Below are positions 1 through 64,000 of a stretch of DNA of 64,000 nucleotides, piece after piece. The notes under the pieces are model-generated. The model did not search any database. It was not told where the DNA came from and saw only the letters and a program-made list of their open reading frames with translations. Each line of letters opens with the position of its first letter. The first letter of the stretch is position 1. The stretch lies in NCBI RefSeq assembly GCF_016432865.1, contig NC_067403.1:254076001-254140000 (forward strand), given 5' to 3'. This DNA is from Antechinus flavipes. Taxonomy: Eukaryota. A program made the position numbers and the translations under genes.

Positions 1-1190
1 CAGAGGGGAGAAGACTAGGGGAGGAAAATCAAAATGGCAGAGAAAAGGAAAAAAGAGAATAGGAAAAAGGGAAAGGAAGGAGATGATTTTAAAAAATAAG
101 GGGACAGAGGTAAGCGTAGGAAGGAGAGAATGGGGACAAGGGAAAAAGGAAATAAACCTTGATTAAGAGCCTATTATGTGTCTGACATGCGCTAAGTGCT
201 TTTGAGATATCTCCTCACAACAACCCTAGAATGTAGCCAATGCTGTTTTTATCTTTGTTTACAGATCAGGGAACTGAGGCAAACAACAGTCATGTCACTT
301 GCCCACAGTTAAGTAGGGTCTAAAGCCAAATTTTAACTCTCCATATCCCTGAACCCCCAGCTTCCTCATTGAGGGCGGGCAAAAAGGGAAGAAGGAGGAG
401 CAATCAGGGAGAAGAAGGGAAAGGAGGGTAGAGGAGAGAAGCAAGAGAGGAGCAGAGGGCAGAAAGAGGAGACAGGAAAGAAAAGCAATGGAGGAATGAA
501 GTAGAGAAAACAAGAAGGAAAAGAGAAAGGAAGAAGGGAACGGGGGACAGGGGAGAGAAAGAATGAGGGAAAGAAGTTAGAATGAAGAAAAAAATGGGGA
601 GGGCAAAAATGGAGGGGGAGAGACGGAAAGGAATAAGGGCGGAAGGAGGAGCAACAAAAGAGGAGAAGGAATGGGGGGCAGAGAAGAAGGGAGGGAACGG
701 GAAGGAGAAGAGGGAGAGAGGAGAAGGCGTGAGGCTGGAAGAGGAAGAGATGAGAGGAGAAAAGGGAGGCTGGAAGAGACAGGAAGCGAAAAAGAGGCTG
801 GAAGAGGGGGAGATGACAGAAAAGGGACTGGAGGAGGGGGCGACGAGAAGAAAAGGGGGCTAGAGGAGGGAGAGAAAAGGGGCTGGAGGAGGGGGAAGAT
901 GAGAGGAGGAAGGGGGGCTGGAGGGAGAAGATGAGAGGAGGAAGGGGGGCTGGAGGGAGTAGATGAGAGGAAAAGGGAGGCTGAAAGGTGGGGAGAAATG
1001 AGGAGAAAGGAGGGCTGGAGGAGGGGGAGATGAGAGGAGAAAGGGGAAAGGAGAAGGGAGGGAAATGGGGAGAATGGAGGGCTAGGGAAAAGACCGAGGG
1101 GGAGATCCAATGTGGAGCTAGAGGGAGATTGAGGAAAAGGCTTCATAAGGGCTGGAGGAAAGCTGGGGTGGAGAGAGCAGTGGGAACTTA
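1..1190. repeat. Purine-rich (GA/GGA) low-complexity tract with degenerate ~30-bp units
   Basis: Almost pure A/G on the + strand; repeated gagaagatgagaggaggaaggggggctggagg-like units at ~880-1030. The ORFs here are compositional artefacts. Confidence 0.9.
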
Positions 1191-1501
1191 GTATGGGGGC
1201 TCCCGGGAGACCAGGACGTTGTTCAGGGGTACCCTCCAAAATGTTTATCCGACATCGGAAGTCCCGCCCTATAATAAACCCCGCCCTCTCCGCGGCTTCG
1301 AACAACAATTGGTTGCCGGCGCTATCCTTCACCTCATGCGGCGTTCTGATTGGGCAGGGACGGCATCGCTCACCAGCGGCTGGACCGGCAGAAGTCTCCG
1401 GTCTCTCGGAGTCGGTCGTCTTCCCCCCCATCCCCGCCCCACCGAGAGACGGCCGCCCTCGGCCCCAGCGTTTTCCCAGCCTCATCCGGGTCGTCTCCTA
1501 C

Positions 1502-1600
1502 CTCCGCGTCGCTGTCTGCTGCCGCCGCCTCCGCCGCGCGGGCTGATACCGCTTCTTCCCCGGGGACCGAGTAAGGGAAACGCGACCAGAGACCAGAGGC
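1502..1600 (-). other. STX5: Putative non-coding first exon of syntaxin 5, in a CpG island
   Basis: CpG island ~1200-1900. Minus-strand donor CGCGGAG|GTAGGA (GT at 1501-1500). Identity rests only on synteny (STX5-TEX54-WDR74 co-oriented in human); no STX5 coding sequence is in the window and the 5' end is approximate. Confidence 0.5.
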
Positions 1601-1630
1601 TGACACGTCACCTAGGCGTGGCCCCGCCCC
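1601..1630 (-). promoter_or_regulatory. CRE/UPRE-like TGACGTGTCA and GC box at the putative STX5 promoter
   Basis: tgacacgtca at 1601-1610 (reverse complement TGACGTGTCA); ccccgcccc GC box at ~1622-1630. Confidence 0.4.
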
Positions 1631-2053
1631 CAAATGACGGCAGTGCGCCGTCACGCCCACTCGCCGACGCCGGTGGCCACACCCCCGCAACAGTGAGGGC
1701 CTCGCCCACTCGCCCGAAAGGATCCTTGGCCACGCCCCCTCACATCACCAGGCCACGCCTACTCGCCGACTTAATCCCACCCATAAGCCACGCCTCCCCG
1801 TAAGGAAATCCACGGCGCCACGCCCCCTTGAGTTACATCACCGCCTCCGGAGGACCCTTAAAGGGCTCGCGGAGGCTTCGGGAGTCCGTCGAACCAGAAA
1901 TCCTCCCATTTTACCCAGGGGAAACTGAAGCCCCGGCCCTCTTTCCTCCTCCCCAACCCCAGCCAAGAGTGAGGCAGGCACCATCTCTAGGCTCTAGGTC
2001 GCTACTTTTATTCTCTTCTCCGGGGGGCGGGGCAGGGCAAGGGTCCGCCTGGG

Positions 2054-2818
2054 TCATCGGTTTTCCTTCTCTTCCCTTCGTTTGGACAATTTTAGTTCTT
2101 CCAGCCGCTGCAGCTGCTCCTGCTCTGACTTCGACGGCTGCTCCACCACTTGGCTGCTGCGGGACTCCTGAGACTTCTGAACCGACACAATCTTCACCGT
2201 GGACGACTGTTTGCGCGTGGAGCCCCGACGGCTGAACATGGACAGGCGCCGCCACAGCACCGTGATGATCAAGCTCTCGTTGGACTTCCGCGACGAGGGG
2301 TGGTGACCGGAGCGTCCTGCAGGCAGGGAGGGGGCCGGGAAAGCCAGGTTGCGGGGCCCCCCGCAGGATGCCCTCCTCCGAGCACATACCCACCTCCCCA
2401 GCACATCCCCCACGCCCCTTTCCTAGGGCCTCCCCAGCACATCTCCCCCCCCGCCGAAGGCGTACCCGCCTCCCCAGCACATCCCCCACGCCCCTTTCCT
2501 AGGGTCTCCCCACCCCGACGGTGCACCTGCCTTAACCTGCGCCCTCCTCCCTATACCCAGATTGGGGTGCACTCACTACCCCAGCAAGCCGGACTGGGGT
2601 GCAGTCCCAGACCGTCCTTTCTGCGAATTGGCCTGCAGCGTCTCCACCCCGCCCCTTTCACCGGTACACCACGCCCCGCCCCGGGGCAGCCGTGCAGCCC
2701 CTTCGCCGGCCTGCCATAATGATTTGGCTCTCCCCTGGGCTCTACCGACCCTACCTTCCATTTCTTTCTTGGAGTATATTTCATCCTTACTCTTGTTCTT
2801 GGACCTGACACAGCCCAT
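2054..2818 (-). CDS. TEX54: Testis-expressed protein 54 orthologue, 2 coding exons, 108 aa
   Basis: Exon 1 2755-2818 (MGCVRSKNKSKDEIYSKKEME, donor GAAG|GTAGGG, phase 1). Exon 2 2054-2316 (acceptor ctccctgcctgcag|GA). Contains [23 protein letters not shown], close to the recalled human TEX54 core [23 protein letters not shown]. MGC start as in human; AATAAA at 2012-2007; syntenic position. Confidence 0.8.
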
Positions 2819-2879
2819 CACCCCATCACAGGCCTGGCGTCCAGGCAGCCATAGCCTCGCCCCACTACTGAGGCTTTTG

Positions 2880-2887
2880 TGACGTCA
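2880..2887. promoter_or_regulatory. Full CRE palindrome TGACGTCA in the TEX54 promoter
   Basis: Exact TGACGTCA 62 nt upstream of the TEX54 ATG. Confidence 0.6.
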
Positions 2888-3031
2888 GAGTCCTCCCCCT
2901 CCCCCCTCTCCCAGCCGGGAGCTGTCCCAGGACCCCTGGCAGGGACTCTCCCAGGGACCAGGCAGCTGGCTTCCCATCTACTCCCTCCCAGAGGAAGAGG
3001 CAGGGTCACAGAAGGTTGGAGACATCTTTAT

Positions 3032-6000
3032 TTATAAAGGGGGGACAGGTGAGGGGCCACTCAGTAGCTGTTGCTTCTTCCCTGCAGGTTGGGCTCCCAG
3101 GGGCTTCTGCTTCCTCTTAGCCCCAGCAACCACTGGTTGCAGCGAATCCCACAACTCATCGCTCTCTGTTTCTTCAGGGATGACTGGGGCAGGATCTTTG
3201 GGCTCATCCTGGTGAGTGGAAGGCAAAGCTTTAGGGCTGATGAGAGGCCCTCTCCCTCCCCACTGCCGGTCCAGTTGGGCCACTTTTAGTACTGAGGGGG
3301 ACCCACTGATCACATAAGTTGACAGCTTAAAGCTACAAGGGAACAGTGTCTGGTTCCTGATTCCAAGAGATCCAGGAGTAGGCACTATGGGGGCTGCCCC
3401 TCCACCCCAGCAGCTTTGGCTCCCTTGTCCCCGCTCAGCAAGCCCTCCAGCCGCCTTGGCTGTTGCCCATTCGCCCATTCCCACCAGACACTAATAAACA
3501 ACCGAGGTTGGGTGATAGTGTGTGTGCTCACCTCCCAGCTGTCCCTGCCTGACAAGAGGAGACAGTTCAGCCGTGACTTGAGATAGACCTGAAGGAGACA
3601 ATTGGGCGACGTGAGTGAAAATGGGAGTACGGCAAGAGCTGGAGCAGAATGGGGCAGAAGGGGAGGGGCATCACCTTATGCTCTAGCCCTCGAGGTTCCC
3701 GAAGTCGGTGTACCCGAAGAACTCTGTCCAGGCCGCAGGAGGCAAGAAGAGGCTGAGTGGGGTGGCACTGCAGCCCCCGGACGCTGCCCGCCAGACCTTT
3801 TAAGCAGCAGACCAGGCGCCCTGCGGGGGAGGGAGGGAGAAGGGGCATTTCAAGGAAAGTGATCAGAGCGGGTGCTTTCCTCTGCCCCACCTCCCAGCTC
3901 CTGTAAGCTCCTCCAGCCAACTCACCCTGCCGGAGGTCAATTTCTGCTAGCTGCCCATGGGTGTTCCCCACGACCACGGAGCTGTGGAAAGGAGCCCAAA
4001 GGGCAATCAGGGATTGATCCACATGAGCTGGCTCTGACTTGTCCTTCCCCCCCCCAGAGCCCACCCAGATCCCTGCTCCCATCACTCACTTGCCCCCTGG
4101 AGTGAGAGTCATTGCCATCAGAGGATACTCTCCATAGGTGGTTTCCAGCACAGGCCGCCGCTGTGGGGAGGCTGGGTCATACACTCGAACCTGGAAGGAA
4201 ACTGAGACATTAATATGATATGCAGTGGAAAGAGTGCTGGCCTTGGAGGCAGGAGGGCACGGCTGTCCCCCATCTTGGAGTAGGTGCCTGCCCCTTCTCT
4301 GGCATCAGTTTTCTCATCTGTGAACTGGGCCGAGAAGGGAAAAGTCAGATCTGTTCTGATATCTCCAGGATCCTCTGGGGATCCAGAATCTGGCCATACA
4401 GCCACACACTTACAACACTTTCCATCACCAGTCACAAAGTGGTCAGTGAGACCGGTCTTTGGAACCTGCCAAATGCCAGCCAGAAAGCTAGAGGTTTTGG
4501 GGAAAGAGCCGGGGCCATTCCATGGTGGATCTAATCAGGAAACAGGAGAAGGTGAGGAGTGGGGCAACCCAAGTCATAAAAGCACAACACAGCCCTCTCT
4601 GCAAGAGCCTCAGGCCTCAAGAGAAGGTCAGAGCCAAGGCAAAACGGAGGCAAGCTTGTGTTCTCCTAGCACAGAGCCTTTAGCTCAGGCTGGGGGAACT
4701 AGAAGCCGGGAGGCACCAACAGGTCCAGGGGGGCTGGATCCAGGCCGCTCCGCTCATTCAGAAGGGGAGGAAACAGCAGTAGGGACTGGTCGAGAAACTC
4801 AGTCTTCATCCTGTTTGTCATGAACCCCACAGAGGCCACACTGTACTGGAAAGATCGTAAACTGTGGCCAGGTGGGGATTATACCAAATATGTAAATCCA
4901 TTGTGGTGGTTCAAGATATGGAAGATTACCAGTGGAATAAATCATGTTAATAATATAAAAAAGTGTTCAGCAATAGCAGATGTCAAACTATATAATAAAA
5001 CAGTGGTAGATCAGTAGAATAACTTAGGTCAAGGGTCCTCAAACTACGGCCCACGGGCCAGATGAGGCAGCTGAGGACGATTATCCCCCTCACCCAGGGT
5101 TATGAAGTTTATTTAAAGGCCCACCAAACAAAGTTTTTGTTTTTATGATCGTCCGGCCCTCCAACAGTCTGAGGGACAGTGAACTGTCCCCCTATTTAAA
5201 AAGTTTGAGGACTCCTGGGTTAGGTACACGAGACAGTAGTAAATGACCATAATATCTAACATTTGATAAATCCAAAGATCCAAACTTTGGGGATAAAGAT
5301 CCATTCTTTGACAAAAACTGCTAGAAAATCTGGAAAATTGTAAAGCAGAAACTTAGGTATAGACCAACATCTCACATTATATACCAAAATAAGGTGATAT
5401 ACCAGAGGCAAATACGGGTAGTATGGGATAATTTTCCTCTAAGATCTATGCATAAGATTTAATGACCAAAGAGACACAGGTGTCACAAAATATAATTCTG
5501 ATTACATTAAATTAAAAAGCTTTTGCACAAACAAAACCAATGCAGCTAGGATTACAAAGAAAACTGAAATAGAGAGAGGCAAATTGAAACAACTCTGAGG
5601 TACCACCTCACATCTATCAGATGGACTATGGCAGAAAAGAAAAATGATAAATACCAGAGAGGATATGGGAAAATTGGAACACATAATGTACTGTTGATGA
5701 TGCACGCTGTAAACTCATCCAACCATTCTGGAGAATCACTTGGAACTAATCCTTAAGAGCTATAAAAATTACGGATGCCCTTTGAATAAGCAACGCTACC
5801 TACTAGGTCTGTGTCCCAGAGAGAGCATAAAAAAAGGATCCATATATACAATCTTATCAGCCCTTTTTATAGTATCAATGAATTAGAAATTGAGAGGATG
5901 CTCAGCATTTGGGGAGTGGCTGAACAAGTTATGAGTGTGACGGATTATTATTGTGCCACATGAAATAATGAGCAGGATGCTCTCCGAAAAACCTGAACTT

Positions 6001-9000
6001 TCACAAACCGATGCAGAGCGAAATCGGCAGAACCAGGAGACCAATTTACATAGCAACAACACTACTGTATGATGACCAACTGAGAATTAGTTGTTCTCAG
6101 CAATACAATGATCCTTTAAAACAATTCTGAAGAAATCATGATGAAAAACACTATCCTCCTCTTGAAACTTTTTCTTTTTTGGAAGGATAGTGGTGATAGT
6201 CTGTCCAACCTGTGTTTTCTTTCACAACATAACTACTATGGAAATATGTTTTGATTGCATAAGTGTAATCTATATAAAATTGCTTGACATCCTAGGAAGG
6301 GACTAAATGAAGGGAAAGAATTTAGAATTCAAAATTTTAGAAAATGTTAAAAATGACTGTACGTGGAACCAGAAAAAAAATTAAAAATATAACAAATACG
6401 ATATGATTATATCCATAAATGCCCAAATCCAAAACTCATTTCTACTAAAGACTGTAAAAACTATAGAAATAAGTGGACCTTTACCTTAAAATAGTATTTA
6501 AATCCAAGAAGAAAAACAGAGGTCTTTCCAGTAAGATCAGAAGTAAGGCAAGGATTTGTTGTCCAGTCTGACCCTTTGTAATCCCATTTGAGGTTTTCTT
6601 GACAAAGACAATGGAATGGTTTGCCATTTCTCCAGCTCATTTTAGAGATGAGGAAAACTAGGGCAAATGGGCTAAGTGTCTTATCCAGGGCCATACAACT
6701 ACAACTGTCTATGGACAAATGGGAATTCAGGTCCTCCAGCACTCCAGGTCTGGTACTCTTATTAACTGCACCACTTAACAGCCCTAAGCAAGGCTGCCAC
6801 TTCCCTCTCCCCCAGTACTATAGCTCTAACTTCAACCCTCAAAAAGAAGCCTTGGATTCTCTCAATGCTGGTATCCTCTCCTCCTCCCTCCCTAATGGGT
6901 ATGTTTTGGGTACTTGTATCCCTAACTTTGCAGAGTTACTGGCAAACAGGAGTTTAACAAATATGTGTCCCTCACTGATACAATGTTGGTGGAACTGTAA
7001 ACAAATCCAACTATTCTGGAGAGCAATCTGGAACTCTGCATAACCTTTGACCCAGCAGGGTTTCTTCTGGGCTTCTATCCCAAAGTTATCTTAAAGGAGG
7101 GAAAGGGACCTGTATGTACAAAAATGTGTGTGGCAGCCTTCTTTGTAGTGACTAGAAACTGGAAATTGAGTGGATGCCCATCAATTGGAGAATGGCTAAG
7201 TAAGTTATGGTATAGGAATGTTATGGAATATTATTGTTCCATAAAAAAAGGATCAGCAGGAGGATTTCAAAAAGGCCTGGAGAGACTGACAGGAACTGAT
7301 GCTGAGGGAAACGAGCAGGACCAGGAGATCGTTGTACATGGCAACAAGACAACTATGCGATGATCAATTCTGATGGACGTGGCTCTCTTCAACAATGAGA
7401 TGATTCAAACCAGTTCTAATTATTCAGTGATGAAGAGAGCCATCTACACCTCAAGAGAGAGAACTTATGGGAATAGAGTATGGAATACAACATAGCATTC
7501 TCACTCTGTTGTTCACTTGCATGTTGTTTTCTCAGGTTTTTTTTCTTCTTGATCATGATTTTTTGTGTAGCAAGATAAATGTATAACTATGTATACATAT
7601 ATTGGATTTAATATATATCTTAACATATTTAACATGTATTGGACAATCTGCCAGCTAGAGGAGGGGAAAATTTGGAATAAACGGTTTTGCAAGGGTCAAT
7701 GTTGAAAAATTACCCATGCACATGTTTTATAAATAAAAAGCTGTAATAAAAATAAAACCAAATATAGATCACTTGATTGGGAGATGAAGGGCCAGACCAT
7801 GTTAATAATACAACAAAATGTTTCACAATATCAAATGTTGAACTATACTATAAAACAGAGTTGTAGATCAGTAGACTAGGGTAAGTACACAAGACAGTAA
7901 TAAATGACCATCGTAACTGCTAGACAAGCAACTGTGCCAGACAGTGCAACTGGTCATTGGACTTAGCTCCTGCATGTAGGTGATTCCCATAGTTTGTATA
8001 TCCACTCTCTTACCTGGTGATGTCCAGTGCATGTCACAATTTTCTGTGACCCAGGAAGGAATTGGATGTCCTGGTCCCAGATGGGAACCCGGAGATTCAA
8101 CCAGTCATTTCGGACCTAGGAAGAAGACCCGTGGGTTAGACCCATCCCAGCTTGTCCAGCAGACAGTTCTATGGCCCCCATCCCGAGCATGCAGTTTTGA
8201 CATCCCCTGCCTGGAAGCCATCACTCACATTCTTAGCCTTGAATATGGGCTCCTGGGATGATGTCTCCAGGTCCCACACTTTGAGGGAATTCTCCTTTCC
8301 ACCAGTGGCCACTATGTGAGGTCTGTCAGGATCCTGGCGCATCCTGCACACTCCAGGACCCACACTGAGCTCTTTGACCTGGGGTAGAAGGGAACACAGA
8401 GAAAGGTAAGAGCCGATTCCTCCTGGTATCCCAGTATTTCCCAAGGGAAGCCAGAGAATCATAGAAGACAGGGCAGGATACCTGCCAGTCAAGAGAAAAG
8501 GGCCCAGATGTACAAAAATGTCTAAAGCAGCTGTTTTTATGGTGGCAAAAAATGGAAATGTGGCTTAACAAATTACAGTATGTGGATATAAGGGAATACT
8601 ACTGTGCCTTTACAAAGGATGAAGTGAACAGTTTCAGAGAAGCCTGGGAAGATTTCTAAGACTGAGACGTGGAATGAAATAAGGAGAATGGGGGACAATA
8701 TAATAACTGGGTTGTAAAGAAAATTGCTATGAAAGACTTTAAAATCGCTGATCGATGCCATGGCTAAGCAACCAAACTCCCTGAGGACCAATGAGAGATG
8801 CAAACTGTGCATCTTCTGACAGAGAGGAAGCAGGAGAAAGCAGGGGTTTCTGTGCCCATCTATGACGAGCGTTTTTAGCCTTACCCTTGGGGAAAGAGAT
8901 TTTTGTTCATAAAAAAAAAAGTTCTATTTTAAAAAAGAAACAAGGCAACTATTATGAGGCTGATGGAATTATCACCAGTTGGACTCTTCTGGGTCCAAGT

Positions 9001-12000
9001 CCCAAAAGGACTTGGAGGAGGCAGCTTCTGGGGCCTCCAAAAGAAACATGGCTTTATCCCAAGAAACCCCTTTCTTTATTATAGGCAAAATAGGACCTAT
9101 CATAGCAACATTATCCACAACAGTAAAAAGCAGAGAAGATCCACATGTCCGAACAAGTGGGGAATGACTGAGGAAACTTTTGTGCACTATAACTGCATTT
9201 TAAGAAGTGAACTGTGAAGAACAGGAAGCAATACAGGAAGACAAATGAGAGAGCCCAGATTGAATAAAGAAAAGAAAAAGGCACTGAGAATAATGATGAT
9301 GTTGATAATGAGAAATAGCAGCAAAATCCTGAAAGATGCACTAAAGAAAAACACGTTCAGAAAGGGAAACAGAATCCCCAGAATGATTGTGTAGCACTGC
9401 TTGTTAAAGTTAAGCCCCAAAATATGTTTCAAAAGAATTGTATGTGTTTCCCTATACCGGATTACTTGCTGTTTAAGGGTGGGAAGTGGGAGAAAAAATC
9501 TGGAACACAAGATTTTGCAAGGGTGAACGTCGAATAGGTATTTTGGAAAATCAGAAGCTATTATGAACAAAATTAGCCACATAACTGAAAAGTCACATAA
9601 GTTCACAAATTAATTTCACATTTTATGTGACCTTTTTGTTTATCTTCATATCTGCTTCTAATAAATGCTGAGCCCAACAACCAAAACGACTTTATTAAAT
9701 GAGTCAAGGCAAAGAAAAGCACTCACATGTTCAGAGGAGTCCTCGGGCCACAGGCGGAGAATTCCAGACTCCACGCAAGTGATGAGGCAGCTGTAGAATT
9801 GGGGGAGTCAAAGAGATTAAAGGTAAAACAGGTGGCAGCTGAGTCCCAGCAGGAAGGGAGCTGCTCTGTGCCCTGCCTCTTTTGAGCAGCTCAGCTCTCC
9901 ATCCTAAGTCACAAGCCTCAATCCCCTGCTTCTTCTTCCTGCCCAGTTCTAAGAAAGTTTCCCAGTGCACCCCTACATCCCAAAATAGCCACATGTAGGG
10001 CCAATCAAGAACCCGGTGCTAAGCAACAAAGCCCAGGATTAGGATCATCTGGGAGAGAGGGGGGTTGAATTCAAAGCTGCCAGAAGAGAGACAGCCCAAA
10101 CTGGAGATAGATTTAGAGGTAAAGAGGGGAAGAAAAGGTGGTGATCTGGGGGCTCTTACCCATCATGCTTTGCAAGCCCCCGAAAAGCTCCTTCTCCTCC
10201 TGGACAGCTCCTGCTCCTGAGGAACTTGCCCTCCTCTGTGCTGAAGGATTTCACAGTGCCATTGGCACAGCCGATCAGAATCTGGAGGGAGGGGGACCAG
10301 GCTGGATTCAATTCACCCAGACAAAGATTTTTCCCATGTTTCCTTCTCTGGAGAAAAAGGACTTGGAGGGGCAGCTAGATGGTGCAGCAGGGAGAGCACC
10401 GGCCCTGAGCCAGGAGGATGTGAAGTCAAATCTCAGACACTTAACATTTACCAGCTGTGTGACCCTGGACAGGTTGCTTAACCCCAACTGTCTTGCAAAA
10501 GGAGTTGGGACTCCCTTTGAATCCTGGGAATTTTTATTTAAGCCCCCTACTGAACGCAGAATTGCCATGCATAAAGCCACAATAATGGCAGACAGGATTC
10601 CTGACTTCACAAAATCCCCTGTTAAGATACAAGACAACCCGAACATATCATATGCCTGATTTTGTAAACGGAGACCCAGTGCAGGCTGAGGCTTCTCTGC
10701 GGCGTTACTGCTGGCAACAAAACCACTTCTCATCTTAGGTCAGTTTGGGGACTGATTCACCCGATTGTCCTGATTCCCCCAAATCACTAATGCTTATGCT
10801 CTCCCAGACAACCTGATACCATAACGGCTTCCCGTAAAGTACTTTGCAAACCTCAAACCTCAACGGCCGCTATCATTCCTGATGTAGTTATGAGCACGTA
10901 AAATCCAAATTGCTACCATTGCGGCTTTTATGTGCACGTGTATCCTCAGCACCTCGCACGGGCCAGCACAGCAGGTGAGCAACAAATATGTGCTCGGGAA
11001 ACTTAACCAAAAGGCAAACCAAGGCCCGTGGTTTCGTAGCAGGGGTGCCAACAGCCACTAAAGCAGGTCACAGCTTGCCTCAGGTTCGAGTCAAAGATCC
11101 AGAACTGAAGACAGTATTTATTTTATAAGAGCAAAAATCATAATTATCCAACATCACGGGGATGATGAGCGAGGGATCAAGCCTGGTTGAATTAAAGAAA
11201 ACGGACCTAGCCCCCCCCCCCCCCCCACACACACACGGGATGAAGCCGCCCGCTGTTTCTAACAAAAGCTTCTGTGAATATATGGGTCCCAGCTGCACCC
11301 CAAGGTCACCAACACAGAGGGATATCAACTCACTGGAGCCTGGGATTGGATAAAACCACCTTCTGAATGAGGTTAAAGAAGGGACAAAATCCTCTGCCTC
11401 CTCAAGGCTGACGGGAAGCTCGAGATAAGTTATGGGAAAATCTGAAACCTGGTTATCTAACTGGAGAGGAGGAGCTTGAACTTTTCAACTCCTGAGCTTG
11501 GACCCTCAGAGGAAAAGGCTTGGACTGGTTACAGTCGCAGAATAAAAGGACCTGCAGAGTAACATCAAAGCTACAAAGTCTCTTTGTTCTTTCCCCACTC
11601 GAGGCCCGGCCCGGAAGCGGGCAGCCGCCTTTCCAGCCTGGTAGCATGAGCTTTCTTCCAGACCCGAAGGGGGGGCTCGGCAGCAGCTGCCATCAGATCG
11701 CGGCTGTGGCGACCCCAGGGAGAACCTCCGAGAGGAGGCAGGATGGGAGCATCTCTTCCCTCTCCTGGCTCTCGCTGCTCCTTAGTCTCTCCTATCTGGA
11801 CCCTCCTCACAACTGTCAATCTATTGAGAACCCCAAAGGATTCGGCCCAAGCTTTCATTTTACAGACGGGAACCAGACCCAAGAGACCAGAAGGGAGGAG
11901 GTGCCGGAGGCCTGGCAGGTCGGGTCCCCTCTAGGTGCTTTGTCAGAAACAGGCGCTGCACAGCCCCTCCCCCCATATCCTCCCCACCCCCAAACACTTG

Positions 12001-12830
12001 GAGCCTTCCAGGGCTCAGGCGCTCCCGGGGGAGAAACAGCTGCCCAGAGGCTGCGGTCTGACAGTGGGGAAGGTACTTGTCACCCTGCCCAGGACTCAGT
12101 TTCCTCCCCTGTAACACAAGGTGGGAGAAGCGGACCTAGACAATCTAAACCCCAGGATCCCCCACCGCTCATGTCCCCCTCGTTCTCGCAAATTAAAACG
12201 GAGCCAACGCGCCCGACGCCCCACTTCCCTTCGGCCGGATCTCGGCAGGACAAACTTCCCACGGAATGCCTCCTGCTACCCTCCCACCCCAGGGGCGCGG
12301 CAGGGACCGGAGGGGGCTTCCTCGGGGGGCCTGGCCAAAAGCAGGCCTTTAAAGGCACAAATAACAGCGTGAGGCCGGCCGGAGCCCGAAAGGGGGGGGG
12401 GGTTTCGTAGTACCGGTGCCTTTTCCTTTAAAGCCGAGGAAGAGAGAACGAATCCCGGTGGACTTCGAGGAGGCGTCCTGTCAGACTCTGAGAAGGCGGT
12501 GGTCCCCCTAGCCCCGCCCCTCGTTACCTCTCCAGCCCCGCCCCCTCCGTTAATCACCACCCCCGCCCCGGCCTCACCTGGCTCTCGGCCGCGTCCGCCC
12601 AGCACAGGACGTTCACCTCCTCCTCCCGCCGCGGCCTGCCCTCGGCCTCCGTGAAGTTCACCGCCTGCTTCCGGACCAAGTTCACGCCTGCGTCGGGACA
12701 GCGGGGGGATGAGTACCGCACCCCGACCCGGTCCCCGTTTTCCCCACACCCCTGCCCAGCTCCGCTAACCCTTTAAGATTCCGGTCTCCGAACCGACCCA
12801 CACGTGATTCCAGCGTGCCGACGCCGCCAT
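3032..12830 (-). CDS. WDR74: WD repeat-containing protein 74 (Nsa1 homologue, 60S biogenesis), 11 coding exons, 381 aa
   Basis: Exons 12770-12830, 12578-12687, 10160-10281, 9727-9790, 8229-8378, 8014-8115, 4090-4190, 3926-3981, 3675-3820, 3532-3588, 3032-3208. All introns are GT-AG with consistent phases; total 1146 nt. Peptides MAASARWNHVWVGSETGILKGVN, VATGGKENSLKVWDL, VRNDWLNLRVPIWDQDIQFLPGS, VRVYDPASPQRRPVLE and GLAGSVRGLQCHPTQPLLASCGLDR match WDR74. Confidence 0.97.
4860..6400 (+). mobile_element. Degenerate L1 ORF2/3' fragment, interrupted by a hAT MITE
   Basis: L1 ORF2-like sequence (tttgacaaaaactgctagaaaatctgg, FDKNCWENW-like) and a marsupial L1 3' region; boundaries approximate. Confidence 0.75.
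5030..5217. mobile_element. hAT/Charlie-type MITE (OposCharlie1-like), 188 bp
   Basis: TIRs caagggtcctcaaact and agtttgaggactcctg. Flanking 8-mers acttaggt and ggttaggt (6/8 match, central TA) fit a hAT target-site duplication. Confidence 0.8.
6960..7770 (+). mobile_element. L1 3' end
   Basis: Marsupial L1 3' sequence (gaaactggaaattgagtggatgcccatcaattggagaatgg) ending in an A-rich tail. Confidence 0.85.
8490..9610 (+). mobile_element. Older, fragmented L1 3' remnants
   Basis: Diverged copies of the L1 3' motifs (gcagctgtttttatggtggcaaaaaatgg; ttttgcaagggtgaacgt); approximate. Confidence 0.6.
10368..10500 (+). mobile_element. WSINE1/SINE1-type marsupial SINE
   Basis: ggggcagctagatggtgcag...tgtgtgaccctggac...ttaaccccaactgtcttgcaaaa. 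Confidence 0.85.
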
Positions 12831-13100
12831 GATACTTCCGCCAGACGACTTCCGGGGAGGAGGGGGCGGGTCTCCCGACCATAACTTCCGGTCCCGCCTC
12901 CCTTAGCAACCGGATGTGACTTCAAATAGGTCCGGCTAGGAAGCGGCGGGTCTTCTAAGGAACGTTCCGTGAGGGGGACCATAAGATGCTGAGGAAGCGG
13001 CGCCGCGGCGGCTTCGACTCCTGTGAGTCCGGGCCGCGAGGCCGTTCGGGGTGCTCGCTGCCTCTGTGTCTCCTATCCCAATCCTAGTCTCGTGGCTGAG
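12831..13100. promoter_or_regulatory. WDR74 CpG-island promoter, probably bidirectional
   Basis: Several ETS cores (acttccg at ~12834, ~12848, ~12884; ccggatgt ~12910), GC boxes and an RFX-type half site tagcaac at ~12904. Confidence 0.75.
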
Positions 13101-14679
13101 ACCCCATGAGGTCTTATCCTTATCCTTGAGGTCTCCAGGGGGAGCGCAGATTCCTGTTACCTTTTTTAAAAAATAGATTCAAATAGTTCCTTGGTCCGTA
13201 GTTGTTGGGGTGACACGTTAGAACCGGGGTTACGTCATGTCCCGACAGATGAATCTTCCGAAGGCAGCCTCCGCCCCTCATTAGCCCTGGGACCGTGCGG
13301 CCCGTCCCGTTCTTGGGTTGGAGCGCCCACGGCTTCCATGGGGAGGGCATGTGGGGGTGGGGAGGACTTCCGCACGATTAGGACACCTCGTGGCGTCTGT
13401 GGGATGCGTCCCTCATTTCCTCTCTGGAAAGGCGAGGCCGACTCCTCAGCGTGGCCTTTGCACCAAGGGAACTTGTGCATGATTCAAGGCTTTGGATTTA
13501 GGGTTGATTCAGTCACTTTTAATGAAATCTGGCACTAAAGCTGGGCCTGAAGGCCACGAGGACTGATGCCGACAGACAGGTGGCCGGTGCACCGCGTCCT
13601 CCTCTGCACGAGGCCGGCTCGCGCCGCTGGGCCACACCCACCTCGGCCTGCCCGCCCTCCGGCCACCTGTAAATGCCAGGACGCTCCAGCTCAGCCCAGA
13701 CCCTTCTTCCTTGCCCTGACAGGTCTGCCCGGCCCTGGACTCATTTAGAGCCATCTGCCTCCTGCCCAGAGCCCCACCCCCCGGCCCACACCCTTGTTTA
13801 GGTCCCCAGTCCCTCTCTCTCTGACTCAGCCAGTCAAGCAGCAGGCACCTGTTTATTTATTTTTTTATTTATTTAGCGCACACTCTGAGCCCTGGGCCAG
13901 CTTCTCGGGGAGTTCTCTTGATGGGGGTTGGGGCAGATGGCATCCAAGACCTGGACTGGCAATGTGGGAGATGAGCAGCAGAAGGAAGAGCCTGGCACTA
14001 ATTACGGACTCGGAAAGACTTTTTTCCGCCAGAAGGGATTCGAGATGGGCCGAGAGAAAATTCCAAGCAGGTTCCCAGGGCCAGGAAGGTGTAAAAAGAC
14101 TGGGAAGGGATGGGCTGGGGAGGGGGAGGTGGGGGGGCAGCTTAGGAAAGGTTTTGAACAATAGAAATTATACAAAAGAGAGGGGAAGTGGTCAGATGTG
14201 CAACTAGGAAGATGAATTAAAGGGAGGGAATGTAGTGGGGAGAGACCTGAGGCAGGATGAGGTGATGAAGACCTTACTATGGGGAGTTGGGCACCAGGGT
14301 GAGCAAGTGAGAAGTCCAGGTTGTCCATCTGATAGTGACAGGGCTCTTGACAGGAACAGAGAGGTTAGGATGAGGGGAGAGTTCGGCAGAGCAAAAGAGT
14401 GAGTTTAGTTTATGCATCTTTCTTTTCTCTTCCTGGCATCTCGTGCCCTGATCTCTTTGTGCAGGCTCAAGGTTTCATAGACATCATCTTCTCGTGTCTA
14501 AAAGAATCCATTGCCTAGAGAGAATTCCTTGTCATTTCTGTGGTTTTCCTCATGGGTTTAGTTAACTTGTACTAACATGGACTAATGCTTAAAAAAGCAA
14601 TAGCTGCTTATTCAAAAGTCTGTAAGTTTCTGGCTCTTTTATCCTGTATTTTAAGTATCTATCCATCTTCTATTTCTTT

Positions 14680-15345
14680 TATTATTATTATTATTATAGC
14701 CTTTTATTTACAAGTTATATGCATGGGTAATTTTTCAGCATTGACAATTGCCAAACCTTTTGTTCCAATTTTTCCCCTCCTTCCCTCCCCACCCCCTCCC
14801 CAACATGGCAGGTAGACCAATACATGTTAAATATGTTAGAGTATAAATTAGATACACAATTAGCATACATGACCAAACTGTTATTTTGTTGTACAAAAAG
14901 AATCGGACTCTGAAATAGTGGACAATTAGCCTGTGGAGGAAACTAAAAAATGCAGGCAGGCAAAATTAGAGGGATTGGGAATTCAATGTAATGGTTCTTA
15001 GTTATCTCCCAGAGTTCTTTCGCTGGGCGTAACTGGTTCAGTTCATTATTGTTCCCTTGGAACTGATTTGGTTCATCTCATTGTTGAAGATGGCCAGGTC
15101 CATCAGAATGGATCATCATATAGTATTGTTGTTGAAGTATATGATGATTTCCTGGCCCTGCTCACTTCCCTCAGCATCAGTTCGTGTAAGTCTCTCCAGG
15201 CCTCTCTGAAATCATCCTGTTGATCATTTCTTACCGAACAATAATATTCCATAACATTCATATACCACAATTTATTCAGCCATTCTCTGATTGATGGGCA
15301 CCCACTCAGTTTCCAGTTTCTGGCCACTATAAAGAGGGCTGCCAC
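14680..15345 (-). mobile_element. L1 3' end
   Basis: Reverse complement of the marsupial L1 3' region with a T-rich tail; the ORF 15103-15348 is L1 ORF2 C-terminus-like (AALFIVARNWK..CPSI.EWLNKLWYM). Confidence 0.9.
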
Positions 15346-15819
15346 CATCTTCTATTTCTTTAGGGAGTATATGTGTGTGTGTGTGTGCGCGCGCGTGTGC
15401 ACGTGTGCACGTTTTATTTTGTTCGTATCATGTGGATGTTTGTGGGGCTTTTCTTCAAATGTTTTGATCCATTTTATGGTACCAAGAGCCTCCCCCAATT
15501 GGCGTTGCTTAGATGTCCTTGTTTTAATTATCTTTTTATCCTGTAGATTTAAATTTGGGTTGTCAAGAAACTCCCTTAACATATTTAGCCCCAGCCTGCA
15601 AGTTGACAGCTTCATTTGTGTTCAGCCAGTCTCGCCCTAAGGACGCCTGTTTGTTAGTAAGCCTTGAATTCGTTGGTTCAAAGTGACTTCCGAGTCAATC
15701 TCAAAACTTCGGACTTTGTTTGGTGCACATTGAGAGCTTTGCAGCTGACATTTTGATATCATTGAATAATAATTCCGTAAGATGAAGGAACTGCTTAATG
15801 TGGGGAGGGGGCTTGGGGA

Positions 15820-16040
15820 CGGGAGCTACTAAATGGCACAATGGGTAGGATATGCAGGCGAGTTCAAATCTAGTCTCATTGACTAGCTGTGTGATCCTGG
15901 GCAAGTCACTCCACCCTGGTTACCTCAGTTTCCTCATCTGTAAAATGAACCGGAGAAGGAACGACAAACTGTTCCATTATCTCTGCTACAAAAACCCTAA
16001 GTGAGTTCACAAAGAGTCAGACATGACTAAACAACAACAA
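15820..16040 (+). mobile_element. MAR1-type CORE-SINE
   Basis: CORE (ctagctgtgtgatcctgggcaagtcac...cctcagtttcctcatctgtaaaatg) plus RTE-like tail (aagagtcagacatgactaaacaacaacaa). Confidence 0.8.
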
Positions 16041-16080
16041 AATGATCCAGTGCCCATCCAGAGTTCATCAATTCTTTTAG

Positions 16081-16705
16081 TGTGGTGTTTTTCTTCTTTA
16101 AAATAATAATGGTTCTCTGGGGGAGCAGGTTTCTTGGTGAGGTTTTCTGGAGGCAGCCTTAGTTTCAGTTAAGAGTAATAATCACCCAAAATGCATCCAG
16201 TTGGTAAAAATGCAAACGTTTATTTTCTTCTTCCAAGATAGCCCGATTAGTTGAGGCCTATCTCTCTGCTTGGTTCTAAGAGCTCTTGCAGCTTTGTCTT
16301 TTGCTTCTACCTCTGCTTTCTTCAGCCTCCAGCCGGCACCAAGTTGAATCTGTCTTGCCTCCGAGAGAGGGCTTCTGGCTCTCAATCTCCCAGAGTGCTC
16401 TGTGTCTGTCCCAGAGTGCTCCTCTCCAATCTAATTCCACTGAATTCCCTTGATTGGGCTTATATATGATCTCTTCTGAGAGAATGGGATTATGGGTTTT
16501 CTCCCAGAGTGCTCTCTGGCCCTGAGTTTCAAGGGAGGTGTGAATTCACAAAGTTACAAAGTTTACTTTGTGACACTCTCATACTTGTGAACTCCAATGA
16601 GTACTTAAATAGTTCTTGCTTATATGAGCTCTCTAAAGGTGTGAACACAAGCATTATATCAATTAGTTCTACTTAGTACCTTGTTTCAGGTTCTGGCCCA
16701 AAACA
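16081..16705 (-). mobile_element. Solo LTR-like element
   Basis: TG...CA ends (tgtggtg ... ttctggcccaaaaca) resembling the LTR at 54633-55240; no TSD seen. Confidence 0.6.
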
Positions 16706-17572
16706 TCTCCTTGTAAGATCAGATCAGTGATACTGAAGGAAGCTAAATTAGATAATTATTGTTTTTATCAACCACAGTTTGTAAAGATTCCAACAGTTTT
16801 GGTTCCAATCCCTGCTTAATTTGGAAGCCCCAGATAGACAGGAGCCTAGCTCAGCGAGAGATGAGCTTGCCCCTGGTCACCCCAGCAGAATGTGTCCGAG
16901 GTGGGAGCCCGTCTGGTTCTTTCAGGATGTTAATGGGATTGAGCTGAACCAGGCCCAGGTGAGGAACTGGCAGGCTTAGGGACCAGCGAGACAGGGTTCT
17001 GGTGAGATCTTCACGGGGCAGGCCCAAGAGCCCTGGTATCTCCTTGTTGGTCTTTCCACCTCCATCCTCTAGCCCAATGGGGAGGGTTTGGGGGAAGAAT
17101 TATTATTACTACTACAGCTACTAGTATTGTAATTTTAGCTGGACCCCTGATCCCTTAGTTTCAAGCTGGCACAAAAAATCTCCATCTGTGCCCCTTGGCA
17201 CCTGCCCAGCAATTTATCAAGCCCTAGAAAGCTGCCCGGGGCATCCACCAAAACTCCCCGGGTGCTTCTGGGTGGCTGGCGGGGGATGGGCAGGTGCGAT
17301 GCTGCATTAGCCCACCCAGTGGCTAACTCAGACACTGCAGTCTGAGGTCCTTGACATCCCCTGGGGTTTTGTTGGGTAAGTTCTTTGTGGCAGATGCTCT
17401 GGGGTCCGGAACAGGAGGGATGGGTGCATCTCCCCGCCCCTCCCTCTCCCCTCCGCCAGAGATGTCCACATGTGCCCAGAATACACAATGGAATCGTTTC
17501 TATGCACATGGCTCTCAGATCGCTTATTCCCCCTTCTGAGGTCCAGTTGGTCCCGTACTCCCAAATGCCAGG

Positions 17573-17718
17573 TTTTTTGTTTGGTTGGTTTCTTTGCTGA
17601 GGCAGTTGGGGTTAAGTGACAGGCAAAGGGTCACACAGTCAGGAAGAGTTAAGTGTCTGAGGCCAGATTTGAACCCGGGTCCTCCTGACTTCAGGGCTGG
17701 CGCTCTATTCAACTGCCT
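17573..17718 (-). mobile_element. WSINE1/SINE1-type SINE
   Basis: gctgaggcagttggggttaagtgac...gatttgaacccgggtcctcctgacttcagggctgg. Confidence 0.85.
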
Positions 17719-18369
17719 ATTTTTAAAATATTCTTTTTAATGGCTTCTTCTTGCTTCTTGACCTCTCCAGTGTGTTAAGCTTTGGCATGGCAAACTCTCT
17801 CGCCTATCCAAATCAGAACTCGTTTTCCTTACCACGCCCATCCCTCCTCCCCACTTTTCCTTGGTTCATCTTTAAGACTTCACTGTCGAACACAAGCTAT
17901 GATCAGGTGCAACGGCCCACCTTTACCACGTCCGATGGACACTACCAGAAGCCGGCCAGAGTAGCTCAGCTTAAATTTTCAGTGTAAGCATTTATACCCC
18001 AGAAATCCATAAATGCTCCAAGTCAGTACTCAATTTATTAAGGTCTTGTTGATTGCCTGAAATTAAGAAAGTGATGTAGAAAATGTTAACAAATCCAGAT
18101 CAAACTTAAAAGTTTGTCATATTTACAATTCTGCTTCTTCTCCCCCCTCTCCCCTCCCCCCTCCTGAAAAAGCCAGTTATTAAACACTTGCCCTTGGGAA
18201 CTGCCCTAATTCATTCTCATTCTCTTTCCCCTAGAGGAGAGTGCTGTAATAGTTTCTAGTGCTGACTTTGCTAGGTCCAGTTTTTCTCCCTGGCTCTCTG
18301 TCCTCCACATTGTGGCTCCAATAATCTTGTCACGGTACAGGTCTGTGACTGTGTTCAAAGATCTTCCAT

Positions 18370-18830
18370 AAACCAGATCATCGTACACAGCAACAACGAG
18401 ACTATACGATGATCAATTCTGAAGGATGTGGCTCTCTTCAACAATGAGGTGATTCAGGCCAGTACCAATTGTTCAGTGATGAAGAATCATCTCACCCAGA
18501 GAGAGAACCATGGGAACAGAGTGTGGACCACAGCATAGAATTCTCACTCTTTTTGTTGTTTGCTTACATTTTATTTTGTTTCTTTTTTTTTTTCTTGTGG
18601 AGCACAATAATTATATAAATATGTCCACATATATTGAATTTAACATTTCTTTCTACATGTTAAACATATATTGGATTACTTGCCATCTAGGGGACGGCGT
18701 GGGGGAAGGGGGAGAAAATTGGAAAACAGGGTTTTTTTTTGCAAGGGCTGATGTTGAAGAATTGTCACTGTTTTGAAAAATAAAAAGCTTTAATAAAAAA
18801 ATTAAAAAACAACAAGAACAACAACAACAA
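18370..18830 (+). mobile_element. L1 3' end
   Basis: gatgatcaattctgaaggatgtggctctcttcaacaatgag through an A-rich tail. Confidence 0.85.
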
Positions 18831-18849
18831 AAAAAACAAATATCTTCTG

Positions 18850-19060
18850 TAAGTAGCCAAATGGCACAGGGAATAGAATGCTAGAGTTGGAGTGAGGAAG
18901 ACCCGAGTGCAAATATGGTCTCAGACACCAGCCACGTGAACAAAGCAAGGCACTTAACTTCTTTACCCCAGTTTTTTCATCATTAAAAATGGGGATACTA
19001 ATAGCACTTACTCCCCAGGAAGGATTGCGGTGAGGATCAAATGAGGTAACAGTGCTTCAA
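18850..19060 (+). mobile_element. MIR-like CORE-SINE
   Basis: gagttggagtgaggaagacccgagtgcaaat...gtgaggatcaaatgaggtaac. Confidence 0.65.
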
Positions 19061-19334
19061 GTTGGGCTCATATTCCATCAGTTCTTTCCCTAGGGAGGAG
19101 GGGGCCATGGAGGGGAGAATGTTTTTCATCCTGAGTCCTTCAGAATTGTCTTGGCCAAGACAATGGCTCCCTGTATTGATCAGAATAGCAAAGCCATTTA
19201 CAGGTGATCCCCTTACAATGTGGCTGTTCCTGAATACAAGGTTCTCTTGGTTCTGCCTGCTTCACTTTGCATCAGTTCATATGAATCTCCCCAGATTTGT
19301 TCTCTTTGTCATTTCTTCTAGCTCTATAGTGGAA

Positions 19335-19335
19335 G

Positions 19336-19380
<45 letters not shown>

Positions 19381-19405
19381 TGTGTGTGTGTGCGCGCGTG
19401 CGCGC
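19335..19405. repeat. (TG)n/(CG)n microsatellite
   Basis: About 20 TG units followed by mixed CG/TG. Confidence 0.95.
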
Positions 19406-21000
19406 TTGTATTTGTATCACCAGAGTTTGAGAGCCTTCCTCCTTTGCACTGTCTCAAAGGGGCCCTCTCACTCCGGATCCTAGGGCAGAACCAGGTTGGG
19501 ACCTATACCCTGGGTTGCAAGTCCAGCCTTGACTACTGTGCTGGGTTTGGACACACTGTCCTACCTCCAACAGTCAGTGTGCAAGACAGAGAAGAACCCA
19601 GGCAGTAATCAAGCAAGGTTTCTGTTTCTTCCCTGAAGCCTTTCCTCATGAGGTTCTTCCTCTCGGCCTTGACCAATAAGAATGAAGACTCCCCATTCCA
19701 GAAATCTTGCCCCATCCCTTTATGTTGGCTGCCTCATCCCCACCTCAGACATGAAGACCCCAGGATCTTTGTCCCCTCCTTCCCCTTCCCATGACTTTGG
19801 AGCCCTGAGCTGGGGCAGCTAAGGGACGGATGTTTGACTCTCTCCCCCACCCCCCCCCATCTCTTCTTCCTCACATATAGAGCTAGAAAAGGCCCCCTCC
19901 TGCCCTCTTTTGTGGCTCTAGGTCCCATTTAGCCCAGAGCGGGCCAGCTAACCCAGGCTCTTTTTCTCTGGAGACAGGGATGGTGCAGACAGCAACAGCT
20001 GAAGTGATCCATCCTGTCCAATACCAGGCTTCTACCAACCCCCGTGTTCTGTCTTGTCTGCCCCATCGGTGACTGGAACATCTAAAGGAGATGGATGCTC
20101 GCCCTAGATCCAGCTCCTTTTCTGTTCCTTCAAGTCCCCGACTTCTGAGGACCATCTTGGAGCTGGGTTATTGAGAGCTGCTCTATGGTCAGTGAGGTCT
20201 TGCCCCTGGGCCAGAGATCCATTGTGAGCCTTTGTGTTTCTTAATCCAGTCCAAGGGAAACCAAAAGTCCTCTTTCTGACCCAGAATCCACTAGCTAGGA
20301 AGGGCGAGGTGGCAGGATTGGAATCCTCACCTCTTCTGAGCCCGCTTCCTTCCAGGAACAGTTGCAACATCTGTCTCTTTCCCAGCCCCACCCCCCCTGC
20401 TGCTAGTGCCTTCCCTAGACCACCTTGCGTCCGTTTTATATGTGGCTACAGCTATAAGCTGCCACCTCCAACTAGGGCGAGCTCCCCCAGCAAAGTCCTA
20501 CCCTGTGCCAGGCCCGGCGCTAACACTTGGCAGTTACTGACCCTCCTGACAATCCTGGGAGGAGCAGGAGGGTGTTATCTGGTCCTCGATACACAGACGA
20601 GGAAACCGAGGCAGGTAAGGGACTAGCCCAGGATGACTCGGCTGGCAAGTGTCTGGGGTTGTGTTGGCCCTCGGGTTTCTTGTGTCCGGCCCAAGCTCTA
20701 GTCACTGGGACGCCCGCCCGCCCAGAGGGACTGCTTCCTCTTTGCCTTGGTAGCCCAGGGCAGCCTGCACTGCCCGAGGCTCATCCCTCTCCCTTCCCCT
20801 TCCATCGGGCTGACCGACCTCCCTCCACCATCATCCCCGGAGCTTAACGGGCCTTCACAGAGGGAAAGGAGGCGGTGCAGAGGAGCCAGGTGGCCATATT
20901 TATTGAGGTCAGTCACTAGCCCCCAAACCCAGAGGCGGAGCTTCAGCCCAGTTCTGCCAGCCCGGAGTCTCTGAACCAGAGTCCATGACCAGCGGCCCGA

Positions 21001-22669
21001 TCAGACCTGTCCCGGGAGCAGTGGGTTGGGCTGCATGGAGAAGGAATCCCTGGAGCTGGGGCGGCTGCCCCAGAGAGTGGCTAGGAAGGGCGGGCAGCTC
21101 AGGGCCCCCTCCAGGGGCTGGCAGGAAGGCTGGCTGGCAGGGCATACGGCTTTCACGCAGAACTCAGCTTCCTTGGACTGGGCCTCTCTCCTGGCACTCC
21201 GGAAGGGCCTGGTGACGTCGTAGAGGAGCCCACAGCCCGCCAGATTGAGCAGGGCCCCCTCGTTCTTTCGGGGCCGCAGGCGTCTGGTTGGTAGGGACGG
21301 GGCCGGCGTGGCGGGAAGGAGCTCGTAGGGAGTAGCCGAGGGCTCCTTCAGGTCCAGGAGCACGAAGACCCTGGTGAGGCGCTCCCTGGTCCGGCAATCT
21401 CGCCGTCTCTGCAGCCAACAGTATTTCTGCTCTTCCTCTGCAGGGGAAGCAGGGCTGGTCACTCCCTCAGGCATCTGCCCCCCGTCCTTCCTCACCCCGG
21501 CCCCCTCAATCCCAAGGGGCTAACGGCTGACCCTCAATACTGCAGTCACCCCACTTTCCGGTACTCCAGAGAACCTCACATACAGTACAGCCTTGGGATT
21601 ATCCCAATATGCCCAGGCCTCCATTTCTGTGAATGGACTCCCGGGAAGGCTGGGAAAACAGGCGAACTCTTCAGAAAACTTTTCTGCATCAAAGACAATT
21701 ATATTCAAGTAGTTTTTGTTTTCCAATCCCAATTCATAAAGCCCAGTTGGAGAGCTTGCTGACCCTACCATTTTACCTATAGAACAAAACAAATTGGACT
21801 ATATGGTGACTATAAGCCCAGAGATCAGTTTGAGATCCCTGACCTTGAACTTTGGTCTATTAAGGTGGGCTAATGGCCTGGAAGGTTCAAGACCTGCCTT
21901 TGCTCTAGACTGGTCCCAAGCCCTGATTCAGCAGGCAGTAGTAGCCAGGCTTGTTGTGAGCCCCCGATTCCCGACCGTGAGTCTGGACATTTACAGAACC
22001 TCTCGGTAGCCAGGCTACTTCAAACCCCTGATTCACTGGGCAGCAGCCAGGCTGGTCCCAAGCCCCGATTCCCTGGTCGGGAGTTTACAGAGCCTCTCGG
22101 TAGCCAAGCTGGTCCCAAGCCCTGATCCACTGGGCAGTAGCCAGTCTGCTCCTTAGCTCTGATCCACTGGGCAGGAATCTGGACATTTACAGAACCTCTG
22201 GGTAGCTCCAAAAGCCCTGATTCACCGGGCAGTAGCCAAGCTGGTCCGGAGCCCTGATTCTCTGGGCGGGAATCTGGATATTTACGGAGCCTCTCGGTAG
22301 CTTCCCAGCTTATTCAGGGCTCTGGGCTGCTCCGAAGGCAACAGTAAGCCAGTAGTGGAGCTGGTCTGGCAAGCTGCCCCCCGGGCCACTCTGGGCAGTG
22401 CCAGGCTGCTGGTGCCGCCCCTTCTCCCTGTGCCCCGCCTTACCTGCCCTAGCCTCGTTAAAGAGGACTGAGACCACTCCAGCTCCCAAACTGGGCAGGA
22501 CCTGCGTAGCACAGCGCACCATGCAGGCACTGACCTTGGGCAGGGGGGGCTGCGTCGCCCCCTCCTCCGGAGGCAGAAAGGGGCTGCCGGGCTCCCCACA
22601 TGGTGGTATCCCGTGGCTCCCGGCGGGCAGCAGCAGCAGCAGCAGCAGCCACAGGCAGTCCCTGGCCAT
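21001..22669 (-). CDS. Unidentified secreted Cys-rich protein, 2 coding exons, 220 aa
   Basis: Exon 1 22444-22669 (gccATGG Kozak; signal peptide MARDCLWLLLLLLLPAGSHG; donor GCAG|GTAAGG, phase 1). Exon 2 21001-21437 (acceptor cttcccctgcag|AG, matching phase). TATAAATA at 22986-22979; AATAAA at 20904-20899; CpG-retaining exons; 10 Cys in the predicted mature chain. No family recognised. Confidence 0.7.
21870..22300. repeat. Diverged composite minisatellite in the intron of the unidentified gene
   Basis: Alternating ~35-bp units (ccctgattcactgggcagtagccaagctggtcccaag-like) and ~30-bp units (tctggacatttacagaacctctcggtagc-like). Confidence 0.85.
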
Positions 22670-22978
22670 GGCAAGCGCACAGGCTGTTTAAGGGAGCCCA
22701 GGCTTTGGGGTCACGGGAGGAGAAGGCAGCGAGGCCATTACTAGTGGAATGTTGGGGCCAGCAGGGGGAGGAGGCGCCTCAATCTCCAAAGCTCAGGCAG
22801 CCAGTGTCCAGCCAAGCGTCCTTCCACAAGGCCTTAGTGGCCCCCCAATCACCACGCCCCCAACTCCTCCCCTGGCCCCGGCCCAGCCAGCTCCAGCGTA
22901 GGGAGCACTAGCTTGGCGGGCAGCTCTGCAGTTGATCTCTGTGGAGAGGGACACCTCGGAGGCATAGTGTTGCCAGGG

Positions 22979-22986
22979 CTATTTAT
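22979..22986 (-). promoter_or_regulatory. TATA box of the unidentified secreted-protein gene
   Basis: TATAAATA on the minus strand ~310 nt upstream of the ATG. Confidence 0.65.
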
Positions 22987-23294
22987 ACAATGGGACTGAG
23001 CCAGAATATATGGTGCAGGGCTCCTCAAAAACAGATCCAGGGATCACACCCACCTGTCCCACCCCAGGTCACCACACAGAATTGATGGAACAAAGTCAAA
23101 GAGAATTCAAAAGTTTATTTGCAAACAATGTAATGGGGGGAGGGGTCCAGAAAGAGTGAATGCCATCTGTCTGCAGGGCTCCCACATTCATCTTCTCATA
23201 TAGCAGTTCCTTCAAAGAAAAAAAAAAAAAAAAAAAAAAGGCCCATGAGGACAGGCACTCTCCCAAATGGACCCTTAGAGGATCAAACCAGAGG

Positions 23295-23420
23295 CCCCTC
23301 AGTCAGTTCCCTCTGGAACGCAGTCTCCTCCTGCCTCCCAGCCTGCCCCAGTGGGTTCAACCTTTGCAGGTTCTGGGGCAAGGTCAAGGAGTAAGACAGG
23401 TGATGTCTTCTTCATTGGGA
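23295..23420 (-). ncRNA. SNORD22: C/D snoRNA U22, copy a (intron 10)
   Basis: TCCCAATGAAGA...TGTCTTAC...GAACCCACTGGG...GTTCCAGAGGGAACTGACTGAGGGG, 126 nt, collinear with recalled human U22. Confidence 0.93.
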
Positions 23421-23593
23421 TCCTCATTGATCTATCACTCCCCCCCAGGATCCCATGGCAAACACTTACCTGCAGAAGTTTCCTGCCCACTGCCAGCATC
23501 AGAGGTTTCACCTGTGGAAAAGAAAAAAACTTGAAACCTCCTGAAGCCCTGTCTTTAGGTACCCAAGGATGCCAGGTCCCAGGGGCGAGCTTG

Positions 23594-23658
23594 CCACTCA
23601 GAACAACCTATCAGTCACAGTCATCAGACTGGGGCGGTATTAATCTCATCACTAGTGG
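23594..23658 (-). ncRNA. SNORD31: C/D snoRNA U31 (intron 9)
   Basis: C box GTGATGA, guide AATACCGCCCCAGT before D' CTGA, D box CTGA, terminal stem CCACT/AGTGG. Confidence 0.93.
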
Positions 23659-23845
23659 GAGCAGGCCTTTGGGCAGGAGGCAGACTGCAGCCTACTGCTG
23701 GAAGGGGAAGCTCACCTGCTGCCAAGGATGAGGATCCTGTACTTGTGTCCTGCTCCATGACAAGCGGCCAGAACCTGAAACGAGTTGGTTTGTTATTGTT
23801 CCCCCAGCCTCGCAAGGCCAGTTTTGCCCCCAGTGGCCCTCCATT

Positions 23846-23917
23846 TCCTGGTCAGATAGGTACATCTCAACAAGGGGGTTCAGCCGAACGAGATTCTAGG
23901 AACACATCATATCAGGA
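23846..23917 (-). ncRNA. SNORD30: C/D snoRNA U30 (intron 8)
   Basis: Guide GAATCTCGTTCGG plus D' CTGA, variant C box ATGATGT, D box CTGA, stem TCCTG/CAGGA. Confidence 0.9.
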
Positions 23918-24110
23918 GACTTTTAGCATAGAGCTTCCCATCGCCATTCCCATCAATTTATTTAGGGCCCCATCAAACACTTACATTGGACCAAGTGGCT
24001 TCACACTACGTGCCAGGAATCTCCTTTAGGCAGCTCTTCAAAGCACCTATAGAAAAACAAGGTCAGTCAGGCCCTGCCCTTACCCACAGGCCACATTTCC
24101 CCTGGGTACA

Positions 24111-24180
24111 GTTTCTCAGATGTTCAAGCCTTTTCATTTTATATGAATCATAGTGAGCTAGTTAGATTCATCACTGAAAC
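24111..24180 (-). ncRNA. SNORD29: C/D snoRNA U29 (intron 7)
   Basis: C box GTGATGA, guide AACTAGCTCACT before ATGA, D box CTGA, stem GTTTC/GAAAC. Confidence 0.93.
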
Positions 24181-24414
24181 TGAACCCCAAGATGTTCCCC
24201 AAAGACCAAAATGAATCAACCACTTGGGGAACCTTCTAACCCTGGTTAGAAGGGAACCTAACCCTTCTTGGGGTTAAGAAATAACCAACTAACCTTTTCT
24301 TGAGAAACTGCCAGTTAAGGGGAGGGAGTCATGGTCGAGCCTAAAAGAGAAATGTCCAGTTTAACCAAGCTGCCTCCTTCCAAATCAACTGAGCTTTGTA
24401 TTGTCTTAAGGGTG

Positions 24415-24540
24415 TACCTCAGACTGTTCCTTCTGGAACAAAGCATCCTCCTCTCCCCCAGCCAGCCCCAGTGGGTTCACCATTGCTGGCTCTGGGGCCA
24501 GGTCTGGGGTTAAGACATGTGATTGCTTTCCTCATCGGTA
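24415..24540 (-). ncRNA. SNORD22: C/D snoRNA U22, copy b (intron 6)
   Basis: TACCGATGAGGA...CACATGTCTTA...GTGAACCCACTGGG...TTTGTTCCAGAAGGAACAGTCTGAGGTA, 126 nt, stem TACC/GGTA. Confidence 0.9.
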
Positions 24541-24698
24541 CCAGGGGGATCCCAAAGCCTATGAGTCTCAGAGACTACTTACCATGGTGATCTCATCCCG
24601 AGGCAGCCATAATCAGCATTCCCCTGACAGATAAAACAGTAATTGGGTTAGGAAATGCCTTAAGCAAGGACGGCTAAGGGGGCGCTGTAGTCCCCTAT

Positions 24699-24791
24699 GG
24701 TTGATCAGGGCTTTGGTGACTCAAAAGAATGCCATAAGACACATGTCGTCCATTAGATAATGGGCTCATACCCACATCATCAACTCAAACC
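24699..24791 (-). ncRNA. Additional C/D snoRNA in SNHG1 intron 5 with a 14-nt 18S rRNA guide (not U22 or U25-U31)
   Basis: C box TTGATGA (24783-24777), D box CTGA (24708-24705), bulged terminal stem GGTTTGA/TCAACC. Guide GAGTCACCAAAGCC abuts box D and is complementary to 18S GGCUUUGGUGACUC. The 3' end lies 75 nt before the 3' splice site. Confidence 0.8.
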
Positions 24792-24959
24792 AAGGGTTCA
24801 CAGATAGGCAAGGCAAATGGCGCGGGACTCCGAAGGAGAACTTACTTAGTAAGGAGAAAGGTGAAGGTAGCACGATCTGGGAGATCTGGGAGAGAGGGAG
24901 GGAAATGGGTGGGTCAGAGGGCCCAAGGCTGAGGCAGAAACTGTTGGACCAACAGGAGC

Positions 24960-25036
24960 TGCCATCAGAACTCTAACATGCTTTAAGAATGCTGGTCCTC
25001 ACAGAGCCTCAGGAGGTAGGATTCAAATCATCTGAC
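24960..25036 (-). ncRNA. SNORD28: C/D snoRNA U28 (intron 4)
   Basis: GTCAGATGATTTGAAT...AGCATGTTAGAGTTCTGATGGCA; both ends match recalled human U28. Confidence 0.93.
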
Positions 25037-25234
25037 AGGGCTTCAGTAATTGAGAGGCTCCCTCCCCATGGCTTGGCCCTCCAGGCCACCCTTGTCCATC
25101 CATCCTCAGTCTGCCTTAATTACCTGTGGCACTTTCAGGTCCTGTCCCTGGAGAAACCTAAAAAAAAAAAAAGGAAATAAGGTGTTACCCTCTGTAGTCG
25201 CTGGGGTTCCCCCTTCAGCGCCAGCAGAGGCCGC

Positions 25235-25307
25235 CCACCTCTCAGAAAAAAAGATGACATCAACAATACTCAGCCATATGCTTGTCATTAAAAATTCATC
25301 ATTGTGG
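25235..25307 (-). ncRNA. SNORD27: C/D snoRNA U27 (intron 3)
   Basis: C box ATGATGA, guide AATGACAAGCATATGG plus CTGA (18S Am27), C' TGATGT, D box CTGA. Confidence 0.93.
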
Positions 25308-25513
25308 ACATTCATTAGGTGGCCCAGACCGTTCCCTAAGTGCTACTCACCAGAAGTGGACGCCAGTCGCCTCCATCCCGGCTCTAGGGCCCGCGACACC
25401 TGAGGAGAGAGCAGCTCCTAGTCTTCCTGGCCCAGCCCTGCGCACACCCCTGGCCCTCCCCACCCCAGGCCCCCCTGGGGTGACTCCATTAGGCCACTGG
25501 GACCCTGGGTGAG

Positions 25514-25588
25514 GCTGCTCAGGACGTAAGGCTTTCTCCACTGATGCATCAGAAAGAGAGAATTCAAAGTCCAGATCATCCTCGCAGC
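25514..25588 (-). ncRNA. SNORD26: C/D snoRNA U26 (intron 2)
   Basis: GGATGATC...TTCTCTCTTTCTGATG...AGTGGAGAAA...CTGAGCAGC, collinear with recalled human U26. Confidence 0.9.
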
Positions 25589-25762
25589 TCACCCACGGAG
25601 ATACCCCTCCCCTAGCCCCGAGCAGTGGCTCCCCCCACTCACCCGAGGCATGGGAACATCCGGGCACCCCGCACCTTGCTCAGCCATGGCGCCCTGCAGA
25701 AGAAACAGCCAGTTAAGAAGGGACTGGGAACCCCCGGAGGGAAGGGGCAGGGGGCGCAGGCT

Positions 25763-25832
25763 CCTTCTCAGAAGGTTTTCTTTTCCTCACAGAGTCTCAG
25801 CACAGGTCTGTGAAAGGGATCATCACCGAGGG
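25763..25832 (-). ncRNA. SNORD25: C/D snoRNA U25 (intron 1)
   Basis: C box GTGATGA, guide TTTCACAGACCTGT before CTGA (18S Gm1490), C' GTGAGGA, D box CTGA. Confidence 0.93.
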
Positions 25833-26206
25833 GCCTCGCCCCCACCCCTCCCGGGAACCATCCGTTACTAGCGTGGGTGCGCCTAAGGGCAGCTCCGGCG
25901 CCTAACCTAGCAGATGCGCCCGGCACAGGGGGAGCCCCAATTAAGGGCTGTCTGCACAGCGCTCGGCCCCCATGCCCTGGCACCGGCCTTCCCGGAGATT
26001 GGGTGGTGCGCATGCGCGCCAGGTTAGAAGGGGGGGCGGCTGCGGCGTCCTCAGAGACCCCGGGGAGGGCCCGCTTATTTAGAGAAAGAAGTAGTTAAGA
26101 GAAAGAAACCCATAGAAGCCGAACGAAACTAAGTTCAAAATGTGTCCTCCCTCACCTACCCGCCAAAAAGCCACAAGTAACTCACTCACCGCTGGCGACA
26201 AAAGAG

Positions 26207-26566
26207 GACGAACGAGTGGCGGCGAGGGGCTTAAATAACGGCTCGCAAGGGCTCATGGGATGGTGGAGGCGAGGGAGGGAGCGGGAAGACGGGGCGCATG
26301 CGCATTAGCCCTTTCTCGGCGTGAGCGCACGAGATCTCGAGAGGAAGAACAAAGAAGAGATCGCCGGAGGCTCACGCCGAAGGCTTCTAGGCAGTTGGGG
26401 GTCCGGTGAGGAGGGGCTCACGCGGCCCCTCTATCACACGAGCAGCGCGTGGGCATGCGCGCAAATACGTACATGCGCGCATGCGCATAGGTTGGCGGCC
26501 CCGAGTGCCCGCCTGACATGCGCAGTTGTTTTCTTCTGTGGCGGGTACTCTAGGAGGACAGACACT
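26207..26566. promoter_or_regulatory. Bidirectional SNHG1/SLC3A2-distal CpG-island promoter
   Basis: NRF1 palindromes GCGCATGCGC at 26294-26303 and 26477-26486 (also 26008-26017), tctcgaga at ~26335, TATA-like element at 26231-26237. Confidence 0.8.
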
Positions 26567-26675
26567 ATGGATCGCCTGACTCAATCCCCCCAGCTCAAGT
26601 TCAGCTTCCCCCGGCCGCGGGCGGTAGTGCGCTTCCTGGGCCTCAGGGACCGGGGCTCCAGAGCCCGTGGCTCAG
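26567..26675 (+). CDS. SLC3A2: Putative distal first coding exon of the long SLC3A2 isoform (36 codons + 1 nt)
   Basis: ATG 26567, MDRLTQSPQLKFSFPRPRAVVRFLGLRDRGSRARGS, donor TCAG|GTACTT (phase 1). Joins in frame to the phase-1 acceptor at 42429. Position head-to-head with SNHG1 and exon length resemble the recalled human/mouse distal exon, but the sequence is not recognisably conserved. Confidence 0.55.
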
Positions 26676-27019
26676 GTACTTGGGCCCCTGCGGGGGACGC
26701 GAAGCAGCCGCGATGGGAACGGAGCGGTCGGGAGCTTGCCCCGCCCCTCCTGAGCCCGGCCCTCGGCGTGCAGGCCTCCCCGCCCTCGTGCCCTTCCTCC
26801 GCAGTTCTGTCCACCAGCCCTTTGCCCAGGTCGTGGCCCCTTCCGGGTCCCTGCCTCGGGGAACCCCGCGCAGTAGCACCCACAAGCATTCCCAAAAGCC
26901 CGGGGGCCCACCCTTGCCAAGGCAGCCTAGTATTTCCCTCCCTCTGGGGTCTGCAGCATGGGGCCACCTTGGGCTTCCGGAGCCAGCTCCACCGCCAGAC
27001 CCCCGCCCTGCATCTCCCC

Positions 27020-27570
27020 CCTGCCGTTCTTCTCTATCTCCTCTCTCTCTCTCTTTGTGACTCTGTCTCTCTGTAACTCTCCCTGTCTTTGTTTCTCTCT
27101 CTCCTGTGTCTCTCTTGCCTCTCTCAACCTCTGTCTCTATCTCCCTGTTTCTCTCCTCTATCTCTCTCTTACTCCCTGTTTCTCTCCCTTTGTCTCTTTC
27201 CTCTGTATCTCTCCTTTTGTGTCTCCGTTTCTCCCCTTTCTGTGTGTTTTCCTCCTCTATCTGCCTTTCTTCTGTATCATCTCCCCCTGTTTCTCTCTTC
27301 TCTTTGTCTCTCCTCTGTATCTCTCCCTCTCTGTCTCTTATTACTCCCCTTTATCTCTGTATTTCTCTGTTTCCCTATCTCTGTCTCTGTCTCTGTCCGT
27401 TTCTCTGTCTCTCCATCTGTCTGTTTCTATCCCTTTGTCTGTGAATCTCTCCCTCTGTGTCTGTTTGTCTAGATCTCTCCCTCTACTTTTTCTCTCTGTC
27501 TCCTCTCTATCTCTCCCTATTTCTTTCTCCTTGTCTCTCTCCTCTCTCTCCCTGTCTCTGTCTCTTGTTA
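27020..27570. repeat. Pyrimidine-rich (CT/CTCTGT) low-complexity tract
   Basis: About 550 nt of nearly pure C/T with scattered G/A. Confidence 0.95.
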
Positions 27571-27779
27571 GCAGTGATCTCCTAATCAGATGGATAACGG
27601 CCTTTTCTTTCCTGGCTTCTCTTCAGCGCTGATGGCTCTTCTCCTGGACACTCCTTTTTTCTCCTGATTTTTGCCTCAGCTCCTCTCCTCTTCCCCCCTC
27701 CTTTACTTTCCCTCCCCGCAGTCTCCCTCGGGGCTCCTTGTCTCCTCCTCTTCCCTTTCCCTTGCTCAGCCAGATCATT

Positions 27780-28450
27780 CCCAGGGCTTCCATTGCCATC
27801 TCTGAGCAGGTGATTTGGAAGCTCGGCCAGGCCTCCTCCTGGCTTCCAGTCTCACCTCCTCAGCAGCCTATTGAACTGGAGACATCTTAAACGCAACGTG
27901 TCCAAAACTCGATATTTTCCACCAAATCTCCGGGAGGAGCTTCTCTTTAGTGCCAAAGGCACTGCATCTTCCCAGGCTTGAGAGCAGCCGGTCCTCAGGG
28001 CTTCACCATCTCCCATCCCCCACATCCCAAGTCTCCCAGCACTGGCCCTCACTCTGTTACACAGTGGCTCCCAGCTGCCTCCAGGGTCTAGGAGAAAGAA
28101 AGCCCCTGTTGGACTTTTAAAGCCCATTGTGATCTGGCTCTTCCTCACCAGCGACAGTGACACCCGCCTCTGGGCTATTCCCCAGACAAGGCACCCGTCC
28201 TCCTGGCTCCAGTTTTCACTGGTGGTCCCCTCAGAACGCTTTCCTTCCTCGTCTCCTCCTGGCTCCCTTCAGATCCCATCAAAAATCACACCTCCAGAAA
28301 ACCTCTTAAATCTTTTCCCGTGGAACCATCCTTTCTATAAGACATCTGCGCATTAGCAGGAGTGTCATTTGCCATTTTTTTTGTCTCTAGCCCTTCGAAC
28401 AATCCCTGGCACATAGGAGGTGCTTCATAAATTGTTTATTTGAATTCACT
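27780..28450 (+). mobile_element. Degenerate L2 3' fragment
   Basis: catcttaaacgcaacgtgtccaaaactcg...tttgtctctagcccttcgaacaatccctggcacataggaggtgcttcataaattg, L2 3'-end-like. Confidence 0.65.
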
Positions 28451-28649
28451 TCATCTCTTCAGATGAAATTCAAAAAGCTACAAATCCCAGACCTTTCTTT
28501 CCTCCCTCTTTTGAGTCCTCTGCAGTCTGGCTTCCAGGCTCATTACTAAACTGAAGCTATTTTCTCCATCATCCTTGATGATCTGTGGTCTTTAGAACTG
28601 CCTGAGACACAATTTCTGGGTAATTTAATCATCTTATTAATAATGTCCA

Positions 28650-29625
28650 CTTTTTTTTGAGCGTAGGAAAAGTTTTATTTTTATTATTATTATTATTAAA
28701 GCTTTTTATTTACAAAACATGCATAGGTAGTTTTTTCAACATTAACCTTTGCAAAACCTTTTGTTCCAAATTTTCCCCTCCTTCCCCCCATCCCCTAGCT
28801 GGTAGGTAGTCCAATGCATGTTAAATGTGTTAAAATACATGTTAAATCCAATATAGGTATACATATTTATACAGTTATCTTGCTGCACAAGAAAAATCAG
28901 ATCAAGAAGAAAGGAAAAGAAAAACTGAGAAATAAAAGAAAATTCAAGCAAATAATAACAGAGTGAGAACACTATGTTGTGGTCCATACTCTATTCCCAA
29001 GGTTCTCTCTCTGGCTGTAGATGGCTCTCTTCACCGAACAAGTGGGACTGCTCTGAATCTTCTCATTGTTGAAGAGAGCCACATCCATCAGAATTGATCC
29101 TCCTACAATCTTGCTGTTGCCATGTACAACGATCTCCTGGTCCTGCTCATTTCTCTCAGCATCAGTTCCTGTCAGTCTCTCCAGGCCTTTCTGAAATCTT
29201 CCTGCTGGTCATTTCTTACAGAACAATAATATTCCTAACTTTCATATACCATAACTTAGCCATTCTCCAATCGATGGGCATCTACTCGGTTTCCAGTTTC
29301 ATCTCTTTGGAATATAGGCTCAATAGAAACACTGCTGGATCGAAGGGTTTGCACAGTTTGATAACTTTTTGAACAGAGTTCCAAATTGCTCTCCAGAATG
29401 CCTGGATCTGTTCACAGTTGCACCAACAATGTATCCCAGTTTTCCCACATCCCTAGCATTCGTCATTATTTTTTCCCGTCATCTTAGCCAATCTGAGCGC
29501 TTTATGAAGTTGCCTTAATTTGCATTTCTCTGATCAATAGTGATTTGGAGCACCTTTTCATATGACTACAGATAGTTTCAATTTCTTCTGAAAATTGTTC
29601 ATATCCTTTGACTGGTCTCAATTAG
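28650..29625 (-). mobile_element. L1 3' end
   Basis: Reverse complement of the marsupial L1 3' region, ~1 kb. Confidence 0.9.
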
Positions 29626-30559
29626 AGAATGAATTGAATACCCACATTTTAATAAAAGCATAGTCATTTGATCTCTTAGATCAAAGACAAGTTGGTGGAC
29701 TCCTGGCTCATGGTGCCCTTCCCCCTTCCCCTTCCCCGCCCAAATCAAAACTGATTGTTAACAATTAATGAGAGAGTAATTTAACTCATTTAAATGAACT
29801 TTGATTACATCTAGTACTTCTAAATCAGCCAGACTGGGCAATCTATTCAAAGAATTTCATCTTCATCCAAACCAGATCAGAGTACAAGGAGGGGGAGGGG
29901 GTGCTGAATAAGACCCTTAAGAAAGTCCAATCTCCTTAAGAGTAATATCCTTCAAAAGACTGAACTTTTGAGATCAGGACTTTAGAAAGAGGGAGAAATT
30001 CTTGATCTCCCCAAATCATTAGCTATTAATAGTCATTTCTCTTAGATCTCGTTGCCAAATTCAATGCTCTTTTTCCATTTCTCACCTTTTAGACTGAAAT
30101 GGACAAATAGCCCTCCTCTCCCCTCCTTTCCGCCTCGAGCCAGCAGAAGAAAGTGAGGTCTGCTAGATTGGGGGATTTCTTCTGCACTCCAAAAGGCCGG
30201 CTCAACAATATCCTTAAGGATATCTGTTCCGAGAGGGTGGTACCTGAAACCATCTATCTATGTTAATGCCCTGGTGGGATGTCTCCTCTTATCCTATAAA
30301 ACCCCCTATCTTCCTGTTGTAAAATGTGAATCACAGATTAAAATGTAACAAGCTCTAACAAAAAATGTTTATAAGGCTGTCTTTAGGTCTGTCCCGAGCT
30401 CGGTACCAAATAAATTCTAAATCTTCCTCATTGGCTGTCTTGAATTTTATTGCCTGGGCTATTTCAAGACCTCCAAGGTTCTTATTCCACCTTTCTCTAA
30501 GACTGTCTGCCTTCGATCCCCCTTCTGGGTCTCCTCTGGCTACTATTTGGTCTCCTCTG

Positions 30560-31770
30560 ACTGAAACTTCAGCCTCCTCATGCATGTCACCCCGGAGTTT
30601 TCTTCCTATAGCTCGGATGGGCTCCTATCTGCTGATGACTCCCCAGTCAATGTTTCCCACCCCCATTTCTCTTTGCAGTCCTCTTCTCTCACTGGCAGCT
30701 GCTTTCTGGGCACCTCAAACTCAACCATATCTAAAATAAAATTCTTTTTCTTTCCTGCCCTCCTCTTCCTCAAATGTCCTAATACCAGCATCCTCTCAGT
30801 TACCCACATTCCCGACCTCTGTGTCTTTTCCCTCCCATCTTGTTTTTTACCTTAATACTTCCCATTTATGTCCCTGTCTCTTGCCACATCTCTCTCTGCC
30901 TTCCTAGTTCGGGCCGGGCTCACCTGCACTGCTCCAATAGTCGGGCTTTGGTGGGCTTGTGTTCCCCATTCCAATCCATCCTTTGATCAAAAAGTATATT
31001 TTCTACACTTTCTTCTCAGGTCAGCCCTTTCTCCTCCCCCACTTAATATATACTCTAGTGCCTCAAACATAAAACCTTCTTTTTGGCCTTTAAAGCCCTT
31101 GGCGGAGGTTTTAGTCTTTGTTTTGGCCTTTCTTCCCTTCCCTTCCCTTCCCTCTGGATATTCTTTGATGGAACAATGGGCTCCCGATGTTTCTTCCTCT
31201 TCCCACTCCTAGTATTTGCATTGGCCAGCCTTCATGTCCTGGCCTACAGTGTCTCCCTCAGCCTCTGAGCTTTTCCAGTCTTCTCCCACCCAGATTATGC
31301 TCCCTTTGTAGTATGTGGTCTCCTAGGAGCCTTTTGTCCCTTATTGGAAGGAGAATAAAAAGTGGCTGTGTTTGTCTCCCCAACTCAGATCTCACCAAGG
31401 TTGATGCCATGTCTTGTCTCTGTCCCCCACGATCTCAGCAGCTCCCTTGGGTTTGATTATCATCTCTGGGCAGTCGATTCCCACAACCGTCTGTTCAGCC
31501 CCAGTTCAGGGCCCTCATCTCCAAACTCTCGGGCAGCTGATGGTAAGTGCCATGCTGAGAGCATCAGGCCTGGACTCAGGAAGACTTGAGGCCTCAGATA
31601 ATTACTAATTGTGTGACTCTGGGCAAGTCATTTCACTCCTGATTGGCTCAGTTTCCTCAACTATAAAATAGAGATCTAAAGTCACCTAGCTCTCAGGATT
31701 GTTGTGAGGGTCAAATTAAATATATTTATAAAGCACTTATCACTGTCTGGTAGGGAGTAGGTGCTTTCTA
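30560..31770 (+). mobile_element. L2 fragment followed by a MIR
   Basis: L2-like ctcaaactcaaccatatctaaaataaaattc...; MIR core at ~31560-31760 (ctctgggcaagtcatttc...ctcagtttcctcaactataaaat). Confidence 0.6.
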
Positions 31771-32439
31771 AATGTTTCTTCCTTTATCTAGATGTCCTGT
31801 AAGCTTCTCACCCAAATCTATCCCTCTAACTCTCCTGTAGAAGACATGCCCTCCCTTTCAGCCTCCCAGCATCCTTCACTCCTTCTCCCTCTCACTCCAT
31901 CCCCATTATTCTACTCAGTTCCCAAAACTCACTGGTGCTGCCTGGGGAACAGTTGTCACATTTGTCCCCTTTTCCACAACTCCAAAGTCACCACCGCTCT
32001 CTGAGCTACTGCCCTCACTCCTGGGGTGGTCTCCCTGCCTTTCCCTCTTCACTCTGTCCTCCATCCAGCTGCCTCCAAGTTTCTGGTGTTATCAAGCTAT
32101 TTGAAACCTTGACTTTGTCCTTCCCTGTCCCTCTCAAAAGGAATCCTTGATTATTTAAATTTTTTTTTATTAACACAACTTTTAACGATTGGGTTTGTTA
32201 AGTCATTTATGTCCTCTCCGCTGATTTGTATCCCAGCCTTTAATTCCAGTTTCAGATTATTGTTATGTGCTTGTTATATACTTCTCTGGTCACTGGGGCG
32301 TGGATAGTACTGGGTTGGAGTTTGCTTCACTCTGTGACATTTCAATAATACCTCCAATAATACCTTCAATAATATACCCTTGTATATTAATTCTCATACA
32401 ACTTTATAAAGAAATCTTTACCCCTACCTCTTCCAGAAG

Positions 32440-33200
32440 GAGTCAGGAGAGTATATTAGCCTTGTTTTATTTTTTAAATATTTTTGTGTTAAAAGGCATT
32501 TATTTTCTCTCCTCACATTCTTCCCATTGGAAAAATAAAAAATAATAACAAAAAAATATTGTAACAAATATGCTTAATCAAACAAAACAAATTCCCCCAA
32601 ATGGCTGTTTTCTTCTGCTTCTTGAGGCCCTCTTGTGAGGCGGTGGAGAGCGGATTTCTTCTCTGGTCCCTTGAAATTGTGGTTGATAATTGCATTAATC
32701 AGAGTTCTGAAGTCTCTCAAAGCCGTTTGTCTTTATGATATTGTTGTTACTGTAATAAATTGCTCTCTTGGTTCTTCTAACTTCACTCTATATCACTTCG
32801 TACAAGTCTTTCCAGAATTCTCTGAAGTCTTTTTTAAAAATCATTTCTTATGGTATAATTTCAGTTCATGAGAATTTGTTCAGTTGTTTGTTCATTAATT
32901 CCTGGCTACCCCATTAATTTCCAGTTCTTTGCCACTACAAAAAGAGCTATTTTACATAATTATATGTATACATATGTATACATATATAAAATGTGTTTAT
33001 ATACACATCTCTATCAATATTCTTTGTCCTCTTTTTTTTTAATCTTTAGATCAGTGGTATAGTTGGGGTAAAGAAAATACACAACTCAATAATGTTAATT
33101 TGGGGCAGAGCTCCAAAGTGACTAGACTCTTTTCAGTTCCACCAACAATGCAGGAGTGCACCTGGTTTCCCACAGCTCCTCCAACCTTTAACTGCAACTA
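32440..33200 (-). mobile_element. Older L1 3' fragment
   Basis: Diverged reverse-complement L1 motifs (ccagttctttgccactacaaaaagagct); approximate. Confidence 0.65.
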
Positions 33201-33599
33201 TTTTCTTCATTAACTTTGTCATTAAGTGTGAGATGAAACTTCAATACAACTACTTTCTCAAGATTATAGCCCAGTAATTTTTTTAAAACAAATGTATCAA
33301 GTAAATCAGCACAGAACATTTTTTCTTTCAAGCATGTGACACACCCCATCAGTCAATAAATATTTATTAATCACCTACTGTTTATCAGATCCAAGAAAAC
33401 TAAAATTTTCTACCAGCCAGCACTTACTGTCATGTGTGAACCCACAAATGGAGTGGATAAGTTCACCTTGGCAATATATACTTTTCAAGGATGTACACAT
33501 ATGGGATGAAGTGAACATACATATTGACAGAGCTAGCTCAGTGTTTGGGAGGCTCCAAAGAAAAGTGTGAGAAAGAAGTATTAAGGTGCTTACCAAGCT

Positions 33600-34210
33600 G
33601 AAGGTGGTGACCTCATGTGGTATACCTGTGAAACCTAGACAGTCTTACCAGTGCTGTTTCAGGAGACTCGCTGAATTGCTTGCATTTGAATTGTCTTAGG
33701 AAAATTCTGACAATCATCTGGCAACATAAGGTACTGGACCCCGAGGTCCTTTCTCTGTTATTCCTCATAGCATTCAAACCGCTACAGAGAAGGCAACTCC
33801 GATGGCCTGGCCATGTTTTCCAATGCCAAACTCATGCTTGCCCAAAAGATCATTTTATGGAGAAGTCATACACGGCAAGTTCTCACGAGGAGGTCGGAAG
33901 AAGTAATAAAAGGACCCTCTCAATGTGTCTCTGAAGGTCTTTGGACGTGGGAGACAGATACAAGACTGCCCAGCATGGCAAGCTTGCATGGCGCTGTGCT
34001 CAGTGAGCAAAGCAGAATTCGAGTAGCCTAAAAGAAATGTGAGCTGCATAAATTTCGAGAAGTCTCCCAAATGGTTTTGTGGACAGATGTTTGTATTTGG
34101 GCCCAATTTGTGGCAGAGCTTCCTGAGCTCACATTGGTCGGAGCAGCCCTAGTTAGACACACTGTAGCTTGACCCCAACCATAGTGACATGATTTTGGTC
34201 CTCAAAAAAC
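33600..34210 (+). mobile_element. RTE-clade LINE 3' fragment
   Basis: Peptide HLNCLRKILTIIWQHKVLDPEVL...QLRWPGHV and a degenerate RLPK..FYGE motif typical of the RTE ORF C-terminus. Confidence 0.85.
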
Positions 34211-35737
34211 AATAGCCAGCCAACCAGCTATCTCAGGCACTGTGTTAGGCTCTGAGAATAGAAAGAGAGTCTCTTCCAGGTGCTTGCAATCTAACGGGGG
34301 AGACAACATGCAAACAGAAGTATCCAAAGAAAGCCATAGACAGGAGAAAAAGGAAATAATTAACAGAGGGAAGCTGCTAGAAGTCGTCCATCATCTTTCT
34401 TCTGGGAGCCATTCTGTTCTTTAAAATGACTCTATTTCCTTCTCTAAAAGCCCGCTGGCCATCCCTTTATATATCACCTTTGGAAATATATTTGACAATT
34501 TTGTCAGAAATTGAAGTCACTGTTAATGCTTTATGATTTGGCAGAAGACATTTTCAGTTTTGGAAAATCAAGACATCTGCCCATCTTTGTTTCTTTGGTA
34601 TATATCTCATCTTTCATAATCATTTATTTTTAAAACTGAAATTAAACACCAAAAAAAGAGCATTGCACACAGCAAAATACAAAAAGAAGCTTCCACATAA
34701 AACTGCCCATCTCCCTTTGGCACACATTTTTTTTTTTTTTTTTAGGCACATAATACATTTTACACATTACTTCACAAAAGGTTTTAACTTTCTTTGGTTC
34801 TCTGTGTATTTTAAAGCATGTCACAGTGGTCTTCTTGTTAAGGGTTTCACCACTGCTAACACCTCCCTTCCTGAACCCCTACCTCAGTTACCAAACCAAA
34901 ACAAAGGGGGAGAAAGCCTTTATAGAACCCAGAAGCCTCCACCGCCTGGAGACCAGAGTCCAACAGTGTCCGCAGATGCGGGTGTCCATCTTTCTGTCAG
35001 TGGCAGTCTTTATAGCTGGTGCTCTGGAGCCATGGTGGGGGAGGGCATTGCCCTGATCTCAGCGCTGATGACCTTCAGAGCTGCTTATCTCGCTTTGTTG
35101 CTTGGAGAACTTGTTCTCCTGGTTCTGCTCACTTAACTGTGCATCAGTTTAGAGCAGTCTCTGAGGTGATAAAGAATTTCTCCCCCCACAATGCTGTTTG
35201 ATTGTAGAGGGGACACAGAGACCCGGTCAAAGGGCACCTGATAGAGGCCTTGGAACCTCCTGCAGGGAGAGACCATATGCTATTTAATGGAAGTGCATGA
35301 ATTCCTGTGAATCCTGCAAGTGGTGTGTCTGCAAGAAGCCTTTTGGATTGGAGGATGGAGCTGGGGACACCTTTCAAAGGCCCGAATCAACTTCCACCTT
35401 GTCTCCTGTTTGGATTGTACGGAGAAAATCCAGACTTCCTTTCCTCTGAGACCAAGGCCTCTGGCCCAAGTAAATAATAAAGGGGCGGCTCCTGGCCCTT
35501 CAGGGTCACATGTAGTGCGTGCTGCTGCCCTCCTTCTAGTAGCTCTTCTTGAGGGGGAATGTTTAAGAAGGGAATCCCCCTTTTAAATTCAAAGCCAAAT
35601 AGAGAAGAAAGCAACAAATGGCAGCTGTCCCACAGGGACCCCCTACTAGGGGACTCCCTACAGCAGAAATTTAGGGGTATAAGTGTGGTGGATGTGGACG
35701 TGTGCTGCATATGGGGGATGTGTGTGATGATTGCTCC

Positions 35738-36257
35738 TGTAATGCCGGAGAAACTGAGGCAGGAGAGAGATTAGAGAGTTTTAATATTAATGAGAGAGTA
35801 AGATTGACTGGACAGGACTCTCGTCTCAGATTATCCAGTCAGACAGAGATAAAGATATACTGGGACCAAGGAATTCATGTTGGTCCCAGGTCTGGAGGAG
35901 ACTGTCGTCTCAAAGAATCCAGCGGCCAGCTGCCAGCCGCCATCCTCCAGCAATGAATGGAAGAACCTCTAACCTTTAAGTACTTTTTTGGAGACAAAGA
36001 AGAGAAAGGGAGGGAAAGTTTTTATCAGGGAGGGGAAGCCATAAAACCCTAAAAAATCCAGAGACAAAGAAGTAAAGATATCTGGGTTATCTTGGAATAT
36101 TTTAAGGGATATTGTAAATCCATAAAAGAGTCAGGAGATCTACTCTTTTATCTTGCTAATTTATAAGAGATTGAGACAGAACAGTTAAGGAAACTGGGAC
36201 AAGGGAAACGTACAGGGAAACTGAGTCAGGACAGTTAAAGAGAACTGTGGCATAACA
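35738..36257. mobile_element. Solo LTR-like element
   Basis: TG...CA ends (tgtaatgccgg ... gtggcataaca); flanks ctcc/ttcc give a 3/4 match to a 4-bp TSD. Confidence 0.6.
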
Positions 36258-36795
36258 TTCCTTCACTTGGCAAGCAAGGTATGAAAACTCGGGCACAAAA
36301 AAACCGATGGGGGAACTTGGGACTTGAGGCTCTGTCCTAGCAGCAGTGAGGGGGTGGGGAGGAGGGAGAGAGAGAGAGAGCTGGTCTAGACCACTGCCTT
36401 AAGGATTTGCTTTTGCATAATATCTTTGAAAGAGTAAAACTGGCAAGGACTGAGAAACCTCAAAAGATTAAGATTCTTGGGTAATGGGGCCCAGAGGCCT
36501 TTGAATGGTCAAGGATTACCTGAGGGATTAGTGTCTCTCAGGCGGGGAAGAGCCCAAGGGCTGGGACTGAGAAGGCCGGCTGCCAGGGCCCTCCCAATTC
36601 CTCAGTCTGATAATTTTCTTCCCACTTCCCAAGTCTTCTCTCCCAATTATCCCATGTTTGCTTTAGGCACATGCTACACAGGAAATTAAAAAAAAAATGG
36701 TATGATGATGTCAAAGATGGTGGCCAAATAACTTTGGAACACCACCTCTTGGCCAGCAAAGGTACTGCAACCCACATAACTATCAGCCATATAAA

Positions 36796-36798
<3 letters not shown>

Positions 36799-36869
<71 letters not shown>

Positions 36870-36870
36870 G
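36799..36870. repeat. (GA)n(GT)n compound microsatellite
   Basis: Direct reading. Confidence 0.95.
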
Positions 36871-36999
36871 AGAAAGGATAATTTACATGTGCAGGAGAGT
36901 GTGTATGTGACAGAGACAGGAAAAGACAAGACAGATAAGTTGGTGGGGGCGACCTCTTTAAACCCATATGCCAAATAAATACAAAGTAAGTTCAAGAGA

Positions 37000-37520
37000 G
37001 GATGAATATCCATCCAGGAGGATCAAGAAGTCAGGTAGAAAGTAGCCCCTGAGCTGGGGGCAGACAGCAAGGCTAACAACTGGGATGTGATGGAGCAGAG
37101 CAGTCCATGAAATAGAAAGTAGATCCAGAAAGTCGATTTGCCAGGCTGAGATGATTCTGCATTTTATATTAGAAGAGCCTTGGAATATACTTAAGCAGAG
37201 CAAGAGAAGCTCAGATGTTTCTTGGAGGCACTTTATTTAGGCAGTTTGTGGAGGATGGCTCGAGGCACGGACAAGAGAGCCTGGAGGGCCAATTAGAGTA
37301 TGGCTGGACTCCCAGGGAGAGAGAACTAGGGCCTGAGTCAGGAGGATGATTAGTTGGATATACAGGGACGGTTGTGAGATCTTTTGGAGGTTAATGTCTG
37401 ATGGGCAATGTTGGATGGGAAGAATCAAGGATAACTCAAAAGTTGTGTGGTAGGGTGGTTGCTATGGTGGGATGCCTCGGAAATAAGAAAGGAAAGCCAA
37501 GTTTTTTGGGGAAATAGTGA
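37000..37520 (-). mobile_element. L2 fragment
   Basis: Reverse-complement L2-like text (gatgattctgcattttatattagaag; tattttggacacattgaac). Confidence 0.55.
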
Positions 37521-40079
37521 ATTCTATTTTGGACACATTGAACTTCTTGGAGATCCTGAAATTTAACTCTCATCTTACAGCAGAGAAGGAAACCAAAGAC
37601 TATAGAAGCCCAGATTCTAAGGCAGGATCAGAACAATGCCCCACTGACAATATGTAATGATCCAAAAGAGGAAACTGAACAAGATTCTAGGCATTAGGAG
37701 AACTAGGAATTAGGAGGACACTGTCCCCCAAAGCCAAAGGGAAAATGAATGGCAGTGTTATAGGCCCAGAAGGAGGAAGAGCAATGATTGATATGATCTA
37801 ATGGGGGCTTGACATCTTCCAATTGTATTATACTTGTTACCATGGTTCCAGAGGCACAGAAACTGTCAGGGACACTGGGTAGAAGTTGTAAAGACCACCA
37901 TGTAGGACTGAAACTAGGAAAAAGCTTCCTACTGGAGCTGTGGCTCCTGGCCCAGCGTTTTAATGGGTGAGCAATCCTGGCATTTCTACAAGAAAATAAG
38001 TCTTCTCGAATGTCTGCTTCCCCTTCCACAGGAGCACTCTGGCTTTGTTGAGCTCCTGTGGAGTCAAGCTCTGATGGATTTTAAGGTTAGTGTGTCCTTG
38101 AAATGGGTTTTGTATTTATCTTATAACTCCGAGTTTGCGCTGTCCATCACTGCCTGCCTGGGGCTGGATGATAACCACCCAATCTCAACTCCTTGACTAA
38201 CTCATTTCTTAGCAATCAATCGCTTATGTATTTCAGACACTTTGTAAAGTGTTGCTCTGTAAGCCTGACTTCTTATTGGTCAGCAAATACCTGCTCATTC
38301 CCATGTTACCTTCTAAAAGGTAACCTGAAGCTAAAGAACGATTCTTTCCATGAAAAAGTGACCTTAGTACTTTTCCTGTAAGAATGCCTCCATGAAGAAG
38401 TGATCTTAGTACCTTTCCTGGGGACTTAGCTGTTTTTGTTCTGTAACAGTGAAGAAAAAATCTTAATGTTTTAGCCACATGTCTGCCTGGAAAAATAGTT
38501 TTTTTTTTTTATTATGTGCTAGAGAGAAATGAACAGCCAGCAGAGCCCCCTCAAGGCCTCAGACACAAAACATGAGGGAAAGCGAAGGGCCTTAAGCCTG
38601 GCAGCGAGTTAGGCCTTTCTCTACCCTAAGCACGTAAACACTGTCCTCCGTGGAACGGGTGGCCGAAAACACCAGGAAGGTCGCGGCAGTAGGTGCTGTG
38701 GCGGGCTTCCAGCTTGGGCAGCTGCCGGAGACATCCATCTGCGGAGGTCATCCTGAGCCACCACTGTTTGCCCTGCCTTTTGTCCTGCCATGAGACTTGG
38801 ATGACTCTGGGGGAGCAAGGCTAATGGCTTTGTTCAACTCACATCACAGTCATTCACAAATGACTTAAAACAATTACCCGGTGACGTCATTGGTAGTCTT
38901 TGACAAAAGACAAAAAGCCATAAAACAAAAACAAAAACAAAAAGGACTACAAACAACAACCTTAGGTACACTATCTTTGTGTGGGGCTGGAATCTCTTCA
39001 AAGTATGGGCCCCAAGTAATGATCTTGGAAGGGTTTCTTCTAGATTTCGTGACCATCTTGATCCTCTTGGGGTGGAAGGCTGACCTTCCTCACACTCTCC
39101 TGAGAGCTTCCCCCTGAGAAGGGGGAAGGTCTAGACAGGACTTTAGAGTGTCACTGATTTCTTAATTTCAGGATTCCTAAAAAGGAGGTCTTTAGGACGC
39201 TTCTGCTTTATTACAGTTACTTGTAGTGGTGTCACATCCCCTTAGTGGAGGGTAAATTCCATGAGGAGAAGAACTGTATGTTCTTGATCTTTGATCCAAT
39301 TTTGTAACTAAAAAGGCAGAGGACAAAATCTGCCCTGAAGTCCCAGGCTGGCGCCTCTATCTTGGGTTCACAGATTGGCCACGGTGCCTTATCAGCACCA
39401 GGCAGTGCCTTGGAAATGGACGCCCTGGCATTACTTTGCTTCCACGTTGGGCACCCTTGGAGTCTCTAGCACTGGGTGAGGTGGGCACTAAGTTTGAGGG
39501 GCTGGGGAGCTCTTCCTCCTGTGGAGAGAAATGTGGGCCTTCATCTCATCCCATCCCATCCCTTCCCATCCTCTCTGGTTTGCTATTCAGGCTTCCTCTC
39601 CTGGAGTGCTTCCTTCTCTCAGCCCTTACTCCTTTCATGCTTGACCTTTGGCTTCTTTCTAGTAAACAGCCGTGCTGGCACTGTGCCTCAGAAGGGAGGC
39701 AGAGAGAGTATAGGGGAGGTGAAGCTTGGTCAGCTGTTTCCTAAGAGCCGGGCCATCTGGCAGTACAAAGGGTTCTCAAGGTACTTGGCGCCTTCCACTG
39801 GGTGTCCTGTGCTCAGCCTGTGGTCCCAGGTGCCTCCTCCTTTCCCCTCACCCTGGGAGGGAGTACCTGGAGCACCATCCCCCCTCCAGCTTCCTGCCTT
39901 TGGGAAGGGAGTCATAGGAGAGAGGGCCGGCAATCCGGCTGCTTTTCCAGACTCAGCCTTGACAACAAGAGGGTGGGAACCGAGTACTTTTCAGACAGAT
40001 ACTTGGCAGACCCACTCAAATACAAAAAACCTCTCTGAAGTTCCCAGGCTCTCGGCCCAGTTGTTTCTATCTGGCTAGT

Positions 40080-40880
40080 TCCAAGAAAAAGAGCTGGGCT
40101 TTCCCCCCTTTTCTTTTTATTGGTAAGTAGTTTTTTTCTCCTATTACATATAAAGATGGTTTTCAACATTCATTTTTTATAAGATTTTTATTTTCAAAAT
40201 CTCTCTCTTCCTCCTTCCCCTTTTCCCCCGATGAGAAGGCAAACAATTTATCTTAGGTTGTACATGTACGGTCACGTCAACAGCTTTCTACATCAGTCAT
40301 GTTATGAAAGAAGAAACAGAACAAAAAGGAAAAGCTGCCAAAAAACAGTGAAATTAGTCTGCTCTGATCTGCATTCAGATTCTATTCTTTGTCTGGATGT
40401 GGATAACATTTTCCATCACGAGTCTTTTGTCCTAGATCCTTGTTTTGCTGAGAAGGACAAGACTTATCAAAGTTGATCATCGCACAGTGTCGCTGTTATT
40501 GTGTACAACGTTCTCCAGTTTCTGGTCACGTCACTTAGCAGCAGTTCATGGAAGTCTTTCCAGGTTTTTCTGAAATGGCTCTGCTCATCATTTCTCATAG
40601 CACAGAATTCTCTTACATGCAAATAGCACAACTTGTTTAGCCATTCCCCAGGTGATGGGGCTCCTCTCCGTTTCTAATTCTTTGCCACCACAAAAGGAGC
40701 TGCTATAAATATTTTTGTTTGTGTGGATCTTTTTCCTTTTTTTTCCTTTAGAATACAGACCTTACTAGCAGGGTATGCACAGTTTGATTGCCTTTTGAGC
40801 ATCCTTTCAAACTGCTTTCCCAGAATGGGTGGATCAGTTCCCGACTCCAACACCACCACATTAACATTTCAATTTTCCCA
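40080..40880 (-). mobile_element. L1 3' fragment
   Basis: gttgatcatcgcacagtgtcgctg...ttctaattctttgccaccacaaaaggagctgct. Confidence 0.8.
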
Positions 40881-42299
40881 CACCACCTCAACATGGGTCA
40901 TTAGGAAAGATATTGGTTGCCCCTGTTTGTTTTGCATTCTGGTGAGAGAAGCAGATTCACCTTAAAATACCAACTTCGTCAAGTGCTTTCTGTTTGAGAA
41001 GCTCATGATGCTGCCCTTGTTCTTAGGCTGGCAGTCAAGGCCGGACCCACTTTGCCAGCTTGAGGGCACCTCTCCCCCTCACCAGGCTGGCCTCCTTTGA
41101 GTCAGCCTGGGCTCCCACTCTTCCCCCACCTCGGAGATGTCCTTGTCACTCTTCTTCACCTGCTGCAACTGAAAAAGAGCCTGCGGTCTGCCCCTCGTTC
41201 CCCGAGTGACCTGGTGCAGGTGGCCGGCTCCTCAAAGAGAGGCAGCCCAGGGGCCTCTGGAGCGCTTACTCTTCCGTTGGCAGCCCTAGTCTTCTTGCTG
41301 CTGCTCAGCTCTCAGCGGCCCACAGAACCTTTGGAAGGCCCATCTTTGAGCCTGTTTCTCTCTCCCCTGCTACAAAACTTTCGAGGGGTCTCCTGTGGCG
41401 TAGAGGATGACACGGGACGTTTGGAGCCCGTCAGCCCTCCCGGAGCCCGGCTTTCCAGGCCTCCCAGGGACAAAACTCTCCCTCAGAAACCTGCCTTTGA
41501 GAATCTCCCTCTGCGCTGCAGACCCGTTTACGTGGCGCCTTCCTCGGGAAGCCTGACTTGGTCAGTTTTAGCCTGGGCCAGACTGTGAGCTCCATGAAGA
41601 GGGCGGGAATGTGGTTTTATCAGAGCTGGGCTTCCTCCCCAAGCCATGGCCTGGGCCTCCTGCAGCCCACACCGGCCCAGGAATGAGATGGTGGTGACTG
41701 AGGGGATGGAGTAATGGCTTCCTCATAGCCCGGACCTGGTTCACGTCCTCTAAGAAGCTGGCCTGGGACTGGGAAAGTGACTTTACCACTGGCTGTTTAA
41801 AATGGTACATTTCAGAGATGGTGCCCCCTTCTTTAACGAAGGGAGGCATCTCTTCCGGGGGTTCCCCAGGGAAACCGAGGGCCCAAGAACGAACGAATGG
41901 TAAGTCTCTCTGGCTGCGGGAACTCTGAAAGGTTCCCAGGGCCCCCTTTGGAGCAGAGTCGCTTGTCACCCCGAGTCCTGGCCAAAGCTAAATGTCGCAG
42001 CGATCGAGCGCCCGGCACGGAGCAGGTGCTTAATTATTGCTGACGGAGAATGGAACGGCCCCGGGAGGTTCGGGCTAGTTCGCGTCGGAGACTGCATTGT
42101 TCTAGCCAGACCCGAGCGGCCTGGGGGGAGTGACTGGGGAAAGGGGACATGGGAAGGGAGCCGAGCCCGACCCAGTAGGGAGGGCCCGGCCTCTGGGCGG
42201 CTGCTCGGCGTCTCGGGGAGTGGTGGCTCCTCCCCAAGGGGGCGGGCGGGGGCGGAGCTCCCAGCTTGGGGTCCGGATGCAGCCCCGGAGCTGGGGCAG

Positions 42300-42333
42300 A
42301 CGCACGAGCGGAGCGGACCCACAGAAGCACTAG
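42300..42333 (+). other. SLC3A2: Proximal non-coding first exon of SLC3A2 (5' end approximate)
   Basis: Strong donor CTAG|GTAAGC at 42333/42334 in a CpG island, 95 nt upstream of the acceptor at 42429. Confidence 0.6.
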
Positions 42334-42472
42334 GTAAGCGCTCCCCGTATTCCGGGCCGGGCCTGGGTAGAGCTTCTCCGGGCTCCGGCCCTCGCCCCCT
42401 CGGTCTCTTAATGCTCTTTTGCCCGCAGGCGAAGCCGAAGCCGAAGCCGAAGCCTTCGCCATCCACGTCGCC

Positions 42473-45400
42473 ATGAGCCAAGAAGCCGAGGTGGACATGA
42501 AGGAAGTGGAGCTCAACGAGCTGGAGCCCGAGAAGCAACCCATGAACGCGGCCGCCCCGCTGCCCGCCGCCTCGGGGGGAGAGAAGAACGGCGTGGTCAA
42601 GGTCAAGGTGGCCGACGACGAGACCGAGGCCGTGGCCGGCTCGGCCAGCGCCAAATTCACGGGGCTGTCCAAGGAGGAGCTGCTCAAGGTGGCCGGGAGC
42701 CCCGGCTGGGTGCGCACCCGCTGGGCCCTGCTGCTGCTCTTCTGGCTGGGCTGGCTGGGCATGCTGGCCGGCGCCGTGGTCATCATCGTGCAGGCGCCCC
42801 GCTGCCGCGAGCTGCCGGCCCAGCGCTGGTGGCAACAGGGCGCCCTGTACCGCATCAGCTCCCCGAAGGCCTTCCGGGGCCAGGCCGGGAACACCAGCGC
42901 TCTGGCCGGTGAGTGAGGGGAGGGGGTCGCCCACACTGCCCCGCCGTCACGCGCGCCCGCGCCCTGCCCGCTCCCCTCCCCCACGCGGGGCATTTCGGTG
43001 CTGGGGCGGACTTCCACTGCCCGGAATCCCGAGGCGGGCCTCGGTCCGAGCGCAAAGGCTTGGCTGAGTCAGCATTTCCCCCTCCCCCTCCCCACCCACG
43101 GCGAGCCGGAGGCTGCAGTAAGACTTCGGACTCCTTGCATCAGCGCATTCCGACCGGCCCGAGCCTTAAGACGGCCCCGCCCCCACTTTTCCCCGGAAGT
43201 TGCGAGAGGGGGTGGGGCGAGGGCGAAAATGAATGGGAATGATGGGGGTGGGGTGGGGTGGGAGAATTCCCCGGGGCCCTCGGGACCCCTACGGTCTAAA
43301 GCCGCCGCCTTCTCCACGCAGGGGTGAGTGAGCATCTGGATTACCTGAGCAGCCTCAAGGTGAAGGCGCTGATCCTGGGACCCATCCACAAGAACCCCCA
43401 AAATGACCTTGCCGGCACCAACCTGCTGCAGATCGACCCCACCGTCGGCTCCCAGGAAGAGTTCACCCATCTCTTGGAAGCAGCCAAGAAAAAGAGTGGG
43501 TGGTCCCGAAGCTCCCGGGGTGGGGGGTGGGAGGGAGAGAAGCAACTTCCTTCTTGGCTGAGAGGAGGGAGAGCCCTAGGGTTGAGTCCCAGCTCTTCCC
43601 TAGATAATTATATATATATTTTTCTTGCTGAGGCAATTGGGGTTAAGTGCCCAGGGCCACCACATCTAGAAGGGTTAAGTGTTTGAAGCCAGATTTGATT
43701 TCAAGTCCTCCTGACTTCAGGGCTGCTACTCTATGCACTGGGCCGCCTAGCTGCCCCTTGACTCTGTTTCCTTCTCTGTAAAACACTAGGGACCCGTGGG
43801 CCCCTGAGGATGGGGAGCCCCTTGGGGGGGGACACTGGCAAATGTGAATGGTTGGGGGTTAGAGTAAATAGGAGCCAGAGAGGAGTTCCCTCCCGGCCCA
43901 TCCCCCATCCCTGACTGACCACCACTGTCCACCTCCATTTGCAGACATCCGCATCATCCTCGATCTCACCCCCAACTACCAAAGTGAGAACAGCTGGTTT
44001 CTGCCCAATCAGAGTGAAGAAGTGAACGGGAAGATGAAGGTGAGGCCTGAGGACGGCCAGGGATTGTGGGGAAAGACCCATTTCTGAGATAAGGAAGCAG
44101 AGACCCTGGTCTTCCCCTCCCTTCTCTTTCTTGAGAAGATCTTTGTCATCTGATTTGTTTGAGTGAAAGGGGTTTCTTGGGTGTTCTTTGCCTCGTTTTG
44201 AGGGGCTTTTCTCCCCAAATTTGGAGCAAATAGAAAAATAGATTCAACAAAGAGGCCCAAGAAGGGCTTTGGATTTGACCATTGCAGTTGAGAAGGGAAG
44301 GGGCGGGAAAGGAGCAGAGCTGGGCAGGATGAAACCTGTCGGGGCTAACGAGGCTGCCTGATGGACGCCACTGATTCTTGCCCAGATGCACACAGGCCTG
44401 GGCCTGTCAGCCCCAGGGTCTGGTTGGAGCTGTTGGCCTTGGGCCGCGCCCTCCCCAAATATGCAGAATGGCCTTCTGGGCTGGGAAGGGCTTCCCCATG
44501 CTGGGACTCCCTATACAGGCCCCGGGAATTTTGTGTGGTTTTAAAAATTGGTCATGAAAGTTAGAGAATCGGAAGACCCAAGTTTGGGCCCCAGATGAGA
44601 AAAATGGACCTCTTTGTCATTACATCAGGAAGGAAGGAGGCCATGTGAGTGGGAGAGAGCTGCCTCCCCCCTGAAGTAACCCACGTGGGGGCTTTGTACT
44701 GTGCACGGCTTTGCCTCCCCGGCGCCGAGAGAGCACGGGCTGGTCAGACCTCTCGAGCTCGGTTTTGCCCCTTTTCCTTTTCTACTACGAGGAGGTGCAG
44801 TGGCTCAGGGGGGAGAGTTAAAGTCTAGTTCAAAGTCTGCCTCTGGCTGTGAGACTGAGCAGCTCCTTCCATTGCTGGTGCATCAAACTCGAATGGAAAC
44901 TGGGCCTGCATCGACTTTGAAAACCCTACCAGCATTATTTGTGTTGGTTATAATTTCATTTATTCCTTAAACGTTTCCCAGTTAGATTTTAATCGGGTTG
45001 GGGCCGAGGGCCTGAGTCTTGATGTCTCTAAGAATAGGAGAGGGACGTTCTGCCTTAGCAGACTGTTTTCTCTCTCTTTTCTCTCTCTTAGCTCGAGACC
45101 AAGAGATATTAGGCAATGGAGGTGATTAAAAAAAAAAAAGTCATTCCTACAAATTAGGAGAAGTAGAAATGGGCTCCGTGGGCTGGTTTCCAGTTGGGAA
45201 GAACAATGAGGCGGGGGAGGGAAGGCCATCTTGCCTTTCTCTGGTCCCAGAAGATAAGCTGTGCTCCAGGTCGCCGGGATTGGCCGGTCTGACCCCGCTG
45301 CATTTCTGACATTGTTGCCTCCTTCCTCTGCCCCACAGGAAGCCCTGAGCTTTTGGCTGAAGGCCGGGGTGAATGGTATCCAGGTCCACGATGTCCAGAA

Positions 45401-47074
45401 CCTCACGGTAAGTTCCCTCCTTCGCTCCCTGGGGGGCAGAGGGGCTCTTTAGTGGTGCCCCCTGTTTGACCCGACCCTCTCCTTGCTGTCCCCAGGACGC
45501 TGCTTCATTCCTGCCTCTGTGGAGTAACTTCACTCATGGCGTCAGTGAGGACAGGTGAGTCCCAGAAACGTCAGGGGAGAAAGTCTGGGTTCCCTGGTGG
45601 CCCCATCTGGGCAGGGGTCCTTGTCTCTGAGAGAAGCGGGCCCCTCCCCCTAACTCGCTCTTCGTTTCTGCCTCTGCCCACCCCCGTCCGCGCAGGGTCT
45701 TCATCGCGGGAACAGAAGCCTCGGATCTCTCGGTGATCGGGAGCCTGCTGAACGATACTGACCTGCTGAGCAGCTCGTACCTGGGGGCCTTTGGGAACAG
45801 GATTTCCTCGGGGAAAGAGCTGAAGGAGCTGGTCACCGACTACCTGGACGCTGCCGGGAGCAAATGGAGCACCTGGACGGTGAGTGACGGAGGCCCCGGG
45901 CCGGACCCTGCCTCAGGGACTCCCGACTAGCACCCGTGGGCCTCCTGGCCATGGAGATGTGGAGGGAGAGCTCGCGGGGTCAGAACTTGGAGCAGATGGA
46001 GGGTAGGGTAATTCAGTACGGGGGCCGCCCCACTTACAGGCATTGGGGACCCCCCAGTGGGCTTGGTGGGGCCTGAAGGGGAGAACAAGGGAGGGCGGCA
46101 AAGGGCTCTTGCCCCCAGTTTACAGATGGAGAAACTGACTCAAGCAGGTCACACAGCCCCTCCGGGATGCTGGAGGGGGAGGTGCATGGGGGGAGGGAGG
46201 GGGCTGTCCTCTGGGTGGCTGACCTGGGAATCTCCTTGCTGCCCCACAGGCCTCTCAGGTCGGCCACTTGACCTCCTACGTGCCTGCCCAGCTCCTGGGC
46301 CTTTACCACCTCTTGCTGTTCACGCTGCCCGGAACCCCCATCTTCAATTACGGGGACGAAATTGGCTTGGCGGTGGCCTTGCTCCCAGGACAGGTAAGGA
46401 CTCCAGAGGCCTCAGGGGGTCTGGGAGGGGAAGGGGAGGCTGCAGAGGCCGTAGAAGGGCAGGGAGGGGGCCGAGCACAGCTGCTCTGGCTGGCCTTGTC
46501 CCCTGTCCCCCACATCATATTTCCTCCCACTTTCAGCCTGCTGAAGCCCCCATGCTTTGGGATGAAAAGACTCTTGGGCCGTACTCATCCATATCCCCCA
46601 ACATGACTGTTCAGGTAACCTTGGGGTTCATGTGGGGGCTGGGAGGAGAGTGAAGGGGGGGCTGGGCTGTGTGAGGGGTGTCCCACCGGGCTCCTCTTCC
46701 TCTCCCGCCAGGGCCAGGACACCCAGCCCGGCTCCCTCCTCTCCCTGTTCCGAGAGCTGAGCGACAAGCGCGGGAAGGAGCGGTCCTTGCTGCACGGGGA
46801 CTTCCTGATCCTGCCCACCCCGAACGAGCTCTTCGCCTACGTGCGGCACTGGGACCAGAACGAGCGCTTCCTCGTCGTGCTCAACCTGGGCCCCGTGAAC
46901 CAGCAGGCCCAGCTGACGGTTTCGGGCGGCAGCCAGAAGCTGGAGCTCCCCGAGAAGGCCGCCCTGGTGCTGAGCACCCAGCGGGGCCCCCAGGAGGGCA
47001 CCATGGTGCCCCTGAGCCAGCTGCCCGTGCTCCCGGGGGAGGGGCTGCTGCTCAGATTCCCCTACGAGGCGTGA
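42473..47074 (+). CDS. SLC3A2: 4F2 heavy chain/CD98hc, 9 core coding exons, 533 aa
   Basis: Exons 42473-42908, 43322-43495, 43945-44039, 45339-45407, 45496-45554, 45696-45879, 46250-46393, 46537-46614, 46712-47074; GT-AG, phases consistent, 1602 nt. Peptides MSQEAEVDMKEVELNELEPEKQPMNAA, KFTGLSKEELLKVAGSPGWVRTRWALLLLFWLGWLGMLAGAVVIIVQAPRC and LLFTLPGTPIFNYGDEIGL. ATTAAA at 47185-47190. Confidence 0.98.
43135..43142 (-). promoter_or_regulatory. C/EBP-ATF (ATF4 amino-acid response) element TGATGCAA in an SLC3A2 intron
   Basis: ttgcatca on +; SLC3A2 is an established ATF4 target. Confidence 0.5.
43619..43757 (-). mobile_element. WSINE1/SINE1-type SINE
   Basis: gctgaggcaattggggttaagtg...gtcctcctgacttcagggctg...gcctagctgcccc. 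Confidence 0.88.
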
Positions 47075-47864
47075 GCCGCGCCCTGTCTGTGTGTCTGACT
47101 GTGTGTGTGTCCGCAGGGCTGAGGTTTGGGGGTTTTTTATTGTGCAAGGTTTTGTGGGAAGAAGTTAGAAGCCTTTAGCTGTGTATTAAAGTGATAGCCA
47201 TGAGCATTTTCTACAGAGCCTCCCTTTTCTTCTGGGGGTCCCTCTTCTGAACGCCAGGAGGCAAGACTGGTTCCCCCCATTTCCCATCCAGGGGCCTCGT
47301 GGTGCTCTGGGTGGGCGTTGTACCCCAAAGGACGCCCGTGTTGGGGGCACGTGGGAAGGATCCTCGTTCCTTCGAGGCTCGGCCCAGGTCCCGATTCCCT
47401 CTGGCCATCTCTGGTAGACAGCCCCGTCCCCTGACCCTGGAACCAAACCTTCCTTCCCTCCAAACCTACCTCCCTTTGCTTCCGGAGTCATCCAGAGATC
47501 CCGCACGGTTCGACTCCCGCGACCCTGTTTTGGTATCTCACCAAGCCCAGCTGCCTCTCCTCGGGCTTTCCTTATGGCACTATCCGGAAGCATTTAAGGC
47601 CCTATGGAGAAATGGGATGGAGTACAAGTACAGGGGCAATGGGGCCCTGGGCCAAAGGCAGCCCTGTGCCCCTTTGTCCAGTTTAACCCTGCCTCGGGCT
47701 GCTCAGCTGTAAAATGGGGACAACAAATCTCCTAGGATTTGAGGAGGAACTGAAAAATGCAGAAACTATGTACACGTACCAGCCCTGAAGGCAGGAGTTC
47801 CTCAGAGTCATTTCAGGGCAGGTGGAGACACCAGCGGCCTGTGGGGCTCCTGAGGAACTTCCCC

Positions 47865-47930
47865 GGGGAGGAGGGGATGCCCTCCAGGGGAGGAGGGGAT
47901 GCCCTCCAGGGGAGGAGGGGATGCCCTCCA
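47865..47930. repeat. Perfect 22-bp x3 tandem repeat
   Basis: ggggaggaggggatgccctcca at 47865, 47887 and 47909. Confidence 0.95.
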
Positions 47931-49009
47931 GGGGGTGGGAGCCGGAATGCTGTAGGAGGGAGATCACCTTCCCAGAAGGCCCAGCGGGGAACCGCCCCTC
48001 CAGCTCCCAGCTCCTAGCTCCAGGAGCCTGCCCTTTATTCCCCTCCCCTGCCCTGTGCAGACACGGGATCTTCCTGGGCTTCCGGCCCCTTCCCAAGGGA
48101 CGAGGGCGCTCTCAGGAACTGTCCATTCCTTCCTTGTTAGGGATCCTCCTGCTTCGGCCCCTTCACTCGCTCCAGTTTCTGTACCGAGGATTAAGCTAAT
48201 GTGTGTTATACACGTCATGTACTAATATAATAATGTTATATACAATTATAAACATTGTGCTATATGGGATCCCGTTATAAGTAGAAGAAAACGATCAATG
48301 ATTAGTCTGACGCGGGCTTTGTATCTTAATGTTTGCGGGGCTGGGAAGGAAAGGATGGGAGAGGGGAGGTATTGGCGGCTGCCAAACGGAGTCCCCAGAG
48401 CCGTTGTCTCCCAGCGTGCACTAGGAGGCCCAGTGGCCTCCACTGGGGTTGCCTTGGGAAGATTCTGAAGCTCCCCCGGCAGGGTGAGGAAGCACCTCGA
48501 ACTCAGCTCCCAGGCACCCAAATTCCCGCAGAGAGCTCCGCTCTGGTGCTCCGGTACCCCGGCCACATCGCCCCTGCCTCGGCCACGTTGTTCAGATTAC
48601 ACTTAGGGACCGGGCACCCACGAGGTGTCAGAAAAGCCTCACGGGGACGCTCTCCAGGACTTCAGCATCGTCTCTGTGACGAGGGGATGTTGCCCAGGAC
48701 TGCCCAGTGGGCCCCATCACGGGCAGAGCCGGGCCGAGTTAGCTCCGAGGCAATGGGGGATGCCCAGAGTTAGAGAATCCGCTGCGGGCGTTCACGGGGA
48801 CTGTGGGTGCCCCAGCCGCGGTCCCGGAGCGTCGCCGCCTTGTATCTGATCAGCCACAGTCAGACCCGCTGTCGCTGGGCTCCAAGGCAGCCGAGCCATT
48901 TTGGGAGGAGAGCCCCCGTCTAAGCTAATGGGAGCCAGGCCTGGGGCTGAGCGCTTCCCTGAGGTCTTCTCCCCTCATGCGGAAGGGAACCCCGGGAGGC
49001 GGGGCCGTC

Positions 49010-49320
49010 TTCATCCCATTTTTACAGGTAGGAGACATTTAAGTGACTTGTCCAAGATCACACAGCCAGGAAGTGCCCGATTTGAACAGTGGATAAAATG
49101 CTGGGTCTGCAGGCAGGAAAATTCATCCTCATGAGTTTAAATCTGGACTCCGTTAACTGAGTGTTACTTAACCCAGATCACTTAACCCTGTTTGCCTCAG
49201 TTTCCTCAGCTGTCGAATGAGCTAGAGGAGAAAATGTCAAATCTAATATCTCGGCTGAGAAAACCCAAATGAAATGCATAGACCCAACTGAACAGCAACA
49301 GCAACAAGAGGAATCCTCCT
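49010..49320. mobile_element. MIR fragment (-) and MAR1-type SINE (+)
   Basis: cccatttttacagg...gacttgtccaagatcacacagc, then cctcagtttcctcagctg...gacccaactgaacagcaacagcaacaa. Confidence 0.65.
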
Positions 49321-51819
49321 GAGTCCAGGCCCAGCATTCTACTCATCTACCACTAAAAACGCTGATGTCCCATGTCCTCCACAAGATGACTCCAAGCTCC
49401 TTTTCTTATCTCAAAATCTCCCCCCTCACGGAGCCCTCAGCTGCATGACTCTCCAGCCATCCCGGCTTCCCCCTCTCCCCTTGTTCCCCAAACTCTTCCT
49501 AAGGTTTTGCGCACATTTCCCTAGTTTTGGCAAAGAACGCCATCGTGAACTCCTCACCCCGCCTCGGCCTTGTATTTCAAACTAGGAGCTCCTACCTGTA
49601 AAAATGGGCATGACGACAGCCCCGCCTCCCAGGGTTCCCTTCCTCATGAGGGGAGAGGACCTAGGGAAGCGCTCAGCCCCAGGCCTGGCTCATTAGCTTA
49701 GACGCGAGCAAATTCCAGGCAGTGACTTTCTGTCCCCTTGCCCAGAGCACACTGAGCAAATCTTTACCCAGAGGTTCCGTCCTAATTTAGCTAAATGTGA
49801 GAGGAGAAGATCCTCGGGGTTTCTGACCAAAACAGAAAAAAAAAAAATCACTATTTACATTTTTAGATTTTTGATTTTTGACTAGAGGAAAGAGATCGTT
49901 CTTCGCCTCAGTTGTTCCCTAGCCTTCATCACTGAACGGACGCGGCCTCAAATTGAGATCTCTCAAAGACCTTAGCTTAAAAGACCAAGGTTTCCCACTG
50001 CCTCCAGTAGTCCGGATCTATATCTGGCCACTGGCTCTAGATGACTCCAGAGGAAAGAGTGAGGCTGGTGACTTTGCCCAGCCGGCCTCCATTTAAGTCC
50101 TATCACCTCCCTGCCATCATGGTCCTCTTCAGAGGACAAACCTAAATAACCCTCTTCAGACCGAAGGGAGAAAAGTGGAAAAAAGCTCAGCTATAATCTC
50201 CGGCACAGCCTGATCCCGACGTTATTTCAAGGGTTCTCAAGTTCTGTGGGCCCCTTCTCGGAACAATTGTTTTTAATACATAAAATATAAAGGAGAACAG
50301 AGGTAACCAATTATACTGAAATGCAGCTGTCCAAATATTTTTCCAAAGCAAACAAACAGCCCCTGGGTTGTGAACGTCTGCTCATTGGAGAGTTTCTTCG
50401 CTTTTATGTGACTTGTTATTCCTATTTTCTATTACTAATGATGGGGTTTAAGCCTTGAAGTGGGTGGCTTGAGATGGGGAGCAGAAAACTGGCCCGTGGA
50501 GGAGATTTTCCTGATTCTGCTCCGAGGGGTTGATGAAAGAGGTCGTTTTCATATTGGGTGGTTCTAAAAAATCCCTGCTCACTTTCACCGAGTGGGTGAC
50601 CCAGGAAGGGGACCTCACGGGAGCAGGAAGTGGGGAGAATGGGTCCGGTTGTCCGGGCGATTATCTCCCAAAGGACCGGCTAATTCCCCTCATAGGTAGA
50701 AATGAAGTACTCGGGCTGGTTGCTTCCAGTTCAAAATTGGGGAACCCAAAGCCTTCCTTTCTTTCAAAAGCCATCTGAAGGCATCTCCTCCTTCCTCAGA
50801 CTCCCCCCAACGTCTTTATCTGAGTATCTTTGCCCCTTTCACATTCTGGGTCACATGTTGATTGGGTTCTTATGCTGTAGCAAGGATCCGGGACACCCAG
50901 AACATTAGAATTAGAGAGAACCAAAGTGATGTAATAGGACTCTGTGTTCCCTTGATCTTTGAGGGGATAGGCTTAGGTTAGAAAAAGCCCGGATCTCAAC
51001 CCCTCCTGGCCTCTGGGAAAATTCCTAACATGATCCCCACCCTCCTACCAGGTTCCCATGGGAAACTCCCACTTCCAATTGATCTGGGAATCAGATTGAC
51101 CTGGGAAACAATTACCATCCTTTATGGATTTGGAAATCATTCCCTCCAATCGCTCCCTATCCCCAAGCAAAAGAAAGCTAAATAAAATCAAAATTCTGTG
51201 CCCCAATCTTGGCCATCTTCCTCATCAGGAAGGAGCCTACGGACAGAAAGTGAAAATAAACTCATTTTTGTCAAACCTCGCTGGAGACTGGGATTGCGAA
51301 TTCTCACTCCTATCTATCTATATATATCCTATAGATTTAGGGACTTGCCTCCCACCCTGCGATGTTAAGGGACTTGTCCATGGTCATATAGTTAGAATGT
51401 ATCCAAGGTGAGACTCAAATCCAGACCTTCTAGACTCCCGTGCTGGGCTGCTGCTCTGCTGAACGGCCATCCTCTGTTTACTATCCAGACCATGACGGAC
51501 GACCGTCCATCTTGCCCTTGGACCGAGAGGGAAGAGGGGGAAGAGCTCCCACTGGGGAGGCGACCCTTGAATGTTTGAGCTCCCCCGCCCAAAGACGCAT
51601 CCTTTTAATGCCGGAGTTCTCTGTACAGAGACACATGCTGTGAATCTCCGGACATCTCAGTCTCTGAGGAATCTATTTCGGTGACTCAAAGGGCATGGAG
51701 AGGTGCATGACTGGGTGCAGAGGCTCTCCAAGGATGAATGTTATTCAAGAAATCCTATCGGGGATACCATTAGGGAACCACGTGATCAGAAAACGGAGGC
51801 TGCCCTTAGGCAATCACTA

Positions 51820-52800
51820 AGGGACATTTATTAAGCACCTACTATTTACCGGACACTGTGCTAGCTACTGGGGATGCAAAGAAAAATGAAGCAGCTCCTG
51901 GCTTCCTTATGTTTTAACCGGGGAGGCAGTTTTTATACTTGTGATCACACGGTGCCCCAAAAGTCATAGAGGTGTTTAAAGCTTTGACTTATGGGACCTC
52001 CCGTGTACACTAGAAAACTTTGTCTGGAACGTGCGGGCGCTGGAGCGAGACTAAGAAAGACCTCGTTTAGGAAGCATCATGGGAGCTGAGCTTTGATTCT
52101 GAGAAGCAGAGGCAGGAGGGAGAGCGTGTCGGGCCAGTTGGACGGCCCAGGGAGGAAGGCCCCGAAGCTGGTTTGGTTGGACTACAGGGCGTGGCGGTGA
52201 ACGGTGGCAAATACGTCTGGAAAGGTAGGTTGCAAAAGACTCTCAATTCTGGTTTCTATTTAGTGCCAGCCGGGAGAGGGGGCTCCTGGAGTCTGTGCAG
52301 TGGGCCGGGAGGGAGAGAGGAAAACACCACTGAGGAAACTCGTGTTGGCTGCCGAGTGGAGAACAGATTAGAGGGAATGGATGGAGACAGGGAGGCCGTA
52401 GAGGAGGTGGGGGCGATAATCCTGGAGAAAGGTGGAAAGGACCTGGCTAGGAGCGGGGAGGGTTGTTCTGGTGGAGAGAAGGTCGTCATGCAAGAATCGA
52501 AAAGGTTTGCCAACTGACTGGGTACATGAAGGGAGGAGAGTACGGTGCCAGGGATGGCAATGAGGTCGTGAACCGGGAAGGGAGTGTCGGTGGGGGGCAA
52601 GGGAGGGGAACGGGAGGGATGGGAAGCATGGAGTGACCTGAACAGAAACAGGTTACATCAGCCCGGCAGAAAGCCACGGTGAGGAGGCTCATGACCAGCA
52701 GAGGGCACCCACAGCCTGGTGAACGTCAGGAGTGAGTGGCAGGCGGTGGCCGGGCCAGGGCTGCTCCGTCCCATGGGAAGGATGGCCAGCAGCTCGGCCT
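51820..52800 (-). mobile_element. L2 fragment
   Basis: catttattaagcacctactatttaccggacactgtgctag (reverse complement of the L2 3' end) and further L2-like body. Confidence 0.7.
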
Positions 52801-53216
52801 GGCAGTGTTGTGAGGCTGTGTTGGCGCACCCGTGGGAGGGGGCACTTGGGGAAGGGAGGGGTCAGCCCATGACCTTTGGGAAGGAGGAATGGGAACTCTG
52901 AGCTTCTCCCTAAAGGGATGGGGAAGTCAGGGCAGCACCCAGTCGGGAAAGGCAAAAGGAGAGAAAAACTTGGGGCCGGGACGTCCCGGAGCATCTGCTC
53001 CTGCTGGGCCCATGGTCATTCTACGGAAGGTAACGCATCCGGCTGAATTAGGTCACCTGACTGCTCTCAGGTTTGTTTCTCGTCTCGAATCACACTACTG
53101 TTTGTGGTATTGTTAGGCTTCTCCATTTTTTATGTTATGAACATTGGCAAACTTGTATTAGCGATTTCAAACAACTTTTTATATGAAAGATGAATTTTTA
53201 AAAATTAAAAGAAGGA

Positions 53217-53368
53217 GGGGCAGCTAGGTGGTGCAGTGGGTAGAGCACCAGCCCCGAAGTCAGGAGGACCCAAGTTCAAAGGTGACCTCAGACACTTAAC
53301 ACTTCCTAGCTCTGTGACCCTGCACAAGTCACCTAACCCCAACTGCCTCAAAACAAAATGAAAAAAAA
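53217..53368 (+). mobile_element. WSINE1/SINE1-type SINE, near full length
   Basis: ggggcagctaggtggtgcagtgggtagagcaccagccccgaagtcaggaggacc...aaccccaactgcctc plus an A tail. Confidence 0.92.
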
Positions 53369-54147
53369 CCTTTATTTTATTTGGAAAAAAAAACAGAAAA
53401 GGAATTAAAAAAAAAAAAAGCACAACAAACTAGAACATTGTCATGTGCCCTGCAGAACATTGGGGAGGATTCAAAAGCTATAACAACAAATTACCAGATC
53501 AAGAAAGTATATATGTTAATAGAAAGCGTTACATTAATGAATATCCATTTTGAGGTTGTTAACTAGGTTATTTGGGATTATTATCATAATGTTAAAACCT
53601 AAAATTGGTCATTAATTACTTGTGTGAGAAAAGATACAAAGAAAAGACCTTGTAGATTCTCTGTATTTTGTAAATTTGCCACTTCCCTGGAAATCATCAG
53701 TGTGGACAAGGCCACCAGCTCTGGGGAAAAGAGCTTGTTTGGGTTAGATGTTTCTAAACAACTGGCTTACCGAGTGTTTACAAGTGTTTGAACAATATAG
53801 AAGTGTTTCTAATGATTGATTTTTACGCCAGGATGTGTGGGTTTAAACTTAAGAAGAAAAGAAAAGCAAGTGAAGAACGCTAAGTGAAATCTCTTGTTAC
53901 GTTTGCATCCTGCTAAACATTTATTTCTCGTTGCAACTCCATGAGAGGAAAAATAACTATCGTAGGGTCCTAAAAGTTGAGACTGGTGAAACTTGCCATT
54001 TGGGGTAAAAGTTCTTCAAACTCTAATTGATATTGTTTTGAGTTTTGAATTCAGGTATCGTTAATGGATGGATCATTAAGTTAGTAATCCACCATTAGAA
54101 AGACATGTCATAAAAAGGGGAAAAGGCCCCACATGTGCAAAAATGTT

Positions 54148-54330
54148 TTTTTTTTTATTTTTTTAATATTTTATTTTATTTTATAATAACTTTATATTGA
54201 CAGAATCCGTGCCAGGGTAATTTTTTTTTACAACATTATCCCTTGCACTCGCTTCTGTTCTGATTTTTCCCCTCCCTCCCTCCACCCCCTCCCCCAGATG
54301 GCAAGCAGTCCTATATATGGTAGATATGTT
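54148..54330 (-). mobile_element. 5'-truncated L1 stub with a 13-bp TSD
   Basis: TSD gtgcaaaaatgtt at 54135-54147 and 54331-54343; T-rich tail and L1 3'-UTR text. Confidence 0.85.
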
Positions 54331-54632
54331 GTGCAAAAATGTTGATGGCAGCCATTTTTGTAGTGTCAAGACAATGGAAACTGAGTGGCTGCCCATCAGT
54401 TGGGGAATGGCTGAATAAATTGTGGTATATGAATGTTACGGAATATTATTGTTCGGCAAGAAATGACCAGCAGGAGGATTTCAGAGAGGCCTGGAGAGAC
54501 GGACAGGAACTGATGCTGAGGGAAGTGAGTAAAACCAACAGATCACTGTATACAGCAACGGCAAGATTGTATAGATGATCAATTCTGATGGACATGGCTC
54601 TTTGCAACATTGAGATGATTCAGGCCATTTCT

Positions 54633-54989
54633 TGTTGTGTTCTGGTTGGTTTTTTGGAGGTTTCTGGACCAGCCTTTGTTTCAGCAGAGTAATTACCACG
54701 AGAATATCCAGGGATAAAGTCCAAATTCTTTATTGTCTCCTTGCCTGGGGCTGGGCCTGCTTTCTGGAGGTCCTCCTGAATGTGTCTTGGTTTCTGTGGG
54801 GGAGGCAGGAGGGCTACCATGACGGTCTCTGTCTTGAAGTCTGTCTCAGCTTGTGCTCCAGCCTCCAGTTGTGGGAGATGGGATGGAATGTCTCTCCTTG
54901 GCTCTGAGAGCTTGATCTCCCGCCTCCGGTCCTCTGTCTTCCCCGAGTTTGTCTCTGAGCCCTTCTCTGTCTCTCTATTTCTGTCTCTG

Positions 54990-55020
<31 letters not shown>

Positions 55021-55240
55021 TTCTCTCTCTGGCTGAGTTTGTCCCAGTTTATAAGCAATATACTGAGTATAAGCCAATCATTATACCACTAGGGAACCAT
55101 TATTTGTTGTAAGATTAAATGAATCATACTGAACTAGAGAACTACTAAGCACCATGCTAAATGAGATAACCATTGTCTCATCATTTCCACTGACTTAACA
55201 CCTTGTAAGAATCCTTGTTTCAGAGTTCTGGCCCATAACA
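54633..55240 (-). mobile_element. Solo ERV LTR with a 6-bp TSD
   Basis: TG...CA ends, TSD atttct at 54627-54632 and 55241-55246, minus-strand AATAAA near 54730, internal (CTCTGT)n tract. Confidence 0.88.
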
Positions 55241-57929
55241 ATTTCTAATACACTTATGCCGGAGAGAGCCATCTGCACCCAGAGAGAGAATATGGGGAAT
55301 AAACGTGAATCACAACATAGCATTTTCACCATTTTTGTTGTTTGCTCATTTTTTGTTTTGTTTTCTTTCTCATTTTTTTCCCTTTTTGATCTGATTTTTC
55401 TTATGCAACAAGATAATTGTGGAAACGTGGAGAATTGCACATGTAATTGGGTTATTTGATGTCTAAGGGAGGGATGGGGGAAATAAGGGAGAAAAAAGTT
55501 TAGAACACAAGGTTTTACAAGGGTGAATGTTGAAAACTGTCTATGTATATGTTTTGAAAATAAAAAGCTAAAAAAAAGAGAAGATTCTCACAAAGTGAAA
55601 ACAACTGGTAAATGTAGATAACATGAAAACAAAACCTAAAAATTAAAAATTAAAAAAAGAAAAAAAAGAAAGACTTGCCATAAGCTTCTCAGCGGGCCGG
55701 TGATACTGAATGTCACAGGTGGAAGTCTGTATCTGAGCAAAAGCCGAGAAGACAATCCTGGTACGGCTAAAGGTAAGATTCTCTTCTTTCCCCCACTGTG
55801 TTACTTCCTTTTGAAAGGGAATGGTTCCCACCTGGCTATTCCTGAGTCTGGCTATGAGGTGGAATTTATGGTGTCGACTCAGACTTGGAGTTGAATGGAA
55901 TTATATATATGCTATATATGAGCCAGTTTGAAGAAGTCAGTAGATTAGGATACCCAGAAGATTAGAGAGAGAGGGGAATGAATGATGCAGGGGCAGTCGG
56001 CCAAAGGGGATAGGAGGAGGGCAAGAATGAAGTGGTAGAAATGGGTTTTAGTCCATTCTGATGCATCCTGCCTGTGGGTCCTTGGACAGGTCAGTAACCT
56101 GCTCTGTGCCTCGGTTTCCATTTCTGTGAAATGAGAGATTCTGAAGTCTATGATGAGATCATATTGAAAGAGCAGAATATCGTATCTGTATATATTATGT
56201 ATAATAATAAATTTATATTAAGCTTCTAAGGATAAATATGTATGCATATATATATGTATGTATATATAAATATAAAATACACATACGTACTTACATATAT
56301 ATCTACATATATATATATATATATATTCCCTGGAAGCTTAATCTGTCTGTTGAATGGGAGCTCTCCAATTGTCCAATTGTGAAGATGAGTCCTTTGCGTG
56401 ACTAGTGTCCGGCAGAGGGCCTTCCTTGCAGGTCAGCGGGCCCCCACAAATGCTTGGTGGTTAGCTAACAATCACCCTTTTTAGGCCTCCTGCTCCTGGG
56501 ATCCCTTTCCCTGGGTCTTTTGCCCAAGGAAGCAGAGGACCCAAAGGTCTTCTCCTTCTGCCCAGCTCTGGAGCCTCAGGGAGTTCAGGGTGGCAGGTTC
56601 TAGAGCAGGAAGAGACCCTGGACAGGTTTCTAGATAGACGGTATCCCGGGCCCCTGGGTGGAGACTGTGGCCATCAAGGTGGCCCATTCCTCCTGGCGGA
56701 GACTCCTCCCAGAAGGCCTTTCATCCTGCCATTCTCCAGACTGAGGAGGTCCTGATGTTTCAGGAGGTTTCAGCTTAATCTGCTCTAACTGAGCCCCTCC
56801 AACTTTTATTTGAAGTCCCTGCAAACTTTGTAAGGCCATTCAGCAGAGGTTTGCCTGCTGATTCTGCCCAGAGCCAGCAGATGGGAGTAGTGAGTCAGCA
56901 ACACCTTTACGCAGGTGTGAGTGAGTGTGTGTGTGTGTGTGTGAGTGTGTTTGGTGTAAAGGGGAGGAGCTCCGCCCCATCCCCCACTGCTCCCAGGGGG
57001 CAGCCGTCACCATCAAGGATTTGCCCCATGTCTCCAAGACGTCAAGACAATGTTCCTTGTTTTCCCTCGCTTCCTGCTCAGCCATGAAGAGACCTGTTGT
57101 TTCTCTGGCCAAGAATGTTCTCCCCCAGGCCTCCTGCTCCAGCCCAGGAGGGAGGGATGTTTTGGGTGGGCTGATGCCATCTTTCCCATTGGCTTTGCCT
57201 TCCTCGCTTCTCCCGGCCGCCCGGATGCTCCTTCCTCCGTCCCTGCCCCCATCCCTGCCCACGGCCGCTGGCCCCAGGAGAGCCTGTACCTCAGTTTCCC
57301 TGTTGGCCAGAGTAACCAGATCTCCATTCTCACCTCCTTGGCGAAGCATTGTGGGAGTTCTCCGACCTCTCCCTTTTCCGAAAGCATTCAGGACGGGCAG
57401 GGAGAAATCACGGGTTCCAGTCTGTGCCTCGGTTGGTATACCCACTCCGGACTTCCACACCTGCTTTTCCCAGGGCCTCCAAGTGATCTGCCTTAATCGG
57501 CGCCTTTATGGAGGAAGGGGCTGTCGAGGTCATGGGGGGTGGGCTCAGGGCGGGGCGTGGGCTCAGGAGGAGCCCCGGTGGGTCCCATTTGCCCCTTCTC
57601 ACATTTACTAGTTGGGAGGCGATGGCGTGATGAACCACCTGGCTTCTGGGGCCTTAGTTTTCTCCTCTGTAAAGTTGGGCTCACAGAATTAGGGCCGGGA
57701 ACCCCACCCTCCCAGGGGTGTTCTGAGGCTCAGACGAGCCGGGACCTGATCATCCTCTGATTCTCTTGTCCAGCCCTCGCTCTTTCTCATTGCCCTTGAC
57801 TGTGAGCATCGAGGGGGAGAAGCCAGAGTCCAGGTGCCCACATGGTGGGCTTTGGGCCTTGGAATTACAGACGGGCAGGCTGGGGCATAGTTTTATCTCA
57901 TATAGGCTATGTTAAGCGGCCTAGACCCC

Positions 57930-58150
57930 ACTTGGAGTCAGAAGGCTCGAGTTCAAATCCAGCTTCTGATACTTACTAGCTGTATACTCCTTAGTTATAT
58001 CTGCCTCAGTTTCTTCATCTGTAAAATGAGATTAAAAAATAGCACCCCCTTCAGGATCAAATGAGACCATATTTGTAAAGTTTTTTTTTTTTTTTTTTTT
58101 GCTGAGACAATTGGGGTTAAATGACTTGCCCGGGGTCACACAGGTAAAGT
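57930..58150. mobile_element. MIR (+) with an adjacent partial WSINE1 (-)
   Basis: gagttcaaatccagcttctgatacttactagctgt...cctcagtttcttcatctgtaaaatg; then a T-tail and gctgagacaattggggttaaatgacttgccc. Confidence 0.75.
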
Positions 58151-59480
58151 GTTTTTGAAATCTAAAAAAGGCTACATCTGATTATGATTAGGACGGAGCC
58201 CCCTCCCCCCACACACTTCTTGCCTTCTCTCTCCCTTGTGCCAAGAACTCAGTGCCTTCCCCTCTTCCACTTTCTTCTGCATCCTTTAAAATCCCACTTA
58301 AATGTCACCCCAAACAGGAAGCTGGGCCTGCTCTTCTCAGGACAGATTGCCAGTCTTCCTCCTTAACCCTCTCAGCACCGCCTACTACAATCACGGGAAA
58401 GAGCTGGCTGGCTGACTGACTGAGGGGCAGGCCAGTGACATTTTTGTGTCTGTATCTTTTGGTTTGCCAGACCGGGAGTCCCGGAGGGTCCATCTGCATC
58501 TTGTGTTTGGCCCCGCCCTCCCCATCATCCTGTGTATACATTAGGTGGTTAATGTGTGCTCTATGTGCTGGGGTTTCTGAGCCCGGTGCTCCGGGTGCTC
58601 ACTGTAGGCCCTAAGCTTGGGAGCTGTTACCGGGTCTCTGAAAACCCGTCGTGAAGCACGAGAGCCGGGTGTCGGGCAGCACAACACTGGGCCCTTGTGT
58701 GTGCTGGCAAGGGGGCCCCGGGCCGGCTCCTCCCCGCGCCACATCTCCGGAGCGCCCAAGGCTGAGAACCACAGCTCCGGAGAAAGGCTCTCAAGCGCTG
58801 TCATTCCCAGGGCCCCTCCCTCCATTCTCCCCAAGGCCCCGGAGCGCTGGCAGGGGCACCCGGGGCGGGGGAGCCCGGGTCCGCTTTCCCGGGCCCCGCA
58901 CTTGGGCACCAGGGTCCCCGGCCCCGCCGCGGGCTGAGAAAGGACAGCCGTTAGCCGCTGCTGTTTGTCTCTTTATTTACACGTCTCTCTCACCAAGGAC
59001 CGGAGAACACAAACATTCGGGGCGCGGGGGTCCGGGCGGGGAAGCGGGGGGGGGGGGCCGGGCGCCATGCAGGGAACACTGGGTCTGCGGGCACGCGCGC
59101 GGGGGGCTGAGTGTGTGTTACTGGGGGGAGGGGAGGCAGAGCAGAAAGCGCTTCGCGGGACACGTGGCAAGGACAGCATGCGAGAGATTTTGTCCTCGGA
59201 CATCTGTGCAGTGACGGCCGCCCCTCGAAGCCCGTGGGGGGAGGGGGGCGCAGGGGTCAGCCAAGGACTCGTCTCTGTCCCGGCCGGGACTCCAAAGCGA
59301 TTCTCCTCCGGGCGCTCGGGACCCCTCGCTCCCCTTTCCTTCGCTGAGCCAGGCCGGCTCTGTCCTGTGGCGGGGGTCCCACTGCCGTCACGGGGGGCCC
59401 ATCCCAACGTCAGAGGCCAGTTCCGAGCCGTCCCGGGAGCCGCCCGAGAGCTCCTTCTCCACGGGCTCAGTTCTCCCCCG

Positions 59481-59498
59481 TGGCCACCAGGGGGCAGG
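59481..59498 (+). promoter_or_regulatory. Consensus CTCF motif in the CHRM1 3' UTR
   Basis: tggccaccagggggcagg matches the CTCF core CCACCAGGGGGC. Confidence 0.55.
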
Positions 59499-60102
59499 CT
59501 CTCCCAAAGCTACCTTGGCCAGGTGCTCGGCCAGGGCGCCATTCCCGGGAAGGGCCGATCCTAAACGCGATTATTCCCCCCCACTATCCTGCCGGTTTGC
59601 TCGGGCCTTCTCCACAGAAAACAAACAAGGACTGAACCCCAGATCCTCCTCCCGCGGCTCCTTCCGGGTGCGGTCCGTCCCTTCCAAGTGGAAAGCAGAA
59701 AAACCTGTTTCCTCCTCCTTCCTTCTCCGGCTTGGGAGCTTGGGAAATGAGCGGGGCCGGTGTCTCCCTGGGAGAGGACCGAAGCTGCCTGGCGCGCCTC
59801 TCTGGGGCCCGGGCCGCGAAGCCCCCGGATCCTCCCTTCTCAAATCCTCCGAAATCATTTCCTGCGGGCCTCCCCCTCCCCCCTCTCTATCGGGATCCGC
59901 CGAGGGCACGCGGGATCCCCCGCCCGGGGTCAGGTCTCGGGGGCTCGTCGGGTCGCCTTTTGTCTTTGTAGCCCGGGCGCGCGCAAGGCGTACTGTACAC
60001 AGGAGGCGCTTCATAAGCAGCTGCGGAGTAGCTGGGGGACGGGCGGGGCAGGGGCAGCTCTCACACCGGGAAGCCGGGCGCTCTGTGGGGGTGGGGCGGC
60101 CG

Positions 60103-61494
60103 TCAGCACTGCCGGGAGGGCGTCCGGTGCACGGAGCCGGGCCGCTTGGGGATCTTCCGCCAGCGCCTCTTGTCCCAGCGGCAGAGCAGCAGCAGGCGGA
60201 AGGTGTCGCGGAAGGCCTTGTTGCAGAGCGCGTAGCACATGGGGTTGATGGTGCTGTTGACGTAGCAGAGCCAGTAGCCCAGCTCCCACAGGGTCTCGGG
60301 CACGCAGTCAGTGCAGAAGGTAGACACCAGCACCATGATGTTGTACGGGGTCCAGGTGAGGATGAAGGCCAGCAGGATGGCGCTCAGGGTCCTGGCCGCT
60401 TTCTTCTCCTTGACCAGCGAGAAGGTCTTGCGCTTGCTCAGCTGCTCCTTCCCCTTCTTCTTGGGCTCCTTGCCCGCCCGCTCGCGGGCCTTCTTGGTGG
60501 GGCGCTTCACCGTCTGGGGGGAGGCGCGAGGGGGCGGCTTGGCCGGCGCCGGGGCTTCCGGGCCCACCATGGGCATCTTGATGACCACCTCGAAGCCGGC
60601 CTCCTCGCCCTCGGAGGACGTCAGAGACTCCAGGTAGCCTTCGTCCTCCTCCTCCTCCTCCTCTTCCTTCCAGCTGTAGGAGGGGAGGAGCCGCGGTCCC
60701 CAGCAGCAGCAGCAGCGCCGGGCGGGCACGTCGGGGGAGCCTTCGGGGCCGGGCTGGGAGCGCTCCGAGCTGCTGCTGCTGCCTCCGCCCAGCCCCTTGC
60801 CCGGCGTCTCGGAGCCCTGCAGAGCCGCCAGCTCCCGGGCCCGGTTCTCAGTCTCACGGTAGATGCGCCAGTAAAGCACGCACATGACGGTGACGGGGAG
60901 GTAGAAGGCGGCCATGGCCGTGCCGAAGGTGATGATGGGCTCCGACAGGAACTGGATGTAGCACTGGCCCGCCTTCACGGTCCGCTTGCCCACCAGGTAC
61001 TGCCAGAAAAGGATGGCCGGCGCCCAGAGCACGAAGGACACCAGCCAGGCCAGGCCGATCATGAGCGCGGCGCGCCGGGGCGTCCTCTTGGCTCGGTAGC
61101 TGAGCGGCCTGGTGACGGAGAAGTAGCGGTCGAAGCTGATGAGCAGCAGGTTCATGACGGAGGCGTTGCTGGCCACGTAGTCCAGGGCCAGCCAGAGGTC
61201 GCAGGCCAGCGTGCCCAGGGCCCAGTGCCCCATGACCAGGTAGGTGGTGTAGAGGTTCATGGAGACCACGCCGATGATGAGGTCGGCGCACGCCAGGCTG
61301 AGCAGGAAGTAGTTGTTGACCGTCTTGAGCTCGCTGTTGACCTTGAAGGAGATCAGCACCAGCAGGTTGCCGGTCACGGTGGCCAGCGAGAGCAGGCCCG
61401 TGGTGAGGATGATGAAGGCCACCTGCCACGGGCCCTTCACCGGCTCCAGGACAGTGATGTTGGGGCTCACGGCGGGGGCCACGGACACATTCAT
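60103..61494 (-). CDS. CHRM1: Muscarinic acetylcholine receptor M1, single coding exon, 463 aa
   Basis: [16 protein letters not shown]..., [96 protein letters not shown]. Upstream acceptor ctctttccag|G at 61647; AATAAA at 58977-58972. Confidence 0.98.
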
Positions 61495-62157
61495 GTCGGC
61501 AGCCTGCCGGGCCACATGGGAGATGCTGAGCGGGCTGGGGCGCGGAGGGCCTTCCTCCCCTGGCTCAGGGGGTGGCCCCTTCCCTGGGCTCGGAATTCCC
61601 CGGGGCAGGGAGACCGCTCCTGGGCTCCCTCAGGCCAAGACCAGCACCTGGAAAGAGAAGAACCGAGCCGTAAGCGCCTCCGGGTGGCACCGGATGGGTC
61701 TCGTGGTGGGTCGGGCGCCAGGTAAGCCTGGGGGCAGAGGGTGAGATAATGGTCCCCGAGGCAGGTGAGCTGGCACTTGGTAACTGTATGACTCTGGGTG
61801 AACTATTTATCCCCTTTCTGCCTCAGTATACTCATGTGAGAAAGGGGTGCACCAACCAAGGAAAAGTTAACAGACTTGGGTGGTCAGGAGTGGTACTGGG
61901 GCAGCCTGGGTGTGGGAGAGCTTCCCATCTCAGTAGCCTGGACACTCAGCTGCCTATGCTGACCCCTCCCCTCACTGGGGCCCCTGAGGTATGGGGGGGA
62001 TGCTGAGGAGAGACTTGGGGGCACTAAGTGAGCACTTGGATCCTTCCTCCAAGGCTGTGGGGAAGCAGGGACTCCAGGGTCTGAGCCTGGGAAGGAGCTG
62101 AGTTAATTTTTATCCCCAGAGGAGTGAGGGAAGTAAGTTGGGATCCGAGTTCAAATG

Positions 62158-62376
62158 NNNNNNNNNNNNNNNNNNNNNNNNNNNNNNNNNNNNNNNNNNN
62201 NNNNNNNNNNNNNNNNNNNNNNNNNNNNNNNNNNNNNNNNNNNNNNNNNNNNNNNNNNNNNNNNNNNNNNNNNNNNNNNNNNNNNNNNNNNNNNNNNNNN
62301 NNNNNNNNNNNNNNNNNNNNNNNNNNNNNNNNNNNNNNNNNNNNNNNNNNNNNNNNNNNNNNNNNNNNNNNNNNNN
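62158..62376. other. Assembly gap (219 N)
   Basis: Run of n. Confidence 1.
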
Positions 62377-62379
62377 AGC

Positions 62380-63760
62380 TCCCTCTTCTCTCCTTGTCCA
62401 CAGGCATTACCAGGACATTTTCTGCCGCTTTTTCCAACATCACCCACAAAGACGTGGTCCTTCTCTTTACCAGACCCCTACCCTCTTCCAGTAGATTCCC
62501 CCCTCTGTCATCCCCACTCTTACTTACCATTCTCCCTGTCCATTGGCTAATTCCCTCCCGCCTACAAGCATGCCCATCTCTCTCCCACATCCTGCACAAA
62601 ACCCCGCTCTTGATCCCTCTGTCCTCACGGTGAGTTGCCATCCCACATCTCTCCTCCCTTTTGAGACCACACTCAAGAAGGCTGCGTCTGCCCCGATGGA
62701 GGCCTCCATTTCCTCTCTCCTGGACTCTTAACATTCAAAAGAAACTTCTCTCTCCGATGTTCCAGACAGTAGTTGCCCGATGGATGAGCTCTTCTCCACC
62801 TCCCTTCTCATCAAGTTCTCAGTAGCCCTAGAAAGGTCCATCGCCATCTTTTCCCCACCAGTCTCTTCGCTCTAGATTCCCACAATACTCTGCTCCTTGG
62901 CTGGGCTCTTCACCTTGGTCATCTGTCTTTCACTCTTCCTTCCATACATCTTATTGGTGAGCTCCTCGGCTCCCACGGGGTCAATGATCATTTCTAAGCC
63001 TGTTACTCTGAGGTCACTCGGTCTGCCCTAACCTCTCTCTGGACCTCTGGGGTCATATCTCCAAACAATCCACTCCATTAGACTGGAAGCTCTCAGAGGG
63101 CAGGGTCTGGCTTTTGCTTCTTTTTGTCTCCCCGATACTTAGCACGTTGGATACATGCTTAATGATCAATCAAGCCGAATCCTAATTCTGTGCCTATTAC
63201 ACGTCTCTCTCCCTTATGATCCCTCGGCTGCCCGACTGATGTCCTAACATTTCGATCTGACCATGGCGCCTCCCTCTCCTCTGTAAACTCCAGGGACTCC
63301 TTATAACTCCTAAAGTCAACTATAAAATCCATTATGGCCTTTAAAACTTTTTATAACCTGGCCTCCTCCTACTTTTCCAGCCTTCCCACACATTACTCCC
63401 TTCCATATAATGTGCAGTCCAGGAACACTGGCCTCCTTCCTGTTCTTCACACCCAACACTATCTCCTGACTCTGAGTGTTTCCAGTGGTTCACCTCTATT
63501 CCTGGAATAGAAAGAGACCTCCTCATCCCGGCCTCCGGGCTTCCTTGAGGTCTCAGCTAAAGTCCCACCTTCTGGGAGAAGTTTTCCCATCCTTCCTTCA
63601 TCTAACTGATCCTGTAGAGATCTCTTTGTGTGTGTCTCATCCCATTAGTTGGGAAGGTCCTTAAGAAGGGGCACTGGGATTTGTTTTTTGATCTTTCTTT
63701 GTATTCCTAACCATTAGCACACAGTAGGGGCTTAACATATCCTTATTAACTGACTGAAAA
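62380..63760 (+). mobile_element. L2 ORF2/3' fragments
   Basis: L2-like ttcagcctttgacactgt-type and 3'-end text (ttttgatctttctttgtattcctaaccattagcacacagtaggggcttaacatatc); boundaries approximate. Confidence 0.7.
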
Positions 63761-63894
63761 ACATCTCAGAAGGCACGTTTGATGGGGACCTGTCAGGGAA
63801 AAACACAATGGCATATAGTCATGGAAGCCCTTCTAGCCTGGGAGTAAGGAGTCCAGCCAGTTTCTAAGTAGCCCAGGGCAAGCTATTTTCCTTC

Positions 63895-64000
63895 TCAGCC
63901 TTTCCATTTCTTCTCAACCTTTCCCTTCTCAACCTTTCCCTTCTCAGCCTTTCAATTTCCTCTTAACCTTTCAATTTCCTCTTCTCAACTCTCTTTTCTC
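63895..64000. repeat. Pyrimidine-rich short tandem repeat
   Basis: ttctcaacctttccc-like 15-mers and variants running to the window edge. Confidence 0.85.

Follow-up and report, generated by a model that had tools for sequence, protein, structure and literature searches.

The SNHG1 host gene in the window analysed here, a stretch of 64,000 nt from the genome of Antechinus flavipes, raises the question of what is encoded in an extra intron situated between SNORD28 and SNORD22, and on which RNA the product would act. An earlier sequence-only reading had proposed an intact intronic box C/D RNA at 24699..24791 (the bounds are retained here), unlike U22 or U25-U31 and directed to 18S rRNA. Ribosomal RNA modification maps are often taken as fixed across vertebrates, with lineage-specific sites being reported species by species, and the locus is of relevance to snoRNA evolution as well as to ribosome heterogeneity. 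Judged from its boxes, stem and guide, all read from the sequence, and from its kinship with a frog RNA, the candidate is very probably a functional intron-encoded box C/D snoRNA, the orthologue of xtmg18S-U252, and would most likely guide formation of 18S-Um286. The type of molecule and its mechanism would be wholly conventional.

The host gene is oriented on the minus strand, as are all features of the candidate, and it contains ten snoRNAs, nine of which have Rfam matches while the candidate is the tenth. In minus-strand order the nine are SNORD25 (25762-25833), SNORD26 (25514-25587), SNORD27 (25238-25307), SNORD28 (24960-25036), SNORD22 (24414-24540), SNORD29 (24111-24179), SNORD30 (23847-23914), SNORD31 (23593-23659) and a second copy of SNORD22 (23294-23420). 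The candidate has in common with the classical SNHG1/UHG set (SNORD22 and SNORD25-31) the host gene, the arrangement of one snoRNA per intron, the box C/D class and the spacing of 74-75 nt to the 3' splice site. It differs from them in its greater length (~87-93 nt, as compared to 67-77 nt for the classical SNHG1/UHG snoRNAs), in its placement in an extra intron, and in lacking both sequence similarity and an Rfam match to any member of the set. In the human gene, Tycowski et al. 1996 reportedly found none at the corresponding place.

The Rfam comparison suggested by the sequence-only reading was carried out at several levels of stringency. No family was found for the candidate when the whole window was searched at the gathering threshold, nor when 5.5 kb were searched at E values up to 10. 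Likewise, the 151 nt around the candidate gave no match to SNORD22 or SNORD25-31 at E up to 10, the best match being the plant family snoR69Y (14.9 bits, E 2.7). The candidate was also aligned locally with each of the nine other snoRNAs of SNHG1; all scores fell inside the range obtained with shuffled sequences (z ≤ 1.3), and we reject the idea that it arose by recent duplication of one of them. In combination, the lack of an Rfam family and of similarity to the nine neighbours identifies the candidate as a distinct gene, and the claim that it is an intact C/D RNA unlike U22 and U25-U31 has thus held up. A search of JGI metagenome contigs for guide and D box (18 nt) returned 13 matches, which are attributed to chance because they reside in bacterial-looking contigs and none has a C box upstream. 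The guide string was not found in the SnoBIRD supplements, nor in the supplements of a chicken snoRNA catalogue, whose 18S sites leave a gap from U171 to U389 and which lists no UHG snoRNAs.

The organization of the candidate is that of a box C/D RNA, with a C box near the 5' end and a CUGA D box near the 3' end. The C box UUGAUGA (24777..24783; core UGAUGA at 24782..24777) departs from RUGAUGA in carrying U at the purine position (R position, 24783), and the D'/C' boxes are degenerate. The D box (24705..24708) is unchanged in four other organisms and in X. laevis. The two boxes are joined, in the manner of a kink-turn, by a terminal stem of 11 bp with two single-base bulges and a duplex energy of -11.2 kcal/mol, the 5' half (24785..24796) pairing with the 3' half (24693..24704), which has no variants among the organisms compared. 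C box, D box and stem, all noted in the earlier reading, were confirmed. Just after the C box there is an internal hairpin with a GGG/CCC core (24760..24775) that is conserved with frog; RNAfold assigns it -7.5 kcal/mol, as against -5.1 for the aligned frog segment, which has the same stem and another loop. The block UGGACGACA (24744..24752) is identical in frog, shows no variant among the organisms compared, and is possibly a degenerate C' box (gGAcGA). A U-rich spacer separates this block from the 14-nt antisense element GAGUCACCAAAGCC (24709..24722), which lies directly 5' of the D box and occurs once in the window. The minimum free energy fold of the RNA was no better than that of shuffled sequences (z 0.22) and is uninformative, as is usual for C/D RNAs.

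The host intron (24624..24845, 222 nt, with GT at 24845-24844 and AG at 24625-24624) was delimited from the ends of transcript contigs. Logan contigs of four RNA runs from four organisms (A-D) were aligned to 24545-24955, a stretch which by design leaves the flanking SNORD22 and SNORD28 outside. The contigs break off precisely at 24623 and at 24845, with overhangs that carry the opposite exon, showing that the spliced junction exists. The upstream host exon (24846..24885) is seen in contigs from organisms D and C covering 24845-24888, with three ambiguous CAG letters, and the downstream exon (24583..24623) in contigs covering 24582-24623 that are joined to the next exon, ending at ~24339. A branch-like CCUAAC (24652-24647), with the putative branch A at 24648, precedes the 3' splice site by 24 nt. 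The candidate ends 75 nt short of that splice site and ~51 nt from this putative branch A. The earlier reading had noted that this distance resembles that of the neighbours, and the corresponding values are indeed 74 nt for SNORD28 (24960 to ~24886) as well as for the first copy of SNORD22 (24414 to ~24340). The positional optimum for intronic C/D RNAs in vertebrate and mammalian cells, reportedly described by Hirose and Steitz in 2001, places them ~70-80 nt ahead of the 3' splice site, a range which includes the 75 nt observed here. In the assembled contigs of the four runs, the form in which depth was available, coverage is flat over the candidate and its intron flanks alike.

The same alignments provided a check on conservation. 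Pooled over the four other organisms, the snoRNA displays 3 differences in 331 positions as compared to 43 in 401 for the intron flanks; the p value of 4e-9 obtained by pooling exaggerates their independence, since organisms A-D have common ancestry. Taken separately, organism C differs at 1 of 93 snoRNA positions (1.1%) and 17 of 129 flank positions (13.2%, one-sided p 0.0005), organism B at 2 of 93 (2.2%) and 13 of 68 (19.1%, one-sided p 0.0003; its contig is unalignable upstream of 24685), and organism A at none of the 52 positions covered (0%) and 9 of 75 (12.0%, one-sided p 0.007). The near-identical organism D has no difference in the snoRNA and four in the flanks (one-sided p 0.11). In organism A, seven differences fall in the 41-nt downstream exon, which is thus less conserved than the snoRNA; intronic snoRNAs being conserved while exons are not is the classic pattern of snoRNA host genes. 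The three changes within the snoRNA affect the C box (at its R position), the U-run spacer and a poorly constrained 5' region, and a further change in organism B, at 24792, concerns the outer part of the terminal stem. Guide, D box and inner stem show zero variation in all organisms compared. The C box change is a C at 24783 in organism B, and the frog homologue discussed below has AGGAUGA; GAUGA is therefore the invariant core of the C box. These data reveal that purifying selection acts on the candidate snoRNA.

The sequence-only reading had further claimed that the 14 nt preceding the D box are the exact complement of vertebrate 18S rRNA. With the target taken from published 18S primers of pig (NR_002170.3) and human, which contain the complement of the guide, this is what is observed: a perfect 14-nt match adjoining the D box, within the 10-21 nt typical of an antisense element, with all 14 pairs formed between GAGUCACCAAAGCC and 18S GGCUUUGGUGACUC and a duplex energy of -25.3 kcal/mol. 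The D+5 rule places methylation on the nucleotide opposite the fifth guide position. Here the fifth nucleotide from the D box is opposite the middle U of CUUUG, and the predicted target is thus human U286, equivalent to X. laevis U252. We take GGCUUUGGUGACUC to occupy positions 282-295 of human 18S, a count which also recovers the established Nm positions in the stretches A27 to C174 and U428 to A468. The offsets between frog and human fit as well (X. laevis A163, U252 and U393 being human A166, U286 and U428, respectively). The count, and with it the U286 given in the sequence-only reading, agrees with the human-numbered SSU-U286 of a zebrafish study (PMC7668251). As a side observation, a chicken qPCR pair labelled HMBS (PMC5893744) has as its forward primer the target-containing 18S sequence GGCGGCTTTGGTGACTCTAG, and the label is probably a slip.

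The possibility had been raised that the candidate corresponds to one of the non-eutherian snoRNAs of Xenopus, and this proved to be the case. Delhermite et al. 2022 assigned a 78-nt X. laevis guide to 18S-Um252 in their S3 Table (PMC8797249); the X. tropicalis guide is named xtmg18S-U252, after Deryusheva, Talhouarne and Gall 2019/2020 (PMC6984369). The candidate is identical to the X. laevis guide at 63 of 78 positions (81%). When guide and D box were removed the homology stayed, with a local score of 39 as compared to 12.4 +/- 2.1 for shuffled sequences, none of 2000 shuffles reaching it (z ~12). The similarity thus extends beyond guide and D box and is not due to chance, so that, at the level of sequence, the candidate is a homologue of the X. 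laevis Um252 guide and xtmg18S-U252. Both RNAs have AGUCACCAAAGCC followed by CUGAUC in the same register, both carry, downstream of the C box, the GGG/CCC hairpin and block UGGACGACA, and both predict the middle U of CUUUG, with 13 of 14 guide nucleotides in common. They differ in the C box (UUGAUGA in the candidate, AGGAUGA in frog), in the length of the guide (14 nt here, 13 in frog) and in the spacer preceding it, which is 5 nt longer in the candidate. The RiboMethSeq score of 18S-Um252 in X. laevis is 0.32-0.34, and 0.26 at stage 45 (PMC8797249). The equivalent position is called unmodified in human cells (PMC8797249), which bears out the earlier remark that the site is not known among the human 18S Nm sites.

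Similarly, zebrafish provides a counterpart to the site. In Ramachandran et al. 2020 (PMC7668251), SSU-U286 (+5) and SSU-U287 (+6), in human numbering, are methylated, and the pair is attributed to a single SNORD that modifies at both +5 and +6; the novel SNORD200-204 have no Rfam matches, and the authors link U286/U287 to the folding of 9es3b-c. The zebrafish pair is in the exact register of the candidate guide. The responsible SNORD (one of SNORD200-204) has in common with the candidate the target site, the +5 register and the lack of an Rfam match, the difference being that zebrafish methylates the +6 neighbour U287 as well. Site and guide family are accordingly already published for frog and fish, and the candidate is not a new kind of molecule. 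Guides of this sort have been treated in the literature as Xenopus-specific or non-human, and the zebrafish study calls its sites zebrafish-specific (PMC7668251). Outside the supplements of the key papers, the literature searched contained no report of a Um286 guide in a mammal or in SNHG1.

The sequence-only reading had left two histories side by side: marsupials either retained a guide that placentals lost, or acquired one of their own. The homology with Xenopus favours the former and disfavours the latter, and on the comparison with frog we favour a guide retained in this genome and lost in the placental lineage. We infer that, in this species, the RNA is processed to a stable form, assembled into a snoRNP and active in methylation, by a route that would run as follows. 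Upon splicing of the SNHG1 primary transcript, the C/D kink-turn, ~50 nt upstream of the branch point, would bind SNU13, NOP56, NOP58 and fibrillarin, and exonucleases would trim the debranched intron back to the snoRNP-bound RNA. The 14 nt 5' of the D box could then form their duplex with 18S GGCUUUGGUGACUC, which lies at the base of expansion segment 9es3, and there fibrillarin would methylate the 2'-OH opposite the fifth guide position (human U286), possibly together with U287 as in zebrafish. With only about one third of the frog site methylated, the modification may be substoichiometric here too.

We lean, by a small measure, towards a wider proposition: the frog guide and the zebrafish site would represent one ancient vertebrate snoRNA function, surviving in an extra intron of mammalian SNHG1 and placing Um286 at the base of 9es3 in marsupial 18S, while guide, intron and methyl group would have been lost together in placentals; the candidate would then constitute the first mammalian record. 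The locus ties a guide considered Xenopus-specific and a site considered zebrafish-specific to a copy under purifying selection in a mammalian SNHG1, and would turn two isolated observations into a dated history of gain and loss, with presence in fish, frog and this apparent marsupial and absence from the human and mouse maps. It would also offer a natural test of the role of the methyl group at the base of 9es3.

The partial methylation of the frog site, only ~0.33 at every stage, would also suit a conserved snoRNP acting mainly as a folding chaperone of pre-18S at the base of 9es3, with methylation as a minor or dispensable by-product. The link of U286/U287 to 9es3b-c folding, made in the zebrafish study (PMC7668251), speaks for such a role, as does the conservation of the whole RNA, including the internal hairpin and the block UGGACGACA found in frog. 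However, the duplex abuts the D box in the exact methylation register, frog and fish do methylate the site, the former at +5 and the latter at +5/+6, and no sequence feature sets a chaperone apart from an ordinary guide, which makes a predominantly chaperoning RNA rather unlikely. The stretch running from the C box to mid-RNA, conserved with frog and with no target assigned to it, could in turn hint that the actual target is a different site in rRNA, or else an snRNA or mRNA, the 18S match being secondary. This region folds as a hairpin, however, and is not situated upstream of a recognisable D' box; among long antisense elements, the one for 18S is alone in adjoining a D-type box, and it is invariant from frog to this genome; a target other than 18S therefore seems extremely doubtful.

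It is also conceivable, albeit very improbable, that the candidate is a relic: a once-functional guide, now unprocessed or inactive, which would look intact owing only to the short time elapsed or to an overlapping splicing signal. No discrete RNA is visible in the flat depth of the assembled contigs, and the C box is off the RUGAUGA consensus at its R position; human SNORA29 (PMC6984369) illustrates how a snoRNA can be conserved yet unexpressed after a single box mutation. Against this, divergence reaches 12-19% in the intron flanks, and in the host exons too, of organisms whose snoRNA differs at 0-2% of positions. Its boxes, its guide and its stem remain intact, and its spacing from the 3' splice site matches that of the working neighbours. 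The C box of the frog homologue is likewise non-consensus, yet the frog site is methylated. The evidence thus continues to point to a working guide for 18S-Um286 as the most likely identity of the candidate.

A few further features of the host gene were observed. The second copy of SNORD22 (23294-23420, Rfam 118.6 bits) is full-length, lies downstream of SNORD31 and has ~80% identity to the copy at 24414-24540; to our knowledge, the human host gene has one U22 only. The Rfam scores of SNORD25 (23.9, gathering threshold 39) and SNORD30 (33.8, gathering threshold 40) are below threshold, and threshold-based annotation would miss both orthologues. Rfam-based annotation pipelines will likewise miss a snoRNA such as the candidate in non-placental genomes. 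A Pfam search of ten long upstream ORFs returned a weak WD40 match and nothing else. One contig of run X23 joins exon 24583-24623 (window 24593-24626) directly to ~25127, in the exon upstream of the SNORD28 intron. This isoform skips exon 24846-24885, and SNORD28 and the candidate would then reside in one common intron. The same run, from organism D, displays at 24607, in the downstream host exon, a 1-nt deletion that accounts for roughly half of the contig depth. An allele or a paralogue could explain it, and in a non-coding host the deletion would be without consequence.
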